Shown in pieces: positions 1 through 64,000 of a stretch of DNA of 64,000 nt; within the stretch, counting starts at the first letter, position 1; every line of letters begins with the position of its first letter. A program made the translations under genes and the position numbers. The DNA is from an uncultured Alphaproteobacteria bacterium. Lineage in GTDB: Bacteria; Pseudomonadota; Alphaproteobacteria; Rhizobiales; Hyphomicrobiaceae. Location: NCBI GenBank assembly GCA_963827545.1, contig CAWHBI010000048.1:43665-107664 (forward strand), in the 5' to 3' direction. A model generated the notes under the pieces. The model saw only the letters and a program-made list of their open reading frames with translations, had not been told where the DNA came from and made no database searches.

Positions 1-456
1 GTCACGCGACGTTTTCACTGTGAGGCAAGGCATCCCAAATCATGGCCGTCGGCCACGCCGCTTGCAGACGACGATCGACGGCTGTAGCTTTATGCCGCCT
101 GCAGAGATTTGGGTGAGCGCAGCGGGGCGTTTTGAGCCCCGAAGTTGTCATGTGCCGGTGATGCGGCCTTGGGGACAGAGGTGCAAGCGAACCGTGGCTT
201 GGCTGCGGTGCTCGTCGTGGCACCGTCGAGGCTTCCTCAATGCGCTGGTGCGCAGCAAGCCAGTGCGCCAGCATCTTGGCCCAAGCGCATTGTCCCTCCG
301 ACAATCGACCCGGCGCATGTTGCGCGCTGGCTGTCAGGACCGCGCCCAGCGATCTGGCCGAGCGATCGTTTCAAGAGTGCATGCAGGCGGAGCAAGTCGC
401 AGCAGGGGCGCTAGCCGGCACGCGGGAGATGGAGCGGCGACGGGAGGTCCAAAGTT

Positions 457-1308
457 GTGAGCAACGCGGCACAGCCCACGCGGAACTGCCACCAGAGTGC
501 GACCCTGCAGGCCCGACGGCTGGCCGCCGTGGCCTCCATGACGGTCATGATGCTCGCTTTAATGGCTGCGGATGCCGCGCACGAGCAAGCAACGGCGGAG
601 CCACCCACCATAAGCATTGCCGCCACGATCCTCGCCGAGTCGCCTGGGCAGGTTGCCCTTCCCATTCGCGTCGGGCCTGCTTCGTCGATACCCCGCAACA
701 GCTTCCTGACGGTGCGCGGGCTCCCGTCGATAGCCGCATTGTCGGAGGGGTATGCGATTGCGCCCGGCTCCTGGGCTGTTCCGCTCAGTGCGCTGCCAGA
801 CCTCAAGGTCAAACTTCCCGTCGGCTTGACGGGCAGAGTGGATATCGTGGTCGCCCTGGTCGCAAAGGACGGGGCGGTATTGTTCGAAGCGAAGTCGGCA
901 CTCGTGCTTGGCGCGGTCGCGCCGGCAAGCGCACAAGCTCAATCCGATCCGCCGGCCCCCAAGGTCGGGGCTGGAGGCCCGCCGCTGGCATTGCCGAGCG
1001 AGGCATCGCGGTCTGTCATCCTTCCCCAGGATCGCGAGCGCGCGCTGAAGTTTTTGAAGAAGGGCGATGAAGAGATGGCCGCGGGCCTGGTTACTCCGGC
1101 CAGGTTGCTCTATGAGCGCGCCGCAGAACTGGGTCTTGCACAAGCCGCGATGGCGCTGGCTGCCACCTACGATGCCGCCGAGCTGACGCGCCCCCATTTG
1201 CGAGGCGTCCACCCGGATGCCAACGAGGCCAGGCGTTGGTACGAGCGTGCGCGGCAACTCGGCGCCGGGGACGCGGACCAGCGCTTGCAGCGGCTGGGCG
1301 CAAAGTAA
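457..1308 (+). CDS. Sel1-like repeat (TPR-type) protein with N-terminal hydrophobic signal/anchor
   Basis: 283-aa ORF. The N-terminus has a hydrophobic stretch (AAVASMTVMMLALMAADAA). The C-terminus has Sel1-like repeats (ARLLYERAAELGLAQAAMALAATY..., EARRWYERARQLGAGDA). Confidence 0.6.
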   Translation: MSNAAQPTRNCHQSATLQARRLAAVASMTVMMLALMAADAAHEQATAEPPTISIAATILAESPGQVALPIRVGPASSIPRNSFLTVRGLPSIAALSEGYAIAPGSWAVPLSALPDLKVKLPVGLTGRVDIVVALVAKDGAVLFEAKSALVLGAVAPASAQAQSDPPAPKVGAGGPPLALPSEASRSVILPQDRERALKFLKKGDEEMAAGLVTPARLLYERAAELGLAQAAMALAATYDAAELTRPHLRGVHPDANEARRWYERARQLGAGDADQRLQRLGAK

Positions 1309-1483
1309 TGCTGGCAGCCCGCGGTATGGCCTGCCTGAACTGCGTGTTGCGCTTCGGGCACGGCTCGCCTCGCGCGTCGGGATCATGGCAGGACCGCCGC
1401 ATTCTTCTGCACGCGTTCTGATACGGTTTTGGCGTGCGGTTATAGACGTCTTGGCGGTCAAGACTGCGCAGGCGACCGGCATT

Positions 1484-3361
1484 ATGAACGAAAAGCAATT
1501 GCGTAGAGCCATCGAGCAGTTGCTCGAGGCACAGCCTGACAATCAGCGCCTGCGCGACAACCTGGAAGGGCTGTGCCGCGACCCGCTGTTCCCCGGTCTG
1601 ACATGGTACTGGGGCCCGCGGCTCCATGCCCGCAGCAAGGCGGTGTTCCGCCCCTTCATTCTCAATCACTTTTCGGAGTGGATCACATCGAGCAACCGCT
1701 GGATCAGGGTAGCGTGGGCCGACCACGCCAACGATCTGGAGGCCTGGCTGCTGGCGGCGCGTGCCGGGCGGGACGGTGCCCTGATCCGGCGGCTGCAGCG
1801 CTGGAAGTACGCGGCCCGCAAGGGCTGGGGCATCGACCTGGACCGCTGGAACGCGGCACTGGTAGAGGCTTATCGGGCCGCACCCACGCCAGCTGCGCGC
1901 GCGATCGTTCTCGACGAGTTCGACGACTGGTTTCAGCTCGACGAGCCCACCGCGATCCGGCTTTACGACACCGATCGCAGCTCGGCGGCCTTCATTCTAA
2001 AGCATCTCCCCGTCTCGTTCTGGAGCCAGGAAAAGCGGGCGATGTGGGAGAAGCTCGGCGCGCTTGCCCGCGCCCACGGCGACGAAAAGCTGTTCTTCGC
2101 CCTCTACCGCAAGCTGATGCCGGTGAGCCGCTGGGAAACGGAGGTGCTGACCCTTGCCGACGCGGTTGTCGAGCAGGCCGAGCTCAATCGCGTGCTGGAG
2201 AACCGCCATCTGGAGGGCTACGGCATCGAGCGGGGCGGCACGGTCCTGAAGCTGCTGGAGCGGCGCGGCCGGGACGTGATGCCCTACGTGCGCGCCAAGC
2301 TCGAGGAAACGATCGGCGGCTGGGGTAAGGACAAGGAGGCGGCGTCCTTTATCGATCTTGCCGAGCGCCGGGGCTGGTGGGACCTCTGGAGCGCTGCGGC
2401 GCGGACCGCCACCTATCCGAAGCTGTTCAACGAGTGCGTCCGCAAGCTGATGCACAACCAATCGCTCGGCGATGATGTGCGCCGCGAGCGTCTGACGGCG
2501 CTGGCTGGCGTCTCGCGCGAGTGGAGCTGGCCGGGCCTCGGGCTGGCCCGCATCCACGCCCTGGACGATGATCTTGCCGGCCTCGTCTATGCCCGCTATC
2601 CGGATCTGATCCGCGGCCCCTTCCGCGCCAACGTCACTCCGACGTGGTGGCACGGCTATCCAAATCTCGTCCAGGCGGCGCAGGTGGCCCATGACGACGA
2701 TCTCCTCGACACGCTGGCCAGCCGGTACGCGACGCGGATTTCCTGGAAGCGTATGTGGAATCGCGACGAGAAGCCCGATGCGGAGGACAAGACGGCATCC
2801 GAGATTGCCGCCTACTACCAGGCCATCCGCGATCGCGACGCTGTGGAGTTCTCCCGCCGCGCCTCCAATGTCCTGACGCGCATTCCCGCCTATGCGACCT
2901 TCAACCAGCATCAGCTCTTGCGCACCAACGACTTGGCGCGGCTGCTGTTCGTGCGCTCGCTCGACCAGTATCTCGCGGTGCCGCTGGCCGTGCAGGACCT
3001 GGTGGAAGGCTCCAACATCCACGTCATGATGCTGGCCTACCGCGTTCTCGCGCTCCCCGATGCGCGGGCCCGCGCGCTGGCAGCCGACAACGTCGACATT
3101 CTGCTCGGCACGCTGCTGCGGCCGCTGCATCGCAAGACCCGGATGGCGGCCTTCGAGGCGCTCGCCAATGCCGCGCGGCACAGCGAGGCGGTCGCCCGGC
3201 GCATCCACGCCCGGGCCCGCGAAGCCTTGAAGCTGCCCGACAAGAAGTATCCCAAGGCCGAGCTGATCGGCCTCATCGGCTGCACTCTCGCCGCGCATCC
3301 TGGCCTGGCGACCGAGGCCGAGCGGCCGGTTGTCTACCGGCACGCGAGGGCCGCCGCATGA
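1484..3361 (+). CDS. Large alpha-helical repeat (ARM/HEAT-like) protein, first gene of the RT module
   Basis: Long ORF in frame with the 1217..3361 track entry. I chose the ATG at 1484 (MNEKQLRRAIEQLL...), but the RBS is weak and the start is uncertain (alternative ATG at 1385). The C-terminal third reads as helical repeats (LLGTLLRPLHRKTRMAAFEALANAARHSEAVARRIHARAREAL). Its stop TGA (3359-3361) overlaps the next ATG (ATGA). Confidence 0.6.
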   Translation: MNEKQLRRAIEQLLEAQPDNQRLRDNLEGLCRDPLFPGLTWYWGPRLHARSKAVFRPFILNHFSEWITSSNRWIRVAWADHANDLEAWLLAARAGRDGALIRRLQRWKYAARKGWGIDLDRWNAALVEAYRAAPTPAARAIVLDEFDDWFQLDEPTAIRLYDTDRSSAAFILKHLPVSFWSQEKRAMWEKLGALARAHGDEKLFFALYRKLMPVSRWETEVLTLADAVVEQAELNRVLENRHLEGYGIERGGTVLKLLERRGRDVMPYVRAKLEETIGGWGKDKEAASFIDLAERRGWWDLWSAAARTATYPKLFNECVRKLMHNQSLGDDVRRERLTALAGVSREWSWPGLGLARIHALDDDLAGLVYARYPDLIRGPFRANVTPTWWHGYPNLVQAAQVAHDDDLLDTLASRYATRISWKRMWNRDEKPDAEDKTASEIAAYYQAIRDRDAVEFSRRASNVLTRIPAYATFNQHQLLRTNDLARLLFVRSLDQYLAVPLAVQDLVEGSNIHVMMLAYRVLALPDARARALAADNVDILLGTLLRPLHRKTRMAAFEALANAARHSEAVARRIHARAREALKLPDKKYPKAELIGLIGCTLAAHPGLATEAERPVVYRHARAAA

Positions 3362-4956
3362 TCGTGCTCGTCGACTATGCCTCGCCCTCGGTGCTCGAAT
3401 CGACGCGCGATGCGACGACGGTCGGCCTGTCGACCAACCTGCGCCGGCGCGTGCGCTTCCATGGCCTCGTCCGCCAGCACGGCTTCATCCTGCGCATTGC
3501 GCTGCGGGCGCTGGGCGAGGCGATCTGGTCGAACGACACGTGGATTGCCCAGTCCGACCTGCTCGATCCCGTCATCACCGTGCATCGCGACCGCATCTTC
3601 TTCGAGGCGTTCAGCCAGGACCAGTCCACATACGTGTCGCTGATCGTCGACCCGGCCGTGTTCGAGCCCATGGGCGAGGTGGTGACCGGCACCACCAACA
3701 TCGACTTCACGGCTTGGCTGTGGGGTGCGCTCGGCGAGATGCGCACCAGCCGCTCGACCACCTTCCGCATCGGCCCTGAGGGCGTGGAGGTTCGCACATC
3801 GAGCGCCGGCGGCCGCTTCGAGAAGAAGGTCGAGCTGCCGGAAACGTGGGTGCGCGGCTTCCTGCAGGTGCAGGCCGCCATGGGCATGCCGGGCACCCGC
3901 ATCGCCGTGAAGCCGATCGATCTCTTGTCCGCGGTCCGCTTCCTGCGCCACTCCAAGGCCAAGGTTTCTCCACGCGGCATCCGCTACGAGTTCGAGCCGG
4001 GACAGGATGCCCGCCTCGTGCTCGAGCCGTGGGAGCGCGTCGTTCCCCTCGAGGGCGCGGAGCACAACTACACCGAGCCCAAGACCACCCGCGTGTGGGG
4101 GCGCCGCCGCCTCAAGCTGATCGAGGGCCTGCTGCCGTTCGCCGAAGGCGTCGACATCTATCTGAAGGGCCGGGCGCTGCCGAGCTTCTATGCCGTAAAG
4201 CTGCCGGGCATGACCTTCCTGCTCGGGCTCACCGGCTGGTCCGGCAGCGGCTTTACGGGCACCGGCGGCTTCGACCTGCTCGCTGAAGCCGCAGCCGCCA
4301 ACGACAACCTGCTCGAGCCGGCCCTCGCCCTGCTGCGCGAGCGCCAGCACGCCTCCATCGAGGACGTCGCCACCGCTCTGCACATCGATAAAGTTGCAGC
4401 ATCTCGCGTGCTCGTGCGGCTGTGCCGGCAGGGCCGCACCATGTTCGATGTCGAGGCGCGGCGCTACCGCCACCGCGAGCTGTTCGAGATGCCGGCCGAC
4501 GAGGCGACATACTTTCCCCCCGACCGGCGGCAGGAGCTGGCCGCGGCACTGATCGCCGAGAACAAGGTGCGCGTCGCGAGCTGCGCCGCAGAAGAGACCA
4601 AGAAGGTGCGCTCCTTCAAGGACCCCAACTCGGGCGAGGCCAAGCAGAAGATCGTGCGCGAGATCACCTATCGCGACTGGCGCATCATTGGCGCGGCCGG
4701 GGACCAGGATCCGGTCGAGATCGTGGTCAACGACACGGGCCGTATCATCTTCGGCCGCTGCACCTGCCCGCATTTCGCCGAGCACCTGATGAACCAGGGG
4801 CCATGCGAGCACATGCTCGCGCTGTTCAAGGCCAGCGAGGAGCAGCGCGCCGATCGCCCCTCGAGCTCACCGGTCGACAGCCCAACGACCGCCACGACAC
4901 GCAAGCAGCCGTCACGCTGGGAGGTTGACGGCGCCGAAGCAGGGGCGTCAGAATGA
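3358..4956 (+). CDS. Winged-helix + SWIM zinc-finger domain protein, second gene of the RT module
   Basis: ATG at 3358 overlaps the upstream stop (ATGA coupling). The C-terminus carries a SWIM CxCxnCxH signature (CTCPHFAEHLMNQGPCEHMLALF). This is preceded by a winged-helix-like segment (IEDVATALHIDKVAASRVLVRLCRQGRTMF). Confidence 0.8.
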   Translation: MIVLVDYASPSVLESTRDATTVGLSTNLRRRVRFHGLVRQHGFILRIALRALGEAIWSNDTWIAQSDLLDPVITVHRDRIFFEAFSQDQSTYVSLIVDPAVFEPMGEVVTGTTNIDFTAWLWGALGEMRTSRSTTFRIGPEGVEVRTSSAGGRFEKKVELPETWVRGFLQVQAAMGMPGTRIAVKPIDLLSAVRFLRHSKAKVSPRGIRYEFEPGQDARLVLEPWERVVPLEGAEHNYTEPKTTRVWGRRRLKLIEGLLPFAEGVDIYLKGRALPSFYAVKLPGMTFLLGLTGWSGSGFTGTGGFDLLAEAAAANDNLLEPALALLRERQHASIEDVATALHIDKVAASRVLVRLCRQGRTMFDVEARRYRHRELFEMPADEATYFPPDRRQELAAALIAENKVRVASCAAEETKKVRSFKDPNSGEAKQKIVREITYRDWRIIGAAGDQDPVEIVVNDTGRIIFGRCTCPHFAEHLMNQGPCEHMLALFKASEEQRADRPSSSPVDSPTTATTRKQPSRWEVDGAEAGASE

Positions 4957-4965
4957 GTTCTCTTT

Positions 4966-5132
4966 GCGCAGTTCCCGGGTCTGGCAGGACCTTCCAGCTT
5001 CCTATGCCACGGTGCTTCGCCGTGGCGGCTTCCTGTCCCCATCACATCGCCACGGTTCCCCACGTACGAAACGCGGGGAGGCCACGGGTCCAAAGCCTTG
5101 TTGGTGGTTGGCCGGCCGGCCCGGGACTGCGC
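4966..5132 (+). ncRNA. Candidate retron msr-msd non-coding RNA, bounded by a1/a2-like inverted repeats
   Basis: GCGCAGTTCCCGGG (4966-4979) pairs with CCCGGGACTGCGC (5120-5132), giving 13 bp with one bulged T. The enclosed ~140 nt contain hairpins at 5006-5026 (7-bp stem GCCACGG/CCGTGGC) and 5057-5079. The heptamer GCCACGG occurs three times (5006, 5049, 5081). The element sits between the SWIM-gene stop (4956) and the RT start. It is structural inference only. Confidence 0.35.
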
Positions 5133-5163
5133 CCTTGCCCGAAACGGCAGGATGGGTGAGGCG

Positions 5164-6510
5164 ATGCCCCCAACGCCGCTCCTGGTCTACCTCGCGGTCG
5201 GCTTCCTCGTGTTCATCCTGGCGCGCGCGCTCGTGCGCTGGGTGCGGCGGCGCATTGTGCTCAGGAAATGGGCAAAGGCTCCGCAGCGCGATGTGTCCGG
5301 GTTGGCTGATACCGGTGAAGCCGCCTTCAAGCGTGAGGTCGTCAGGACTGGCGGTCCGCTCAAGCCGGGGCACCGCCGGCTGGTGCTGCGCGACAACCGT
5401 CTGCTGCCCAAGCCGCCGCCGGACCCCAACCAGCGCCGCTGGCCGCCGCCGCCCAAGGTCAAGTACCTGACCGAGCGCGAGGCCGACCGGCTGTTTGGCC
5501 CGTCCCTGCGCACGCGCAACCGCGACGTGATGGACCTGGCAACCGACGAGGCCCAGCTGCAGCGCTACGGCCTGCCGGCGTGGAAGACGGAGCAGGACAT
5601 CGCCGCGGCCTTGTCGCTGTCCATCGGCCAGTTGCGGCACATGAGCCAGCACCGCCAGCGCGAGACTGTGCCGCATTACGTCACGTTTGCGATCCCGAAA
5701 CGATCGGGGGGCGAGCGCCTGATCTACGCGCCGAAGCGCCGCCTCAAGACAGTCCTCCGCGCGCTCGATCGATTGCTCGTGTCGAAGCTGCCGAAGAGCG
5801 AGCAGGCGCACGGCTTCGTCAAGGGCCGCTCCATTGCGACCAATGCCGCCCCGCATGTGGGCAAGGCCGTGGTGCTGCACTTCGACATCAAGGACTGTTT
5901 CCCGACCATCCACTTCGGCCGGGTTCGCGGGCTGCTGATCGCGCTCGGATACAGCTATCCCGTGGCAGCATCGCTTGCGGTCCTCATGACGGAGGCGCCG
6001 CGCCAGCCCGTGGCCGCGGAAGGGAAGCTCTATCATGTGCCGACGGGGCCCCGCGTCTGCGTGCAAGGCGCGCCGACAAGCCCAGGGCTGTGCAACGCCA
6101 TCTTGCTGCGCCTCGACCATCGCCTCTCGGGGCTGGCCCGCAAGCACGGCTTCGCCTACACGCGCTATGCCGACGACCTGACTTTCTCGGGCAACGACAC
6201 GGCGAAGATCGCCAAGCTCTTGAAGCTCGTGCCCACCATCGTCGCCGCCGAGGGCTTCGCCGTGAACGCGGACAAGACCCGAATTTTGCGCGCTGGCCGG
6301 CGCCAGGCCATCACCGGCGTGGTCGTGAACAAGGCCATGGGCCTGTCCCGCAAGGAGCGACGCAAGCTGCGCGCTGCGCTGCATCGCCAGAAGACCACTG
6401 GCGAGGCCGGCGCGGGCGAGCGCCTTCGCCTGCACGGCAAGCTGGCCTACCTGTTCATGCTCAACCGCGCACAAGCCATGGCCTTGGGCTGGCAACGGCC
6501 GTCGAGGTGA
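5164..6510 (+). CDS. Retron-type reverse transcriptase with N-terminal transmembrane helix and a ~170-aa extension
   Basis: RT motifs: GFVKGRSIATNAAPH (NAxxH), VLHFDIKDCFPTI, VCVQGAPTSPGLCN, YADD (6166-6177), ADKTRIL and RQAITGVVVN (retron-like VTG region). The N-terminus LLVYLAVGFLVFILARALVRWV is a predicted TM helix. The start is ambiguous (TTG 5098, ATG 5152, ATG 5164). Confidence 0.85.
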   Translation: MPPTPLLVYLAVGFLVFILARALVRWVRRRIVLRKWAKAPQRDVSGLADTGEAAFKREVVRTGGPLKPGHRRLVLRDNRLLPKPPPDPNQRRWPPPPKVKYLTEREADRLFGPSLRTRNRDVMDLATDEAQLQRYGLPAWKTEQDIAAALSLSIGQLRHMSQHRQRETVPHYVTFAIPKRSGGERLIYAPKRRLKTVLRALDRLLVSKLPKSEQAHGFVKGRSIATNAAPHVGKAVVLHFDIKDCFPTIHFGRVRGLLIALGYSYPVAASLAVLMTEAPRQPVAAEGKLYHVPTGPRVCVQGAPTSPGLCNAILLRLDHRLSGLARKHGFAYTRYADDLTFSGNDTAKIAKLLKLVPTIVAAEGFAVNADKTRILRAGRRQAITGVVVNKAMGLSRKERRKLRAALHRQKTTGEAGAGERLRLHGKLAYLFMLNRAQAMALGWQRPSR

Positions 6511-6582
6511 GGGCACCGGCGCCGCGCTCGCCACCCCCTTTGCAAGCTGGCAGACCTCGACGCGGGGTTCCCGCAAGGCATA

Positions 6583-7248
6583 ATGCGCAGGATGGGACTC
6601 GACGGACCGAGGGTTGAGCCGCGCGGCGTGACGCCCACGGCGCTGGTGGTGCTGCTGCACGGCTACGGTGCCAACGGCGACGACCTGATTGCCCTGAGCG
6701 ACGACTGGCGTCGCTGGCTGCCGTACACTGCGTTCGTTGCACCCAATGCGCCGCAAACCATTCCCGGCGCGTACGGCGGCCTGCAGTGGTTCCCGCTGAC
6801 GCTGCGCGATCCGGGCGAATACTGGCGCGGCGTGACAGCAGCCCAGCCGGCACTCGACCAGTTTCTCGACGCGGAGCTGGCCCGTTATCGTCTCCCAGCC
6901 CATCGCCTCGTGCTGGCCGGCTTCAGCCAAGGCACCATGATGGCGCTGCATGTTGGGCTGAGGCGCGCCGCGGCAGCGGCCGGCATCGTCGGCTTTTCGG
7001 GTCTGTTGGCCGGGCCCGAGCATCTCGCGGAAATCAAGGTGCGCCCCCCGATCCTGCTGATCCATGGCGAGGCCGACGATCTGATCCCGGTCGACGCGCT
7101 GCACATTGCGCGGGAGCCATTGGCGAAGGCGGGACTGCTGGTGGAATGGCATGTGCGGCCCGGCTTGGGCCACGGGATTGACCCTGCAGCTCAGCGAATG
7201 GCCGGGCATTTCATTGGCGCCGCGCTCAAAGGCTTGCAGGGTGCTTGA
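6583..7248 (+). CDS. Phospholipase/carboxylesterase-family alpha/beta hydrolase
   Basis: Motifs LLHGYGANGDDLIAL, the nucleophile elbow GFSQGTMMAL and IHGEADDLIP are typical of the family. An alternative ATG lies at 6592. Confidence 0.8.
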   Translation: MRRMGLDGPRVEPRGVTPTALVVLLHGYGANGDDLIALSDDWRRWLPYTAFVAPNAPQTIPGAYGGLQWFPLTLRDPGEYWRGVTAAQPALDQFLDAELARYRLPAHRLVLAGFSQGTMMALHVGLRRAAAAAGIVGFSGLLAGPEHLAEIKVRPPILLIHGEADDLIPVDALHIAREPLAKAGLLVEWHVRPGLGHGIDPAAQRMAGHFIGAALKGLQGA

Positions 7249-7381
7249 GATCAATCGAATTTCCCTTGTCTGCCCGATGCCTAGCCGCGGCTTCACATCG
7301 CAGACACACGCGGCTAGTATGACGCCGCTTTGAAAGGCCCCAGGCATTGATTCGCCCGTAGGAAGCGAGCAGAAGAGTATC

Positions 7382-7942
7382 GTGAACGCCTACGCTGCAA
7401 CCCCTGAGAGCTTCCCGGCACTCGTGCTCAACGCCGACTTCCGACCCCTCAGCTATTACCCGCTGTCGCTGTGGAGCTGGCAGGAATCCGTAAAGGCCGT
7501 CTTCCTCGAGCGAGTGAACATCGTCTCCGAGTACGACCGCTTCGTGCGCAGCCCCTCTTTCGAGATGCGCCTCCCCAGCGTGGTGTCCCTGAAGACTTAC
7601 GTGAAGCCGGCTCTCTATCCCGCTTTCACGCGGTTCAATGTGTTCCTGCGCGATCGCTTCACTTGCCAGTATTGCGGGTCAAAGGACGACTTGACGTTCG
7701 ATCATCTGCTTCCGCGCTCGCGCGGGGGGCAGACACGCTGGGACAACGTCGTAGCGGCCTGCGCCCCGTGCAATCTGCGCAAGGGCGGCAACCTGCCAGA
7801 CCACGGTGGCATGCGCCCGCGGCAACTGCCGTACCGACCGACCGTGTTCGAGTTGCATCGCAACGGGCGGCTCTTCCCGCCCAACTACCTGCACCAGAGC
7901 TGGCTCGACTATCTCTACTGGGATACCGAACTGGAGCCGTAA
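7382..7942 (+). CDS. HNH endonuclease family protein
   Basis: CQYCGSKDDLTFDHLLPRSRGGQTRWDNVVAACAPCNLRKG matches the HNH/zinc-finger signature. GTG start. Confidence 0.8.
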   Translation: MNAYAATPESFPALVLNADFRPLSYYPLSLWSWQESVKAVFLERVNIVSEYDRFVRSPSFEMRLPSVVSLKTYVKPALYPAFTRFNVFLRDRFTCQYCGSKDDLTFDHLLPRSRGGQTRWDNVVAACAPCNLRKGGNLPDHGGMRPRQLPYRPTVFELHRNGRLFPPNYLHQSWLDYLYWDTELEP

Positions 7943-8016
7943 GGTATTGGTGCGCAAGTGCTTCTGGCCTCCAGCTGCTCGGAGGCCAAAATACGTTTGT
8001 GCTGGTGGGAGTGCGT

Positions 8017-8226
8017 TCAGGCTGCCTTGCGTTGCTGTGGGGTGCACAGGGCCTGGGCAATGCGATCGACGGCCGTACCCCAGCCGGCGCCCTCAGCGCC
8101 ATCCAATCCGAATGCGCTCAGCGCCCCGGCGGGTGTGCCGCCATCGCGGAAGATCCGGGCACAGGCAGCGCGTGCGTAACCAATCGCCTGCTCCCATTGC
8201 ACAGCATTGATATGGCGGGGGAACAT
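8017..8226 (-). CDS. Small hypothetical protein (69 aa)
   Basis: Internal ATG of ORF 8017..8352, preceded by a good RBS (GGAGAAGGGAAACAC-ATG). I recognise no family. Confidence 0.4.
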   Translation of the reverse strand: MFPRHINAVQWEQAIGYARAACARIFRDGGTPAGALSAFGLDGAEGAGWGTAVDRIAQALCTPQQRKAA

Positions 8227-9176
8227 GTGTTTCCCTTCTCCGTTTCTGTCTGCGCCTGACGCTACGCACCGATGCCGAAGCGAGGGTGGCAGGCGCATCC
8301 AACGCAACGGCTTCCCGACGCAAAACCTTGACTCGTGAAGCCTGTTCGACATGCCTGTCGCGCGTTAGATGCGCCTGCCGCTCGGACGGCCAACGGGCCA
8401 ACGACGCTGGCCATCCTAAGCCTTTACCTGCGACGCCCCTCCCGACTTGGGGCCGTTTCGAATTTGGGCCGGCACTGGAAGTGAACACAACACCCGGCCA
8501 ACCACCTCACTCAACGCATGCCACTCTGCTTCTTCCGACTCGACCATGAACTTTGCCTGGGTTGGCCCTCCGCGAGGGCGGCGAGCCGCCCGGCGACACG
8601 CGCGCACTTTTTCGCCTCGGCGGCCCGCCGCAATGCCTCGAATGCGGGGGCAAGAGCTACTCTGGGACACGCACGCAACTGAGACTCTGACGCGAACACG
8701 GCACGCACGCCACGCAACGGACCGACGCCAACATCACGCCACTCACGCACACCGGCTACTCGAACACTATTTTTCTGAACGCTACTCACTGGGACCCCAC
8801 TTGACCGGAACCGCGAATCATCCCTGGAGAACGCGCGACGACCGGATCCAATTGCACCACCAACTGTGGATAACTCAGATCGTATGCAACCCGCAGGGTA
8901 ATCGAGGGCAGGCGGTGTCGAGACTCCACTGGAAGGCATATCGAAACTCCGCGCACCCTGCCGTTAACCAACTCTTAACTGATCGTTCTCTTTGCGTTCC
9001 CGGCTGAGGGGCAATTAACAGCCAGACCTAGTCGCTTTTGGGGCACAGAAGGGGCGAGAAGACGGTAGGGCCCGGTTTTCCAAAAGTAATTTTCTTGACA
9101 GAAGGCTTTCGTGACTCGCGCGTCTGCAAAGTGATTCGTACCTGTTGTGTGTGTCGCTGGTGTGTAAATTTTGCGA

Positions 9177-9809
9177 ATGCCGGATTTCCGAGTCACTGGC
9201 CCCACCAATGCCGCCGCCCGCTTTCTGTGCGCTCACGGAGCCGGCGCGGCCATGGACAGCCCCTTTCTGGAGAACTTTGCGGGCCTCTTGGCCACGCGGG
9301 GCATCGCCACCCTGCGTTTCGAGTTCTCCTACATGGCTGCGCGCCGGCAGGGGGGCTCGAGGAAGCCGCCGCCCAGGGCCGAACGGCTCACAGACGAGTA
9401 TCGCGCGGCCGTCGCTGCCCTGCCGAAGGGCGCTCCCCTCCTGATCGGCGGCAAGTCGATGGGCGGACGTGTGGCGAGCCTCGTTGCCGACGAGCTCCAC
9501 GCCCAGGGGCACATTGCCGGCCTCGTCTGCCTCGGCTACCCATTCCACCCGCCCAAGAAGCCCGATCAGCTGCGCACCGGGCACCTGGTGGAGTTGGCCT
9601 GTCCGGCCCTGATCGTCCAGGGCGAGCGCGACCCGTTCGGCTCGCGCAGCGAGGTCGAGGCCCTGCGCCTATCCCCGTCGATCCGCTTTCATTGGGTCGG
9701 CGACGGCGACCATGACCTGGGCCCTCGCGGCGGCTCCGGCTTCACTCGCAAGGGCAACCTCGCGGGCGCGGCCGATGCGATCGCTGCCTTCGCTGTCAGT
9801 TCAAAGTGA
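9177..9809 (+). CDS. Alpha/beta-fold family hydrolase (COG3571-like)
   Basis: FLCAHGAGAAMDSPF, GGKSMGGRVAS (nucleophile elbow) and IVQGERDPFG. The first in-frame ATG is at 9177. Confidence 0.75.
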   Translation: MPDFRVTGPTNAAARFLCAHGAGAAMDSPFLENFAGLLATRGIATLRFEFSYMAARRQGGSRKPPPRAERLTDEYRAAVAALPKGAPLLIGGKSMGGRVASLVADELHAQGHIAGLVCLGYPFHPPKKPDQLRTGHLVELACPALIVQGERDPFGSRSEVEALRLSPSIRFHWVGDGDHDLGPRGGSGFTRKGNLAGAADAIAAFAVSSK

Positions 9810-9832
9810 GACGAACAGACGACCCAGAAAGT

Positions 9833-11035
9833 CTAAGCTCGCACCGCGGCCGCCTGCGGCACCGGCAGCCGCTGCGGCAGCAGCAGGGCCGCACACAGGA
9901 TGACCACAGCCGAGACCGCCAGCACGCGGAACAGCGCGTCGAAGCCCCAGTTCTCGTAGACGAACGCGATCAGAGGCAAGGTCGCCGCCAGCACGGTGAA
10001 GCTTACCACGTAGCGCACGCCGTAGATGCGCGCCCGCCATTCGCCCTCTGCCAGGCGCCCGATCATATAGTCGTTGATGGGGATTTGCCCGAAGGCTGCC
10101 AGCATGAAGGCCATGGCGCAAAGCAGCGCGGCCCAGTCGAGAAGGCCTGGCATGATCGCGAAGAACACAACCTGGATGGCCGCCGCGCCAACGAAGACGG
10201 TGCGTGGTCCGAGCCGGTCCAGCAGGTGCCCTACGATGAGCTGACCCAGGGAAGCCAGTGCGAACACCATGAACGCCAGCCCCCCGAGTGCCGTCGCCGA
10301 CATCGCAATGCCGCCGAGGCGCTCGTCGAACACCTTGGGCAGAGCAAACGTGGTCGACTGGAACACCACGCTGGACACCGCCGTGGTCAGGAACACGATC
10401 ATGGAGACGCGAAGCAGCAGCGCCTTGAGGTCAGCCGGTAGCACCTTCGCCACGGCCTTGTTGCGCGTCGGAGGTTTCGGCAGAGTGATCTCGGGCCACA
10501 TGATGGTGGTGTAGGCGATGCCGATCAGGATCGACACGACGCCGGGCACGACGAAGGCGGCGCGCCAGCCGCCGTGATCGATGAAGTAGCCGGTGATCAG
10601 CGCCGCGCTGGCGACGCCCAGGTTCCCCCACACGCCGTTCACCGCAATGCGCATGCCGGTGTTCTTCCATTTCTCCACCACAATGGCGAGACCGACCGGG
10701 TGATAGATGGCAGCGAACACGCCGACCACGAACAGGCCGATGCCGAGCTCGAGCGGGGTGCGCGCAAAGGAGGTGGCGATCGAGGCGAGGCCGATGCCGA
10801 CGAAGAACACGCTCATCATGCCCTCGCGGCTCCACTTGTCGGCGAGCCAGCCGGCGGGCAGCGCGAACACGCCGAAGGCGAAGAAGCCGGGCGTCGCAAA
10901 CTTGAGGAGGTCGGCGTAGCCAAGTCCCCACTCGCGATGCAAGGCGAGCGCGGCCACTGTGGCAAAGATCAGCGTGAACAGATGATCGAGGAAGTGCCCT
11001 ATGTTGAGCAGCAGGAAGTGCAGGCGCTCTCGCAT
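9833..11035 (-). CDS. MFS transporter
   Basis: Multi-TM protein with MFS-like loops (LADKWSREG). The ATG at 11035 is preceded by AAGGAGAG. Confidence 0.8.
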   Translation of the reverse strand: MRERLHFLLLNIGHFLDHLFTLIFATVAALALHREWGLGYADLLKFATPGFFAFGVFALPAGWLADKWSREGMMSVFFVGIGLASIATSFARTPLELGIGLFVVGVFAAIYHPVGLAIVVEKWKNTGMRIAVNGVWGNLGVASAALITGYFIDHGGWRAAFVVPGVVSILIGIAYTTIMWPEITLPKPPTRNKAVAKVLPADLKALLLRVSMIVFLTTAVSSVVFQSTTFALPKVFDERLGGIAMSATALGGLAFMVFALASLGQLIVGHLLDRLGPRTVFVGAAAIQVVFFAIMPGLLDWAALLCAMAFMLAAFGQIPINDYMIGRLAEGEWRARIYGVRYVVSFTVLAATLPLIAFVYENWGFDALFRVLAVSAVVILCAALLLPQRLPVPQAAAVRA

Positions 11036-11215
11036 GAGGGGGCTCTCCTTGGCCGGGCATTGCCCGTCCGTGTGTCGCAACCTAGCGCCTTTGCACCGCC
11101 CGGAAAACCGAGGGGATCGCATGGCTGAATTGATGGACGGTGCGCGTGAAGGCGCCTGCAAACGTGCTACAGGAGACAGGTGCGCATAGCATCTCGGATC
11201 GGAGAAACCTCAAAA

Positions 11216-11599
11216 ATGACCGCCGGCGTGATCGATCGGCTCGCGGAGCTGGCCAACGACAATGCGTGGCTCGTGCACCGCGGCCGCTTCCTCGATGTGA
11301 CGTTTCTGATCGAGGTCGGCACCGCGCCCTACCTGGTGCGCATCCACCGCGGCCGCATCGAAGCGATCGACAAAGGCCCGCTCGTGATGCCGCGCTGGAC
11401 ATTTGCTCTGAGGGCTTCTGAAGAGGCGTGGGCGACCTTCTGGAAGGCTCTGCCCCCGCCCGGCTTCCACGATCTGATCGCCATGATCAAGGTGCGCGCG
11501 CTGCACCTCGAAGGCGACCAGCACCCCTTCATGGCCAACCTGCGCTACTTCAAGGAGCTGCTGGCGCTACCACGCGCCGAGGCCGGAGCTGTCGGATGA
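11216..11599 (+). CDS. SCP2 sterol-binding-like domain protein
   Basis: The ATG at 11216 has RBS GGAGAA. The sequence (FLIEVGTAPYLVRIHRGRIEAIDKG...IKVRALHLEGDQHPFMANLRYF) resembles SCP2-type domains. Its stop overlaps the next start (ATGA). Confidence 0.6.
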   Translation: MTAGVIDRLAELANDNAWLVHRGRFLDVTFLIEVGTAPYLVRIHRGRIEAIDKGPLVMPRWTFALRASEEAWATFWKALPPPGFHDLIAMIKVRALHLEGDQHPFMANLRYFKELLALPRAEAGAVG

Positions 11600-12471
11600 G
11601 CGTGGCCGGCAAGCCCGAGTTCGAGCCCGTCGTCGGCCGCTATCTGCAACTCGCGATTGGCGGCAAGCCGCACCGCGTCTATGTCGAGGAAGCGGGCGAA
11701 GGCGTCCCACTGCTGTGCCTTCACACCGCCGGCGCCGACAGCCGGCAATACCGCGCGCTGCTCAACGACCGCGAGATCCTCGAGCGCTTCCGCGTCATCG
11801 CCTTCGATCTGCCCTGGCATGGCAAGTCGTCGCCGCCCGCTGGTTGGCAGAACGGCGAGTACAGGCTCACCGCGCGCGCCTATGTCGACACCATCATGGC
11901 GGTCGTCGATGCGCTGGACCTCGACAGGCCCGCAGTCATCGGCTGCTCCATCGGCGGGCGCGTGGTCTTGCACTTGGCACTGGAGCATGCGCGCCGGTTC
12001 CGCGCGCTGATCGGCCTGGAATCCGGCGCTCACGCCGATCCCTACTACGACCTCGCGTGGCTGCACCGTCCCGATGTGCACGGGGGCGAGGTGTGCGGGG
12101 CTCTGGTCTCGGGCCTCATCGCGCCGACCGCGCCAGAGGCGGACCGATGGGAGACCATCTGGCACTACATGCAGGGCGGCCCCGGCGTCTTCAAGGGCGA
12201 CCTGCACTACTACACGTCCGATGGCGATGTCCGCGAGCGGGTCGCTCAGATCGATACGCGCACGTGCCCACTCTTCCTGCTGACCGGCGAGTACGACTAC
12301 TCGTGCACGCCCGATGACACCCGCGACTTGGCCCGCCGCATCGACGGAGCGCAGGTCACCATCATGGAAGGGCTCGGTCACTTCCCAATCAGCGAGGACC
12401 CGCGGCGCTTCCTTGGGTTTCTGAGGCCTGTGCTGGCCGGAATTCTGGAGCGAGGCGCAAAAAAGTCCTGA
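11596..12471 (+). CDS. Alpha/beta hydrolase
   Basis: LLCLHTAGADSRQY, GCSIGGRVVLHLA (nucleophile elbow) and a C-terminal GHFPISEDP. Confidence 0.8.
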   Translation: MSVAGKPEFEPVVGRYLQLAIGGKPHRVYVEEAGEGVPLLCLHTAGADSRQYRALLNDREILERFRVIAFDLPWHGKSSPPAGWQNGEYRLTARAYVDTIMAVVDALDLDRPAVIGCSIGGRVVLHLALEHARRFRALIGLESGAHADPYYDLAWLHRPDVHGGEVCGALVSGLIAPTAPEADRWETIWHYMQGGPGVFKGDLHYYTSDGDVRERVAQIDTRTCPLFLLTGEYDYSCTPDDTRDLARRIDGAQVTIMEGLGHFPISEDPRRFLGFLRPVLAGILERGAKKS

Positions 12472-12480
12472 GTGATTGGC

Positions 12481-12912
12481 TCACGCCGCCCGGCGATCAC
12501 GCTTGGCCTCGTCAGCGGCCGCAGGCTTTGCCTCCGCGAAGGTGATGTAATCGCGCGCCGGCGCCGCGGTTTTGCCACCCCAGGCACCGTTGAAGCCCGG
12601 CACGGCGAGGGCACCGAAGGCCACGGTCAGCCGCCGCACGCCTTCGGCATAATCATGCGTGGCCACCTGCCAGAACCGCATCTGCTCCTTCGCCAGGTCT
12701 TGCGGCGTCTTGCACTGGCTGAGCCGTGTTGGAATTTCCATCCACGCCTGCGCCCGCCGCGTTGCCAGACCCATCAGCTCGAGGTTCCACCGGCCGGCGC
12801 TTCTGAGGGCCGGCTCGTAACCTTTCGCAGCCACGTCGAGGCCGCTGAAATAGGCTTGGCTCAAATTGCAGAATGGACCCGCCGTGGGGTCGCCACGCTC
12901 GCTCGCGCTCAT
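12481..12912 (-). CDS. Phasin-family (PHA granule-associated) protein
   Basis: 143 aa. The segment ...NLELMGLATRRAQAWMEIPTRLSQCKTPQDLAKEQMRFWQVATHDY... resembles alphaproteobacterial phasin_2 proteins. Confidence 0.65.
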   Translation of the reverse strand: MSASERGDPTAGPFCNLSQAYFSGLDVAAKGYEPALRSAGRWNLELMGLATRRAQAWMEIPTRLSQCKTPQDLAKEQMRFWQVATHDYAEGVRRLTVAFGALAVPGFNGAWGGKTAAPARDYITFAEAKPAAADEAKRDRRAA

Positions 12913-13203
12913 TTACCCGCTCCACTGTTCCTACCCTGAACCGGAGCAACCAGAGAAATGGCCGCATCTCAGGTGCTCATGGCGAAAATATCCGAGATCG
13001 CGTTGCGACAGCAACACGATCTCGCCGGTTCGCCCATATTTTGTGCAATCCGGCAATCCATGGTTGTTTCCGAATAGCCACTACGCGCGGATCTTCAAGA
13101 GCCCCAGATTGCGGAAGCCGACGCCAATACAATACGGTTGACCTCGAAGTTCTGAGGCCGTTCTACTCGAAAATTCCAACATTTTGTTGGCCAGGTGCTT
13201 TGT

Positions 13204-13965
13204 ATGGCGCGTTCTGGCTCATGGGTGATCTTGTGCCGTGCTCTCGTCGCATGCGCTGCGGTGAGCCACGAAGCCAGCGCCCAAAGTGCAACGGCCGAAA
13301 GCCCGGCCGCTCCCCACTTCGAGGTATGGTCCGGCGCTGAGGCGTTCCACAGGGTCTGGTCGCTCTATGGCGGCGGCATGTACGCACCCTTCGGCAGCAT
13401 TCGCGAGGATGGGCTCAGGGTCCGGGTTGCAGCCGGTTATGCCGCCTACAACTACACAAGCCCGCGGTGGACCGGCACCGGCACCCAAGCCCTCAACTTC
13501 CGCGGCACGGCCTCATCTGTCGATCTGCTCGGGGGTTACCACAAGCAGCTGGGCCCGGTTACCATCAAAATCCTGGCTGGCCTCACAATTGGAGAACAGA
13601 ACGTCGACGATCCGGAAGCAACCACGGGCACCGAGGCAGGCGGCAAGGCGGTGCTGGAGACGTGGTGGAACATCACGGATTGGGCCTGGACTTCAGTCGA
13701 TGTGTCCTGGACCACCCTGCATGACATCTATGGTACTCGCGCCCGGCTCGGCTGGCGGTTGTGGCCGGAGCTCTCGATTGGCCTCGAGGGAGCCGCTACA
13801 GGAACCTGGGACTACGACACGGCCCGCGTTGGCGGCTTCGCGCGCTACGAGTGGGCAAGTGGAGAAGTATCCCTGTCGGGTGGCCTTTCCGGCGACGGCC
13901 CCAGGAGCGGCCGGGTTGATGTCCACGGGCCCTTTGCCACCTTTAGCGTGCTGACGCGCTTTTGA
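13204..13965 (+). CDS. Outer-membrane beta-barrel protein, BcsS-like
   Basis: Signal peptide (ILCRALVACAAVSHEASAQ), alternating aromatic/Gly beta-strand pattern and a C-terminal aromatic residue (TRF). Confidence 0.55.
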   Translation: MARSGSWVILCRALVACAAVSHEASAQSATAESPAAPHFEVWSGAEAFHRVWSLYGGGMYAPFGSIREDGLRVRVAAGYAAYNYTSPRWTGTGTQALNFRGTASSVDLLGGYHKQLGPVTIKILAGLTIGEQNVDDPEATTGTEAGGKAVLETWWNITDWAWTSVDVSWTTLHDIYGTRARLGWRLWPELSIGLEGAATGTWDYDTARVGGFARYEWASGEVSLSGGLSGDGPRSGRVDVHGPFATFSVLTRF

Positions 13966-14068
13966 AGCTCGACATGTCCTTTGTTTTGGCCGGTCGCAGA
14001 GCGCGTGGTCTGTGCTATGCTCGACTTGGGTAGCAAAACAACAACCGTCCGAAACAGCGAGGAATGCC

Positions 14069-14887
14069 ATGAAGAGCATTCTTCTTCCTGTCGATCAAAG
14101 CGAGCAGATGCTTGCGGTGCTGGAGACCGCACGTCGCTTGGCTGATGCTTTCGAGGCAACCATCGAGGGTGTTGCCCTGCGTCCCGCCTTCGCTGAGATC
14201 GTGGCGCCCGATCCCATCGTCGCCGTGACCATTCCGCCCGCCGACTGGAACGAGACCGAGTTCTGCCGCAGCGTGCGCCAGCTCTTCGACGCGTTCGCCG
14301 CGAAGAATTCCGGGGAAGCCGGCAAGGGCGCGCGGTTTCGCTGGCGCGGCGGCTCCGCTATCGAGGATGGCGCGCTGGGGAGCCTCGGGCGCGTTTACGA
14401 CGTCACGGTGCTGGGCCGGCCCGGAGGCCGCGGTGCCCGCATGACGGCATTGGAGTCCGCCCTGTTCGACAGTGGCAGGCCCGTCCTGATGGCGCCACCG
14501 GCACCACCGACGGCATTCGGTGAGACGGTCCTCATTCACTGGAACGCCAGCACCGAGACGGCGCGCTGCATGCTGTTTGCCATGCCCCTGCTCAAGAAGG
14601 CCAAGCGAGTGTCGCTGATCGCCGTCGAGGGCGCCATCGTTCCGGGGCCGAGCATCAAGGACGCGGTGGCGTATCTGGAGGCGAACGGCATTGGCGCGAA
14701 CGACAGGACGGTGACCGGCCGTGGCTTGCGCCCCGGCGAGGTCATTCTCGCCGAGGCTGCCTCGATAGGGGCCAACCTGCTCATCAAGGGTGCCTACACG
14801 CAGAGCCGATTGCGGCAGATGATCTTCGGCGGCGCCACCAGCCATATCCTGTCGGCAGCCGAGCTTCCGGTATTCTTCGCCCACTGA
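14069..14887 (+). CDS. Universal stress protein (tandem Usp domains)
   Basis: MKSILLPVDQSEQ... at the start and IKGAYTQSRLRQMIFGGATSHIL at the end. RBS GAGGAA. Confidence 0.75.
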   Translation: MKSILLPVDQSEQMLAVLETARRLADAFEATIEGVALRPAFAEIVAPDPIVAVTIPPADWNETEFCRSVRQLFDAFAAKNSGEAGKGARFRWRGGSAIEDGALGSLGRVYDVTVLGRPGGRGARMTALESALFDSGRPVLMAPPAPPTAFGETVLIHWNASTETARCMLFAMPLLKKAKRVSLIAVEGAIVPGPSIKDAVAYLEANGIGANDRTVTGRGLRPGEVILAEAASIGANLLIKGAYTQSRLRQMIFGGATSHILSAAELPVFFAH

Positions 14888-14892
14888 GCCGA

Positions 14893-16155
14893 TCAGGGGG
14901 TTCGCACCCGCTTTGGCGCGATGCCTCCCTCGCGCAAGGGGCGAATGATCCAGAACATGGCGAGACCCATCAGCGCCCCGCCGATGGCCAGTGCGAACGA
15001 GGCGAGGTAGCTGCCCGTGAGCTCGTAGAGCAAGCCCGCGACCCAGGAGCCCAGGCCTGCGCCGAGACCCATCGCCAGCGACAGCGTGCCGTAGATGGCG
15101 CCGACACCGCCGCCAGGAAACAGCCGCGCAACAAGGACAATTATGATGGGGCCGCGAGCGCCTTGCATCAGACCGAAGAACCACACGAAGGCATAGACGA
15201 GCGCCAGCGAGGGCCACGCCGAGACAAGGATCAGCGCCGCGATTCCGATAATGGTCGACAGGTAGGAGAGAGTGGCCGTACGCAGGTGCCCGAAGCGGTC
15301 CGACAGCCAGCCGACGGCGAGGATGCCGATGACCGACAGCATGCCGCTGAACCCGAATGCGCTCGCCGCGATCAGCGGATCGAAGCCGCGCTCGATCAGA
15401 TACGCGACAGAATGCGGAAGCACGCTGTAGGCCGCCATCGACGTAAACAGGTACGCCGCGAACAGACCCCAGAACGCGCCAGTGCGCAGCGCCGCCGCAA
15501 CCGTCCACGGCCCTTTGGCGCCGGGTCCTGCCTGCTTGCGCATGGCGCGCCATCCGGGCGAGCCCGCCGTCATGCGCTTGAGCGGCGCCAGCATCATGAG
15601 CGGCAGCACGATGAGCACGCCCGCTCCCAGTACCCGGTATGCCATGCGCCAATCGGTGACGGAAAGCATGAACTGCGTCAGCGGCGGCAGAACCAGCATG
15701 CCAGCGCCAATTGCCGCGTAGGGCACGGCCATGATCGTGCCGATGCGGTCCGTGAACCAGCGCGAGAGCAGCGCGGACGCCGCAATCATGCCGAGCGATG
15801 CGGAGCCGAGACCGCCGAGAAAGCCGGCGGCGAACAGGTAGTGCCACAGCTCGGTGGCCGAGCCCGCCAGCAGATAGCCGCACCCGAGGCTCGTCAGCCC
15901 GAAGCCGTAGGCCACACGCGCGCCTAGGCGATCGATCAGCTGGCCAGCGAAGGGAGCGGAGAGCCCATAGGCCAGCATGAACACCGAGTAGGTGAGCGTG
16001 ATGTCCGCGCGCGAGACACCGAGGCCCTGCTGCACGGGCAGCAGAAACACCGCAAATGTCTCGGTGACCCCGCGCGCGATCATGTTCATGACGAAGGTGA
16101 GGACGACGAGCGCGACGAGAAAGGCGCGGCCCCCCTGTTCGTCGCGCTTCGTCAC
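14893..16155 (-). CDS. MFS transporter
   Basis: 420-aa protein with about 12 TM segments and the MFS loop GQLIDRLGAR. Confidence 0.8.
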   Translation of the reverse strand: MTKRDEQGGRAFLVALVVLTFVMNMIARGVTETFAVFLLPVQQGLGVSRADITLTYSVFMLAYGLSAPFAGQLIDRLGARVAYGFGLTSLGCGYLLAGSATELWHYLFAAGFLGGLGSASLGMIAASALLSRWFTDRIGTIMAVPYAAIGAGMLVLPPLTQFMLSVTDWRMAYRVLGAGVLIVLPLMMLAPLKRMTAGSPGWRAMRKQAGPGAKGPWTVAAALRTGAFWGLFAAYLFTSMAAYSVLPHSVAYLIERGFDPLIAASAFGFSGMLSVIGILAVGWLSDRFGHLRTATLSYLSTIIGIAALILVSAWPSLALVYAFVWFFGLMQGARGPIIIVLVARLFPGGGVGAIYGTLSLAMGLGAGLGSWVAGLLYELTGSYLASFALAIGGALMGLAMFWIIRPLREGGIAPKRVRTP

Positions 16156-16182
16156 GCGTGCGCCTCGCTTGCCGGCATGCCG

Positions 16183-16833
16183 TCAGATGCGCCGGAACTT
16201 CGCCATCGCCTCGCGGAACGAGAGGCCCCTGGCGAGCTCGGCAGCCGCCTGCGCGTCATCCTTGGCGTACTGGCCTGCAAGCTCGGCGACCTTGGCCGCG
16301 TGCTCGGCGGGAATGCACACGACGCCCGACCCATCGGCGACGATCGCGTCGCCTGGACGCACGCGCACCCCGCCACAACTGATCGGCTCGTTGATGCCGG
16401 TGACGGCGAGACGGGTGCGGCCCGTGAGCGGAGTCATGTGCCGCGCGAACACGGGGAACTGATGCTCGACCATCTCCTCGCGATCGCGCACCCCGCCGTC
16501 GGCGACGAGGCCGCCGATGCCCTTGGTCTTGGCGGCCAGGGTCGCAAGCCCGCCGAAGGTCGAGATGCATTGTCCGCCGTTGTCGATGACGAGAAGGTCG
16601 CCAGGGCCGGCGGCGTCGATGATCTGGCCGACTTGAAAATCCTCCGACCTGAAATCACCGCGCCTGCCGCCGATCTCACGCACGGTGACCGCGCGGCCGG
16701 CACAGCGCGTTCCGGGCACCACCTGCATCAGGCCCAGCATCACGCCCTCGAAGGCGACATCGTCGAGGGCGTTGGCAAGGGTCGGCGTGGCGAGAGCCGC
16801 CAGCGCCTGCAAGATATCGTCCGGCACGGTCAT
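16183..16833 (-). CDS. RraA-family protein (aldolase/decarboxylase-like)
   Basis: TPTLANALD, GDLLVIDNGG, GGLATLAAKTKGIGGLVADGGVRD. Confidence 0.8.
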   Translation of the reverse strand: MTVPDDILQALAALATPTLANALDDVAFEGVMLGLMQVVPGTRCAGRAVTVREIGGRRGDFRSEDFQVGQIIDAAGPGDLLVIDNGGQCISTFGGLATLAAKTKGIGGLVADGGVRDREEMVEHQFPVFARHMTPLTGRTRLAVTGINEPISCGGVRVRPGDAIVADGSGVVCIPAEHAAKVAELAGQYAKDDAQAAAELARGLSFREAMAKFRRI

Positions 16834-16945
16834 GCGAGTGGTCCTGCGTTGGGCACGGCACGTGAGGCAAGCTTTTCGCTGAGCGCCAGAAGTCGTATCG
16901 TCTCCGAGCCTCGTTCACAACCAGACCTTGGGAGGCGTGGAAAGA

Positions 16946-17245
16946 ATGCGGCCCCCGATCCTCGCCGTTGTGCCGGCCGCGTTTGCGGTTCCGCTCCTCG
17001 CCGCTGTGCCGGCCGCCCCGGCAACTTGTGCCGAGCGTCCCGTGCAAGCACGAGGGGAGCCGTCGCGGTTCGAAACGCTAGCCAAGGGCACAGCGCGCGG
17101 AAACTGGCGCTCCGCCGTGCGCTCGATGCCATCGCTCGGCCCTCTCTATGCAAACTGGAGCAAAGCATTGGCGGCAGACTACAGCTGCGCGGAGGGCCCG
17201 AGCGGCTACACCTGCACCGCCATCGCAACGCCCTGCCGCGACTAG
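16946..17245 (+). CDS. Small secreted hypothetical protein
   Basis: MRPPILAVVPAAFAVPLLAAVPAAPA is signal-like, and there are 4 Cys. I recognise no family. Confidence 0.35.
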   Translation: MRPPILAVVPAAFAVPLLAAVPAAPATCAERPVQARGEPSRFETLAKGTARGNWRSAVRSMPSLGPLYANWSKALAADYSCAEGPSGYTCTAIATPCRD

Positions 17246-17393
17246 AGCAAAATCGCTTCGGATTGCATCACCTTGCCCAGATCGAGACGTGGCGGCCGAA
17301 GCGTAAATCCTCCTCTGATCATAGACCTGAGAGCAAGACTCACCTTCCATGATCGAAGCCAAGCGCTTCGATCGGAAACGATCTTGCTCCAGC
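17242..17393. repeat. MITE-like repeat, family A, copy 1
   Basis: About 150 bp with terminal inverted repeats (CTAGAGCAAAATCGCTTCGGAT ... ATCGGAAACGATCTTGCTCCAG). It closely matches the reverse complement of 57169-57317. Confidence 0.8.
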
Positions 17394-17602
17394 GAGGCGC
17401 ACACTCGGGCCGTGGCGGCGTCGCGGTTAAGCGATGGTTTCCTGAATGGATCGAATTCGCAGGAAATTCCCAGCACATTTGTTACGCAATATCGCGTTAA
17501 TCAATGCAATGTCGCGGCATCCCAAGCATTATGGGCTCGAGGCGCTCGGGGGAGACGCCGCCGGGGCGTTTCCAGGCGGCAGCACTGCGGCAGGACGAAC
17601 TC

Positions 17603-17857
17603 ATGCACGTCGATCACGAAGAGCAGCTATTGCGCAAGCTTCGCGCTTCCCTCGCCGGAGACCAGCATGGCTTCACTGCCGAGACGGACGGGCGTTCCGG
17701 CGTGCTCATCCTCAACAGGGGTCACTACCGCGGGGTCTGGCGCTGGATGGATGGGGGCTATTCGTTCACGCCGGGCGGCTATGCCAGCTCGACGCACTCC
17801 GCGCCGACGCCGCAGGAGGCCGTGCGCTACACCCTCGACCACGTCTGCAGGCAGTGA
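17603..17857 (+). CDS. Hypothetical protein
   Basis: ORF in an otherwise empty gap. The start is uncertain and I recognise no family. Confidence 0.3.
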   Translation: MHVDHEEQLLRKLRASLAGDQHGFTAETDGRSGVLILNRGHYRGVWRWMDGGYSFTPGGYASSTHSAPTPQEAVRYTLDHVCRQ

Positions 17858-17896
17858 TCGTCCGAGGGGACGCGGCCGAGCCGCGACCCGCGCAGG

Positions 17897-19573
17897 TCAG
17901 AACAGACCCTCGATCTGCCCCTTCTCGTTGAGCCTGATGGAGTTTGCGGCCGGCAGCTTGGGCAGGCCTGGCATGGTCATGATCTCGCCGGTGATGGCGA
18001 CGATGAACTCGGCGCCGGCCGAGAGCCTCAGCTCCCGGATCTGCACGACGTGGCCAGTGGGGGCTCCCTTCCGGTTCGGGTCGGTGGTGAAGGAGTACTG
18101 CGTCTTGGCCATGCAGATGGGGAGGTGACCGTAGCCGGCGGCCTGCAGGTCCTTGAACTGGTTGCGCACGCTGGTGTCGGCCACGATCTCGGAGGCGCGG
18201 TAAATCTCGGTGGCGATGGTCTTCACCTTGTCCCACAGCGGCATCTCGTCGGGGTAGAGCGGCTTGAACTTCGACTGCCCGCTGTCGGCCGTGTCGACGA
18301 CGTGGCGGGCGAGCGCCTCGATGCCCTTGCCGCCGTCCCCCCAGTGCGTGCACAGGAAGGCCTTGGCGCCGGCGCTCTCTGCCGCCTTCATGATCTCGGC
18401 GATCTCCTTGTCAGTGTCTGTGATGAAGCGGTTGATGGCGACGACCGCCGGCACGCCGAACTTGCGCATGTTGTCGAGGTGCCTCGTCAGGTTCTCGCAG
18501 CCCTTTGCGACGGCGGCGACGCTTTCTGTCTTCAAGTCATCCTTGGCCACACCGCCGTGCATCTTGAGCGCGCGCACGGTGGCGACGATGACGGCGGCCG
18601 CAGGCGTCAGGCCGGCCTTGCGGCATTTGATGTCGAAGAATTTCTCCGCGCCCAGGTCGGCGCCGAAGCCAGCCTCGGTGACCACGTAGTCGCAGAGCTT
18701 GAGGGCGGTCTTGGTGGCGAGCACGGAGTTGCAGCCGTGCGCGATGTTGGCGAACGGCCCGCCGTGGATGAAGACCGGGTTGTTCTCCAGCGTCTGCACC
18801 AGGTTCGGCATCAGCGCGTCCTTCAGCAACACGGTCATGGCGCCGTCGCCCTTGAGATCGCTCGCCTTGACCGGCTTCCTGTCGCGCGTGTAGCCGACGA
18901 CGATGTTGCCGAGCCGGCGCTCCAGGTCCTTCAGGTCCATGGCGAGGCACAGGATCGCCATCACCTCCGATGCCACGGTGATGTCGAAGCCGTCCTCGCG
19001 CGGGAAGCCGTTGGCGGTGCCGCCGAGCGAGTTGACGATCGACCGCAGCGCGCGGTCGTTCATGTCCATTACGCGGCGCCAGGCAATGCGTCGCCCATCG
19101 AGCCCCAGCGCGTTGCCCCAGTAAATGTGGTTATCGAGCAGTGCGGAGAGCAGGTTGTGAGCCGACGTGATGGCGTGGAAGTCGCCCGTGAAGTGAAGGT
19201 TGATATCCTCCATCGGCACTACCTGAGAGTAGCCCCCGCCGGCCGCGCCTCCCTTCACGCCGAAGCACGGTCCAAGTGAAGGCTCGCGCAGACAGCTCAT
19301 GGCCTTCTTGCCGATGCGGTTGAGGCCATCGCCGAGCCCAACCGTGGTCGTCGTCTTGCCCTCCCCGGCCGGCGTCGGGGTGATGGCGGTGACCAGGATC
19401 AGCTTGCCGTCCTTGTTCTTCTGCGCCGAGTTGATGAAGTCGAAGGAGACCTTGGCCTTGTAGGGCCCGTAGTTCAGCAGCGCGCTGTCGGGAATGCCGA
19501 TCCTCTTTCCGACCTCGGCGATCGGCTTCATCTTCGCTTCGCGCGCAATCTCGATGTCGGACTTCACGGCCAT
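17897..19573 (-). CDS. fhs: Formate--tetrahydrofolate ligase
   Basis: [18 protein letters not shown]..., [16 protein letters not shown] and full-length similarity to FTHFS. The ATG at 19573 has RBS GGAGGG. Confidence 0.95.
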
Positions 19574-19617
19574 GGATTTCCCTCCTGCGCAACCGCGCGA
19601 GACACTTGCATTGAATT

Positions 19618-20550
19618 TCAGGATTTCGGTGCTGTCGGCTTCTCGAATGCATCGCCTGCCGTGACCCCCGCCGACTTCGCCCACTCGGCAGCAGGGACCT
19701 TCTTGCCGTCCGCACCGCGAACACGCTTGGCGAGGATGGCGCCGCCGCGGGCAGCAACCGTGATGCCCTGATCGTTCACCGCGAGAATATTGCCGGGGTT
19801 GCCGTCGCCGGAGACCTTTGCGGCATCGAAGATATCCACCTTCTGGCCTTTGATCGTGCTCCACGCGCCGGGCGCGGGGTTGGCGGCGCGGATCAGATTG
19901 TAGATGTCAGCGACCGGTTTCGCCCAGTCGATCTCGGCCACGTCCTTCTTGAACCAGCTCTCGTAGGTCTTCTTCGAGTGGTCTTGCGCGACCTTGGGCG
20001 CCTTGCCGGCGCGCACGAGATCGATGCTTTCCATCATGGCATCGACGCCGAGCGGAAACAGCTTCTTGAAGTAGACATCGCCCAGTGTCTCGTCCGGGCC
20101 GATGGCCACCTTCTTTTGCAACAGAACCGGCCCCTCATCGAGCCCCTCGTCCGGCCAGAAGATCGACAGCCCCGTCTCGGTGCGGCCCATGGCGATCGGC
20201 CAGTTGATCGACGAGGGCCCGCGGTGCAAGGGCAGCAGCGAGGGATGATACTGGATGGTGCCGAGCTTGGGCGCGTCGAGCACGGGCTGCGGAACGAACA
20301 GCGTCACATATGCCATAACGCACAAGTCCGCGTTGCATGATTTCATCAATTCCAACGCTTCCGGCATTTTCCAGCTCTTCGGCTGATGCACGGTGAGGCC
20401 CTTCTCGCGGGCGAACACTTTCAGCGGGTCCTCGGCCCGGCCTGCCTTGTCGGGCGCGCAGAAGACGGCAACGACGTTCTCCTTGCGATCCAGCAGCTTC
20501 TCGAGCACGGCCTTGCCGAAGGCCTCTTGTCCATGCACGACGATACGCAT
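19618..20550 (-). CDS. Formyltransferase-family protein (Fmt / 10-formyl-THF-utilising type)
   Basis: The formyl-transferase core is present ([39 protein letters not shown]), together with a C-terminal Fmt-like domain. Confidence 0.8.
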
Positions 20551-20569
20551 CGGTTTCTCCGCCTTGGTT

Positions 20570-20679
20570 CCCTCTCCCCATACTTCATGGGGAGAGGGTT
20601 AGGGTGAGGGGCAGGAGCTTGCTCCGACACGTGCGGCCGCCCCTCACCCCGACCCTCTCCCCGCTTGCGGGGAGAGGGA
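20570..20679. repeat. REP-like palindromic repeat, family B, copy 1
   Basis: Nested hairpins CCCTCTCCCCAT..ATGGGGAGAGGG, GGGTGAGGGGC...GCCCCTCACCCC and CCCTCTCCCCGCTTGCGGGGAGAGGG. It matches 45450-45567 in the inverted order. Confidence 0.8.
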
Positions 20680-20687
20680 GCTTCCAT

Positions 20688-21965
20688 TCACTCCGCCGCT
20701 GCCTTTTTCTGAGGCTCCGTCGCGCCGGCCGCCTTGAGGGCGGAAACTTCATCAGCGCTGTAGCCGAGCACGTCGCGCAGGATCTCCTCGGTGTGCTCGC
20801 CCAACAGTGGCGAGCGCTTCACTTCCGAGGCGCTGTCCGACAGCTTGATCGGGTTGCCGACGGAGAGGTATTTGCCGCGGGTGGGATGATCGACCTCGAC
20901 CATGGTGCCGGTGGCATGCAGCGATTGGTCCTCGGCCAGTTCCTTCATGGAGAGGATCGGCCCGCAGGGAATATCGTACTTGTTGAGGATCTCCATGGCC
21001 TCGAACTTGGTCTTGGTCATGGTCCATCTTTCGATGCGGGCGAAGATCTCGTTCAGGCGCGGCAGGCGCGCGGGCGGCTTGGCGTAGTCGGGGTGCGTTT
21101 TCCAACCGGGCTCGCCGATGACGTCGCAGATCGCCTCCCAGACCGGCGCCTGGGTGATGAAGTAGATATAGGCGTTTGGGTCTTTCTCCCAGCCTTTGCA
21201 TTTCAGGATGCGCCCAGGTTGCCCGCCGCCCGAGTCGTTGCCGGCGCGCGGCACGGCCTCGCCGAATGGAACTCCCTCACCGTGTTGGCTGTATTCCGTG
21301 AGAGGTCCGTGCTTCAGACGCTGCTGATCGCGCATCTTCACGCGCGTCAGATTGAGGACACCGTCCTGCATGGCCACGGTTACGCGCTGGCCCTTGCCCG
21401 TCTTGGTGCGATGGTAGAGAGCGGTGACGATGCCGAGGCCCAGATGCAGGCCCGTTCCCGAGTCGCCGATCTGCGCGCCGGTCACCAACGGCGGACCATC
21501 GCGGAAGCCGGTGGTGGACGCCGCGCCGCCGGTGCATTGCGCAACGTTCTCGTAGACCTTGCAGTCCTCGTAGGGGCCGGGTCCGAAGCCCTTGATCGAT
21601 GCATAGATCATGCGCGGATTGAGCTGCTGGATGCGCTCCCAGGTGTACCCCATGCGGTCGAGCACGCCGGGTCCGAAGTTCTCTACCAGCACATCGCAGG
21701 CCTTGATCAGGCGCTCCAGCACCTCTTTACCCTTGAGGTTCTTGGTATCGAGCGTGATCGAGCGCTTGTTGTGGTTCAGCATCGTGAAATAAAGGCTGTC
21801 GGCCTTGGGAACGTCCTGCAGCTGACCGCGCGTGATGTCCCCGACGCCGGGGCGCTCCACTTTGATGACGTCGGCCCCGAACCAGGCGAGCAGCTGCGTG
21901 CAGGTGGGGCCCGCCTGCACATGGCTCAGGTCGAGGATGCGCACGCCTTCAAGTGCCTTGCCCAT
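20688..21965 (-). CDS. frc: Formyl-CoA:oxalate CoA-transferase
   Basis: [43 protein letters not shown] and [17 protein letters not shown] are collinear with Oxalobacter Frc as I remember it. The ATG at 21965 has RBS GGGAGG. Confidence 0.95.
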
Positions 21966-22085
21966 GTGGGCCTCCCTAGTCGCATTCGCTTGGCCTTGTG
22001 GCCTTGCTGCTTTCAACTTGTCGAACCACGACATCGATGATCTCCCGGACCCTCGTGCCAAAAGCTCTTAGCCACCGCCCTTTCG

Positions 22086-22694
22086 CTAGTCTCCCTCCAT
22101 CGAGCGCCCCGTGGTCGAGGACAGCGTTGGGTCTTCGAATTCGATGTCGCGATACAGTTGTGACACGCTTAGAGTCAGGCCCACGCTCTCGAGCGTTACG
22201 GTATTGTCCCGCTGATAGAATTCGCGCTGCCGGTCTGTCCGTCGGCGGAAAAGCTCAAGCTCGATGGCGTCCTGCGCGAGTAGGCCATACTCGGAGAGCG
22301 AAGGAATTCGCTTGTACGCCTCGAATTTCTCTGTGCGGTCGATCCGTTCGGTCGTCGGTGATAAGACCTCCACCACGAGGACCGCGCTGTCGCGCGAGTA
22401 ACGCTCGCGGTCGCCAGGATCACAGGCGACGAAAATGTCGGGATAGTAGTAGCGTTCATCGTCATTGCTCTTGATGCGCAATTTCATCTCAGCGCTGAAC
22501 ACTCGACAATGCTGCGGAACATGCCCCAGCAGGACTGCCGCCAGGCGACCGCGAATGAGATTGTGCCGGTCGCTCGCGCCCGCCATCGCATAGACGACAC
22601 CGTTGACGAACTCGTGCCGCCACGATCCATCGTTCTCGGCGGCGAGATAATCGGCTGCCGATATGCGCGTGAACTTGCGGTTGGTTTGCGACAT
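22086..22694 (-). CDS. Uma2-family (DUF820) putative endonuclease
   Basis: WRHEFVNGVVYAMAGASDRHN ... YYPDIFVACD ... VVEVLSPTTERIDRTEKFEAYKRIPSLSEY is typical of the Uma2/PD-(D/E)XK-like family. Confidence 0.8.
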   Translation of the reverse strand: MSQTNRKFTRISAADYLAAENDGSWRHEFVNGVVYAMAGASDRHNLIRGRLAAVLLGHVPQHCRVFSAEMKLRIKSNDDERYYYPDIFVACDPGDRERYSRDSAVLVVEVLSPTTERIDRTEKFEAYKRIPSLSEYGLLAQDAIELELFRRRTDRQREFYQRDNTVTLESVGLTLSVSQLYRDIEFEDPTLSSTTGRSMEGD

Positions 22695-22700
22695 GGACGA

Positions 22701-24443
22701 CTATTTCTTCTTCACCACGCTTTGCGGGTTGAGGTTGCCAATTCTGCCGCTCTCGCTGCCGGCCGCAGGGTCGATCACCGCGTTGATGAGGGTCGGCTTG
22801 CCGGAGTCCATGGCCTGGTTGACGGCGCGGCGCAGCTCGTCGGGCGTTGTCACGCGGACGCCAACGCCGCCGAATGCTTCGATCATCTTGTCGTAGCGCG
22901 AGTCCTTGACGAAGACGGTCGTCGCTACGTCCGGACCGCCCGTCGGATTGACGTCGGTGCCGCGATAGATGCCGTTGTTGTTGAAGATCACGACGCAGAC
23001 CGGCAGATTGTACCGGCAGATCGTCTCCACCTCCATCCCGGAGAAGCCAAACGCGCTGTCGCCTTCGACCGCGAGCACGGGCTTGCCGGTCTCGATGGCT
23101 GCGCCGATGGCGAAGCCCATGCCGATGCCCATGACGCCCCAGGTGCCGACGTCCAGGCGCTTGCGCGGCTTGTACATATCGATGACGCCGCGCGCGAGAT
23201 CGAGCGTGTTGGCGCCTTCGTTGACGAGGATGGTATCGGGCCGCTCTTTGATGACGGCGCGCAGCGCACCGAGCGCGCCGTGGAAGTCCATCGGCGCCGA
23301 GTTCTTCATCAGCCTCGGCGCCATCTTGGCGATGTTCTCTTCCCTTTTCGCCTTGACGGCGTTGGTCCAGTCGGCCGGCGGTGCCGGCCACTTGCCGTCT
23401 AGCCCATGGAGAAGTGCCGACACGCAGGAGCCGATATCGCCGACCACGGGAGCGACGATCTCGACGTTTGAGTCCATCTCCTTGGGCTCGATGTCGATCT
23501 GGATGAACTTCTTCGATCCGGGTTCACCCCAGGTCTTGCCCTTGCCGTGCGACAGCAGCCAGTTGAGGCGTGCGCCGATCAGCATCACGACGTCGGCGTC
23601 TTTCAGCACCGTCGAGCGCGCAGCACCCGCACACTGCGGATGTGTGTCGGGCAGAAGACCCTTGGCCATGCTCATCGGCAGGAAAGGAATGCCGCTCTTC
23701 TCGACCAGGGCGCGGATCGCGTCATCGGCCTGCGCGTAAGCCGCGCCCTTGCCGAGAATGATCAGAGGGCGCTTGGCGCTCTTCAGGACATCGAGCGCAC
23801 GCTGGATGGCAGCCGGAGCGGGAATCTGGGCCGGCGCTGGATCGATGACCTTGACGAGCGACTTGGCGCCAGCTTCAGCACTCATGACCTGAGAGAAAAG
23901 CTTGGCCGGCAGATCGAGATAGACGCCGCCTGGACGGCCCGACAAAGCCGCGCGGATCGCGCGCGCCACGCCGATGCCGATGTCTGCGGCGTGCAGCACG
24001 CGGAAGGCCGCCTTGCAGAGCGGCTTGGCGATCGCGAGCTGGTCCATCTCCTCGTAGTCGCCCTGCTGCAGGTCGACGATCTCGCGCTCGGACGAGCCCG
24101 AGATCAGGATCATCGGGAAGCAGTTGGTCGTGGCATTCGCGAGCGCCGTCAGGCCGTTGAGAAAGCCAGGAGCCGAAACCGTGAGGCAGACGCCAGGCTT
24201 CTTCGTAAGGTAGCCGGCGATCGCAGCCGCGTTGCCGGCATGCTGCTCGTGCCGAAACGAGATGACTCGAATGCCTGCGGCCTGGGCAAAACGGCCCAGA
24301 TCTGTGATCGGGATGCCGGGCACGCCATAGATCGTGTTGATGTCGTTGAGCTTGAGCGCATCGATGACGAGGTGAAAGCCGTCCGTCAGCTCCTGCTCTC
24401 CTCCGGCTGCATTTGCATCAATGCTCTGCACTGTTGCGGACAT
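22701..24443 (-). CDS. oxc: Oxalyl-CoA decarboxylase (ThDP-dependent)
   Basis: The ThDP-enzyme architecture is present ([10 protein letters not shown]; [22 protein letters not shown]) and the gene neighbours frc. The ATG at 24443 has RBS GGAGGGAGGGAG. Confidence 0.95.
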
Positions 24444-24669
24444 CTGGCTCCCTCCCTCCAAATTTTTCTCTGCACCCGCTCGGCTATGCTTAGAGGGCGA
24501 GGGCCGCGCCCCGCTCGTGCCGCACGCCGACGCCCTCGGCTCCAAGCGCCTTGGCCACCAGATGGCCGCCCGAGAGCACGCTGCCATCCTGTGTCTTCGT
24601 CTTCAGCGTGTCTTCAGCCGCCATCGCAACCCTTCTGTATCCCTGCTCGTTTCATGCGTTTCATCGCAA

Positions 24670-25356
24670 TCAATCGATTTCCACGAACCGATCGACGTGG
24701 TCTCTCAGTCGCAAGGTGTGCTCGCGCACCAGGCGCTCGGCCCGCTCCGTGTCGCGCGCTTCCAGTGCGACGACGATATCCTTGTGATCGACGATCGAAC
24801 GCTTGGCGCGATCCTGCTCGAAAATGGTGCGCTGCCTTATGGCGCGCACATGGAAGAACAGCGCATCGGTGATATCGGCAATCAGCGGGTTCTTGCCCAA
24901 TCCGATGATGGCCTGATGGAACTTGATGTTGGCGTCGGAGTACTCGCCCATCTTGGCGGCAATCTTGTCCTGCGAAAACTGGTCGACCAGCGTGTGCAGC
25001 GCGGCGAGCTCGTCGGAGCTGGCCTCCTTGGTCGCAAGCCGCGCCGCCATGCTCTCCAGCGCTGCCCACACCGTGATCATGTCGAGGATCTCGGCCTTGG
25101 TCTTGCGCACGATGAAGATGCCGCGGCGCGCGACAATCCTGACGAGACCTTCTTGGTCGAGCTGCGCGAGCGCCTCGCGCAGCGGGGTGCGGCTCACCCC
25201 GAAGCGCTGCGACAAGTCACGCTCGTCGAGGCGCAGCTCCGCGTCGTCGGCGTAGATGTTCATGTTGGTGATCGCGGCCTTCAGCGCTTCGTAAGCTCGC
25301 GCCTTCAGGCTCAGGCCTTCGCCTATCGGAGCGATCTTGAGCTGGGTATCGGCCAT
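24670..25356 (-). CDS. GntR-family transcriptional regulator, FadR/FCD subfamily
   Basis: N-terminal wHTH (LDERDLSQRFGVSRTPLREALAQLDQEGLV) plus a C-terminal FCD-like helical domain. Confidence 0.85.
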   Translation of the reverse strand: MADTQLKIAPIGEGLSLKARAYEALKAAITNMNIYADDAELRLDERDLSQRFGVSRTPLREALAQLDQEGLVRIVARRGIFIVRKTKAEILDMITVWAALESMAARLATKEASSDELAALHTLVDQFSQDKIAAKMGEYSDANIKFHQAIIGLGKNPLIADITDALFFHVRAIRQRTIFEQDRAKRSIVDHKDIVVALEARDTERAERLVREHTLRLRDHVDRFVEID

Positions 25357-25414
25357 GTCACACCTGACACGCGCAGATGCTCCCCTAGTCTTGGCAGAGC
25401 ATCTTGTGGTGGTT

Positions 25415-25435
25415 TCTGGTATACCATACACCAGA
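25415..25435. promoter_or_regulatory. Candidate GntR/FadR-type operator
   Basis: TCTGGTATACCATACACCAGA contains the perfect palindrome TGGTATACCA (25417-25426). This fits the t.GT...AC.a pattern. It lies in the divergent gntR/tctA intergenic region. Confidence 0.45.
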
Positions 25436-25573
25436 GCCATCCGTGCGGCAAGCGAGGATGGTCGCCGGTAGCTGATCAGGTCTTGCGGTCATGCGCTTCG
25501 ATATTACAATTCAGTCTGACGATCAGTTGGCTCAGTTTCTTCTTCTGATTGCAACGGCTCTGCATCTGACAAA

Positions 25574-25616
25574 TGGTATATTGCGTCGGTGCATCGTTTG
25601 GCACAATGTATACCAG
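25574..25616. promoter_or_regulatory. Candidate paired half-operators upstream of tctA
   Basis: TGGTATATTG (25574-) and CAATGTATACCA (-25615) form an inverted pair related to TGGTATACCA. Confidence 0.35.
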
Positions 25617-25705
25617 ACGCGGCGAAACACAATGGACGTGTCCCAAAGTCAAGTCCAGGCTGGCGTGTGGGGAGCTAGAGGGGAAACGAGGGGAAGGGAA
25701 ACGGT

Positions 25706-27253
25706 GTGGACGAGATCAACTCGCTCATTGGTGGCTTCAAGGTCGCGCTCTCCTGGTACAACGTCGCGTTGATGCTGATCGGCATACTGCTCGGCGTCAT
25801 CATCGGTGTGCTGCCTGGCCTCGGCGGCGCCAACGGGGTGGCGATCCTGCTGCCGCTCACGTTTACCATGCCCCCCACCTCCGCCATCATCATGCTGTCC
25901 TGCATCTATTGGGGCGCTCTGTTCGGGGGGGCCATCACCTCCATCCTCTTCAACATTCCGGGAGAGCCCTGGTCGGTGGCCACAACCTTCGATGGCCATC
26001 CCATGGCGCAGCAAGGCCGGGCTGACGAGGCCCTGACGGCCGCCTTCACCTCGTCCTTCGTCGGCGCGCTGGTGGCGGTAGTCATGATCACGTTCCTCGC
26101 CCCGCTGATCGCCAAGTTCGCCTTGCAGTTCGGACCGGCCGAATTCTTCTCCGTCTACTTCCTCACCTTTGCAAGTTTCGTCGGCATGGGGCGGGGCTCG
26201 CCTTTCAAGGTGCTGGCGGCGATGTGCCTCGGGTTCGCGCTGGGCTCCGTCGGCCTGGACAAGATGACCGGCACGCTGCGCATGACCTTCGGACAGGACC
26301 ATCTGCTGGTCGGTTTCGACTTCCTCATTGCGGTTATCGGCCTGTTTGGCATCGGCGAGATCCTCTCCTCCATGGAGGCAGGGCTCAAGTTCACCGGCTC
26401 CACCGCCACCATCCGGCTCAACGCCGTGCTGCAGACCTGGAAGAAACTGTTGAGCTACTGGGTGACCTCGATCCGCAGTTGCATCGTGGGCTGCTGGATG
26501 GGCATCACGCCGGGCGGTGCAACGCCGGCGTCCTTCATGAGCTACGGCCTTGCCAAACGTTTCTCCAGCCGCGGAGACAGATTCGGCAAGGGCGAGATTG
26601 AGGGCGTGGTGGCACCGGAGACTGCAGCGCACGCGGCTGGCACCAGCGCGCTTCTACCCATGCTGACGCTTGGCATTCCCGGTTCGCCAACGGCGGCCGT
26701 GCTTCTTGGCGGCTTGCTGATCTGGGGCCTGCAGCCGGGGCCGATGCTGTTCATCGAGCAGAAGGATTTCGTGTGGGGGCTGATCGCGTCGATGTACCTC
26801 GGCAACATCGCCGGCCTGATCGTGGTCCTCACCTGCGTGCCACTGTTTGCAGCGATCCTACGCGTGCCGTTCTCCATTATCGCGCCCGTCATCCTCGTCA
26901 TCTGTGCGGTGGGCGCCTACACCGTGCACAATTCCATGTTCGACGTGTGGATGATGCTGGCGTTCGGCGTCGCCGGTTACATCTTCAACAAGCTCGGCTA
27001 TCCGTTGCCGCCGCTGGTGCTTGCGATCGTGCTCGGCGATCGGGCTGAGGAGGCTTTCCGGCAGGCCATGCTAGGATCGCAAGGCAGCCTGACGGTGTTC
27101 TTCTCGAACTGGCTGGTCGGCTCGATCATGGGGTTGGGCGTGATCTTGTTGTTGTGGCCGCTCATGACTTGGCTGCGGGACAGGCGGCGCACGGCGGATA
27201 CTCGCGCAGTCGCGGCTCCGGCTGGAGCCGCGGTCGTGGATCGCGAGCGCTGA
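25706..27253 (+). CDS. tctA: Tripartite tricarboxylate transporter permease, TctA family
   Basis: 515-aa polytopic membrane protein with GVLPGLGGANGVAILLPLTF and GITPGGATPASFMSYG, typical of TctA. GTG start. Confidence 0.9.
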   Translation: MDEINSLIGGFKVALSWYNVALMLIGILLGVIIGVLPGLGGANGVAILLPLTFTMPPTSAIIMLSCIYWGALFGGAITSILFNIPGEPWSVATTFDGHPMAQQGRADEALTAAFTSSFVGALVAVVMITFLAPLIAKFALQFGPAEFFSVYFLTFASFVGMGRGSPFKVLAAMCLGFALGSVGLDKMTGTLRMTFGQDHLLVGFDFLIAVIGLFGIGEILSSMEAGLKFTGSTATIRLNAVLQTWKKLLSYWVTSIRSCIVGCWMGITPGGATPASFMSYGLAKRFSSRGDRFGKGEIEGVVAPETAAHAAGTSALLPMLTLGIPGSPTAAVLLGGLLIWGLQPGPMLFIEQKDFVWGLIASMYLGNIAGLIVVLTCVPLFAAILRVPFSIIAPVILVICAVGAYTVHNSMFDVWMMLAFGVAGYIFNKLGYPLPPLVLAIVLGDRAEEAFRQAMLGSQGSLTVFFSNWLVGSIMGLGVILLLWPLMTWLRDRRRTADTRAVAAPAGAAVVDRER

Positions 27254-27315
27254 AAGGGGCCAGCCAAAATCGCCCGACCATAAAACCAAAAGCAACCACA
27301 ACGAAGGAGGAAACA

Positions 27316-28376
27316 ATGGTGACGCACTCAAGAACTCGAGGCCTAGTAGTGGGCCAGGCGTTGCACGCCATGCCGCCTGCGTCGGCACCCTGGCTGCAGC
27401 CGCAGCCCTGTTGGCATCTCCGCCCCCGGCCGGCGCGCAGGGCTGGGAACCGACCAAGCCCATCCAGTTCATCATTCCGGCCGGCACCGGTGGTGGCGCC
27501 GATCAGATGGCTCGTTTCATTCAGGGTGCGGTCGCCAAGAACAATCTGTCGAAGCAGCCGATCATCACCGTGAACAAGGCGGGCGGTGCAGGGGCCGAAG
27601 GTTTCCTGGAGGTCAAGAAATCCGCTGGTGACGCGCACACCGTCATCATCACGCTGTCCAACCTCTTCACCACCCCCAATGCGACCGGCGTGCCATTCAG
27701 CTGGAAGGACATGACGCCCGTTGCCATGCTGGCACTCGACCAGTTCGTGCTCTGGGTAAACGCCGAGACGCCCTACAAGACGGCAAAGGATTACATCGAC
27801 GCCGTCAAAGCCGGCGACGACAGGACGTTCAAAATGGGCGGCACTGGTTCAAAGCAGGAAGACCAGATCATCACCGTGGCGCTGGAGAAGCTCACCGCAC
27901 CCAAGAAGTTCACCTATGTGCCCTACAGCGGGGGCGGTGCAGTCGCGGTCCAGCTCGTCGGCAAGCACGTCAACTCCACCGTGAACAACCCGATCGAGGC
28001 GGTTTCGCAGTGGAAGGCAGGCGCCCTGCGCCCGCTGTGCATCTTCGACGGGAAGCGCAGCGTCTATACGCAAAAAGTCACGACCGACATGGCCTGGTCC
28101 GACATTCCCACATGCAAGGAGGTTGGCGTCAACACGGAGTATCAGATGCTGCGCGGCATCTTCATGCCGCCGGGTGTCAAGCAGGAGCAGGTCGACTACT
28201 ACGTCGACCTCTTCAAGAAGGTCATGGCGACTGACGATTGGAAAAGGTTCATGGAAGAGGGCGCCTTCAACCAGACCTTCATGACGGGCGGTGAGTTCAA
28301 GGGCTGGGTCGAGAACAACGACAAGCTCCACTACGACCTCATGAAGGAAGCGGGCTTCCTCGCAGCCGGCAAGTAA
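27316..28376 (+). CDS. tctC: Bug/TctC-family periplasmic substrate-binding protein, with an apparent frameshift in the signal-peptide region
   Basis: The mature domain (27411 onward: IQFIIPAGTGGGADQMARF...) is Bug/TctC-like. The strong RBS and ATG (GAAGGAGGAAACAATG, ATG at 27316) are in a different frame. The hydrophobic core AACVGTLAAAAALLASPPPAGAQ is in the frame of the mature domain, downstream of a TAG at 27345. Confidence 0.75.
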
Positions 28377-28454
28377 GAGGATGGGTTCAGCGTCGCGGCC
28401 GAACCTTGCGGGCGGCCGCACGCGTGCTCCAAGAAAAGAAAGGACTGACGCGGT

Positions 28455-28997
28455 ATGCAGAACGAGGACAGAGCCCCTGAAGGCCGGCCGCTGGTGTCCA
28501 ATCGAACGATGGAGGCCGTCATCGCTCTGCTGCTGCTGGTCGGGAGCGGCATCGTAATCTACGATAGCACTCGACTGGGCTTCCGCTGGATCGACGGTGA
28601 AGGACCGGCTCCCGGCTACTATCCGTTCTGGGTTGCGGTGATCCTGGGCATCGCCAGTCTGGTCAACCTGGCGAGTGCGGTGCGCGGACACGGCGCAGGC
28701 GAAATCTTCGTATCCTTGCGGCCGTTTGGCCGCGTGCTGGCCGTGCTGGTCCCCAGTCTGGCCTACGTCGCACTCATCGGCGGGCTCTCGATCGGGCCCG
28801 TCGAGGTTCCTGCCCTCGGCATCTATGTGGCCTCCGCGATCTTCATATTTGCTTTCATGATCGCCGTTGGCCGCGAGAACCCCCTGAAAGCGATGGGCGT
28901 CGCGATGGTTGCGCCCGTCGCCCTGTTCTTCATGTTCGAGAAATGGTTCCTGGTGCCCCTGCCGAAGGGGCCGCTGGAGGCGTGGCTGGGCTATTGA
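28455..28997 (+). CDS. tctB: Tripartite tricarboxylate transporter small membrane subunit, TctB family
   Basis: 180 aa with about 4 TM helices, located next to TctA and TctC. Confidence 0.7.
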   Translation: MQNEDRAPEGRPLVSNRTMEAVIALLLLVGSGIVIYDSTRLGFRWIDGEGPAPGYYPFWVAVILGIASLVNLASAVRGHGAGEIFVSLRPFGRVLAVLVPSLAYVALIGGLSIGPVEVPALGIYVASAIFIFAFMIAVGRENPLKAMGVAMVAPVALFFMFEKWFLVPLPKGPLEAWLGY

Positions 28998-29111
28998 CCC
29001 GGCGGTAGCGCTCAGCCACCACCCCTTCTCGCCTTGCCGGGGAGTACCGCCGGCCCCAGCGAACGAGCGAAGGCGGCCCGCCCGGTCCGCGCGATCGCCG
29101 GGGGCCCATTA

Positions 29112-29888
29112 CTATTCAGCGGCCTGTCCTGCGGCCCGCCGCGCGCGGCTGGCCCTCTGTATCAGCCATCCAATCGCCACCACCAGGACTGCGCCGAAGA
29201 TCTCCACGGCCCGGGCGATGAACTTTGTGGTCACGCCCAGCGCTTCTGCCGCGACTGTTACATAGGTCTGGAGAATGGGCTCAGTCGCGATCAACTCGCC
29301 TGCCACCCAGCCAAGCAAAGCCGAGCCCGCCCAGACGAGGATCGGCACGCGATCGAGGAGCCACACGAGCAGGGTCGAGCCGAACACGACGAGCGGAATG
29401 CTGATGATGAGACCGAGGATAATGAGGTTGGTGTCGCCACCGGCTGCTGCAGCAATTGCCAGGACATTGTCGAGGCTCATCACGATGTCGGCGATCGCGA
29501 CAATCTTCACCGCTTCCCACACATTGCCGCCCGATTTGACGCTGTTCTCATCAGACTCCTCTCCCAGAAGCAGCTTGACCGCTATCCAGAGCAGGATCAG
29601 TCCGCCAACCAGCTTGAGCCAGGGCACGTCGAACAGCTGCTGCACGACGATCGTGAAGAGGATGCGCAGTACAACCGCGGCGCCGGCACCAAGGATGATA
29701 CCTATGACGCGTTGGCGTGGCGGCAGCGTGCGGCAGGCCAGCGCTATGACGATCGCGTTGTCGCCTGAGAGGACGATGTTGATGCCGATGATGCGGAGGA
29801 CGGCAACGACGTAGGCGGCATCAAGGCCCAGTACACCCTGAAGATACTGCGCGATCTGATCGCTCCATGCTGCAAAAACGACCAGCAT
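29112..29888 (-). CDS. TerC-family integral membrane protein
   Basis: LSGDNAIVIALA and SLDNVLAIAAAA are the duplicated TerC motifs. Confidence 0.85.
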   Translation of the reverse strand: MLVVFAAWSDQIAQYLQGVLGLDAAYVVAVLRIIGINIVLSGDNAIVIALACRTLPPRQRVIGIILGAGAAVVLRILFTIVVQQLFDVPWLKLVGGLILLWIAVKLLLGEESDENSVKSGGNVWEAVKIVAIADIVMSLDNVLAIAAAAGGDTNLIILGLIISIPLVVFGSTLLVWLLDRVPILVWAGSALLGWVAGELIATEPILQTYVTVAAEALGVTTKFIARAVEIFGAVLVVAIGWLIQRASRARRAAGQAAE

Positions 29889-30114
29889 TGCTTGTCTCTC
29901 CCCCGATTTTCTGCACCCAAGCCAAACAGCCGGGCATCGCAGCTATATAATTGCAGGCGCACCGCGATGGGTAGGGTGCACCTTGGTCGCAGGCGGCAAC
30001 CATCGTTCGCGCCGCCGGCGAGACTTCACACCGAACGGCAGGGCGGACTGCGCACCACGCGGGCCAGCATCCATCGCTCCAGGCCAGGCTCCACCTCGAC
30101 AGCAGAGCGACATA

Positions 30115-30131
30115 TGGCATATGGTATGCCA
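30115..30131. promoter_or_regulatory. Candidate operator (7-3-7 perfect inverted repeat) upstream of the formate dehydrogenase operon
   Basis: TGGCATA-TGG-TATGCCA lies in the terC/fdh divergent intergenic region and is related to the TGGTATACCA sites near gntR. Confidence 0.4.
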
Positions 30132-30216
30132 GAATGCTAGCTCTTGCATCATCTCGTGCATCGGCAGCCATGACCATGCATGAGATCAGGACACCGCGTC
30201 CTTTGGGCTCCCGCGA

Positions 30217-31938
30217 ATGAATGACGTCGCAAGAGGGAAAAGCAGCGCGCCCCTGGGCGAGCGCCGCTCGATTCATCCTGGTTCCGGCCGACGCAAGGCT
30301 GCGCCTTTTCCGCGCGGCCGGGTGCTCAAGGACGGTGAGGTAGCTGCGGTTAGAGCAATCCTGGGCGAGCGGCCTCGCGAGCGAGCCCTGCTGATCGAGT
30401 TCCTGCACCTCATCCAGGACCTTGAGGGCTGCCTGCCCGAGGGCCATTTGCACGCGCTGGCAGAAGAGCTCAAGATCCCGATGGCGGAGGTCTACGAGGT
30501 CGCCACCTTCTATGCCCATTTCGATGTCGTGGGCGAGGGCGAAGAGCGGCCGCCCAAGGTTACCATAAGGGTGTGCGACAGCTTGAGCTGCATGCTCGCT
30601 GGGGCCGAGAGGCTGCTCGGCGAACTGCAAAGTGAACGGATGCCGGGCGTACGTGTGCTGCGCGCCCCGTGCATCGGCTCGTGCGACACGGCGCCGGCCG
30701 CCGAGGTCGGGCACCTTCACGTCGACCAAGCGACTGTCGGCAAACTCCTGAACCTTGCAAGCCGCGGCGAGGTGCAGCCCGAGATGCCGGCCTACCATGA
30801 TTTCGACGCTCACGCGAAAGCGGGGGGCTACGCGATTTTGCGTTCCTGCCTCTCAGGCGCGCGCAAGGTCGAGGATGTAATCGCGGTACTGTCCGATGGG
30901 GGCCTGCGCGGACTAGGGGGCGCAGGCTTTCCCACGGGCCGCAAGTGGGGCCTGGTGCGGGCCGAGAAGGGCCCGCGCCTGATGGCGGTGAACGGCGACG
31001 AGGGCGAACCCGGCACCTTCAAGGACCGCTATTACCTCGAGCGCGAGCCGCACAAGTTCCTGGAGGGCACGCTGATCGCCGCGTGGGCGGTGGAGGCCGA
31101 GCAGGTCTTCATCTACATCCGCGACGAATACCCAGCGGTCCTGAAAATACTCGCGAAGGAAATCCCGAAGCTGGAGTCGGCGGGCCTTTCCAAGCACACC
31201 AGGCTCACCGTTCGCCGCGGCGCGGGTGCCTACATCTGCGGCGAAGAGAGCGCCATGATCGAGTCGATCGAGGGCAAGCGTGGATTGCCGCGGCACCGGC
31301 CGCCCTATGTGGCACAGGTCGGCGTGTTCGGCCGGCCGACGCTCGTCAACAACATCGAGACGCTCTACTGGGTGCCGGCCATCCTCGATAAGGGCGCAGC
31401 CTGGTTCGCCTCGCAGGGCAAGAACGGCGCCAAGGGCCTGCGCTCCTATTCGGTATCGGGGCGCGTCAAGAAACCGGGGGTCGTGCTGACTGCTGCAGGC
31501 TCGACCGCCAGGGACCTCATCGCGCTGTGCGGCGGCATGGCCGGGGGCCACAACTTCAAGGGCTATTTGCCGGGCGGAGCCTCGGGCGGCATCCTGCCCG
31601 CCTACATGGCCGACATCCCGCTCGACTTCGGCCAGCTCGAGAAGCACGGCTGCTTTGTCGGCAGCCACGCCGTCGTCATTCTGTCCGACAAGGATGACAT
31701 GAAGGCGGTGGCCCTCAATCTCATGCGCTTCTTCGAGGACGAGAGCTGCGGCCAGTGCACACCGTGCCGCAACGGCACCGAAAAGGCCGTGAAGCTGATG
31801 AGCGGGGGCAATTGGAACGCCGAGCTGCTGGATGACTTGGCGCAGGTGATGGGTGATGCCTCAATCTGCGGCCTCGGACAGGCGGCGCCCAATCCTGTCA
31901 GGTGTGTGTTCAAGTATTTCCCGGAGGACTTGCGGTGA
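30217..31938 (+). CDS. NAD-dependent formate dehydrogenase diaphorase subunit (fused NuoE-like + NuoF-like)
   Basis: The N-terminus is 2Fe-2S NuoE-like (VCDSLSCMLAG...APCIGSCDTAP). The rest is NuoF-like (GLRGLGGAGFPTGRKW, NGDEGEPGTFKDR, ESCGQCTPCRNG). The start is uncertain. Confidence 0.9.
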   Translation: MNDVARGKSSAPLGERRSIHPGSGRRKAAPFPRGRVLKDGEVAAVRAILGERPRERALLIEFLHLIQDLEGCLPEGHLHALAEELKIPMAEVYEVATFYAHFDVVGEGEERPPKVTIRVCDSLSCMLAGAERLLGELQSERMPGVRVLRAPCIGSCDTAPAAEVGHLHVDQATVGKLLNLASRGEVQPEMPAYHDFDAHAKAGGYAILRSCLSGARKVEDVIAVLSDGGLRGLGGAGFPTGRKWGLVRAEKGPRLMAVNGDEGEPGTFKDRYYLEREPHKFLEGTLIAAWAVEAEQVFIYIRDEYPAVLKILAKEIPKLESAGLSKHTRLTVRRGAGAYICGEESAMIESIEGKRGLPRHRPPYVAQVGVFGRPTLVNNIETLYWVPAILDKGAAWFASQGKNGAKGLRSYSVSGRVKKPGVVLTAAGSTARDLIALCGGMAGGHNFKGYLPGGASGGILPAYMADIPLDFGQLEKHGCFVGSHAVVILSDKDDMKAVALNLMRFFEDESCGQCTPCRNGTEKAVKLMSGGNWNAELLDDLAQVMGDASICGLGQAAPNPVRCVFKYFPEDLR

Positions 31939-32228
31939 GCAAGCTGCCGCAAGCCGTGCCCACCGTGCAGGTCGATAACGACCGGGTGCGCGTGACCGAG
32001 TGGCGGTTTGCGCCTGGCGCGGAAACTGGCGAGCACGTCCACCAGATGGACTACGTGGTGGTTCCTTCGGGCACCGGGCGGCTGAAACTGGTGTCGCCCG
32101 AGGGCAATGAGAGCTTCGCCGATCTGAGGCAGGGTGTATCCTATTTTCGCAAGGCCGGCGTTCATCACAACGTCATCAACGCCAACGACTTCGAATTCGC
32201 CTTTGTCGAGATCGAGCTGAAGAGCTGA
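31935..32228 (+). CDS. Cupin-domain protein
   Basis: GTG start overlapping the upstream stop (GTGA), with RBS GGAGGA. The cupin motif is GEHVHQMDYVVVPSG...VHHNVIN. Confidence 0.65.
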   Translation: MSKLPQAVPTVQVDNDRVRVTEWRFAPGAETGEHVHQMDYVVVPSGTGRLKLVSPEGNESFADLRQGVSYFRKAGVHHNVINANDFEFAFVEIELKS

Positions 32229-32237
32229 GGCCGCAGC

Positions 32238-35015
32238 ATGTCCACCAAGATCACCATCGAACTCGACGGCAAGCCGGTCGAGGCCGAGCCGGGCGAGACC
32301 ATCTGGCAGGTCGCCCAGCGGCACGGCACCAAGATCCCGCACCTGTGCTGGCATCCAGCGCCGGGGTATCGCGCCGACGGCAACTGCCGCGCTTGCATGG
32401 TCGAGATCGAGGGCGAGCGGGTGCTGGCCGCCTCATGCCAGCGCAGGGCTGCGGCTGGCATGAAGGTCAAGACCGGCTCGGAACGCGCAAGAAAATCTCG
32501 CGAGATGGTATTCGAGCTGCTGATGGCAGATCAGCCCATGCGGGAAAGTAGCCACGACCCGAAGTCCAGCTTCTGGAACTGGGTCGATGCCATGGGCGTC
32601 ACGCCCACCAGCCGCTTTCCGCGAGACCTTCGGCCAGCCGCGGACAGCACGCATTCGGCCATCGCCGTCAACCTCGACGCCTGCATCAATTGCGGCCTGT
32701 GCGTGCGCGCGTGCCGCGAGGTGCAGGCCAACGACGTGATCGGTATGGCCTATCGCGGGCATGGCTCCAAGGTGGTGTTCGACTTCGACGCGGGCATGGG
32801 TCACTCCACCTGCGTCGCCTGCGGCGAGTGCGTGCAGGTATGCCCGACCGGAGCGCTCATGGAGAAGGGCCTGCTCGACAACGCGGGCAAGCGCGTCAAC
32901 TACGAGACGAAGTCGGTCGATACGTTGTGCCCCTACTGCGGCGTCGGTTGCCAGACCACGGTGCACGTGAAGGACAACAAGATCCTTTACATCGACGGAC
33001 GCGACGGGCCAGCCAACAACAACAGATTGTGCGTCAAGGGCCGCTTCGGCTTCGACTACATCCATCACCCCGATCGGCTGATGAAGCCGTTGATCCGCCG
33101 CGAGGGCGTCGCCAAGGACGCCAACATGCAGATCAGGCGCGAGGAGGTCGACAAGTATTTCCGCGAAGCGAGCTGGGAGGAGGCCCTGCAGCGGGCCGCC
33201 TCGGGTCTCAAAGGCATTCACGAGCGCGATGGCGGCAAGGCGCTTGCCGGCTTCGGCTCGGCCAAAGGGTCCAACGAGGAGGCCTATCTTTTCCAGAAGC
33301 TGATCCGGCAAGGCTTCGGCACCAACAACGTCGACCACTGTACCCGGCTCTGTCATGCCTCCTCAGTGGCGGCGCTGATGGAGGGCTTGAACTCGGGTGC
33401 CGTGACAGCGCCGTTCACGGCCGCCAAGGACAGCGACTGCATCATCGTCATCGGCGCGCGGCCGACGGAGAACCATCCGGTCGCCGCCACCTTCCTCAAG
33501 AATGCCGCGGCGCGCGGCGCCAAGCTGATCGTCATGGACCCGCGCGGGCATTCTCAGGGTCTCGCCCGCTATGCCAGCCACACCCTGCAGTTCAAGCCGG
33601 GCCGCGACGTGGCGCTGCTCAACGCCATGCTCAACACGATCGTCGAGGAGGGCATGGTCGACGTCCAGTATGTGCAGGCGCACACCGAGGGATTCGAGAG
33701 CCTCAAGGCGAAAGTGAAGGACTTCCCCCCGGAGAAGATGGAGCCGGTGTGCGGCGTTCCCGCGGCCACCATTCGCGAGGTGGCACGCCTCTATGCCCGC
33801 TCCGAGCGCTCGATCATCTTTTGGGGCATGGGCATCTCGCAGCATACCCACGGCACCGACAACGCCCGGTGCCTGATCGCGCTGGCTCTCGTCACGGGCC
33901 AGGTGGGGCGGCCCGGCACCGGGCTGCATCCCCTGCGCGGTCAGAACAACGTCCAGGGCGCGTCCGATGCCGGCCTGATCCCCATGGTGTTTCCCGACTA
34001 CAAGTCGGTCGAGGACGTGTCCATCCGCAGCGCCTACGAGGAGTTCTGGGGTGTCCAGCTCGACCCCACCAAGGGGCTGACAGTGGTCGAGATCATGCAT
34101 GCCATCAAGGACGGCGTGATCAAGGGCATGTACATCATGGGCGAAAACCCAGCGATGTCCGACCCCGACGTGCAGCACGCGCGCGAGGCGCTGGCCAGGC
34201 TCGAGCACCTCGTGGTGCAGGACATCTTCCTCACCGAGACTGCATGGCACGCTGACGTGGTGCTGCCAGCCTCGGCGCATGCCGAGAAGTGGGGCACTTT
34301 CACCAACACCAATCGGCAGGTGCAGATCGCGCGGCCGGTGATCGATCCGCCTGGAGATGCGCGGCAGGACTGGGCGCTGATACAGCAGCTGGCTCAAGGG
34401 ATTGGGCTCAAGTGGAGCTACAAGGACGTGTCGGAGGTGTTCGCCGAGATGGCCAAGGTGATGCCCTCCCTCGAGAACATCACCTGGGAGCGCCTGGTGC
34501 GCGAGGACGCCGTCACCTATCCTTGCGACGCGCCCGACAAGCCCGGCAACGAGATCATTTTCGCCACCTCGTTTCCCACCAAGTCCGGCCGGGCGAAAAT
34601 CGTGCCGGCCGACCTGCTGCCGCCCGACGAGCTGCCCGACGCCGAGTATCCACTCGTGCTGACGACGGGCCGCCTGCTCGAGCACTGGCACACCGGCTCC
34701 ATGACGCGCCGAGCCTCCAACCTCGACACGCTCGAGCCCGAAGCAATCGCTGGCTTGAACCCCAGGGAGATGGAAAAGCTCGGGGTTCCTCCAGGCGGGT
34801 TCGTCCGCGTTTCCACACGCCGTGGCGAGGTCGTGCTCAAGGCCCGCGCCGACCGTGATGTCGCCGAGGGGATGGTGTTCCTCCCCTTCTGCTTCGCGGA
34901 AGCCGCCGCCAACCTGCTCACCAACCCTCAGCTCGATCCCATGGGTAAAATCCCCGAGTTCAAGTTCTGCGCGGCCAAGGTGGAGCCGGTGGAGATGGCG
35001 GTGGCTGCCGAGTGA
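32238..35015 (+). CDS. Formate dehydrogenase alpha (molybdopterin) subunit
   Basis: N-terminal 2Fe-2S and 4Fe-4S Cys clusters (CINCGLCVRACREVQ, CVACGECVQVCPTGA, LCPYCGVGC), followed by a molybdopterin oxidoreductase domain. 925 aa. Confidence 0.95.
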   Translation: MSTKITIELDGKPVEAEPGETIWQVAQRHGTKIPHLCWHPAPGYRADGNCRACMVEIEGERVLAASCQRRAAAGMKVKTGSERARKSREMVFELLMADQPMRESSHDPKSSFWNWVDAMGVTPTSRFPRDLRPAADSTHSAIAVNLDACINCGLCVRACREVQANDVIGMAYRGHGSKVVFDFDAGMGHSTCVACGECVQVCPTGALMEKGLLDNAGKRVNYETKSVDTLCPYCGVGCQTTVHVKDNKILYIDGRDGPANNNRLCVKGRFGFDYIHHPDRLMKPLIRREGVAKDANMQIRREEVDKYFREASWEEALQRAASGLKGIHERDGGKALAGFGSAKGSNEEAYLFQKLIRQGFGTNNVDHCTRLCHASSVAALMEGLNSGAVTAPFTAAKDSDCIIVIGARPTENHPVAATFLKNAAARGAKLIVMDPRGHSQGLARYASHTLQFKPGRDVALLNAMLNTIVEEGMVDVQYVQAHTEGFESLKAKVKDFPPEKMEPVCGVPAATIREVARLYARSERSIIFWGMGISQHTHGTDNARCLIALALVTGQVGRPGTGLHPLRGQNNVQGASDAGLIPMVFPDYKSVEDVSIRSAYEEFWGVQLDPTKGLTVVEIMHAIKDGVIKGMYIMGENPAMSDPDVQHAREALARLEHLVVQDIFLTETAWHADVVLPASAHAEKWGTFTNTNRQVQIARPVIDPPGDARQDWALIQQLAQGIGLKWSYKDVSEVFAEMAKVMPSLENITWERLVREDAVTYPCDAPDKPGNEIIFATSFPTKSGRAKIVPADLLPPDELPDAEYPLVLTTGRLLEHWHTGSMTRRASNLDTLEPEAIAGLNPREMEKLGVPPGGFVRVSTRRGEVVLKARADRDVAEGMVFLPFCFAEAAANLLTNPQLDPMGKIPEFKFCAAKVEPVEMAVAAE

Positions 35016-35121
35016 AGCCAAGAGCCCGCTGCGCGTGGTCCACGCCGCGCGCAACCTCGACGACGTCATCTGAGAAGCGCTAAGACTGCCTGCAGGCACC
35101 GATACGCAGGAGGAAACCACC

Positions 35122-35433
35122 ATGGCCATCACCATCTTCGTCGTGCGCGCCACCATCACCAAGGACAGGGAGGCCGCGTTCAACACGTGGTACAACGAGG
35201 AGCACGCGCCGCAGCTGCTGCAATACAACGGCGCTGTGAGCGCCCGGCGCTACAAGCAGATCCTGGGCGACGACAAATACGAGTACCTGGCGGTCTACGA
35301 GTTCGCGAGCGAGGACGTGTTCCGGCGCTTCATGCAATCGGACCATCTGAAGACGCTCGTCAGGGAGTACGATGCCCACTTCGGCGAGGTCTCGCAGCGC
35401 GCCCGCTCGGCCTACGTGCAGATCTGGCCTTGA
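35122..35433 (+). CDS. Small dimeric alpha/beta-barrel-like protein (DUF4286/EthD-like)
   Basis: 103-aa ORF containing FNTWYNEEHAPQLL. The family assignment is tentative. Confidence 0.55.
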   Translation: MAITIFVVRATITKDREAAFNTWYNEEHAPQLLQYNGAVSARRYKQILGDDKYEYLAVYEFASEDVFRRFMQSDHLKTLVREYDAHFGEVSQRARSAYVQIWP

Positions 35434-35452
35434 CGCAGGGGGTGCGAGCCGC

Positions 35453-36097
35453 TCAGGCGAGTTCCGCCATCTCACCGGCGATATTGGCTCGCGCACGCGC
35501 TTCCCAAAGTGCTCGCAGCTGCTCCGTGCAGTAGATCTGCTCGCGGGCCAGAAAGGCTTGAAGCACGCGTCGACGCCCCGGCCGATACGGCTCCTCTGCA
35601 ACATGGCTGTACTCGCGCCGGATCGCCTGCGCATAGGCGTGATACGCGGTCGGCGCCGCCGCCAGGATCGACAGGTCGAGGTCGAGCAGCAGTGCGATAT
35701 CGGCATCGTCGTGGGGCGATAGCGCGCCCTGGCCATGGGCTGTAGCGCTGACATAGCGCGCGACCTTGGCAACGAGCTCCCTCGGGAAGCCCAGGCGAGT
35801 CAACCGATCGATCGCGTGGGCTGCGCTGGCATGCTCGTTGTCATGCCGCGCAGGGTCATAGACGACATCGTGGAAGAGGATCGCCAGCGCCACCGCATCG
35901 TGGTCGCCGACCCCGCGACCATGCTCCTCCAGCAGCCTCAGCAGCGCAGCGATGTGATCGAGCGTGTGGTAGTGGCGATGGGATTCGCCATAAGCGCGCA
36001 CGAGTTCATCCAGCACCGCCTCTGCCGCTGGTCCCGCGCACCCGTGCCGCAGCATGAGATCGTCCCAGCATCGTTGCACGATGGTCCGTGCGCTCAT
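35453..36097 (-). CDS. HD-domain metal-dependent phosphohydrolase (COG4339-like)
   Basis: YHTLDHIAALL and AILFHDVVYD supply the H...HD...D residues. There is a 4-nt overlap with the upstream MaoC gene. Confidence 0.7.
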   Translation of the reverse strand: MSARTIVQRCWDDLMLRHGCAGPAAEAVLDELVRAYGESHRHYHTLDHIAALLRLLEEHGRGVGDHDAVALAILFHDVVYDPARHDNEHASAAHAIDRLTRLGFPRELVAKVARYVSATAHGQGALSPHDDADIALLLDLDLSILAAAPTAYHAYAQAIRREYSHVAEEPYRPGRRRVLQAFLAREQIYCTEQLRALWEARARANIAGEMAELA

Positions 36098-36579
36098 GCG
36101 GCCACCACCCGCCTCTTGATCAGGTATTTCTGCTCGCCCTCCATCACCAACTCGCGCTTCTGGTTGTGCACGCTGGAGGCCAGCGTGAGCACACCTGTCG
36201 TGCGCTGGGGCTTCAAATCGGAGACCAGCAACAGCGGGTAGAGGGTATCGCCGGCGTGGACGGGCTTGAGGAAGCGCGAGGACTGCTCGATGAACCCGAT
36301 GAGCGAGTCCTCGACAAGGAATGGAAACAGCCCAGCTCCCGCCGCAGTCTGGATCAGCACCTGATAGCCGTGCGCCAGCAAGTCAGGATGGCCGTGGCGG
36401 CGGCAGAACTCGCGGTCATAGTGGATCGGATGGTTGTCGCCGGAAGCCGCCTGGAAGGCCAGGAACTGCGCTTCCGTGGCCGTGCGCGAAGGAATGTAGA
36501 ACGCTTCGCCGAGCTTGAAATCCTCGAAGTAACGCGAGGGGCCGAAGCGGTGGTTTGCTGGATCGAACGGTTCCGACAT
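36094..36579 (-). CDS. MaoC-family (hot-dog) dehydratase
   Basis: SGDNHPIHYDREF and the overall hot-dog fold pattern. Confidence 0.8.
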   Translation of the reverse strand: MSEPFDPANHRFGPSRYFEDFKLGEAFYIPSRTATEAQFLAFQAASGDNHPIHYDREFCRRHGHPDLLAHGYQVLIQTAAGAGLFPFLVEDSLIGFIEQSSRFLKPVHAGDTLYPLLLVSDLKPQRTTGVLTLASSVHNQKRELVMEGEQKYLIKRRVVAA

Positions 36580-36611
36580 CGGGTCTCCTGGCTGCAGCTG
36601 GGCGATCCAGG

Positions 36612-36962
36612 CTATCCCCGTTGGCGGCGCTTGGCCAAGTCCTCAGCCTGCAGGTGGCGGCCCGTGTCCAGAAGTTCCAGCATGTATTCACGATAGGTGA
36701 CGCCGGCCGCCTCGGCGCGCGCCACACGGAACTCGAGGATCGACAGCGGCGGGTTCTTCCAGGCCTCGGCGTGGGCCTTGCGCCAGACATAGTGCACGAA
36801 CGGGTCGACCGCGGGCTCCTCCTCCAGCGGCGGGCCCTGGTTGTGGCCGATGCGTGCGGACGCCGGCAGACCCCAGGCCATCAGCTCAGGTGGCGGTGTC
36901 AGGTGCTCGAGCCCCGGATGACGCGGCCTCCTGCGCCAGCCTCGATCGTAGCGGTCCCCCAT
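36612..36962 (-). CDS. Hypothetical protein
   Basis: 116-aa ORF with plausible composition. I recognise no family. Confidence 0.45.
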   Translation of the reverse strand: MGDRYDRGWRRRPRHPGLEHLTPPPELMAWGLPASARIGHNQGPPLEEEPAVDPFVHYVWRKAHAEAWKNPPLSILEFRVARAEAAGVTYREYMLELLDTGRHLQAEDLAKRRQRG

Positions 36963-36977
36963 GGCGGGATGTCGCTC

Positions 36978-38195
36978 CTACTCCGCGGGCAGGGCCCGCG
37001 CCTCGCGTTCCCGCACCATCAGCCACACTGCAGCGCCGACAACTGCACCCATCAGCGGGAGTGCGGCCAGATTGATGGCCACCCATCCGGCCTTCGCCGC
37101 CAACACGCCCGAGAGCGCAGCTGCCGACGCAGTGGCGGCATACACCGTAAAGTCGTGGCTGGCCTGAACCTTGGCCCGCTCGGCCGGCGTATAGGTCGAC
37201 GTCAACAGGGTCGATCCGCCGACAAAAGCGAAGTTCCAGCCGAGCCCCACCAGGATATTGGCGACGAGGAAATTGGCAAAGTCGACGCCGGTCAAGTTGA
37301 CGAGCGCACAGCCCACCTCGATCAGGCCACCAGCGGCGATGACTGGCAGCACGCCGAAGCGATTGATGAGATGGCCGGTGAAGAACGACGGCAGGAACAT
37401 CGCCACGATATGGGCCTGAATCACGGTGGCGCTATCGCTGAAGCCGAAACCGCAAGCCAGCATCGCGAGCGGCGTCGCGGACATGGTCAGCGTCATGACC
37501 GAGTAGCCGCATACCGAAGCGGCCAGGGCGACGCGATAGCTGGGCTGGCGCATGATCTGCGCCATGGGCCGGCCCTCGACCGCACGGTCGGCAGCGCTCA
37601 GCCGAGGGATGCGTACGAACTGTACGAGGGCCAGCACGGCGACTGAAAATCCCGCCATCGCCACGTAGACGCCAGCGAAGGTGACCGGTGCCAGCCAATC
37701 GACCGACCATTTCGCAACCTGTGGACCGAGAAGGCCAGCGAGCACACCACCGGCCATGACGAGCGAGATCGCCTTGGCGCGAAAGGCGGGCTCGGTGGCG
37801 TCGGCGGCGGCGAGGCGAAAGTACCAGAAGAAGGCGGCTTGCATGCCCTGGAAGACGGCGGCGACGCATAGGAGCGGAAAGCTCTGCCGGTAGATCGCCA
37901 GGCAGGCAACTGTGCCGGACACCACGCCGATCAGGGCGCCGATCGAGAACCCGGCGCGCCGCCCGATGACGGCCATCAGCAGGGAGGCAGGGATTGTCGT
38001 TCCCATGATGCCGAGGTGAACCAGAAAGATCGGGGCGGTGGCCAGCCACTTGTCATCTGGCCCCAGCAGCATGTGGCCCGCGAGCGGCGTGGCCGCGATG
38101 CCCATGGCCTGCACCGACATGAACAGCGCCTGCGCGAACGCCAGCACGCCCACGTTGCGGCGCTGCGGGTCAGCCAGAACGGCTCGGAGGCTCAT
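36978..38195 (-). CDS. MFS transporter
   Basis: 405-aa multi-TM protein. Confidence 0.8.
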   Translation of the reverse strand: MSLRAVLADPQRRNVGVLAFAQALFMSVQAMGIAATPLAGHMLLGPDDKWLATAPIFLVHLGIMGTTIPASLLMAVIGRRAGFSIGALIGVVSGTVACLAIYRQSFPLLCVAAVFQGMQAAFFWYFRLAAADATEPAFRAKAISLVMAGGVLAGLLGPQVAKWSVDWLAPVTFAGVYVAMAGFSVAVLALVQFVRIPRLSAADRAVEGRPMAQIMRQPSYRVALAASVCGYSVMTLTMSATPLAMLACGFGFSDSATVIQAHIVAMFLPSFFTGHLINRFGVLPVIAAGGLIEVGCALVNLTGVDFANFLVANILVGLGWNFAFVGGSTLLTSTYTPAERAKVQASHDFTVYAATASAAALSGVLAAKAGWVAINLAALPLMGAVVGAAVWLMVREREARALPAE

Positions 38196-38313
38196 TGGGG
38201 CCAGGGCCTGTCGACGAAGATTCGCTGTCTCTTACCGCGCGCAGGCCCATCTGTCTCGCGCTTCCCCTTGCATGGCTCTTCTGCGCTGGAAGGCGCTGAA
38301 GCTTGACCGTCCG

Positions 38314-39288
38314 CTATGGGAGGGCGACCCCCTTCGCAGCCATCACAGCGCGGGCTCGATCCGGGTAGTCGGTAATGAGGCCATCGACCTTCATGTCAAT
38401 GGCGCGGGCCATATCGTCCGCGGAGTTGATCGTCCACGGGATGACCTTGAGACCCAGTCCATGCGCCTCCGCCACCGCCTCGGCTGTCAGCTCCGCGAAG
38501 GGCGGAGACCAGGTGCCGCAGCCGCCTGCCTTGACGAGCCGCGGCACGGAGCCCGCGTGGTCGGCGGGATCCAGACCCGCGAGCCACGGCGAGGGCCGGC
38601 GCACCCCAGCGTCGATTTGATCCTGCAAGGTCTTCGAATAGGTCAGGCAAACCGTCTCGATCTCGGGCGCGATCTTCCTCGCTGCGAGCAGCGTTCGCCA
38701 ATCGAACGATTGGATGGTCGTTCGCCCGGTCATACCCGCGGCACGCACCGCCTCCACAACCAGCCGAGCGAAGGTGTCCGGGTCGCGCGTCTCGGCCGGC
38801 TTGTCCGGCGACAGCTTGGTCTCGATGTTGAAACGGGGCGTCTTTCCCGAAGCCTTGGCCAGCTCGAAAAGCTCCAGCAGTGTGGGGATGTGCGCTCCGT
38901 CCACAGGCTGTTGCTGGTCGAATTGCTGTGCGTACTTGGTCGACGGCTTGATGCGGCCGACATCGAAGCGCTTCAGCTCGGCTAGCGTCAGACTGTTGAT
39001 CGCCGGTCCCTGTGCACCAAGCCACTGGCCATCGGGGCCACGCACGATGTCCGGGTTGAGCACGGGATCGTGCGACAGCACGATGACCCCGTCCTTGGTG
39101 ACGCCCAGATCCGTCTCGAGCGTCGTTACGCCGATCTGGAGGGCCCTGGCAAAGCCAGCCAACGTGTTTTCGGGCGCCAGCCCGCGCGCGCCGCGGTGGC
39201 CTTGCAAATCGAAGGCGCCTGCCATGTCCGGACCGATCACGAAGGCAAGAGAGGCAACCGCGAGTTTCACACAGGCACGCAGCATCAC
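38314..39288 (-). CDS. Glycerophosphodiester phosphodiesterase family protein (secreted)
   Basis: A signal peptide followed by QGHRGARGLAPENTLAGF and LETDLGVTKDGVIVLSHD, the GDPD motifs. Confidence 0.85.
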   Translation of the reverse strand: MMLRACVKLAVASLAFVIGPDMAGAFDLQGHRGARGLAPENTLAGFARALQIGVTTLETDLGVTKDGVIVLSHDPVLNPDIVRGPDGQWLGAQGPAINSLTLAELKRFDVGRIKPSTKYAQQFDQQQPVDGAHIPTLLELFELAKASGKTPRFNIETKLSPDKPAETRDPDTFARLVVEAVRAAGMTGRTTIQSFDWRTLLAARKIAPEIETVCLTYSKTLQDQIDAGVRRPSPWLAGLDPADHAGSVPRLVKAGGCGTWSPPFAELTAEAVAEAHGLGLKVIPWTINSADDMARAIDMKVDGLITDYPDRARAVMAAKGVALP

Positions 39289-39786
39289 AGCCCTGCCCCT
39301 TGCGCCGTCATCCGCGCGCCCGATTGTCTCTTCCAGATACCACGCGGAAACTGTGTCACGGAAGGTCTACCATGCCACCACCGACCACCGGATCGCTCAT
39401 TGGGGCAGCGCGCGTCATTACCGCCGACAGCAAGCGCGCCACCGAGATGGGCGGAAGGAAGGCCTCGGCGGTGGAGCGGAGCCGATCGCGGACGATTTCA
39501 AGGGCGCAAATCTCGAGGTTCGCGTGGGCGCCTCACATATCCCAGGACTCGAGCGGGCAGTGCAGCGCGCTGAGTCGGGCGTTGCAGCGGAGCACCATGG
39601 CTGCAATTTCCCGCCGGCGGCGCTTGGTCACGCATGGTTGAGGCTCGCGACTCGCTGCCTTCCCGAATGCATGCCAAAAACCGGCCGGACTCCTGCCACG
39701 GCCTTGCCACGAGTTTGTGGCGGCATCCGCGCCGGTTGATTAAGATCATGAGGCCCAGTGCCGGTGGGACAGGGAGGTCGGGGGCC

Positions 39787-41193
39787 ATGGATTCCACATA
39801 TGTCAAATCGGTCATTGTCAGTGTGTTCGTCGGCCTGGTCGGACTCGCGTCCTACGGAGTGATACAAGAGACCCGCGCCATCGGCGAGGGCCGGATCGTG
39901 ATGGCGACTGGGAGCACGCAGTACTACGAGCTCGCCGAGAGCTACCGGCGCGATCTGGAGCGCAACGGCGTCATCTATCAGGTGCAGCGGCGCACCGAGG
40001 GCTTCGCCACGCTCAAGGCGCTTCTTGATCCTGCCTCGGGGCTCAATGCCGGCTTCATCAAGGGTGGCCTGGTCGGCAGCATGCAGGGGCGCCTCGCCAC
40101 GGAGAAGGCCAAGGGCAGGTATGCGGAATTCACCAAGCTTTTTTCGGTCGGGCGCGTGTTCTATGAGCCGATCTGGGTCTTCACTCGCGGCGATCTGCCC
40201 ACAACGACCCTGCGCGACCTCAAGGACAAGAAGATCCTGACGGGTACGCGGGAAAGCGGCACAAGACGCATCGCCAATCAGCTTCTCAAAGCCAATGGCA
40301 TCGACAAGAACAACGCGACACTGATCGCTGAAAGCCTCCCCGCCGACGCGGCACCCCTGTTCGACGGCCGCGCCGATGCGGCGTTCCTGATCGAGCCTCC
40401 GGATTCTGAAACGATGCAGGCCCTCCTGCACGTGGAGAACATCCGCCTCATGGACTTCTCGGCGGAGGCAGAGGCCTATGACAATCGCTTTCCGGCCATC
40501 ACCAGGGTCGTGCTGCGCAGGGGCGCGGTAGAGTTCAATCCGGTGGTTCCATCGGCGGACATCACGCTGCTGGCGACCACGGCCGCGCTGGTGGTTCGCG
40601 CCGACATGAACCCCGCGCTGGTGAGCCTGTTGACACACGCCGTCGTCAACAATCCAAGACCCGGCTTCGACAAGGCCGGTGACCCAGTTCTCTTTTACCG
40701 CGCCGGCGATTTCCCGTCCGCCAACGACCCCGAATTCGAGATCGCCAAGGATGCTCGCGCAGTGTACAGGTCTGGCGAGCTTCCGATCCTGCTGCGTCAC
40801 CTTGCGCCGATGAATGCGCGCATGGGGGTGCCCTTCTCGTTCACGGCATTTGTGAACAGCTATGCCGCGCAAATGCTCCTTGTGCTAATTCCGCTGCTCG
40901 CCATTTTGGTGCCGCTCTCGCGGGCCTTGCCGGCGCTTTACGTGTGGTTCGTGCGACGGCGACTGATCTACTGGTACCGCCAGCTCAAGATGCTGGAGAA
41001 GAGCCTCGACAGCCGCGGGGCCAAGTATGACCTGGCGGCGCACCAGGCCGAGCTTGAGCGCATCGATGGGGCGGTCAGGCGTATTCGCGTGCCGCTCTAC
41101 TTCTCCAATGAGCTCTACGACCTACGCATGCATATCGATCTAGTTCGCCAGCGGTTGACGACACGGCCGGGCATGCAGATGGCGGCGGAATAG
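39787..41193 (+). CDS. TAXI-like solute-binding domain protein with C-terminal membrane anchor
   Basis: N-terminal TM, then a periplasmic-binding-like domain (IVMATGSTQYYELAESY...). The C-terminus has a TM segment (MLLVLIPLLAILVPL) and a coiled tail. The ATG at 39787 has RBS GGGAGG. Confidence 0.55.
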   Translation: MDSTYVKSVIVSVFVGLVGLASYGVIQETRAIGEGRIVMATGSTQYYELAESYRRDLERNGVIYQVQRRTEGFATLKALLDPASGLNAGFIKGGLVGSMQGRLATEKAKGRYAEFTKLFSVGRVFYEPIWVFTRGDLPTTTLRDLKDKKILTGTRESGTRRIANQLLKANGIDKNNATLIAESLPADAAPLFDGRADAAFLIEPPDSETMQALLHVENIRLMDFSAEAEAYDNRFPAITRVVLRRGAVEFNPVVPSADITLLATTAALVVRADMNPALVSLLTHAVVNNPRPGFDKAGDPVLFYRAGDFPSANDPEFEIAKDARAVYRSGELPILLRHLAPMNARMGVPFSFTAFVNSYAAQMLLVLIPLLAILVPLSRALPALYVWFVRRRLIYWYRQLKMLEKSLDSRGAKYDLAAHQAELERIDGAVRRIRVPLYFSNELYDLRMHIDLVRQRLTTRPGMQMAAE

Positions 41194-41362
41194 GCAAGTG
41201 GCTGCCGCGGCGCGTGGCCGGACTAAAAGGCTGCGGGACGCGTTCTTCCGAGGGGGTGGACATGGCCGGACCGCTATCGCCAGCTGACGTGAAGACCCTG
41301 GTCGCCGAGGCTGAACCCGCCCTTGGCTAGAGAGATCCCAATCGCCGGAGTGGGCCGTGCAG

Positions 41363-41777
41363 ATGACCGCTCTCGAGTTTGATCCTCGTGATGTGCTGGA
41401 AAAGTACGTCGCCCTTCTGAACAAGCCCGAAGGCTCGGTCATTCGCGATGTCGGCGGAGCTGGCCCACCCCAAGGATGCGATCAAGTCCGTGCTGCAGCA
41501 CTGCATCAGGACGGCGGCGGACGGTGAGACGCAAGCCTTTCTGCGCAACTCGTATATTGCCTTGGCCAACTTCCAGCAGATGTCGGACGACGAGCGGGAG
41601 GCGGCAAAGCTTCTCAAAGAGGTGGGTGCGCCGGCCCCGGAAGGAAGCAAGCTCTTCCATCAGCAAGCCCGGCGCATCACCCACATCGCTCAACCGCTGC
41701 AATCGGTGCTGGACAGGTTGAAGGCAGAGATCGCGGTGCTCACGCAGGACCTCAAGTCGCTGCCCGGTGCTGATTGA
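41363..41777 (+). CDS. Hypothetical protein, apparently frameshifted near 41445-41455
   Basis: The ATG at 41363 (MTALEFDPRDVLEKYVALLNKPEGSVIRDV) runs into the 41448..41777 ORF (..ELAHPKDAIKSVLQHC...) if one nucleotide is removed around GTCGGCGGAGCTG. Confidence 0.4.
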
Positions 41778-41915
41778 GCGGCTTGGCCCGAGGTCTGCTC
41801 CTGTCGTGTCGCAGGTGCGGTTCCTGCGCCCCCCGCCATGCATTTCGCGCATGGGCAAACCAGCACGGTTGGCTGTAGTCTCGCGCGCTTGCAGTTCCAC
41901 ATCGGGGGAAACGAC

Positions 41916-42905
41916 ATGGCGACGAACAAGAAAAAGCTGCTGATTACCGAATCGATGGCGCCAGCGGGTTGGGCACTGTTCAACGAGCGAAGCGATATCG
42001 AGGCCGTGAAGTTTCCCGGCATGATCGCATCGCCGGACTACCAAGCCCTCCTCGACCAGCATGCGCCGGTCAACGGGGTCGCGCTCGGCGTGACTCGCTT
42101 CGGCGAGGCGGAGCTTGCCGCTGCGCGGGACATGCGGGTCGTGGCGCGCATCGGCGTGGGTTACGACGCCGTCGACATCCCGGCGCTGACCGCCAGAAGG
42201 GTCCCGCTCATGGTGGCCGGGACGGCCAATTCACCCTCGGTCGCCGAGCAGGCGATGTTCATGATGATGGCGCTGGCCAAGCGCGGCGCCGAGCTGCACG
42301 CGATGGTGCAGGAGGGGCGCTGGAGCAAGCGGTTGAGCGCCGTGCCGGTCGATCTCTACGGCAAGACCGTACTCATTGTCGGCTTTGGCCGTATCGGCAC
42401 GCGCAGTGCCAAGCGCTGCCAGGCGATGGAAATGAATGTGCTGGTCTACGACCCCTACGTGCCGGCCAGCGCGGTCAAGGCCGCCGATTGCGAGCCCGTG
42501 GCGGACCTGGACACAGCGCTTTCGCGCGCCGACTTCGTCACCATCCATTGCCCCAAGACGCCGGAGACCGTCGGCATGTTCAACGCGGCGCGGCTGGCCC
42601 GGATGAAACCCACGGCCTACCTGGTGAATACCGCCCGCGGCGGCATCATCGATGAGCCGGCCCTGCATGCGGCCCTGACCGCCAACAAGCTCGCGGGTGC
42701 CGGCCTCGACGTGTTCGAGCAGGAGCCCACACCGGTCGACAACCCGCTGCTGAAGCTGCCCAGCGTCATCAGCGCACCGCACATGGCTGGCGTGACGCGG
42801 GAATCGCTCGATCGCATGGGCCTGCAGACGGCCCGCAATATCCTGAGCGTGCTCGACGGCAAGCCGATCCGCGAGAACGTGATCAACAAGGAGGTGTTGG
42901 ACTAA
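41916..42905 (+). CDS. D-isomer-specific 2-hydroxyacid dehydrogenase (PGDH-like)
   Basis: GKTVLIVGFGRIGTRSA (NAD-binding), NTARGGIIDE and DVFEQEP. Confidence 0.85.
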   Translation: MATNKKKLLITESMAPAGWALFNERSDIEAVKFPGMIASPDYQALLDQHAPVNGVALGVTRFGEAELAAARDMRVVARIGVGYDAVDIPALTARRVPLMVAGTANSPSVAEQAMFMMMALAKRGAELHAMVQEGRWSKRLSAVPVDLYGKTVLIVGFGRIGTRSAKRCQAMEMNVLVYDPYVPASAVKAADCEPVADLDTALSRADFVTIHCPKTPETVGMFNAARLARMKPTAYLVNTARGGIIDEPALHAALTANKLAGAGLDVFEQEPTPVDNPLLKLPSVISAPHMAGVTRESLDRMGLQTARNILSVLDGKPIRENVINKEVLD

Positions 42906-42926
42906 AGCGGTTGGCGGTTGGGCCGT

Positions 42927-44012
42927 CTATGAACCGCAAACGCCTTCAGGGACGAACACCTGACCGGCAAACAGCCGGCGCGCGGTGCTGACCAAGGCCG
43001 CTTCGCGGACCTCGGTCCTGCCGCCCTGCTCGTCTACCGTGAGCGAAACCGGGCTTGCCCCGGTCGGATGCTCGACCAACATCAGCTTGATGGGCCCGGC
43101 CGGGATCTTCGCAAGGTCATGCGCCGGGCTCTCTGGCAGCAGGGAGGCCGTCGCCACGCTGAGGGCGGCAAACACGCCGATAGACGCATGCGCGCGATGC
43201 GGGATGTAGGAGCGCGTCGAGATCACTCCGCCGGCGCGCGGCGGCGCCACCAGGATCATCTTCGGCACTGATTTGTCCTTCACGTCGCCGAGGTTCATCA
43301 TCGGCCCGGCCTTCAGCCGGATCGCCTCGATTCGCGCCTTCAGCTCGGTGTCACCATCGAGTGCCTCGCGGCTCTCGTAGCCGGTGCGGCCCAGGTCTTT
43401 GGCGCGCATCACGACCACCGGCATGCCGTTGTCGATGAGGGTGACCACAACGCCGTCGATCTCGTCGGCGGCCCGCCCCGTGGGGAGCAGCGCTCCGCAC
43501 ATGGAGCCGGCTGCATCGCTGAACGAAAGTGCAATCGGCGCCGCTGTGCCCGGCACGCCGTCGATGCGCGCATCGCCCCGATAGGTCGGACGTCCGCCCG
43601 GCGTCTGAATTGTCGCGACGACGGTCTGGTTGCTGTTGACCATGTGAATGACCACCTTGGTCTGGGGGTCGCGGCCCGGCACGAGACCCTGCTCGATGGC
43701 AAAGGGACCCACGCCCGCGAGGATGTTGCCGCAGTTCTGCGCCGTGCTGACCAGGGCCTTGTCGACGAACACCTGCGCGAACAGGTAGTCCACGTCCACG
43801 CCCGGCCGGCTCGACTTGGAGATGATCCCCACCTTGCTGGTCAGCGGGTCGGCGCCGCCAATGCCGTCGATCTGACGGGGATCGGGCGAGCCCATCACCG
43901 CCAAGAGGACCTTGTCGCGCTGGCCTGGATCTGCGGGCAGGTCGCGGCTGAGGAAATAGGCGCCCTTGGAGGTGCCGCCCCGCATCATCACGCAGGCAAT
44001 GGCGGTCTGCAT
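42927..44012 (-). CDS. PrpF-family isomerase, 4-oxalomesaconate tautomerase-like (GalD-like)
   Basis: MRGGTSKGAYF and the full-length PrpF pattern. It is clustered with GalC-like and GalB-like genes. Confidence 0.8.
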   Translation of the reverse strand: MQTAIACVMMRGGTSKGAYFLSRDLPADPGQRDKVLLAVMGSPDPRQIDGIGGADPLTSKVGIISKSSRPGVDVDYLFAQVFVDKALVSTAQNCGNILAGVGPFAIEQGLVPGRDPQTKVVIHMVNSNQTVVATIQTPGGRPTYRGDARIDGVPGTAAPIALSFSDAAGSMCGALLPTGRAADEIDGVVVTLIDNGMPVVVMRAKDLGRTGYESREALDGDTELKARIEAIRLKAGPMMNLGDVKDKSVPKMILVAPPRAGGVISTRSYIPHRAHASIGVFAALSVATASLLPESPAHDLAKIPAGPIKLMLVEHPTGASPVSLTVDEQGGRTEVREAALVSTARRLFAGQVFVPEGVCGS

Positions 44013-44014
44013 GG

Positions 44015-44716
44015 CTACTTGGCCTTAAGCTCGTCGGCGCTGGCGACGTAGCGAAGTCCCTTCTCCTTCAGCTTCGCCCGCATGCTGTAGATATCGATGC
44101 CGAGCTGGCCCTTGCTCAGCTGCTCGCGGTTCCTCGCCTCTTTTTCCTCGCGCTCGCGCGACTTGGCCGTGACGGCGCGAACTTCACCGCGGGCAACGAT
44201 GACGACACCGTCGTCATCGGCCACGACCACATCGCCGGGATGGATCAACTGCCCCGCGCAGACCAGCGGCAGGTTCACGTCGCCGAGGCTTTCCTTGACG
44301 GTGCCCTGCGCCGACACGGCACGCGACCAGACCGGGAATTTCATCTCGGAGAGCGCCTTCACGTCGCGGCAACCCGCCTCGATGACGAGGCCGCGCACGC
44401 CACGCGATTTCAGCGAGCAGGCCAGCAGCTCGCCGAAGTAGCCGTTGTCGCAAGGGCTGGTGGGCGCCACGACGAGCACGTCGCCTTCGCGGCACTGCTC
44501 CACCGCCACGTGGATCATCCAGTTGTCGCCCGGCGGGACGGAGACCGTGACGGCGTTCCCCGCCGCCTGCGCGCCCGCATAGATCGGCCGCATGTAGCAG
44601 GCGAGCAGGCCCTTGCGGCCCTGCGCCTCGTGGATGGTGGCCACGCCGAATTCAGCCAGCGCGGCGATGTCGGCGAGCGCGGTGCGCTCGAAGCTCTGGA
44701 CGACGATGCCGCTCAT
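44015..44716 (-). CDS. 4-carboxy-4-hydroxy-2-oxoadipate aldolase / oxaloacetate decarboxylase (RraA-like, LigK/GalC-type)
   Basis: ATIHEAQGRKGLL, GDVLVVAP...GYFGELLACSLKSRGVRGLVIEAGCRD. Its start overlaps the upstream stop by 4 nt. Confidence 0.8.
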   Translation of the reverse strand: MSGIVVQSFERTALADIAALAEFGVATIHEAQGRKGLLACYMRPIYAGAQAAGNAVTVSVPPGDNWMIHVAVEQCREGDVLVVAPTSPCDNGYFGELLACSLKSRGVRGLVIEAGCRDVKALSEMKFPVWSRAVSAQGTVKESLGDVNLPLVCAGQLIHPGDVVVADDDGVVIVARGEVRAVTAKSREREEKEARNREQLSKGQLGIDIYSMRAKLKEKGLRYVASADELKAK

Positions 44717-45432
44717 GCCAGCAGCTCCGGAGTTGCCGGGAAGATCCTCTGATAGCCTTCGGCGTGGGTGCAGCTCTTGGCGCCGCCGTTGCGCCGGCAT
44801 TGCGTGCCGCGCCGCAGCGCCACGTGCGTGTAGTACTCCCACAGGTGCTCCTGGCCGGTCATGCACTCGATGGCGGCGCGCTTCTTGTCCCACACTGGCG
44901 TGATGTCGAGCAGCACGTCGGGCTTCCAATCGCACTGCTCGGTCTGATGCGGCTCGAACAGGAACACGGGCGGTGCACCGATCACGCCTTCGCCCGGCTT
45001 GTGGCCATGCGCCTGGGCGATGATGCGGGCTTCCTGGGTCATGTGCGCGGCCAGCGGGTGATCGAAGTTGTAGGGGTCGGCAAGGGAGTGCGTGAGCACG
45101 AAGGCCGGGTGGAGCGTGCGATAGACATCGACCAGCCGGTAGAGGAAGTCATCGCTGACGCGCATGGGATAGTCGCCCATGTCGAAGAACTGCAGCTCCG
45201 CAACTCCCAATGCTTTGGCGGCGCTCTCGGCTTCCCGGCGCCGGGCGGACTTGACCTCCTCCAAGGTGATGCCCTTCTGGCGCCACAGCTTCTCAAACTC
45301 GCCGCGCTCGCCGAAGGACAGGCACACCACGTGCATGGCGTAGCCGCGCGCGGCGTGCAGCGCGATGGCGCCGGCGGCGCGCCATACGAAATCCGCCGAG
45401 TGCGCGCTGACGACGAGTGCGGTCTTGGTCAT
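44713..45432 (-). CDS. PIG-L/LmbE-family protein, 4-oxalmesaconate hydratase-like (GalB-like)
   Basis: LVVSAHSADFVWRAAG and the HSLADPYNFDH pattern fit the LmbE fold. GalB of the gallate pathway belongs to this family. RBS GAGGAG. Confidence 0.75.
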   Translation of the reverse strand: MTKTALVVSAHSADFVWRAAGAIALHAARGYAMHVVCLSFGERGEFEKLWRQKGITLEEVKSARRREAESAAKALGVAELQFFDMGDYPMRVSDDFLYRLVDVYRTLHPAFVLTHSLADPYNFDHPLAAHMTQEARIIAQAHGHKPGEGVIGAPPVFLFEPHQTEQCDWKPDVLLDITPVWDKKRAAIECMTGQEHLWEYYTHVALRRGTQCRRNGGAKSCTHAEGYQRIFPATPELLA

Positions 45433-45449
45433 GATGGTCTCCTCTGTCT

Positions 45450-45567
45450 CCCTCTCCCCGCTTGCGGGGAGAGGGTCGGGGTGAGGGGCAGAAACAGGTT
45501 CCGTCGGCACTTGTGTCCGCCCCTCACCCTAGCCCTCTCCCCATGCTGAAGAAGCATGGGGAGAGGG
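45450..45567. repeat. REP-like palindromic repeat, family B, copy 2
   Basis: It has the same three hairpin modules as 20570-20679, in the opposite order. Confidence 0.8.
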
Positions 45568-45571
45568 AATC

Positions 45572-46553
45572 TCACCCTTTGCGCGGTCCTTGATACTGCT
45601 CGATCGGCGGGGTGCCGTGGGTGTGGAAGCTCTCGATCGTTTTCAAGCCCCACGCCTGCCCCTTCTTGCGCTCGGTCTCCGTCCATACCACCGGCTGCCA
45701 GTCGGGTGCCAGCACCAGGCGCGCGCCCGCATTGGCCACCTCCACGCGATTGCCGCCCGGCTCGTAAACGTAGAGGAAAAAAGTCTGCTGGATAGCGTGC
45801 TTGTGCGGCCCGGTCTCGATGTGCACCCCTGCCTCGAGGAAGATATCGGCAGCGCGGAGAATCTCCTCGCGGGAATTCGAAAGCATAGGTGACGTGGTGG
45901 AAGCGGCCATGGGCCCCGTAGTGATCGAGCGTGAAGGCGAGATCGTAGCTCTTGTTGTTGCAGGTGACCCAAGCGCCGGCCTCGATGCCGCTGTCGAGCA
46001 CGATCATCTCGGTGGTCCGCAGTCCCAGCACGCCTTCCAGGAAGTGTCTCAGCCCGGCGACGTCCGAAGTCAGCAGGTTCATGTGGTCGAGCCGGCGCAC
46101 GTTGACGCCGCGGGCGGGAAAGCGCTGCGCCTGGTTCTTGAGCGCAGGCTTGAGATCGGGCGGCGGCTTGTACCACTCGGTCTCGTAGTAGACCTCCATG
46201 TTGTGGCCTTCGGGCGTAGTGAAGGCGTACGCCCGCCCGTGACCGAGGTCGCCCTCGGTCCAGCCCTTGCCCAGGCCGGCGCTTTCGATGGCTGCGACCC
46301 GCCGCTGCAGCGCCTCCGGGCTCGTCGCCCGATAGGCGAAGTGGCCCATGCCAGCCACTTTCGCTTCGGTCAGCTTCAAGGTGTGGTGCTCGTAGTCGTC
46401 CCAGCCGCGCAGATACACCGACTGGCCGCGTCGCCCGCTTTCCGTCATGCCCATCACATCGACGAAGAAGCGCAGGCTCTCGTCGGGCTTGGGGGTCAGC
46501 AGCTCGACGTGAGCCAGATGGGCAAGATCGAAGGAGCGGAGCGTGGATTGCAC
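45572..46553 (-). pseudogene. Type I (VOC-fold) extradiol dioxygenase, catechol 2,3-dioxygenase-like, with a frameshift near 45880
   Basis: The N-terminal ~220 aa (to ...HGRFHHVTYA) are in the frame of ORF 45429..46553. The conserved C-terminus (SREEILRAADIFLEAGVHIETGPHKHAIQQTFFLYVYEPGGNRVE...) is in the frame of ORF 45572..45910. The junction is at CGAAAGCAT. Confidence 0.8.
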
Positions 46554-46603
46554 GGGACAGATGCCTCTGTGGAAACGAATGCAATGAGCATAGCGCGGAA
46601 ACG

Positions 46604-47431
46604 CTAGTCTCGCGACCGGCCGGTCAATTCCAGGCTCAGCTTACGCAACTGCGCACGCGCGGCGGCATCATAAGCCTGCCCACTGGCGCGCGCTTCCTGC
46701 AGGCGGTTGAAATAGAGGCCGCTGCGGCCCTCGAGCTCGGGCGAGATGGCGAGCTTGAGGATTGCCTCGGCGCCTTCCGCGACGGTGCTCGCGGGGGAGA
46801 CCCCCGCCTCGCGCACCATGGTCGTGGCCATGTAGGTCGCCGGGTGCAGGCAGTTCACGGTGACGCTGGAGCCCTCGAGCTCCTTGGCGAGATCAATCGT
46901 GAACATGATCTGCGCCAGCTTGCTCTGGCAGTATGCCTGTATGCCGTCATAGCGCCTCGCGAGCATCACGTCGTCGAAGTCGATGCGCATCTGGCCGGCA
47001 GAGGCCACGTTGACGATGCGCGCCGGTGCGCCGGTCTTGAGCAGCGGCAGCAGCAGGTAGGTGAGCAGGAAGCCGGAAAGGTAGTTCACCGCGAAGCGCA
47101 GCTCGTGGCCCTCTACGCTGACGCGGCGTTGGGGGCCGCCGGAGCGGGTGCCGATGCCGGCATTATTGATGAGAATGCTCAGCCGGTCGTGATCCTCGCG
47201 CACGGCTGCCGCCAGGGCACGAACGCCGTCGAGGGACGAAAAGTCGGCCTGGTAGAGCTTGGCGGTGCCCTTACCGTTGCGACGGATCTCCTCGATCACG
47301 GCTTCCCCGCGCTGCCGGTCGCGCCCATGCACGAGTACGTTGGCACCCTGCCTGGCAAGCTCGATGGCGACGTGGCGGCCAACTCCATCCGTGGAACCAG
47401 TGATAAGAACAGTCCTGTCAGTCAACAGCAT
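46604..47431 (-). CDS. SDR-family oxidoreductase
   Basis: TGSTDGVGR (TGxxxGxG), NNAG and YCQSK (YxxxK). The ATG at 47431 has RBS AGGAGAG. Confidence 0.85.
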   Translation of the reverse strand: MLLTDRTVLITGSTDGVGRHVAIELARQGANVLVHGRDRQRGEAVIEEIRRNGKGTAKLYQADFSSLDGVRALAAAVREDHDRLSILINNAGIGTRSGGPQRRVSVEGHELRFAVNYLSGFLLTYLLLPLLKTGAPARIVNVASAGQMRIDFDDVMLARRYDGIQAYCQSKLAQIMFTIDLAKELEGSSVTVNCLHPATYMATTMVREAGVSPASTVAEGAEAILKLAISPELEGRSGLYFNRLQEARASGQAYDAAARAQLRKLSLELTGRSRD

Positions 47432-47592
47432 CGGGCATTCTCTCCTGAAACGTCGATGATGCCGGCAAGCAGGCCTGCCGACAGAGCCCGCTTCAATGCC
47501 TAGCCTAATGGCAAAGATCGGGATATCCCACCGCTCGCCGGTCAATCCTGACCGCACCAGGATGCATGCGCTGCGGTGGGGGAAGCAGCCCA

Positions 47593-49684
47593 ATGAACTC
47601 GCGCACGGTTATTGCCGTGGCTTTCGCCGCAACGATGGCGCTAGCAGGCTTCCTGCTGTTCCAGGTGCAGCTGGTGCTCGCCAAGTTCATCCTGCCGTGG
47701 TTCGGCGGCAGCGCGTCGACGTGGCTCGTGTGCCTGCTGTTCTTTCAGGTGGCGCTGCTTGCAGGGTATGCGCATGCTTATGCCATCACCCGGCCGTTGC
47801 CTATCCCTCGTCAGGTGCAAGTGCAGATCGCCCTTCTTGGCCTGAGCCTGGCGCTGCTGCCGATCACACCATCTGAGATCTGGAAGCCGCAGGACGCAGG
47901 CGACCCGACGTGGCGCATTCTCGGTCTGCTCGCTGCATGCGTCGGCGTGCCCTATGTCGTGCTTGCCGCAACTACGCCGCTGCTGTCGCGCTGGCTCGCG
48001 CGCTCCGAGCCTTCGCTCGATCCAATACGTTTCTTCGCCGCCTCGAACCTCGGCTCCTTCGCCGGCCTCCTGTCCTATCCCTTCGCCTTCGAGCGCCTGC
48101 TGTCGAGCGGAGAGCAGACACGCTGGTGGTCCTGGGCCTATGCGCTGTTTGCGGCGCTGTTTGCCGCATGCGGCCTTCTGACGATCATTCGTGCGCGGGG
48201 CGACGAGACGGGTGATGCGCCGGCGCGGCCGGCTGAACGAGGCGATCCGCTCTTGGCGTGGATTGCCTATCCCGCGCTCGGCTCGATCCTGCTGCTCGCC
48301 ACGACCAACGCGATCACCCAATGGTCCGCCGTCCTGCCGTTCCTGTGGGTGGTTCCGCTCAGCCTCTATCTCCTGACCTTTGTGATCGCCTTCGGCCATC
48401 CTCGACTTTATCGCCGAGACGCCTTCGGTGCGGCGTTCCTGCTCCTGGGGGGTACCACCTTCCTGCTGGCGCCGCCGGGCTCCTCCTTCGGCCTCCTGAG
48501 CCAGCTCGCGCTCCACTCGGCAGCGCTGTTTGCCGGATGCATGATCTGCCATGGGGAGCTGGTCAAACTTCAGCCGGAGCCCGCACGATTGCCCGGATTC
48601 TATCTCGCCATCGCGGCCGGCGGCGCGCTGGGCGGCGTCGTTGTGGCGCTGGTGGCACCTCTCGCATTCAACGACTATCTCGAGCATCCGCTTGTGCTCT
48701 TGGCGATTGCCATCGCGGCGCTGGCAGGCGGACTGCGCCATGCGACGGCGCGCAAGCCCAGCTGGGCCGCGGCAGCCTTGGGTGCGTCGGGCTTCTATTT
48801 CCTCTCCGCTCTCGCCTTGGCAGTGTGGGAGGGGATCAGTGCCGGCGCGGTTGTCGAGCGCGTGCGCAATTTCTACGGGGTCGTCAAAATCGTGCGCCAG
48901 AACGCGGGGGACTCCACAGCAGTACAGCCTCAACCTCATGCAGGCGGGCGTCGACCAGGGCGGCCAGTTCCAGAGCGCCGAGCGCAAGATGCAGCCGGTC
49001 TGCGGCTTCGACGAGCGCAGCGGCCTGGGTCTCGCCGTAGCGCACCACGCCAAACGCCGCGCGAGTGGACCGCAAGCGCCGTTGCGCATCGGCATCGTCG
49101 GGCTCGGCGCCGGAATGATCGCGGCGCTCGGGCGCGAGGGCGACACCATGCGCTACTACGAGCTCAATCCGGCCGTGCTCGATCTTTCGAGCCGGCACTT
49201 CACGTTCATGAGAGCCGGCAAGGCAAAAATCGATGTCCTGCTCGGCGACGGGCGGCTCGTGCTCGACCGGCAGCTGAAGGCGAACGATGCACAGCGTTTC
49301 GACGTCCTGGTGCTGAACGCGTTCCGGGGTGCGGCGCCCCCCATGCACCTGATGACGAAGGAGGCGTTCGACATCTATGTGGCTCATCTTGCCGAGGACG
49401 GCATTCTGGCCGTCAACTTCGAGCTCGACACCTTCGAGATGGCGCCGCTGCATCGCGGCATGGCGAGACGGTCCCGCCTCGACGTGCGCTGGTTCGAGAC
49501 GAGGGAAGGCGACGGCTGCGAGGGGCCCATCAGCTGGGCTCTCTATACGAAGGACAGGGCTTTCTTCGAGGCGAGGACAGTCAGAAGGGCGATCTCGCCG
49601 TGGCGCGACGACGCCACGTCCGAGCTGGTTTGGACCGACAACGACAGCAACCTGATGAGCATCATCAACTGGCGCCGGGAATGA
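47593..49684 (+). pseudogene. Fused polytopic-membrane / spermidine-synthase-like protein, with a frameshift at a G5 run near 48906-48910
   Basis: The N-terminal ~440 aa form a multi-TM region in the 47566 frame, ending at ...NFYGVVKIVRQNAGD. The C-terminal methyltransferase-fold domain (IGIVGLGAGMIAALG..., DVLVLNAF) lies in the 48551 frame. Confidence 0.75.
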
Positions 49685-49686
49685 TA

Positions 49687-49858
49687 ATGAACCTACCCGT
49701 CATCCCGGAGGCCGAGCCCCGGCTCGGAGGTCGGGGCGAGGCCATCCGGGATCTGCCACACCGACGCACCTCGCCGCAGGTCCCGGCTCTGCGCGATTCG
49801 CGCTTGCAGCGCGATCGCTGGGCCGGGATGACGGGTGGATTCATTGGCTCGACGGTAT
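49687..49858. repeat. MITE-like repeat, family C, copy 1
   Basis: Terminal inverted repeats AATGAACCTACCCGTCATCCCGG ... CCGGGATGACGGGTGGATTCATT. The core matches the reverse complement of 60667-60810. Both copies are followed by the identical sequence ATTCATTGGCTCGACGGTAT. Confidence 0.8.
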
Positions 49859-50347
49859 CACGTCCCGCATCGGCACCAGAGCCGTGCGCTCGAAGGTCAT
49901 GAACACGGTGCCGTCCGCCTTGAGGCCGCGCGTGCGGACGGTTACGAGGCCCTGGCCGGGCCGGCTCTTCGACGGGCGCTTGGAGAGCACCTCGCTGTCG
50001 GCGTAGATGGTGTCGCCGACGAACACCGGGGCGGTCAGCTCGACTTTGCTCCAACCGAGGTTGGCGATGGCCTTCTGGCTCACGTCGGCGACGCTCATGC
50101 CGGTGACGATCGACAGCGTGAGGCAGCTGTTGACGAGCGGCTTCTTGAATTCCGTGCCGGCAGCATAGGCGGCATCGAAATGCAGCGGGTGCTGGTTCAT
50201 GGTCAGCAGCGTGAACCAGATGTTGTCGGCCTCAGTGATGGTGCGGCCCGGCCGGTGCTCGTAGACGTGTCCGACCACAAAGTCGTCGTAGGTGCGGCCG
50301 ATGTCGGCGCGATAGCGGCCGGGTGCGATTTCCTTGGTGGCGCGCAT
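49841..50347 (-). CDS. MaoC-like (R)-hydratase, itaconyl/mesaconyl-CoA hydratase-like
   Basis: Hot-dog fold with NQHPLHFD. The last codons and the stop lie inside repeat C copy 1. Confidence 0.8.
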   Translation of the reverse strand: MRATKEIAPGRYRADIGRTYDDFVVGHVYEHRPGRTITEADNIWFTLLTMNQHPLHFDAAYAAGTEFKKPLVNSCLTLSIVTGMSVADVSQKAIANLGWSKVELTAPVFVGDTIYADSEVLSKRPSKSRPGQGLVTVRTRGLKADGTVFMTFERTALVPMRDVIPSSQ

Positions 50348-50358
50348 GTTGGCTCTCG

Positions 50359-51481
50359 TCAGGGGTTGCGCCGGTGGGCGGTCAGGATGGCATTGTGCTC
50401 GCCGAGCTGCGGCTCGCGCAGCGATGGCTCGGCCGGCTCATGCAGGAAGCGGACAACGGGCGCGATGTGCTCGCGGCCGAACTCGTCCGCGAGAATGAGC
50501 CCGCGCGCGCGAACATTGGCGTCGTCTAGCGCCTCGCGCAGCGAATTGATGGGCGCGAAGCTGACATCCATGTCCTCGAACCAAGCGCGCCAGTGCGCGA
50601 GCGGCTTCTCGCGGAAGACGCCGCTCAGGAAATCGATGACGGGGGCCTGGTGCGCGCCCGGTCCCCGCTCGCACAGGGGCACCAGATCGGGCCGCGCGAG
50701 CCGGCCCAGCAGGTTGCGCACGAACTTGATCTCCTGGGCGCCCAGCACGAGATGGCGCCCGTCGCTGGTTGGGTAGATCTGGTAGAAAGCCGAGCCGCCA
50801 GTGCTGCGCTCGTGCTTCGGCGTTCGGCTGTGGTCTTCCCGACATCGCCGCCCCCATCACGTTAGGAAGCGCGGCGAGCGCCGCGTGGTGCATGGCGACG
50901 TCGATGTAGTCACCGCGGCCCGTCTTCTCGCGCCGGATGAGCGCCATCAGCACGCCGGAGAGTGCCTGCAGCGCGCTCACGATGTCGGCGACAGCAACCC
51001 CCGGCATGGCGGGTGCGCCATCCTGCCCCAGCGTCATGCTGAGCGCGCCACTGAGCGCCATGGTGGCGAGGTCATGCGCCGGCCGGTCGCGGTAGGGGCC
51101 GTCCTGCCCGAAGGCGCTGATGGAGCAGTAGACGATGCGCGGGTTGCGCGCCGCAACAGTCGCATAGTCGACGCCGAGCCGATGCATGACGCCTGGGCGG
51201 TAGGATTCGACGAACACGTCTGCCCCGTCGCAGAGACGGAGCAATCTCTCGCGACCCTCTGCCGTCTTGAGATCGATGACCACACTCTTCTTGCCGCGAT
51301 TGACGTTGCGGAAGAACACGGTCGACGGCCCGTCCGAGAGGCCGATATGGCGACCTGGATCGCCTTCACCTGGCGGCTCAACCTTGATCACCTCGGCGCC
51401 GTGGTCGGCGAGCGCCATGGTGAGATAGGGCCCGGGCAGGAACACCGAGAGATCGACGACCGTGAGACCCTCGAGCTTCAT
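50359..51481 (-). pseudogene. Family III CoA-transferase (CaiB/BaiF), with a frameshift near 50817-50825
   Basis: N-terminus: MKLEGLTVVDLSVFLPGPYLTMALADHGAEVIKVEPP... in the frame of ORF 50438..51481. The C-terminus (..STGGSAFYQIYPTSDGRHLVLGAQEIKFVRNL...) is in the frame of ORF 50359..50748. Confidence 0.8.
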
Positions 51482-51487
51482 GCACTC

Positions 51488-52648
51488 TCACTCCGCAGCG
51501 GCCTTGGGCTGCGCGGCGTCCAGCAGTGTCTGGTTGTCGGCACCCAGCGGCGAACAGACCTTCTGCTCGGGCCGCACGCCGTCGATTTTCAGGGGGTTTG
51601 CCAGCAGCTTGAAATCGCCCTTTGCCGGATGCGGCACCGTCCGCACCATGCCCGTCTCGGCGACGAACGGGTTGGCGAACGCCTGCGCCACGTCATAGAC
51701 GGGCGCCACCGGGATCACGCCGACGAACTGCTCCAGCCACTGGCCCGTGGTCTTCTTCTGCAGCTCGGCGTCGAACACGCTGGTGAGCTCGGCCCGGTTC
51801 TCGCGCCGCGCTGCCGCGCTCGAGAACTTCGGATCAGCGCCGAGGTCCGGGCGGCCGATACGCGCAATCAGCTCCTCCCAGAACTTGTCCAGCATGCACA
51901 TGATGTAGATCCAGCCGTCGCTGGTGCGGAACGTCTGCACCGGCGTCATGGAGAGGTGCGAGCCTCGCGGCAACCGGGTCGGCATGTCACCGCCGTTGAG
52001 ATACCAGGTGCCAGGATAAGACAGCTGGTGCAGCGCGACATCGAACAGGCTGGCGTCCACGTCGCACCCCTGCCCGGTCTTACGCGCGCGCATCACGCAG
52101 CCGAGCAGCCCGACGACCCCTGTCATGCCGGTCATGAAGTCGATGAGCGAGAGGCCGAAGCGCACGGGCGGGCCGTCAGGCTCGCCCGTCATGCTCATCA
52201 GCCCGGCCTCGGCCTGCATGAGGTAGTCGTAGCCCGGCCAACTCTTGCGCGCGTTGTCGCGGCCATAAGCCGAGATGTGCAGGCACACGATGGCGGGATT
52301 CACCGGCTCGAGGCTCCTGTAGTCGAGCCCGAGCTTCTCGGGCTGGTCGCCGCGCAGATTGTTGACGATGGCTTCCGAGCTGGCGGCCAGGCTGCGAAAT
52401 GCCTGCTGGCCTCCTTCGGTCTTGAGGTCGAGAGTGATGCTCTTCTTGTTGGAGCCCCAGGTCTGGAAGTACTGGCTATCGTTAGGTCCGAGAAAGTGCG
52501 GCCCCACGTGGCGGGCGGCGTCCCCGTTTGTTGCTGCGTTCTCGATCTTGATCACCTCCGCTCCCAGATCGGCCAGGAACATCGAGCCGTAGGGACCGGC
52601 GCCGAACTGCTCCAGCGCCAGGACCCGCATGCCTTCGAGGGGCTTCAT
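51488..52648 (-). CDS. Family III CoA-transferase (CaiB/BaiF)
   Basis: GMRVLALEQFGAGPYGSMFLADLGAEVIKIE and full-length family III architecture. The start overlaps the upstream stop (ATGA). Confidence 0.9.
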   Translation of the reverse strand: MKPLEGMRVLALEQFGAGPYGSMFLADLGAEVIKIENAATNGDAARHVGPHFLGPNDSQYFQTWGSNKKSITLDLKTEGGQQAFRSLAASSEAIVNNLRGDQPEKLGLDYRSLEPVNPAIVCLHISAYGRDNARKSWPGYDYLMQAEAGLMSMTGEPDGPPVRFGLSLIDFMTGMTGVVGLLGCVMRARKTGQGCDVDASLFDVALHQLSYPGTWYLNGGDMPTRLPRGSHLSMTPVQTFRTSDGWIYIMCMLDKFWEELIARIGRPDLGADPKFSSAAARRENRAELTSVFDAELQKKTTGQWLEQFVGVIPVAPVYDVAQAFANPFVAETGMVRTVPHPAKGDFKLLANPLKIDGVRPEQKVCSPLGADNQTLLDAAQPKAAAE

Positions 52649-53820
52649 GAGACGGGGTTCCGCTTGATCCATTGCCTGGCGATGATGATGCGCTGCATCT
52701 CGTTGGTGCCCTCGCCAATGCACATGAGAGGCGCATCGCGGTAGAGGCGCTCGATGTCGAACTCCTTGGAATAGCCGTAGCCGCCGTGGATGCGCAGTGA
52801 CTCGATGCTGTTCTCCAGCGCCGCCTCGGAGGCGAAGTACTTGGCCATGCCTGCCTCCAGGTCGCAGCGTTCGCCGCGGTCGAAGGCGGCAGCCGCATCG
52901 AGCGTCAGCAGCCGGGCCGCGCGCGCCTTAGTGGCCATCTCGCCGAGCTTCAACTGGATCGCCTGGTGCTCGCAGATGGGCTTGCCGAAGGTCTTGCGCA
53001 GCTGCGCGTACTCGGTGGCTAGTCGGAGAGCGCCCTCGGCGACGCCGACGCCGCGCGCGGCGACGTTGATGCGGCCGAGCTCGAGCCCGCCGGTGGCCTG
53101 GAAGAAGCCCTGGCCCTCCACGCCGCCGATCAGGTGGTCGGCGGAGAGGCGATAGTCCTCGAAGACGAGCTCGCCCGAATCGATCGACTTGTAGCCGAGC
53201 TTCTCGAGCTTGCGGCCCACCTTGAAGCCCGCCTGCTTGGGGGCGATGAACATGCTCATGCCCTTGTAGCGCGGCTCGGCCGCGGGATCGGTCTTCACCA
53301 GCAGCGCGACGCAGTTGCCCTCGATGCCGTTCGAGATCCAGGTCTTGGTGCCGTTGATGACGTAGCCGTTGCCATCGCGCTTCGCGATGGTGCGGATGGC
53401 CTGCAGATCGGTGCCGGCGTCGGGCTCGGTGAGGGCGAGGCCGCCGCGCACCTCGCCGCTGGCGAGCCGCGACAGCCAGGTAACCTTCTGGGCCTCGGTG
53501 CCGAATTTCTCGATCGCCAGCGCCAGCATCAGGTGGGAGTTGAAGATGCCGGTGACGGCCATCCAGTCGCGCGAGATGCGCATGACGATCTTGGCGTAGG
53601 TACCGGCGGGAAGGCCGAGCCCGCCGTACTCCTGCGCGATGGTGGCGCCGAACAGGCCCAGCTCCTTCATCTGCTCGACGGTCTCGGCCGGATAGCGGTC
53701 GGCGTGGTCGTATTCCTTGACGATCGGCTTCACCTCCTTCTCGACCCAGCGGTCGATGGTGGCGAGCAGCTGCGCCTCGTCGTCGGGATCGATGTTGCGC
53801 AGCTGGGACGTGGCGGACAT
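52645..53820 (-). CDS. Acyl-CoA dehydrogenase
   Basis: LALTEPDAGTDL, TKTWISNG and IHGGYGYSKEFDIERLYRDAPLMCIGEGTNEMQR. The ATG at 53820 has RBS AAGGAA. Confidence 0.9.
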   Translation of the reverse strand: MSATSQLRNIDPDDEAQLLATIDRWVEKEVKPIVKEYDHADRYPAETVEQMKELGLFGATIAQEYGGLGLPAGTYAKIVMRISRDWMAVTGIFNSHLMLALAIEKFGTEAQKVTWLSRLASGEVRGGLALTEPDAGTDLQAIRTIAKRDGNGYVINGTKTWISNGIEGNCVALLVKTDPAAEPRYKGMSMFIAPKQAGFKVGRKLEKLGYKSIDSGELVFEDYRLSADHLIGGVEGQGFFQATGGLELGRINVAARGVGVAEGALRLATEYAQLRKTFGKPICEHQAIQLKLGEMATKARAARLLTLDAAAAFDRGERCDLEAGMAKYFASEAALENSIESLRIHGGYGYSKEFDIERLYRDAPLMCIGEGTNEMQRIIIARQWIKRNPVS

Positions 53821-53985
53821 GGCGTTTCCTTGCGGTGGGCTCGTTGATCGCGGCCCTGTCCACGCAGTCATAGCTGGGCTCGCGCCCCTCTTCCAGCCAT
53901 CCATCCATTTCAGGCAAGGCGCACCCAAAAAAGGGGCCGCTCTTGCGAGCGGCCCAGGAAGCGGAGACGATTGCCGTCCGGTTGT

Positions 53986-54743
53986 TATTTCATAGGCGAG
54001 GGATGCTCGATGCGATCGCCGAACCTGTAGGTCAGCACCACGCGCGCGGTGTGCATGGAGGGCTCCAGGTGGATGCCGCTGGGCTCGGACTGTCTGCTGC
54101 ACCCCTCGTCGCAGTCGTTGAAAGAGAGCCGTCAGCTGTTCGCTGTCAAGCTGGGTGAAGCGATACTCGGCGCGTAGCGACCAGTTACCGCCAAGCCGGC
54201 TCTCGACGCCGGCGCCCACGAAGTAGCCGCTGAAGTCGGGCACTCTCAAGGACCCAGCTGGACCGAGATTGATGTCATCGAACGAGGCCCTGGTGTAGCC
54301 GGCCATGCCCGTACCACAGGGTCGAGGGGCTGATCAGAAATCCGAGGCGGCCTCCGATCGACCATGAATGCGTCATGGTCGAGCGAAGTGCGGAAACCCT
54401 CATCGGGGACCCTGAGATCGGTCGAGATGTCCGAAAAGTCGAAGTCGAAGAAGACTCCGCCGACCCACTTTCCGAACTGGCCGGTCGTAGCCGACCGTCA
54501 GGGTGCCAAAGATCCCCTCTCCACCAAAGCCGTCCAGATTGGCGATCGTGAAGTCACCTGTCCTTGAAGGTCGTGTCGTGAACCACCGCGCCAGCGCCGA
54601 TACCGGCACCAAGATAGAAGCCGCGTCCACTGAAGGCGCGGTCTCGCAGCAGCGCGCCGGAGCGCGATGTTCAAGCCGTCTGCAATGGCGCTGCTCGTCA
54701 TGAGAGCAATGGCCGCCACCAAGCCCGCAAAGTGTCTATGCAT
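53986..54743 (-). pseudogene. Decayed outer-membrane beta-barrel (Omp25/Omp31/porin-family-like) gene with multiple frameshifts
   Basis: The pieces lie in different frames. They are: signal peptide MHRHFAGLVAAIALMTSSAIA; FSGRGFYLGAGIGAGAVVHD; GDFTIANLDGFGGEGIFGTLTVGYDR; GGVFFDFDFSD; GYTRASFDDINLG...FVGAGVESRLGGNWSLRAEYRFTQL; and the C-terminal HTARVVLTYRFG. Confidence 0.6.
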
Positions 54744-54887
54744 TAGAAAGATCCTGTTCAGTTGGCACGGGCGCACTGGCGCGCGTGCTGCTGCGCGAAC
54801 GGGACCTGGGCGCGCCCTTAACCGATTGCGGAGGAAAAAAGGCGCACCTGCGTCCCAACAGTGGCGGGAGATAAGCGATTCGCAGGC

Positions 54888-54917
54888 TGCACTGTGCAGG
54901 ATATCCTGCACAGTGCA
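54888..54917. promoter_or_regulatory. Perfect 30-bp palindrome (candidate operator)
   Basis: TGCACTGTGCAGGAT|ATCCTGCACAGTGCA, about 145 bp upstream of the decayed OMP start. A related half-site, TTGTGCAGGAT, recurs at 55438-55448. Confidence 0.4.
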
Positions 54918-55620
54918 TCTCATTGCAACAAGAGCGTGCCTCGGCGGCAACACGTTGACCCTGAGGGCCCCCGGCAGCGGCCCCGGTACGGCCGTGACCA
55001 GCATCTTTCCAGCAGCCGGCGCCCAGGCCCCCAGAAATGGATGGCCATGGCGCGTGGCTCCCATCGCTGGAACCAAGCCGGCGAACTTCAAGGATTGATG
55101 GCAAAGAGCGCGCGGTTCAGCGCTCGCACGCAGCAATGGGCAACGCTCACCAGTCGCCGGGCATGATCGAAGCCATGCCGATCAGCGCCGCAACCAAGGC
55201 TACAAGCAGTAAATTCAGCTTCCAATCCGATTGGTGTTTCAGCAGTCGCTCGGCACCAACGGCGCCGCTGGCCCCAGAAGCGAGGGCCGCCGCCAAGCCG
55301 ACAATGAGCCTGGTCATCTGGAGGTCCTGTCCAATCTGGCCTGCGGCCCTGGACCGCCGCAATGCCCCATGGTGGAAACGGGAGACGCCAATTGCGTCCC
55401 AATGCACACACACCTCATAGATGATTTGCAGGAAGACTTGTGCAGGATGACCTGTGTGGGTCGACACGTCCCGTGCTCTGCGTGCTCTGGCGGCCACAGA
55501 GCCTTGGAAGGCCTCAACGGATGATCTGGCGTTGGCTGCTTGGCCGAGACGATCTGAACAGCCGCATGACGCGTTGAGGCCAATGCCCCTCAGGACGCGC
55601 ACGACGCATAACCAAGCGGC

Positions 55621-55890
55621 TCACTGGCGGTGAATGGCTACGATGTCCAGGTAATCGAGCTCGACTTTGCAGTTCGCGGTGCGGAGCTGCAACGACCCAT
55701 AGTACGAGGCATCGCGGTCTTTCACGGCGCGGTTGCCCATTTTGTGCCAGGCGAACTGCCCCACGTGCGTTCTGCCATCGGCAGTCGAGACGACCAGATT
55801 GGGAGCCGGGCACACGCCAATCTCGCAGAGTAGAGCGACGATGCGCTGAATTTGCTCGATTTCCAGCGGGCTTGTGGCTTTCCTCGGCAT
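55621..55890 (-). CDS. Hypothetical protein
   Basis: This is the only sizeable ORF in a region of low coding density. The start is uncertain (55890 or 55962) and I recognise no family. Confidence 0.25.
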   Translation of the reverse strand: MPRKATSPLEIEQIQRIVALLCEIGVCPAPNLVVSTADGRTHVGQFAWHKMGNRAVKDRDASYYGSLQLRTANCKVELDYLDIVAIHRQ

Positions 55891-56340
55891 TCGTTTCACA
55901 CACACACCGGTCGCCGCGCCGAACCAGTCCCGTCTCAGTTGCATGGCATTATCAAATTGCATTCCTGGCGTGCAATACGGCCTGAAGTCGGTGGGCTGGC
56001 TGGGCCAAATGCAGGGGGTTGCGCCTTGCGTGTGCCCGACCAAGGGACATCAGCAGAGCCGTGAGGTCGCAAGATGCTGAACGAGTTCCGGATGACGTGG
56101 GCAGCCGACTCGGTCCGGCGCCGGCGTGAAGTCCCACAGCGGGGCTAAACTGGCGGTTCTACAGTTTCAGGCTTGTGGGGGCGGTGACACCGTCATTGGC
56201 TGGTCACACACCCGAGCCAAAGTGCCCGCGGGCTGGGCGCAGCTCTTGCTTCCTCACGATCGAGCAAGCATTGTTGTCGAATTAGGGGTCTGAAATAGGG
56301 TCAGTCGAGTGGTGTTTGGGGGCGTGATCTGACGATCGCG

Positions 56341-57120
56341 GTGCTACTGGTGCGTGCGTATACTTCAAGCCAAATTTTTTTCGGCGACCGTGTGGTGGCG
56401 GACAATTGTCCCGCATGTTCCGCTCATCCAGCACTCAAAACGGATGGACCGGAGACCTCCAGGAACCCCTTGTCACGTCTGTATGACGCTGGACGATTGC
56501 CGCAGCCGCTGGGCGGCATTCCCAAGAGGGTTTTTGACGTCGTGGGGGCCTCGATCGCGCTCGTGCTGCTGGCGCCGATCATGCTGATGGCGGCGGTGCT
56601 GGTGCGCGTCTTCATGGGCGGGCCGGCCATCTTTGCGCACAAGCGCGTCGGCTTCGATGGCAGGACCTTCGTGTGCTACAAGTTCCGCACCATGCTGGTC
56701 GACGGCGAGGCGGTGCTGCGCCGGCACCTGGCCGCCGATGCGGATGCAGCCGAGGAATGGCGCAAGACGCGCAAGCTCAGGAACGACCCGAGGGTCGGCT
56801 GCCTCGGCAACATCCTGCGCAAGTCGAGCCTCCACGAGCTGCCGCAACTCATCAATGTCCTGCGCGGCGACATGAGCCTGGTCGGGCCGCGGCCGGTGGT
56901 GCCCGAGGAGATCGAGCGCTACGGCCGCCATGCGCGCATGTGCTTGCGGGCGCGGCCGGGGCTGACGGGGATGTGGCAGGTGACCGGGCGCAACGGCGTG
57001 AGCTACCCCGCGCGCATCGCCCGCGACCTCTACTATGCGCGCCACTGGTCGCTGTGGCTCGATCTGGCGCTGCTGATCAAGACCATCCCCGCGGTGCTGA
57101 ACTTCGATCGGACATCTTAG
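56341..57120 (+). CDS. Bacterial sugar transferase (polyprenyl-phosphate hexose-1-phosphate transferase, ExoY/WbaP C-terminal type)
   Basis: KRVFDVVGASIALVLLAPIMLMAAV, KFRTM, NDPRV, LDELPQL-like (LHELPQLINVLRGDMSLVGPRP) and GLTGMWQV. The start is uncertain. Confidence 0.8.
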   Translation: MLLVRAYTSSQIFFGDRVVADNCPACSAHPALKTDGPETSRNPLSRLYDAGRLPQPLGGIPKRVFDVVGASIALVLLAPIMLMAAVLVRVFMGGPAIFAHKRVGFDGRTFVCYKFRTMLVDGEAVLRRHLAADADAAEEWRKTRKLRNDPRVGCLGNILRKSSLHELPQLINVLRGDMSLVGPRPVVPEEIERYGRHARMCLRARPGLTGMWQVTGRNGVSYPARIARDLYYARHWSLWLDLALLIKTIPAVLNFDRTS

Positions 57121-57168
57121 GGGGGCCAGGGTTGCCGCCTCGAGCATGAGATGCAGGATGCCGGGTCG

Positions 57169-57317
57169 CTAGAGCAAGATCGTTTCTGATCGAAGCGCTT
57201 CGCTTCGATCATGGAACGTGAATTCTCTCGAGTCTATGAATAGAGCAGGATTCGCACTTCGGCCGCCACGTTGCAGTTGAGGCAAGGTGATTTAATCCGA
57301 AGCGATCCTGCTCTAGC
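57169..57317. repeat. MITE-like repeat, family A, copy 2
   Basis: It is the reverse-complement match of 17242-17393 and has the same terminal inverted repeats. Confidence 0.8.
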
Positions 57318-57347
57318 GCAGGCGTTGCTGCTTTGCGAGAGCGGCGA

Positions 57348-57593
57348 CTACGTTTCTGATCGATTCAAGGCACAGGTCAGGGTCACACCCGCGAGGTAGC
57401 CCATCTGGAGCGCGGTGAGCGATCCGAAGCCGAGTAGCACGGCCGCCAGCAGCGACCATTGCATGAGCGGCGCGAGAGCGAGGCAGCCAACGAAGGTCAC
57501 ACCCGAAGCTGCTATGACGGCCGGCGCACGCAGGCATAAGCCGAGCAGCAACCCTGTCCCACCGGCGATGGCAACCGCCCAGAGCACGACCAA
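57348..57593 (-). CDS. Small hydrophobic membrane protein (hypothetical)
   Basis: 81 aa with about 3 TM helices. I recognise no family. Confidence 0.35.
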   Translation of the reverse strand: MVVLWAVAIAGGTGLLLGLCLRAPAVIAASGVTFVGCLALAPLMQWSLLAAVLLGFGSLTALQMGYLAGVTLTCALNRSET

Positions 57594-58034
57594 AGCTCCT
57601 CTCGAGCAGATTCTCGAAACCCAGACGAGGGCCCTCTAAGATAACGACAATTCCTTCCAGAAGGCTAACTTTGCCTATGCAATTTTCTCGCAGTGCCTGA
57701 TATGCGGCAGCGTCAGGTTGCGCTGCAAAAGCCAGGGGCCTGCGACACGGCCCGGCATCAGCGCCAGGCCCGTGTTCCCTAGACATTGGTGGCGACCCCA
57801 GTTCCGACATCATTCGATTTGTTCCGCGGCAGCAGAAACGGCCACGAGCCGACCGCGTGGCATGCCAGCAGCCTTAGTTCGGCTGCAAATATTGCTTATA
57901 CTTTTACTGCCAACTGTTTTCAAGTTCACAGTATATAAACTTGTCATTTACCAGTAATTCGCATTCACCCCCTAAAACTTGCGGCCAGATCGACACCAGA
58001 TCTCAACTATGATTGCCAACGAGCGAGACTTGCC

Positions 58035-59022
58035 ATGAACCCCTTCTCAGGTGGCTTTGAAATATTCGTCGTATCCGTGATCGTGCTGGCGGTGGTGGCC
58101 CTGTGGACCACGGTCAAGATGGTGCCGCAAGGCTACAACTACACGGTCGAGAACTTCGGCCGCTATACGCGCACCCTCAGCCCCGGCCTGCACATCCTGG
58201 TCCCGGTCATGGAGCGCATCGGCGCCAAGATGAACATGAAGGAGCAGGTGATCGACATTCCCTCCCAGGACATCATCACCAAGGACAACGCCATGGTCAC
58301 CGTCGATGGCGTCAACTTCTACCAGGTGCTGAATGCTGCCAAGGCCGCCTACGAGGTCGAACAGCTGCGCGGCGCCATCGTCAACCTCACGATGACCAAC
58401 ATCCGTACCGTGATGGGCTCGATGGACCTCGACGAGCTGCTCGCCAACCGCGACCAGATCAATGCCCGCCTGCTTCAGGTCGTCGATGCCGCCACCGAGC
58501 CGTGGGGCGTCAAGGTGACCCGCATCGAGATCAAGGACATCGCGCCGCCGCGCGACCTGGTCGACAGCATGGCGCGGCAGATGAAGGCCGAGCGCGAGAA
58601 GCGCGCGCAGATCCTCGAGGCCGAGGGCCTGCGGCAGGGCGCGATCCTCAAGGCCGAAGGCGAGAAGCAGGCCGTCGTGCTCGCGGCCGAAGGGCGCAAG
58701 GAAGCCGCGTTCCGTGACGCCGAGGCGCGCGAGCGCTTCGCCGCAGGCCGAGGCCAAGGCGACCGAACTGGTCAGCGAGGCGATCGCCAAGGGCAACGTG
58801 CAGGCGATCAACTACTTCGTCGCCAACAACTACGTGAAGGCGCTGGAGGCGATCGCCAAGTCGCCGAACCAGAAGGTGCTGATGATGCCGCTCGAGGCGT
58901 CCTCCGTGATAGGATCGCTGGCCGGTCTGGCCGAGATCACCAGCGAGGCCTTCGGCAGGAACGGCGCCGCACCCAGCGCACGCTCGGCCGCGCGCACGAC
59001 GACCAGCGTGCCGCAGGCATAG
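58035..59022 (+). pseudogene. SPFH/Band-7 (stomatin/QmcA-like) protein, with a frameshift near 58740-58744
   Basis: N-terminal TM plus an SPFH core ([15 protein letters not shown]...[12 protein letters not shown]...[13 protein letters not shown]...). The conserved tail ([35 protein letters not shown]) is in the frame of ORF 58714..59022. Removing one C in GCTTCGCCGCAGG restores the reading frame. Confidence 0.85.
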
Positions 59023-59077
59023 GCGGAACCCATCGAATCTGTCGGACGGCCTTTCGGGAGTTTGGGGAGAAAGACGC

Positions 59078-59536
59078 ATGCAAAGCCTGTCGGCACTGCT
59101 CTACAGCCTGGGTCCGTGGAACTGGCTCATCCTTGGCGTGGCGTTGTTCGTTCTCGAGACGATGGTCCCCGGCGTGCATTTCCTGTGGTTCGGCATTGCC
59201 GCCGTCATCGTCGGCTTCCTCGGTCTCGCCACCGGCTTTGCCTGGCAGTGGCAGGTGCTGGCGTTCGCCCTCATTTCAGTGCTGACGGTGTTCTGGGTGC
59301 GCAAATATGTGCGGCCCGACGTGGCCATCAGCGACCTGCCCGACCTCAACGTGCGCGGCCAGCAGTACATCGGCCGCTCCCTGGTGGTGGAGCAGGCCAT
59401 CCAGAACGGTCGCGGCAAGGTGCGGGTCGGCGACACGCTGTGGGCCGCCGAAGGCCCGGACGTGCCGGCCGGCGGACGCGTGACCGTCACCGGCGCCAGG
59501 GGCACCGTGCTGGTGGTGGAGCGTGCAGCGGCATGA
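59078..59536 (+). CDS. NfeD-family membrane protein
   Basis: N-terminal TM helices plus a C-terminal OB-like domain ([38 protein letters not shown]). Confidence 0.8.
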
Positions 59537-59939
59537 CCAAGGTCCAAGCGCGTTTGCGTGGCTTATTGCGGTCGTAAGCCTGGGGCTGCCGTGGGCGGGC
59601 ATTGGGCTCGCCCTGTTCGGCATCTGGCACATTGCCCGCAGTGAGCCCGGCGGCTGGTGGTATCTCGCTGCGGGCGGTGCCATGCTCATCGCCGACGTGC
59701 TCATCGATCTGGTCTGGGCGCACCCGGCTGTGCTGGGAACGGATCAGCCCGACCTGAACCGCCGACCGGAGCAGCTCGTGGGGCGCGTGCTGGTGGTGGA
59801 GGAAGCCATTGAGGGCGGCCGGGGCAAGGTGCGCGTCGGCGATACGCTTTGGACAGTCGAGGGACCGGACCTGCCGGCTGGAGCACAGGTACGAGTGAGG
59901 GCTGCGCGGGGGACGGTGCTGCTGGTCGAGAGAGCCTGA
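59523..59939 (+). CDS. NfeD-family membrane protein, second paralog
   Basis: Same architecture as the first NfeD gene ([38 protein letters not shown]). GTG start overlapping the upstream gene. Confidence 0.7.
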   Translation: MQRHDQGPSAFAWLIAVVSLGLPWAGIGLALFGIWHIARSEPGGWWYLAAGGAMLIADVLIDLVWAHPAVLGTDQPDLNRRPEQLVGRVLVVEEAIEGGRGKVRVGDTLWTVEGPDLPAGAQVRVRAARGTVLLVERA

Positions 59940-60017
59940 TATGAGAGGGGCCTCGGTGCTGCGCTGGAGCCTACCTCGTGGTAGACTGACTATTGCAATT
60001 GGGACTGGAGCCAGAGG

Positions 60018-60242
60018 ATGCCTCATCCCCGTATCAGGCGTGATCCGACGATCATGATGGGTAAGCCCGTCATCGCTGGCACGCGCATCACCGTCGAGCA
60101 CATTCTGCGCATGCTCGGGGCAGGCGACAGCGTCGAGCAGGTTTTGCGCAATCATCCGCAGCTGGCCGCAGAGGACATCCTGGCTGCGCAGGCCTACGCC
60201 GCGGACTACCTCGCGCACGAGAGCATAGCAGCTGCCGAGTAG
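60018..60242 (+). CDS. DUF433-domain protein (antitoxin-like)
   Basis: DPTIMMGKPVIAGTRITVEHILRMLGAGDSVEQVLRNHPQLAAEDILAAQAYA matches the DUF433 pattern. Confidence 0.8.
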   Translation: MPHPRIRRDPTIMMGKPVIAGTRITVEHILRMLGAGDSVEQVLRNHPQLAAEDILAAQAYAADYLAHESIAAAE

Positions 60243-60248
60243 CGCGCA

Positions 60249-60284
60249 GTGGTGCTGTTTTTCGCCGATGAGTGTATCGAGTAA
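60249..60284 (+). pseudogene. 11-codon remnant resembling the N-terminus of a DUF5615/Mut7-C-type partner of DUF433
   Basis: GTG GTG CTG TTT TTC GCC GAT GAG TGT ATC GAG TAA encodes VVLFFADECIE*. This resembles the usual M-x-F/L-L-A-D-E-N/C start of DUF5615 proteins. It ends 3 nt before the GNAT start. Confidence 0.35.
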
Positions 60285-60287
60285 GCG

Positions 60288-60584
60288 ATGACCCAACCCA
60301 AGATCACACGCGAGGACGGTCCGACAAAGGGGCGGTATGTTGCCACGGTCGACGGCATCGATGCGGAAGCCGAGCTGACCTATAGCCGCACCAGTCCCAC
60401 GCTCATCATCGCGGATCATACCGCCGTTCCGGACGTTTTTCGCGGACAGGGCATCGGGCGCCTGCTCGCCACCCGCATGGTCGAGGACGCGCGCAGGGAG
60501 GGCGTGAAGATCTACGTGCTGTGTCCGTTCGTGAACGCGGAACGCAAGAAGCACCCCGAGTGGGCCGACGTCTTTCAGAATTGA
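60288..60584 (+). CDS. Small GNAT-like N-acetyltransferase (YjdJ type)
   Basis: 98 aa, with HTAVPDVFRGQGIGRLLATRMVEDARREGVKIYVLCPFV. Confidence 0.8.
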   Translation: MTQPKITREDGPTKGRYVATVDGIDAEAELTYSRTSPTLIIADHTAVPDVFRGQGIGRLLATRMVEDARREGVKIYVLCPFVNAERKKHPEWADVFQN

Positions 60585-60666
60585 TGGTTCGGCGCGACCC
60601 CCCATCCGTGTCCAATGAGCCTGCCTTACGCCGACGTACGAGGTGATACTGAGAAGCCTATCTTTC

Positions 60667-60830
60667 CACCCGTCATCCCGGCCCAGCGATCGCGCTAGAA
60701 GCGCGAATCGCGCAGAGCTGGGATCTGCGCAAGCGGTGTCCGTGCGGCAGATCCCGGATAGTCTCGCCCCGGCTCGGAGGCCGGGGCTCGGCTTCCAGGG
60801 TGACGGGTAGATTCATTGGCTCGACGGTAT
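60667..60830. repeat. MITE-like repeat, family C, copy 2
   Basis: CCACCCGTCATCCCGG ... CCAGGGTGACGGGTAGATTCATTGGCTCGACGGTAT. The core is inverted relative to copy 1. Confidence 0.8.
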
Positions 60831-60847
60831 GACAAGACTGACTGGTC

Positions 60848-61117
60848 TTGAAAAAGCAGCGAAAAAGTCGTGCCTGGCAATTGCAGGAGGCCAAGGCACA
60901 GCTGTCCAAACTCGTAAAGATGGCAGCCACGGACGGCCCGCAGGAGATCACCGTGCGGGGCGAGTTGGCCGCCGTGGTGCTCTCGCGGGCCGATTACGAC
61001 AAACTGCGCGGCAAGCGGAACACCCAAAATCTGTCCGACTTCTTGTTGAACTCCCCATTGGCCGGCCTCGATATCGATTTTGAGCGCGACCAGTCGCTCA
61101 CCCGTGAGGTGGTCTGA
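60848..61117 (+). CDS. Phd/YefM-family type II antitoxin (VapB-like), no cognate toxin present
   Basis: AWQLQEAKAQLSKLVKMAATDGPQEITVRGELAAVVLSRADYDKL...FLLNSPLAGLDIDFERD is typical. TTG is the only in-frame start. An ATG at 60829 is out of frame by one nucleotide across an A5 run. Confidence 0.7.
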   Translation: MKKQRKSRAWQLQEAKAQLSKLVKMAATDGPQEITVRGELAAVVLSRADYDKLRGKRNTQNLSDFLLNSPLAGLDIDFERDQSLTREVV

Positions 61118-61129
61118 AGCTCTGATCGA

Positions 61130-62153
61130 TCAAGCCACGCCAGCGCGCAGCAGATCGTGCACGTGCACGATGCCGACGGGCTTGCCCTTCTCGACGACGA
61201 ACATCTGCGTGCGCTTGAGAGGAATTGATCTGCTCCAGCGCGGCCGATGCCAGCATGTCGGGCCGCAGCGTATTGGGCTTGCGCGTCATGATATCCTGCA
61301 CGCGCGCCTGCAAAAGCTCTGCTCCCATATGGCGCCGCAGGTCGCCGTCGGTGATCATGCCGACCAGCCGCCCCTTGCCGTCTGTCACACCGAGGCAGCC
61401 CAGGCTCTTCTGCGTCATTGTCACGATCGCCTCGGACATGATCTTGTCCTCGGTAACGAGTGGCAGCCTGTCGCCCTTATGCATGATGTCGGCGACGTGC
61501 TTGAGGCTCGCACCTAGCGATCCGCCTGGATGGAACACTTTGTAGTCGTGCGCGGTGAAGCCCTTGTGCTCGAGCAGCGCGATGGCGAGGCAGTCGCCCA
61601 GCGCTAGCTGCATGGTGGTGGAGGTGGTCGGCGCCAGACCGTGCGGACATGCTTCCTTGGCGCGCGGCAGCTCCAGCACCACGTCCGACTGCTTGCCGAG
61701 CGTCGAGTCGGCCCGCGAGGTGATGGCGATCAGCGGTACCTTGAAGCGGCGCGAGTAGGTGAGGATATTGCTGAGCTCCACGGTCTCGCCCGACCATGAC
61801 AGCGCCACGATCACATCCTCGCGCGTGATCATGCCGAGATCGCCGTGGCTGGCCTCGCTCGGATGTACGAAAAAGGCTGGCGTGCCGGTGGAAGCGAACG
61901 TCGCGGCCAGCTTCTGTGCCACGAGCCCGCTCTTGCCGATGCCGGTGACGATGACACGGCCCTTGGCGGCAGCCAGGGTCGCCACGCCCGCGCAGAGGGA
62001 GGCGCCCAGCTGCTGCTCGAGCGCCGCCCGGAGCGCCTGCAGACCCTCGCGTTCGAGGTCAAGGGTACGCACCGCGGAACTGAGCGCAGCAGAGGGAGGC
62101 GCGGCGCTGGGCTGCACCACACGCAGTTTCCGCTTGGCGACCGTCGCTGGCAT
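61130..62153 (-). pseudogene. kpsF: KpsF/GutQ-family arabinose-5-phosphate isomerase, with a frameshift near 61215-61222
   Basis: SIS domain (VIVTGIGKSGLVAQKLAATFASTGTPAFFVHPSEASHGDLG) plus tandem CBS domains. The conserved C-terminus KRTQMFVVEKGKPVGIVHVHDLLRAGVA* is in another frame and ends at 61130. The track ORF reads through to 61098. Confidence 0.85.
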
Positions 62154-62640
62154 ACGCGCTGTCCTGGGTCTCGACGCAACCTGGGGCTTCCCGGCTGTGT
62201 CGGGCGAATCGCTCACGCTTTTAGCCTTTGTCAGAGACCCAGGGTACCCCGCGCCAGGGCAATTTCCGCACAAATTGCCGGCAATCTCAACCGCCCACCA
62301 CGTCACGGTGGTCAACTGCCGACCATTCCTGACAGCGAAGGGCTCCCGCGCATACCTCATCCCCGCCGAGCCGGGTGCCTACCAAAAAGTTGCCAAAATG
62401 AACTGGGCTCCTCAAAATAGCTATGACCGACGCATCTTGCGGCCCAAGTGCCGGCGTTGAGACCGCAAGTTCCGGGGCCAGTGCCACCGGCCTTTCGGGT
62501 GTGCTGGCGACAGTCGCGCCAAGCTATCCGCAACGTCAGCGCAGCGAGCGCGATTGAAAGCTTTCCAGGGAGGAACCGGAACGATCCAAGGATGGTTGGT
62601 CTCTGAGTTGAAGTTGCGTTGCATAGACAGGAGCCAAACC

Positions 62641-62985
62641 ATGACTGAGATGTACGCCCAGGGCGACTTGCTGATCGAGCGGGTCGACGACGTGGAGCCC
62701 TCCGGGACCATGATCGCGCCCGATGCAACAGGCGCCATCGTCCTCGCCGAAGGCGAGCTGAGCGGACACCGCCACGCCATCTTCGAACGCGTGACGATGT
62801 TCCGGGACGATGCGCTCGCGCGTGAGATCCCCGGCGGCCTCTACATCGGCCACGTGAGGGTCGAAGGTGGTCCGGCGACTATCTACCACCAGGAGCACGC
62901 GCCGATCGCGCTGGGCGAGGGCACCTACCGGGTGCGCCGACAGCGTGAGCTCGAGCCCAAGGACGCGGTAGTTGTCGCGGATTGA
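62641..62985 (+). CDS. Hypothetical small protein
   Basis: The ATG at 62641 has RBS AGGAG. The sequence is MTEMYAQGDLLIERVDD...VLAEGELSGHRH.... I cannot name a family with confidence. Confidence 0.5.
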   Translation: MTEMYAQGDLLIERVDDVEPSGTMIAPDATGAIVLAEGELSGHRHAIFERVTMFRDDALAREIPGGLYIGHVRVEGGPATIYHQEHAPIALGEGTYRVRRQRELEPKDAVVVAD

Positions 62986-64000
62986 GGTCGCCGCGCTGTC
63001 TCAGGCCCAGCGGGCCGAGCTTGCGGTCTATGGAGCGCGGTGGGAGACGTTGCGGCGCGCCACCGCGCCTCCGGACCATGCCGGCGCGTCGGCGTGCGTT
63101 CACAAGGCCTACGCGGCCGCGGGTCTGCGTCCTCCGCGTGACATTGTTTGGGAACAGAGCCCCGCAGACCTGGCTGCCGGATGGGCCAAACGGCGCGCCG
63201 TGGCCGGCGACAACGTGCGCGCGCTGGTGGTGGACGTGGTGCGGCGCAAAGCCGAGCTGGCTGTCGATCGTGCCATCGCCTTGAACGTGCGCATGGCGCT
63301 GGCGGGCGAGCCTGGCCTTGCCCGGGCGCCGGCATTTTGCACCAGCGTCGATGAAGCCGTGCTGCGCCTCGGCGAACGCGCTCTGCCGATCCTGCGGGCG
63401 CGATTTGCCGATTTCTTCCGCGGCCGCCGGGCGCGGCTCAGCTTCGCCGCGCAGCAGTTTCAGCCTTGTGTCGGCGCCGTGGCTTGGAGCGCTCGAATAC
63501 CTGCACGACGTGTGCGGGTTGAGACGCCATACCGAAGGGGTGGCCGGGCTGTGGGAGATCGCCCGCCACGCCTCCTGGATGGTGCCGCACGAGGAGGTCT
63601 GCTGGCTCCTGGAACCGCCGCAGCTTCTTCGCCATGACGCGAACGCGCGTCTGCACGCCGCGGACGGCCCGGCGCTCCGCTATGGCGAGGCATGCAGGGT
63701 CTATGCCTGGAAAGGCATCCTCGTGCCCGCCTGGCTGATAGAGCAGCCCGAGCGCATCGACGTGCGCAGCATCGAGGCTGCCAGCGATCCGCAGATCCGG
63801 CGCTGCATGATCGACATCATGACGCCGAAGCGCTTCGTGGAGGAGGGCGGTGCCTACTGCGTGGCCGCAAGATGAAGCCGGCATGCTGTGGCGGCAGCGG
63901 TGGCGGTGGGAAGCCTGGGCCGCCGTGGAGGTCGTCAACGGCACGCCGGAGCCGGACGGCAGCCACAAGCGCTACTTCCTGCAGGTGCCGGCGACCGTGC
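62972..64000 (+). pseudogene. DUF6745-like protein, with at least two frameshifts, continuing past the window end
   Basis: The N-terminus (LSQAQRAELAVYGARWE...AYAAAGLRPPRDIVWEQSP) is in one frame. The middle (GLWEIARHASWMVPHEEVCWLLEPPQLLRHDANARLHAADGPALRYGEACRVYAWKGILVPAWLIE) is in a second frame. The tail (DEAGMLWRQ...VEVVNGTPEPDGSHKRYFLQVP) is in a third. The family call is from memory. Confidence 0.5.

Follow-up and report, generated by a model that had tools for sequence, protein, structure and literature searches.

A type XIII retron with an Mx65-variant ncRNA and a predicted clamp-like partner protein in an uncultured alphaproteobacterium

Gene content, order, and surroundings of the locus

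The window analyzed here, a 64,000-nt stretch from an uncultured Alphaproteobacteria bacterium (GCA_963827545.1, CAWHBI010000048.1:43665-107664) whose nearest named relatives are Hyphomicrobiaceae, carries three genes in a row on the + strand. ORF calling places g1 at 1484-3361, encoding a 625-aa HEAT/ARM-like alpha-solenoid accessory protein; g2 at 3358-4956, encoding a 532-aa protein with predicted clamp-like, winged-helix, and SWIM parts, the "primary" associated protein of type XIII; and a retron reverse transcriptase (RT) gene at 5164-6510, whose 448-aa product falls in the type XIII clade. g1 and g2 share the 4-nt ATGA at 3358-3361, so the tight co-directional unit and the overlap described in the original prediction are both present. 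Together with a noncoding RNA (ncRNA) gene in front of the RT gene, the three make up a type XIII retron (Mx65 structural variant) that is complete and intact, an identification that we regard as close to certain.

The locus sequence is 67% GC, and overlapping spurious ORFs are numerous. The maximal g1 ORF begins at 1217, yet g1 homologs are ~625 aa long, and public gene calls give exactly 625, 532, and 448 aa for g1, g2, and the RT; RT homologs range from 447 to 451 aa with 98 to 100% coverage. Homologs of matching length, identically ordered, occur at well over 100 independent loci, which puts all three genes beyond chance. The g1-g2-RT arrangement is colinear in ~55 of 78 genome loci seeded from the RT, spanning Alphaproteobacteria, Planctomycetota, Verrucomicrobiota, Myxococcota, Acidobacteriota, and Eremiobacterota. 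In metagenome loci seeded from g2, g1 lies directly 5' in 64/64 and the RT gene follows in 53/53. Synteny thus holds from either seed, as the co-occurrence of the upstream genes with this RT clade would have it, and the four-part order g1-g2-ncRNA-RT is obligate.

Two stretches of the + strand may drive expression. The 142 nt upstream of g1 (1342-1483) share ~74% identity with the DNA immediately 5' of g1 in two related loci (L026 and L025) and represent a putative promoter or 5' leader of the g1-g2 pair, with no sigma-70 consensus promoter found in them. A sigma-70-like promoter, TTGACG-18-CAGAAT, lies at 4925-4954, 12 nt 5' of the ncRNA; it is a consensus match with a putative function and one of 2 promoter-like sites in 1200-6800, versus 0.3 expected.

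No tRNA or Rfam family, integrase, or terminal inverted repeats were found within the 64-kb window, and the context shows no defense-island signal or other island marks, the neighbors being ordinary metabolic genes. The region 1342-1483 is the only flank DNA shared with relatives; the rest differs even where the retron proteins are 87 to 93% identical. Flanks are conserved within other subclades (L006/08/09/11/17 and L012/14), and the patterns used retrieved no homologs from viral contigs. The earlier view that the module is embedded in the chromosome can be followed only in part, with 1.4 kb of upstream DNA in the window and flanks that differ from those of the nearest relatives.

The reverse transcriptase and the ncRNA gene

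Among 68 PADLOC RT models, RT_XIII fits the RT best (1.4e-128, 427.9 bits; runner-up, 292 bits), and the top 25 matches are retron RT models without exception. That model gives the M. xanthus Mx65-type RT 438 bits, and HMM scores place both enzymes in RT clade 10. The best PDB sequence matches are the retron RTs Ec86 (1.9e-36, spanning RT residues 131 to 416), Ec67, and Ec78, with a group II maturase at merely 7e-4. The motifs claimed in the original prediction are all in place and make up the retron-lineage signature: the catalytic YADD (6166-6177), the region X motif NAxxH (NAAPH at 5842-5856, within GRSIATNAAPH at 5824-5856), and the VTG-like region Y (ITGVVVN at 6310-6330, within RQAITGVVVN at 6301-6330).

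An RT from another class (group II intron, DGR, or Abi/UG-DRT), or a decayed, nonfunctional remnant, would have to explain this pattern with nothing in its favor besides the generic Pfam RVT_1 domain (2.3e-19). Scores stay far under the curated NCBIfam cutoffs (group_II_RT_mat, 57.8 versus 300; Drt2, 30.4 versus 390; Drt4, 19.7 versus 450; Drt3a, 15.5 versus 200), no group II intron RNA appears in the Rfam search, the reading frames are intact, the catalytic and retron-specific motifs are kept, and the accompanying ncRNA scores 214.8 bits on its covariance model. We consider both possibilities extremely improbable, and the call of a retron rather than a group II or DGR enzyme is upheld.

Upstream of its core, the RT has an N-terminal extension with two features. 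Residues ~5 to 24 (5176-5235) form a predicted hydrophobic, transmembrane-like helix with a Kyte-Doolittle 19-residue mean of 2.0 to 2.6, followed by a basic stretch. RTs of the alphaproteobacterial clade keep this hydrophobicity, with an ATG just 5' of it, but not the sequence behind it, and a transmembrane-like N terminus in this clade is a new lead, read from sequence. The second feature is the motif R72..R76-D77-x-R79-L80-x-P82-K83 (RD.RLLPK; 5377-5412), at least 97% conserved among 54 RTs. It is present in 8/8 sampled g2-containing loci, once as HD.RLLPK, and missing from the RTs of readable g2-less beta- and gammaproteobacterial loci; the motif thus tracks the presence of g2.

The spacer between g2 and the RT gene (4957-5163, 207 nt) had been described as structured and about 200 nt long. 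Its minimum free energy has a z-score of -3.6, with 0/200 shuffles folding equally well. Beyond being structured, it is an msr-msd gene whose homolog lies in the M. xanthus Mx65-type locus. An inverted repeat, folding energy, and a covariance model define a 167-nt retron ncRNA at 4966-5132 (+ strand), for which no Rfam family gave a match. A 31-nt a2 arm (4966-4996) pairs with a 28-nt a1 arm (5105-5132), and at the inner end of this stem an unpaired guanosine, G4997, sits in a conserved CC-A-G-C opposite G5104. An msr hairpin, GCCACGGUG-CUU-CGCCGUGGC, occupies 5006-5026 (helix 6). The likely msd template covers 5037-5103 and includes a conserved hairpin at 5057-5079; its reverse complement is the predicted msDNA of ~67 nt, with boundaries carried over from the Mx65-type locus and a presumptive termination point.

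The covariance model, R1, was built from the window's clade. It detects the ncRNA a single time per locus, in 73 of 79 sources and 62 of 80 metagenome loci, and each copy lies between the RT gene and g2 (or g1). Across 70 distinct sequences, 87.5% of cells are paired, compared to ~42% with the partners slid, and cells changed on both sides number 636, compared to 194 in shuffles. The a2 sequence is variable (0/28 columns at ≥90%), yet helices 1 to 4 covary at every pair; pairing reaches 96.5% in helix 6, where both partners have changed at 4 pairs, and 93% in helix 10. Of the 67 columns in the msd template, 31 reach at least 90% conservation over 70 distinct sequences from at least six phyla. 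R1 also finds the M. xanthus Mx65-type ncRNA at full length (76 bits, E = 1e-14), and the Mx65-variant call is based on comparison with that locus. AGC is conserved in all loci, and G4997 aligns with the G of GAGC in M. xanthus; the priming G sits in CAGC in Mx162 and Sa163 and in GAGC in Mx65 (Simon 2019). G4997 is thus the putative branch point, and homology to the M. xanthus Mx65-type locus makes it quite likely that msDNA with a 2'-5' branched RNA-DNA linkage is produced here.

Partner proteins and relation to known retrons

g2 matches PADLOC SWIM_XIII (2e-142) and shows the strongest conservation among the three proteins, with 70 to 97% identity across many environmental lineages, 68 to 72% between Alphaproteobacteria and Planctomycetota, and 99 columns at least 97% conserved among 51 sequences down to 44% identity. 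At its C terminus lies the SWIM zinc finger that the original prediction had read at the end of the middle gene, CxCx12CxH (CTCPHFAEHLMNQGPCEH; 4759-4812; C468, C470, C483, and H485), with a Pfam E value of 3e-5 and all four ligands at least 97% conserved. The winged-helix segment named alongside it spans residues ~306 to 372 (4273-4473), where the AlphaFold2 (AF2) secondary structure runs H-H-H-E-E, residues 321 to 371 give a weak profile match to the IclR winged helix-turn-helix (wHTH), and homologs carry ArsR/MarR labels from their sources. A DprA-like winged helix has been described in the type XIII SWIM protein (Mestre 2020, PMC7736814).

The N-terminal part of g2 offers a new lead. In the AF2 model (pLDDT 74, pTM 0.75), residues ~30 to 295 (3445-4242) are predicted to adopt a PCNA/sliding clamp fold over ~270 residues, in the form of a two-domain clamp protomer. 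Foldseek against the PDB returns 461 matches at E < 1e-3, PCNA nearly throughout, led by 2ix2_C at E = 7e-9, with clamp matches at E values of 7e-9 to 1e-7 showing target TM scores of 0.6 to 0.72; against BFVD, PCNA and beta clamps appear again. At the sequence level, neither phmmer nor profile searches against the PDB found any clamp similarity, the Pfam clamp domain is absent, and identity within the structural alignments is about 10 to 14%; hence, g2 is filed as clamp-fold-like only, not as a PCNA family member. No sequence repeat is detectable between the two halves of the module, which, unlike clamps, is fused to a wHTH and a SWIM finger and carries an invariant acidic cluster atypical of them (D70, D78, E83, D88, D116, and E127).

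Four of these acidic residues bear on another reading. The 2020 census proposed for cluster 114_1 a transposase-derived origin (Mestre 2020, PMC7736814), in which g2 would be a DEDE or DDE-like enzyme and the module a mobile element or a derivative of one. g2 has the features of cluster 114, that is, a DEDE motif, a winged helix, and a C-terminal SWIM CxCx12CxH (residues 468 to 485): D70, D78, E83, and D116 show no variation, E155 reaches at least 80% conservation, and together they fit the pattern Dx7Dx4Ex30-32Dx37E (Mestre 2020), and the flanks of the window are unlike those of close relatives. However, two independent libraries match the predicted fold at ~30 to 295 to PCNA and beta clamps rather than to RNase H-like transposases, and Pfam and NCBIfam transposase matches are absent. 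The window has no terminal inverted repeats, tRNA, or integrase, the conserved DNA reaches no further than ~140 nt 5' of g1 on one side and the RT stop codon on the other, and the module is single copy at every locus. We consider a transposase origin very unlikely.

g1 has 373 homologs of ~625 aa and no sequence match in Pfam, NCBIfam, PADLOC, or PDB; no PADLOC model covers it, and even the Myxococcus equivalent goes undetected there. Its AF2 model (pLDDT 88) is an all-helical solenoid of 39 helices, in line with the helical-repeat protein of ~625 aa first proposed, and Foldseek finds generic ARM/HEAT solenoids only. It lies just 5' of the SWIM gene, as a HEAT/ARM repeat protein of type XIII should, and is 40% identical to the protein in that position at the M. 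xanthus Mx65-type locus. Type XIII HEAT/ARM proteins form clusters 216/259/1688/3262, and RT-ARM protein coevolution has been reported (Mestre 2020, PMC7736814); g1 is placed with the type by fold and by homology to the Myxococcus protein.

The closest known system is Retron-Mxa2 (Mx65), represented by the M. xanthus locus (L032), with the same order of ARM/HEAT gene, clamp-like-WH-SWIM gene with a 4-nt overlap, ncRNA, and RT gene, similar scores on PADLOC models, and identities of 63% (RT), 57% (g2), and 40% (g1). Its GAGC, 427-aa RT, and N-to-G change in NAxxH agree with the Mx65 features reported by Simon 2019. The two ncRNAs are homologous and align helix for helix, with the same hairpins and the same TGTCCCCATC stop region. 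The opposing G residues are 104 nt apart in M. xanthus, which fits 65 nt of DNA and 45 nt of RNA overlapping by 6 nt, and 106 nt apart in the window, where the predicted msDNA is ~67 nt compared to 65 nt in Mx65. The window differs from Mx65 in priming context (CAGC versus GAGC), NAxxH (intact NAAPH versus GAAPH), RT start (transmembrane-like helix versus a short amphipathic MSWFDTALSRLKGLF), and host, an alphaproteobacterium rather than Myxococcus xanthus.

Type XIII includes Mx162, Mx65, Sa163, and Ne144 (Mestre 2020, PMC7736814, Table 1), with Firmicutes, Mx162, Mx65, and Ne144 variants of the ncRNA (Mestre 2020, PMC7736814). Retron-Mxa1 (Mx162) and Retron-Sau1 (Sa163), the first retrons discovered, are also type XIII, RT clade 10 (Mestre 2020, PMC7736814), and resemble the window in their CAGC priming context, in their long a1/a2 stem, and in having an RT with an extended N terminus (Simon 2019); the Mx162 precursor measures 241 nt and its msDNA 162 nt (Simon 2019), versus a 167-nt ncRNA here. 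This likeness follows published descriptions, as Mx162-type loci were not retrieved in the pattern-based scan. msDNA production is thus experimentally established for this class, to which the earliest described retrons belong, and the earlier belief that no such work existed was wrong on this point; it held for effector mechanism and defense, on which the literature searched contains no paper for any type XIII retron. The type XIII call itself, drawn from the combination of RT, ARM-like, and WH-SWIM proteins, is borne out by RT_XIII, SWIM_XIII, two-way synteny, and the ncRNA model.

The solved retrons Ec86 (type II-A), Ec78/Ec83 (I-A), Ec67 (I-C), and Eco8 have a homologous RT core and the same general logic of ncRNA, RT, and partner proteins. 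Their partners are unrelated to those of the window, which has no NDT, PtuAB, Toprim, or OLD-type effector or recognizable toxin and whose RT has an extra ~130-residue N-terminal extension. A PDB sequence search returned no solved structure for any type XIII component.

Proposed working and biological role

In the proposed working, the ATGA overlap would couple translation of g1 and g2, and the downstream ncRNA and RT may be expressed from their own promoter at 4925-4954. The ncRNA (4966-5132) folds so that the long a2/a1 stem sets G4997 opposite G5104, and the RT would prime on the 2'-OH of G4997, copying the RNA from ~5103 back to ~5037. The expected product is an ~67-nt msDNA branched onto an ~49-nt RNA, both with provisional ends. 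The RT-msDNA particle would form one unit with the nucleic-acid-binding g2 and with g1 as a HEAT/ARM scaffold, a joint complex that we infer to be probable. By analogy with other retrons that have been studied, a disturbed msDNA or RT would then set free or activate the partner proteins. As originally noted, neither accessory protein has a recognizable toxin or enzyme domain in Pfam, NCBIfam, PADLOC, or PDB sequence and profile searches, to which g2 adds its predicted PCNA-like module; the usual toxin/antitoxin-like retron logic may therefore not apply. An anti-phage output, suggested by the same analogy, is conceivable at slightly less than even chance.

Some signs speak against defense: g2 and msd are under very strong purifying selection across phyla, some subclades have conserved flanks, vertical inheritance is reported for the type, and the neighbors are metabolic genes without island marks. 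The same type XIII machine may instead make msDNA while domesticated for housekeeping DNA or chromosome transactions; for example, the clamp-like/wHTH/SWIM protein could take its guidance from the sequence-conserved msDNA or be loaded onto it. The conservation of g2 and of the msd columns described above, the latter unusual for arms-race components, points this way, as do the missing toxin domain and the lack of viral-contig homologs with the patterns used. Moreover, type XIII correlates moderately with 16S and is reported to be vertically inherited in myxobacteria, and some retrons have been suggested to be domesticated (Mestre 2020, PMC7736814). On the other hand, flanks unlike those of 87 to 93% identical relatives fit mobility or rapid neighborhood turnover, and the spread over distant phyla (also in the SPIRE preprint) implies horizontal transfer at some depth. 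A housekeeping role is hence rather unlikely. Myxococcus msDNA deletion mutants are not known to show an obvious growth or developmental defect, which counts against it. So does the fact that, to our knowledge, every retron type tested so far acts in defense (Millman 2020 preprint).

Overall, a type XIII retron that makes msDNA and works with its partner proteins, with anti-phage defense as its presumed output, is the best explanation and a likely one. The locus is an ordinary addition to an already catalogued class, whose msDNA is long established.

Gene structure, reverse transcriptase, and ncRNA of the retron

The window has a G+C content of ~67% and abounds in spurious overlapping ORFs, so that ORFs alone are little proof of genes. 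The three co-directional genes placed at 1484-6510 by the original prediction are real, each having homologs of the same length and matching public gene calls of identical sequence (625, 532, and 448 aa). g1 (1484-3361, + strand, 625 aa) has 373 detectable homologs, nearly all of 620 to 630 aa, g2 (3358-4956, + strand, 532 aa) has thousands of ~530 aa, and the homologs of the reverse transcriptase (RT; 5164-6510, + strand, 448 aa) span 447 to 451 aa with coverage of 98 to 100%. The motifs read from the sequence were all recovered, namely, the ATGA overlap of g1 and g2 (3358-3361), the SWIM motif of g2 (CTCPHFAEHLMNQGPCEH, 4759-4812), and, in the RT, the NAxxH-type GRSIATNAAPH (5824-5856), YADD (6166-6177), and the VTG-like RQAITGVVVN (6301-6330).

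The type XIII classification given in that prediction proved right. The best PADLOC model for the RT is RT_XIII (1.4e-128, 428 bits; runner-up, 292 bits), and g2 matches SWIM_XIII at 2e-142. A retron rather than group II origin was also claimed for the RT and is borne out: among solved structures its sequence most resembles the retron RTs Ec86, Ec67, Ec78, and Eco8, the same search gives a group II maturase no better than 7e-4, and the NCBIfam models for group II intron, Drt2, Drt3a, and Drt4 RTs all score far below their cut-offs. The RT is an intact retron RT.

The structured spacer of about 200 nt noted before the RT gene measures 207 nt and folds far better than shuffled sequences (z = -3.6). 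This g2-RT spacer is a retron ncRNA (msr-msd, 4966-5132) with canonical priming geometry. A 13-nt inverted repeat (4966-4978 pairing with 5120-5132) is lengthened in the minimum free energy (MFE) fold into a 31/28-nt a2/a1 stem (4966-4996 with 5105-5132), at whose inner end an unpaired G4997 within CCAGC faces G5104. In known retrons the priming guanosine lies at the inner stem end, within CAGC in Mx162 and Sa163 and GAGC in Mx65 (Simon 2019). A covariance model built on five close relatives found exactly one copy of the ncRNA in the window and in each of 72 among the 78 related loci (73 of 79 sources), always on the RT strand and directly 5' of the RT, and the ncRNA is also present in 62 of 80 independently gathered metagenome loci, being missing where contigs end too early. 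Among 70 distinct ncRNA sequences, 87.5% of cells are standard-paired, versus 40 to 45% when partners are slid by 1 to 3 columns, and compensatory double changes occupy 636 cells versus 194 +/- 14 in shuffles. Covariation is seen in every pair of the a2/a1 stem, and pairing is 93 to 97% in the msr hairpin (5006-5026) and in the central hairpin of the msd (5057-5079). When a plain MAFFT alignment was folded with RNAalifold, only the outer 14 a1/a2 pairs were recovered, due to indels in the inner arm, a problem solved by the covariance model. The a1/a2 arms vary freely (0 of 28 columns at least 90% conserved), and in the putative template (5037-5103) 31 of 67 columns show at least 90% identity across six or more phyla. 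No Rfam family matches this ncRNA at either the gathering or the E <= 10 threshold.

Two structural candidates were set aside: helices 7 to 9, the basal msd stem of the window's MFE fold, are only 69 to 81% paired with many broken cells, and a long msd hairpin is not claimed, as the predicted msDNA, folded as DNA, does not outperform shuffled sequences (z = -0.5). The ncRNA contains three copies of the heptamer GCCACGG (at 5006, 5050, and 5082). A sigma-70-like promoter, TTGACG-18-CAGAAT (4925-4954, + strand), lies 12 nt 5' of a2 and is a consensus match only. The g2-ncRNA spacer has grown from ~10 nt to 0.3 to 1.5 kb in six loci (L056, with ~1.5 kb, L055, L064, L073, L046, and L057), and the insert of L056 holds two near-identical hairpin-forming units of ~55 nt (...AACCCGGAGCCAACGGCGACGGCGTTCGCTTTTCCTG.CAGAACGGTCGCCGTCG...) that look like a small repeat element.

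Distribution and genomic context

Scanning a genome collection with the RT alignment as seed yielded 78 loci, whose gene order was determined by tblastn. g1, g2, and RT are colinear in ~55 of them, in Alphaproteobacteria (Hyphomicrobiaceae, Micropepsaceae, and Rhodomicrobiaceae) as well as Planctomycetota, Verrucomicrobiota, Myxococcota, Acidobacteriota, and Eremiobacterota/Vulcanimicrobiota. Most noncolinear loci are cut by contig ends, the exception being a beta/gamma-proteobacterial subgroup (L033, L035, L039, L042, L043, L048, L050, L052, L059, L063, L067, and L075) with a g1-like gene, ncRNA, and RT but no g2, in which the g1-like protein has ~31% identity and matches residues ~120 to 620 only. 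In the reverse direction, g2-seeded metagenome loci carry g1 directly upstream wherever there is room (64 of 64) and RT downstream in 53 of 53. The partners are therefore syntenic with the RT whether the RT or g2 seeds the scan, and g1-g2-ncRNA-RT is a four-part obligate module. No relative turned up when viral contigs were scanned with g2 patterns. In a 2026 preprint survey, type XIII comes third in abundance among retron groups and has numerous members in Pseudomonadota.

The closest genome relatives, L010 and L026, both long-read metagenome-assembled genomes, give split or truncated tblastn matches to g2 and the RT: in L010 g2 is matched from residue 150 on and the RT from residue 104 on, and in L026 RT residues 5 to 291 alone are matched. 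These patterns suggest frameshifts, either as assembly indels or as retron decay.

Conserved DNA stops ~140 nt before g1 on one side and at the stop codon of the RT on the other. No related retron has counterparts of the window's flanking proteins in its vicinity, and flanks are shared within other alphaproteobacterial subclades. Together they give a mixed picture of vertical persistence within clades and relocation or transfer between clades. The claim that no tRNA lies nearby extends to the whole 64-kb window, in which neither a tRNA nor an Rfam RNA was found. Within the 1.4 kb of upstream context that the window holds before g1, the neighboring gene (457-1308, + strand) encodes a 283-aa protein with a weak C-terminal Sel1-repeat match below the Pfam cut-off and is not conserved beside related retrons. 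Downstream of the RT lie genes for a carboxylesterase, a stand-alone HNH endonuclease, hydrolases, MFS transporters, BcsS, a Usp protein, and a formyltransferase. The HNH gene (7382-7942, + strand, 186 aa; Pfam HNH, 2.4e-13) starts ~870 nt past the RT and is probably unrelated to the retron module, since no related retron was seen to have it as a neighbor. The ~1.2 kb between it and the next hydrolase gene (7943-9170) contains no recognizable gene; there, G+C falls to 0.56 to 0.60, GC skew is strongly negative at ~8250-9000, and the small ORFs have no significant Pfam match, with Rfam giving only a 17-bit chance match.

Predicted folds of the accessory proteins and the RT N terminus

For g1, searches of Pfam, NCBIfam, PADLOC (even at E <= 10), and PDB sequences and profiles returned nothing, and a Pfam scan of its N terminus gave nothing significant. 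The M. xanthus homolog is likewise undetected by PADLOC, indicating that a missing model rather than divergence accounts for this silence. The AlphaFold2 model of g1 (pLDDT 88) is an all-helical solenoid that matches generic ARM/HEAT proteins only, in line with the ~625-aa helical-repeat protein originally proposed.

The AlphaFold2 model of g2 (33-sequence alignment, pLDDT 74, pTM 0.75) has three parts: a double domain (residues ~30 to 295), a winged helix (~306 to 372), and a C-terminal part, rich in beta structure, that contains the SWIM finger. Searched against the PDB with Foldseek, the double domain has 461 matches below E = 1e-3, practically all of them PCNA or beta clamps (best E = 7e-9; target-normalized TM, 0.6 to 0.72), and the viral BFVD library gave the same PCNA/sliding-clamp outcome. 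At the sequence level, PDB sequence and profile searches detected no similarity to clamps, their sole match being a weak IclR wHTH, and hhalign found no internal repeat between the halves of the double domain. Clamp domains rarely show such a repeat, so the latter result is neutral. Given no sequence similarity and no repeat, we term the modeled double domain clamp-fold-like rather than a PCNA family member. This prediction departs from the 2020 retron census, which read the conserved acidic residues as a transposase-like DEDE motif (Mestre 2020, PMC7736814); in g2, D70, D78, E83, and D116 are invariant and E155 is at least 80% conserved.

An N-terminal extension of ~130 residues in the RT bears an invariant R..RD.RLLPK motif, seen in the RTs of all sampled g2-containing loci. 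RTs of the g2-less subgroup lack RD.RLLPK and have long Pro/Ala-rich inserts there instead. The motif is compatible with a role in docking g2, an association confounded by phylogeny because the g2-less subgroup is one single clade. The RT of the window opens with a hydrophobic, transmembrane-like helix of 20 residues (5176-5235, + strand, residues ~5 to 24; Kyte-Doolittle mean, 2.0 to 2.6), followed by a basic stretch. Across its alphaproteobacterial clade (L001-L012, L014, L017, L025, L026, L066, and L073), this hydrophobic property is conserved and the sequence is not. Outside the clade, M. xanthus included, the RT opens with a short conserved amphipathic motif, MS[LF].DW[LI]KSLFG..RD[VI]SRL. 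The hydrophobic helix and basic stretch suggest membrane association, as a prediction; the 2020 census text consulted makes no mention of this N-terminal difference.

Relation to the classic Myxococcus retrons and possible function

The first retrons, discovered in 1984, belong to type XIII, a class defined in 2020. The Mx65-type locus of M. xanthus AM003 (L032) encodes a 636-aa g1 and a 532-aa g2 with a 4-nt overlap between them, a 174-nt ncRNA with GAGC, and an RT of 427 aa with GAAPH in region X. Both GAGC and a replaced asparagine characterize Mx65 (Simon 2019). Identity between the window and this locus is 40% for g1, 57% for g2, and 63% for RT, their ncRNAs align helix for helix, the stop region TGTCCCCATC is common to both, and the opposing G residues lie 104 nt apart in L032 versus 106 nt in the window. 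Assuming an RNA part of 49 nt for Mx65, with the branch at residue 4, the 104-nt spacing is accounted for by a 65-nt DNA and 45 nt of RNA beyond the branch, less an overlap of 6 nt. For the window, the 2'-OH of G4997 would prime the RT, which would copy the template from ~5103 back to ~5037. The predicted msDNA is ~67 nt, the reverse complement of 5037-5103 (CAACAAGGC...GATGGGG), with a predicted RNA part of ~49 nt (4994-5042).

The original prediction was not aware of any experimental work on this class. For msDNA this did not stand, as Mx162, Mx65, Sa163, and Ne144 are listed as type XIII (Mestre 2020, PMC7736814); for effector or defense function it held, no such study being found in the literature searched. 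A 2024 experimental census preprint mentions neither type XIII nor Myxococcus, and a search linking retrons, PCNA, and SWIM gave nothing relevant beyond papers already known.

The RT-msDNA particle would work jointly with g2 and g1. By analogy with other retrons, its output might be abortive infection against phages, which we put at slightly under an even chance; that type XIII retrons instead serve a domesticated role in DNA transactions, apart from phage defense, seems to us rather unlikely. The predicted folds could also be joined into one picture, improbable as a whole, of type XIII retrons as a membrane-associated, clamp-based DNA-surveillance machine that is not toxin/antitoxin-like. Here g2 would combine a PCNA-like clamp with wHTH and SWIM parts in one protein that either loads onto the sequence-conserved msDNA or is gated by it; RD.RLLPK in the N-terminal extension would dock the RT onto g2; a transmembrane helix in the alphaproteobacterial clade, and an amphipathic helix elsewhere, would keep the RT at the membrane; and g1 would be a HEAT scaffold. 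If true, this would be the first mechanistic handle on the function of Mx162 and Mx65.

The locus itself is ordinary, a further type XIII retron in a clade rich in retrons of this kind. Its interest is class-wide and lies in leads on the oldest known retrons. The clamp fold and the membrane-directed RT N terminus are predictions rather than findings, and their scope is the whole class, beyond this window. Together with the strict four-part module and the cross-phylum conservation of the msDNA, these leads turn the ~40-year-old question of the role of Mx162/Mx65-type retrons into concrete experiments.

What the first reader, a model, noticed from the sequence alone, without database searches (positions are those of the whole stretch)
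4966..5132. Long-range inverted repeat and nested hairpins between the SWIM gene and the RT: candidate msr-msd with a1/a2 arms
GCGCAGTTCCCGGG (4966-4979) pairs with CCCGGGACTGCGC (5120-5132). That gives 13 Watson-Crick pairs with one bulged T, extendable by G-U and C-G pairs.

The arms start 10 nt after the SWIM stop codon and end about 20-30 nt before the candidate RT start codons. This is the position and geometry of retron a1/a2 repeats.

The enclosed ~140 nt contain a clean hairpin at 5006-5026 (GCCACGG-TGCTTCG-CCGTGGC) and an imperfect one at 5057-5079. The heptamer GCCACGG occurs three times in direct orientation (5006, 5049, 5081) and once inverted (5020), so alternative pairings are possible.

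The first unpaired G residues just 3' of the left arm (around 4983-4984) would be candidate branching guanosines.
Basis: seen in the sequence. Interest (0 to 1): 0.7.

Follow-up and report, generated by a model that had tools for sequence, protein, structure and literature searches.

The report
Retron template RNA gene, Mx65-like
The inverted repeat and hairpins between the SWIM gene and the reverse transcriptase are the template RNA gene (msr-msd) of a type XIII retron closely related to the classic Myxococcus retron Mx65, so this is a correct but unsurprising identification of a new member of a known family.

Summary

The flanking genes match PADLOC's SWIM_XIII (7.9e-142) and RT_XIII (1.6e-128) models, so this is a type XIII retron. 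The element occurs once, between SWIM and RT, in 21 loci whose RTs are 53-100% identical.

The repeat is the outer part of a longer stem of about 27 bp (4966-4996 / 5105-5132). The arm sequences diverge, but 91% of cells stay paired, and all 19 pairs of the outer helix show changes on both sides. This is how a1/a2 arms behave. The hairpins at 5006-5026 and 5054-5083 also covary.

The 114-nt core aligns throughout with the published Mx65 msr-msd (66% identity). The RT is 61% identical to the Mx65 RT.

Two corrections:
- **Priming G:** it is almost certainly G4997, in an invariant CAGC at the inner end of the stem. G4983/4984 are paired and not conserved.
- **Alternative heptamer pairings:** covariation contradicts them.

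A conserved TTGAC box inside the end of the SWIM gene probably drives transcription. By homology I predict an msDNA of about 67 nt copied from 5103 down to about 5037.

This is a new member of a known kind, of modest interest.

The parts
1217..3361 (+). Upstream partner gene of the retron. By position it is the accessory protein that Mestre 2020 calls HEAT/ARM-like. The true start is probably further in, around 1367-1484.
   Evidence: The ORF is listed. It is conserved at 73-90% amino-acid identity directly upstream of SWIM in L002-L006, and as a 629-661 aa gene in L091-L096. Its stop overlaps the SWIM start (ATGA at 3358-3361). It has no Pfam or PADLOC hit, so the HEAT/ARM assignment rests on position only.
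3358..4956 (+). SWIM zinc-finger protein, the type XIII retron 'primary' associated protein.
   Evidence: PADLOC SWIM_XIII, E = 7.9e-142. Pfam SWIM, E = 3e-05. Start ATG at 3358 and stop TGA at 4954-4956.
4925..4954 (+). Promoter-like site inside the 3' end of the SWIM gene: TTGACG, 18 nt, CAGAAT. The predicted transcript start is around 4960.
   Evidence: It is the only promoter-like site in 4500-5400, where 0.1 is expected. A TTGAC box at a similar distance upstream of the stem is present in almost all 21 loci, including those whose SWIM C-terminal coding sequence differs. Function is inferred.
4966..4996 (+). 5' arm of the terminal stem (a2).
   Evidence: Helices 1 and 2 of the consensus structure. 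All 19 pairs of helix 1 change on both sides, and 91% of cells are paired. Arm sequence identity falls to 17-40% in distant members.
4997..4997 (+). Predicted priming (branching) guanosine, in CAGC 4995-4998.
   Evidence: A4996-G4997-C4998 are invariant in all 21 loci and in Mx65. The G is unpaired at the inner end of the stem, opposite the invariant G5104. The Ec86 sequence has the same arrangement (UUA-G ... G-UAA). Simon 2019 reports CAGC in Mx162 and Sa163, GAGC in Mx65 and TAGC in most retrons. Not shown experimentally.
5006..5026 (+). msr hairpin: 9 bp (5006-5014 / 5018-5026) with loop CUU.
   Evidence: 96.8% of cells are paired and 3 pairs change on both sides (helix 3). It is also present in Mx65.
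5037..5103 (+). Predicted msd template region, read by the RT from 5103 towards 5037. It contains hairpins 5054-5083 and 5084-5101. The predicted msDNA is about 67 nt: 5'-CAACAAGGCTTTGGACCCGTGGCCTCCCCGCGTTTCGTACGTGGGGAACCGTGGCGATGTGATGGGG.
   Evidence: Hairpin 5054-5083 has 96.5% of cells paired and 3 pairs with changes on both sides. Hairpin 5084-5101 shows only G-C/G-U changes. The boundaries come from mapping Mx65 onto the window, using the 65-nt DNA length given by the name Mx65 and the 49-nt RNA length recalled from the primary literature. They are inferred, to within a few nucleotides.
5105..5132 (+). 3' arm of the terminal stem (a1).
   Evidence: It is the partner of 4966-4996. G5104 and T5105 are invariant.
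5164..6510 (+). Retron reverse transcriptase with an N-terminal extension of about 170 aa.
   Evidence: PADLOC RT_XIII, E = 1.6e-128. Pfam RVT_1. 61% identical to the Mx65 RT and 44% to the Mx162 RT. It carries NAAPH (the retron NAxxH motif), ITG and YADD. ATG 5164 is preferred over 5152 because L011 keeps only the equivalent of 5164.

Best explanation
Region 4961-5135 (+ strand) is most likely the msr-msd non-coding RNA gene of a type XIII retron (partner gene, SWIM, ncRNA, RT). The host is a relative of the Hyphomicrobiaceae. The element is homologous to the msr-msd of Myxococcus xanthus retron Mx65 (Retron-Mxa2).

Proposed mechanism:

1. A promoter embedded in the end of the SWIM gene (TTGACG 4925 / CAGAAT 4949) starts a transcript near 4960 that runs through the ncRNA into the RT gene. 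This step is inferred.
2. The RNA ends pair into a stem of about 27 bp (4966-4996 with 5105-5132). Comparative analysis shows this.
3. The stem presents the unpaired G4997, in an invariant CAGC, opposite the invariant G5104. The conservation is shown. The chemistry is inferred.
4. The RT recognises the conserved msr hairpin 5006-5026. It uses the 2'-OH of G4997 to prime DNA synthesis on G5103 and copies leftwards through hairpins 5084-5101 and 5054-5083 to about 5037. This is inferred from Mx65 and Ec86.
5. RNase H removes the copied template. This leaves a branched msDNA of about 67 nt of DNA joined to about 50 nt of RNA, held by a short RNA-DNA hybrid at the 3' ends. This is inferred.
6. The msDNA-RT complex presumably works with the SWIM and upstream partner proteins. 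What that complex does is unknown for any type XIII retron in the literature I could search.
For: - **Gene context:** SWIM_XIII 7.9e-142 and RT_XIII 1.6e-128. The RT has the retron motifs NAxxH, (V/I)TG and YADD (Simon 2019).
- **Conserved position:** a covariance model finds exactly one copy per locus, always between SWIM and RT on the RT strand, in 21 loci (69.8-211.7 bits). The downstream neighbours differ between loci.
- **Covariation:** 92.1% of cells pair, against 38-47% for slid controls. 29 of 56 pairs have changes on both sides. 0 of 500 shuffles reach the observed values.
- **Independent check:** a MAFFT plus RNAalifold run on 14 sequences recovers the outer stem and both hairpins, with 14 compensated pairs.
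- **Arms versus core:** the arms lose sequence identity (down to 17-40%) while the core keeps 66-98%.
- **Strand:** the many G-U pairs (for example 59/65 UG in 20 sequences and 135/141 UG in 20) would be A-C mismatches on the other strand. Minus-strand hits score only 13-18 bits.
- **Priming site:** the AGC and the G5104-T5105 opposite it are invariant. The geometry matches Ec86 and the published (T/C/G)AGC rule.
- **Homology to Mx65:** 87 of 131 aligned positions are identical to the published Mx65 msr-msd, including both hairpins and CGCCA(C/G)GG. The RT is 61% identical to the Mx65 RT over 393 aa, E = 1e-139.
- **Promoter:** a promoter-like site lies just upstream and its TTGAC box is conserved.
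- **Fold:** z = -3.8 for 4961-5135.
Against: - No experimental data exist for this locus: no RNA ends, no msDNA.
- Rfam has no matching family, so membership rests on my own alignment.
- The Mx65 sequence was read from a machine-read supplementary PDF and probably has small errors.
- The msd part does not form the single long hairpin typical of many retrons. The predicted msDNA does not fold better than shuffles (z = -0.5). Mx65 is the same in this respect.
- The inner helix 4988-4998 / 5103-5113 is less regular (87.5% paired, with gaps in distant members).
- The small helix 5027-5029 / 5049-5051 has no covariation.
- The alignment used for the main pair counts was fitted to the model's structure, which favours that structure.
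- The upstream partner protein matched no HEAT/ARM model.
Confidence: 0.9

Rival explanations
1. This is a retron msr-msd with short 13-14 bp a1/a2 arms (4966-4979 / 5120-5132), and the branching G is at 4983-4984, just 3' of the left arm.
For: The 13-pair repeat is the longest uninterrupted part of the stem. Many E. coli retrons have arms of 12-13 nt, for example the Ec86 sequence.
Against: G4983 and G4984 pair with C5117 and C5116. Both pairs change on both sides across the family (28/163: GC 14, AU 2, CG 2; 29/162: GC 13, GU 3, AU 2, CG 1), so these positions are neither unpaired nor conserved as G. The only invariant G in an AGC context is G4997, and it aligns with the GAGC of Mx65. From memory, myxobacterial retrons have long arms.
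Confidence: 0.05
2. A structured RNA that belongs to the retron but is not reverse transcribed under normal conditions. Examples would be a 5' leader controlling RT translation, or a template used only on infection, as reported for type VI retrons.
For: The RT start lies 32 nt after the stem. The core sequence is unusually conserved for a retron template. [quoted passage not shown]
Against: The homologous Mx65 element gives a 65-nt msDNA in M. xanthus, as the name records (Simon 2019). Zhao 2021 lists it among the retrons used in their msDNA assay. The priming-site geometry is fully conserved.
Confidence: 0.04
3. Not an RNA gene. Instead it is a small protein-coding ORF (for example 4953-5159, 68 aa), a transcription terminator for the SWIM gene, or a repeat or mobile-element remnant.
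For: ORFs of 60-180 aa overlap the region in several frames. One relative has a 56-aa gene called over it on the minus strand. Open frames are common in this GC-rich DNA.
Against: Variable columns show no three-base periodicity (23/19/25 by phase). Two members differ in length by 1 or 3 nt. Substitutions are compensatory across stems. There is no T-run or terminator-like site. There is only one copy in the window.
Confidence: 0.01

Closest known systems
Retron-Mxa2 (Mx65) of Myxococcus xanthus
   Same: The layout of the ncRNA is the same: terminal stem, (C/G)AGC priming site, the 9-bp msr hairpin with its GGUG-UU(U)-CGCC top, CGCCA(C/G)GG, the CCC..CGU..ACG..GGG hairpin and GGGUCCAA.GCCU. Aligned identity is 66%. 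The RT is 61% identical and shares the N-terminal extension. The expected msDNA is about the same size.
   Different: The host is an alphaproteobacterium of the Hyphomicrobiaceae group, not a myxobacterium. The terminal stem is longer and more regular here (about 27 bp, against an imperfect stem of about 14 bp in the Mx65 sequence as printed). The RT starts with a hydrophobic segment that the Mx65 RT lacks. The motif is CAGC rather than GAGC, and two extra nucleotides fall within the predicted msd template. No msDNA has been demonstrated here.
Retron-Mxa1 (Mx162) and Retron-Sau1 (Sa163)
   Same: They belong to the same retron type (XIII) and RT clade, with the N-terminal extension (Mestre 2020; Simon 2019). 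The priming motif is the same, CAGC. A long a1/a2 stem is also shared (from memory). An msr hairpin with a similar top is visible in the Mx162 sequence.
   Different: RT identity is only 44%. The Mx162 and Sa163 msd is about 160 nt and forms a long hairpin. The models built here give at best weak matches in loci whose RTs are 41-49% identical to the window's RT, which is the distance range of Mx162.
Retron-Eco1 (Ec86), the reference retron
   Same: The priming-site geometry is the same. The stem ends in an A-U pair, followed by an unpaired G opposite a G, with the first templated base just 5' of that second G (Ec86 sequence; window positions 4996-4997 and 5103-5105). The order promoter, msr, msd, RT on one strand is also the same.
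   Different: It is a different retron type, and the ncRNA and RT sequences are unrelated beyond the shared RT fold. Its arms are 12 bp. Its msd forms a single long hairpin. It lacks the SWIM and partner genes.

Membership tests
Retron msr-msd ncRNA | [quoted passage not shown] | tested here: met
   It ends 32 nt before the RT start at 5164. The RT matches RT_XIII at 1.6e-128 and other retron RT models. The same arrangement is found in 21 loci.
Retron msr-msd ncRNA | The 5' and 3' ends pair with each other (a2/a1 inverted repeats) and enclose the msr and msd. | tested here: met
   4966-4996 pairs with 5105-5132. All 19 pairs of the outer helix change on both sides, and 91% of cells are paired. 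An independent alignment gives the same result.
Retron msr-msd ncRNA | A conserved priming guanosine at the inner end of the 5' arm, usually within (T/C/G)AGC. | tested here: met
   CAGC at 4995-4998. The AGC is invariant in 21 loci and in Mx65. The rule is stated in Simon 2019.
Retron msr-msd ncRNA | One to three short hairpins in the msr part. | tested here: met
   Hairpin 5006-5026 has 96.8% of cells paired and 3 compensated pairs.
Retron msr-msd ncRNA | A long, stable stem-loop in the msd part. | tested here: inconclusive
   There are two moderate hairpins (5054-5083, 11 bp; 5084-5101, 6 bp) rather than one long one. The predicted msDNA folds no better than shuffles. The homologous Mx65 has the same layout.
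Retron msr-msd ncRNA | Production of branched msDNA with a 2'-5' link to the priming G. | not testable with these tools
   This needs nucleic-acid extraction or expression, debranching and sequencing.
Type XIII retron (Mestre et al. 2020) | RT of clade 10 with an N-terminal extension. | tested here: met
   The RT_XIII model is the best match, ahead of all other retron RT models. The RT is 61% identical to the Mx65 RT and 44% to the Mx162 RT. The RT domain starts about 175 aa into the protein.
Type XIII retron (Mestre et al. 2020) | A linked gene for a protein with a winged helix and a C-terminal SWIM zinc finger. | tested here: met
   SWIM_XIII, E = 7.9e-142. Pfam SWIM at residues 459-492, with a faint MarR-type winged-helix hint at 323-359.
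Type XIII retron (Mestre et al. 2020) | A HEAT/ARM-like repeat protein encoded upstream of the SWIM gene (in many, but not all, members). | tested here: inconclusive
   A conserved gene of about 630-714 aa is always there, overlapping the SWIM start. It matches no Pfam or PADLOC model. Its fold was not predicted.
Mx65-type msr-msd | Sequence homology to the Mx65 msr-msd across msr and msd. | tested here: met
   It aligns end to end, with 87 of 131 positions identical for the window and up to 71% for L013/L014. The Mx65 sequence comes from Zhao 2021, Supplemental Table 1, which is machine-read text.

The most novel reading that the evidence does not exclude
In this alphaproteobacterial branch of the Mx65 family the msDNA may be more than a passive scaffold. 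The core keeps a fixed 114-nt length and 66-98% sequence identity while the RT falls to 53% identity and the arms diverge freely. The RT has also gained an N-terminal membrane-anchor-like segment. This would fit a sequence-specific msDNA ligand or guide for the SWIM and partner proteins, working at the membrane, possibly in a vertically inherited cellular role rather than classical abortive-infection defence.
Probability: 0.15. Interest if true: 0.6.

Novelty: new member of a known kind. Interest (0 to 1): 0.3.

Why it matters
The result gives a precise, testable map of a retron template RNA: promoter, arms, priming G, msr hairpin, and the start and approximate end of the msd. The retron type concerned (XIII, SWIM plus partner protein) has no described biological function in the literature I could search, even though it includes the first retrons ever discovered.

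The 21-locus alignment and the link to Mx65 show which nucleotides are constrained. That is useful for engineering this compact retron, with its msDNA of about 67 nt, and for asking what the conserved msDNA sequence is recognised by.

As a discovery it is modest. Standard defence-system annotation would already call the retron, and the ncRNA belongs to a known family.

Tried and rejected
- **Rfam:** a scan of 1-12000 at E <= 1 found nothing. No curated family covers this RNA.
- **Coding test by open frames:** uninformative, because most frames are open in this GC-rich DNA. I replaced it with a periodicity and indel test.
- **Upstream partner protein:** no hit in Pfam, PADLOC or NCBIfam, even at E <= 10 for Pfam and PADLOC. 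I did not predict its structure because it is peripheral to the finding.
- **Broader model:** a second covariance model built from 21 sequences gave only weak matches (19-37 bits) in type XIII loci whose RTs are 41-49% identical. This ncRNA family is therefore confined to the Mx65-like clade (RT at least 53% identical). More distant type XIII retrons have different or longer templates.
- **Myxococcus genomic DNA:** I could not fetch it directly. I used printed sequences from Zhao 2021 instead.
- **Primary literature on Mx65:** the 1990 PNAS paper is not held. The 49-nt RNA length and the branch at the fourth residue are therefore from memory.
- **Type XIII function:** literature searches found no functional study.
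- **Second msr-msd in the window:** for example upstream of the partner gene. The model searches found none.

Full report
**1. The observation**

- GCGCAGTTCCCGGG at 4966-4979 is complementary to CCCGGGACTGCGC at 5120-5132, with T4972 bulged (I1/I9).
- The SWIM gene's stop codon is TGA at 4954-4956. The two candidate RT starts are ATG 5152 and ATG 5164.
- The hairpin 5006-5012 / 5020-5026 is exact (I10).
- GCCACGG occurs at 5006, 5049 and 5081, and its complement at 5020.

Taken alone, the long-range repeat is only borderline evidence. 2.3% of 300 dinucleotide-preserving shuffles of 4900-5250 hold an equally good repeat. The fold of 4950-5170 has z = -2.0. The fold of the probable transcript 4961-5135 is stronger, with z = -3.8 and 0 of 200 shuffles as stable.

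**2. Gene context**

- The gene ending at 4956 matches PADLOC's SWIM_XIII model at 7.9e-142.
- The gene starting at 5152/5164 matches RT_XIII at 1.6e-128, ahead of every other retron RT model.
- Pfam finds a SWIM finger and an RVT_1 domain.
- The RT carries NAAPH, ITG and YADD. These correspond to the retron-specific regions and catalytic core described by Simon et al. 2019 (PMC6868368).
- Mestre et al. 2020 (PMC7736814) define type XIII as this RT clade plus a SWIM protein, usually preceded by a HEAT/ARM-like protein. They place Mx162, Mx65, Sa163 and Ne144 in it.
- A 714-aa ORF (1217-3361) precedes SWIM and overlaps its start by ATGA. It is conserved in relatives but matches no model.
- Rfam has nothing in this region.

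**3. Related loci**

- A scan of one genome per species found ten loci. Six are from Hyphomicrobiaceae or related Alphaproteobacteria, with RTs 76-87% identical.
- A metagenome scan added 80 loci.
- Six further loci were fetched for RT homologues that are 62-71% identical.
- In the close and intermediate loci the order partner gene, SWIM, gap of about 210 nt, RT is constant. The genes downstream of the RT differ: YCII, methionyl-tRNA synthetase, a helicase, a transposase-related gene. The conserved unit is therefore the three genes plus the gap.

**4. The gap holds a conserved structured RNA**

- The first alignment of seven loci showed an almost invariant core and variable flanks.
- A covariance model built from it finds exactly one strong match per locus. 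The match is always between SWIM and RT on the RT strand, in 21 loci whose RTs are 53-100% identical to the window's (69.8-211.7 bits).
- On the 21-sequence alignment, 92.1% of cells form standard pairs, against 38-47% when the 3' partners are slid by 1-3 columns. 29 of 56 pairs have changes on both sides. None of 500 column shuffles reaches any observed measure.
- That alignment was fitted to the model, which favours its structure. I therefore checked an independent MAFFT plus RNAalifold run on 14 sequences. It recovers the outer stem and the hairpins 5006-5026 and 5054-5083, with 14 compensated pairs.
- Many pairs are G-U and would be A-C mismatches on the other strand. Minus-strand scores are only 13-18 bits. 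The RNA is therefore read from the + strand.

**5. Anatomy in window coordinates**

| Feature | Coordinates | Support |
|---|---|---|
| Helix 1 | 4965-4985 with 5115-5133 | All 19 pairs change on both sides |
| Helix 2 | 4988-4998 with 5103-5113 | Less regular: 4 compensated pairs, 87.5% paired |
| Hairpin | 5006-5014 / 5018-5026 | 3 compensated pairs |
| Three-pair helix | 5027-5029 / 5049-5051 | No covariation; doubtful |
| Hairpin | 5054-5065 / 5071-5083 | 3 compensated pairs |
| Hairpin | 5084-5089 / 5095-5101 | Only G-C/G-U changes |

- Arm sequence identity to the window falls to 17-40% in distant members, while the core 4994-5107 keeps 66-98%. The arms are constrained in structure only, and the core in sequence.
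- The core is exactly 114 nt in 19 of 21 loci.
- Variable core columns show no codon periodicity (23/19/25), which argues against a coding region.

**6. The priming site**

- Only 47 positions are invariant across the 21 loci. They include A4996-G4997-C4998 and, opposite them, G5104-T5105.
- A4996 pairs with T5105 in all 21 sequences (pair 42/151). G4997 is unpaired and faces G5104.
- Simon et al. 2019 state that the priming guanosine lies at, or just beyond, the inner end of the 5' arm. It sits within TAGC in most retrons, CAGC in Mx162 and Sa163, and GAGC in Mx65.
- The window reads CAGC at 4995-4998, and some relatives read TAGC.
- The Ec86 sequence printed by Zhao et al. 2021 shows the same geometry...CCCUUA-G-CG... 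opposite ...GAC-G-UAAGGG....
- G4997 is therefore the likely branching G.

**7. Homology to Mx65**

- Supplemental Table 1 of Zhao et al. 2021 (bioRxiv 10.1101/2021.03.29.437260) prints the msr-msd and RT sequences of Mx65 and Mx162.
- The Mx65 msr-msd aligns with the family from the AGC to the 3' arm. 87 of 131 positions are identical for the window, and up to 71% for L013/L014.
- The window's RT is 61% identical to the Mx65 RT over 393 residues (E = 1e-139) and 44% identical to the Mx162 RT.
- The printed sequences are machine-read and contain small errors, but the homology is not in doubt.
- A broader model gives only weak matches in type XIII loci with RTs 41-49% identical. This ncRNA family is therefore the Mx65-like branch of type XIII.

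**8. Predicted products (inferred)**

- Mapping Mx65 onto the window places the first templated base at G5103.
- The name Mx65 gives a DNA length of 65 nt. With two extra bases in the window, the end of synthesis maps to about 5037, which gives an msDNA of about 67 nt.
- The Mx65 RNA length of 49 nt, and the branch at its fourth residue, are from my memory of the primary papers, which are not held. They would put the mature RNA at about 4994-5045, overlapping the DNA's 3' end by 8-9 nt.
- The predicted msDNA has one 9-bp hairpin and is not unusually stable.

**9. Transcription**

- The only promoter-like site in 4500-5400 is TTGACG (4925-4930), 18 nt, CAGAAT (4949-4954), where 0.1 is expected. 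This would start the RNA about 5 nt before the stem.
- A TTGAC box at a similar distance is present in nearly all 21 loci, including those in which the SWIM C-terminus is a different, acidic sequence. Its conservation is therefore not just a by-product of coding.
- No terminator-like site follows the stem, which is consistent with read-through into the RT gene.
- ATG 5164 is the likelier RT start, because L011 keeps only that ATG.

**10. Alternative pairings**

The 3' arm of hairpin 5006-5026 changes together with its own 5' arm: A-U becomes G-C or C-G at 5009/5023, and C-G becomes U-A at 5008/5024. The copies at 5049 and 5081 do not follow these changes. The repeated heptamer reflects conserved sequence, not a structural switch.

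**11. Verdict**

- The finding is right in substance. This is the msr-msd of a type XIII, Mx65-like retron in an alphaproteobacterium.
- The corrections are a longer a1/a2 stem, a different priming G (4997), and no support for alternative heptamer pairings.
- It is a new member of a known kind.
- The function of type XIII retrons remains undescribed in the searchable literature. That, together with the unusually conserved core and the hydrophobic RT N-terminus, is the only part with wider interest.

Noticed in passing
window 5164-5260 (RT residues about 6-30); also L091-L096 at 3001-3100: The RT begins with a hydrophobic stretch of about 19 aa (Kyte-Doolittle mean 1.9-2.8) followed by an Arg/Lys cluster. 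This looks like a membrane anchor. It is conserved in the alphaproteobacterial relatives but absent from the Mx65 RT (0.06).
   Followed up: partly
window 4925-4954; equivalent positions in 21 loci: A TTGAC box followed by an A/T-rich hexamer lies inside the last codons of the SWIM gene. It stays at a similar distance from the ncRNA stem even where the SWIM C-terminal coding sequence differs. It is probably the retron ncRNA/RT promoter.
   Followed up: partly
window 4994-5107: The segment enclosed by the terminal stem is exactly 114 nt in 19 of 21 loci and 66-98% identical in sequence, although the RTs fall to 53% identity. This is unusually strict for a retron template.
   Followed up: partly
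window 1217-3361: The conserved gene upstream of SWIM matches no Pfam, NCBIfam or PADLOC model. Homologues align only from residue 51-90 onward, so the annotated ATG at 1217 may be too far upstream.
   Followed up: partly
L004 5750-5790, and L004/L006 SWIM and RT genes: L004 has a tandem duplication (gatcttcagcgaccaag, twice) at the end of the SWIM gene, and frameshifts in SWIM and RT. L006 has a frameshift in the RT. Either these are assembly errors in the genomes or the copies are decaying. The ncRNA is intact in both.
   Followed up: no
L092 2802-2972 (minus strand): A 56-aa gene is called on the opposite strand directly over the ncRNA. It is probably a spurious call caused by the open GC-rich frames.
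   Followed up: no
window 6583-7248: An Abhydrolase_2 carboxylesterase gene follows the RT. Relatives have unrelated genes at this position, so it is not part of the retron.
   Followed up: yes
L007, L008 (Thiothrix): In these more distant type XIII loci the SWIM gene lies about 4-5 kb downstream of the RT instead of upstream. The gene order is therefore not fixed across the type. Mestre 2020 also notes this.
   Followed up: no
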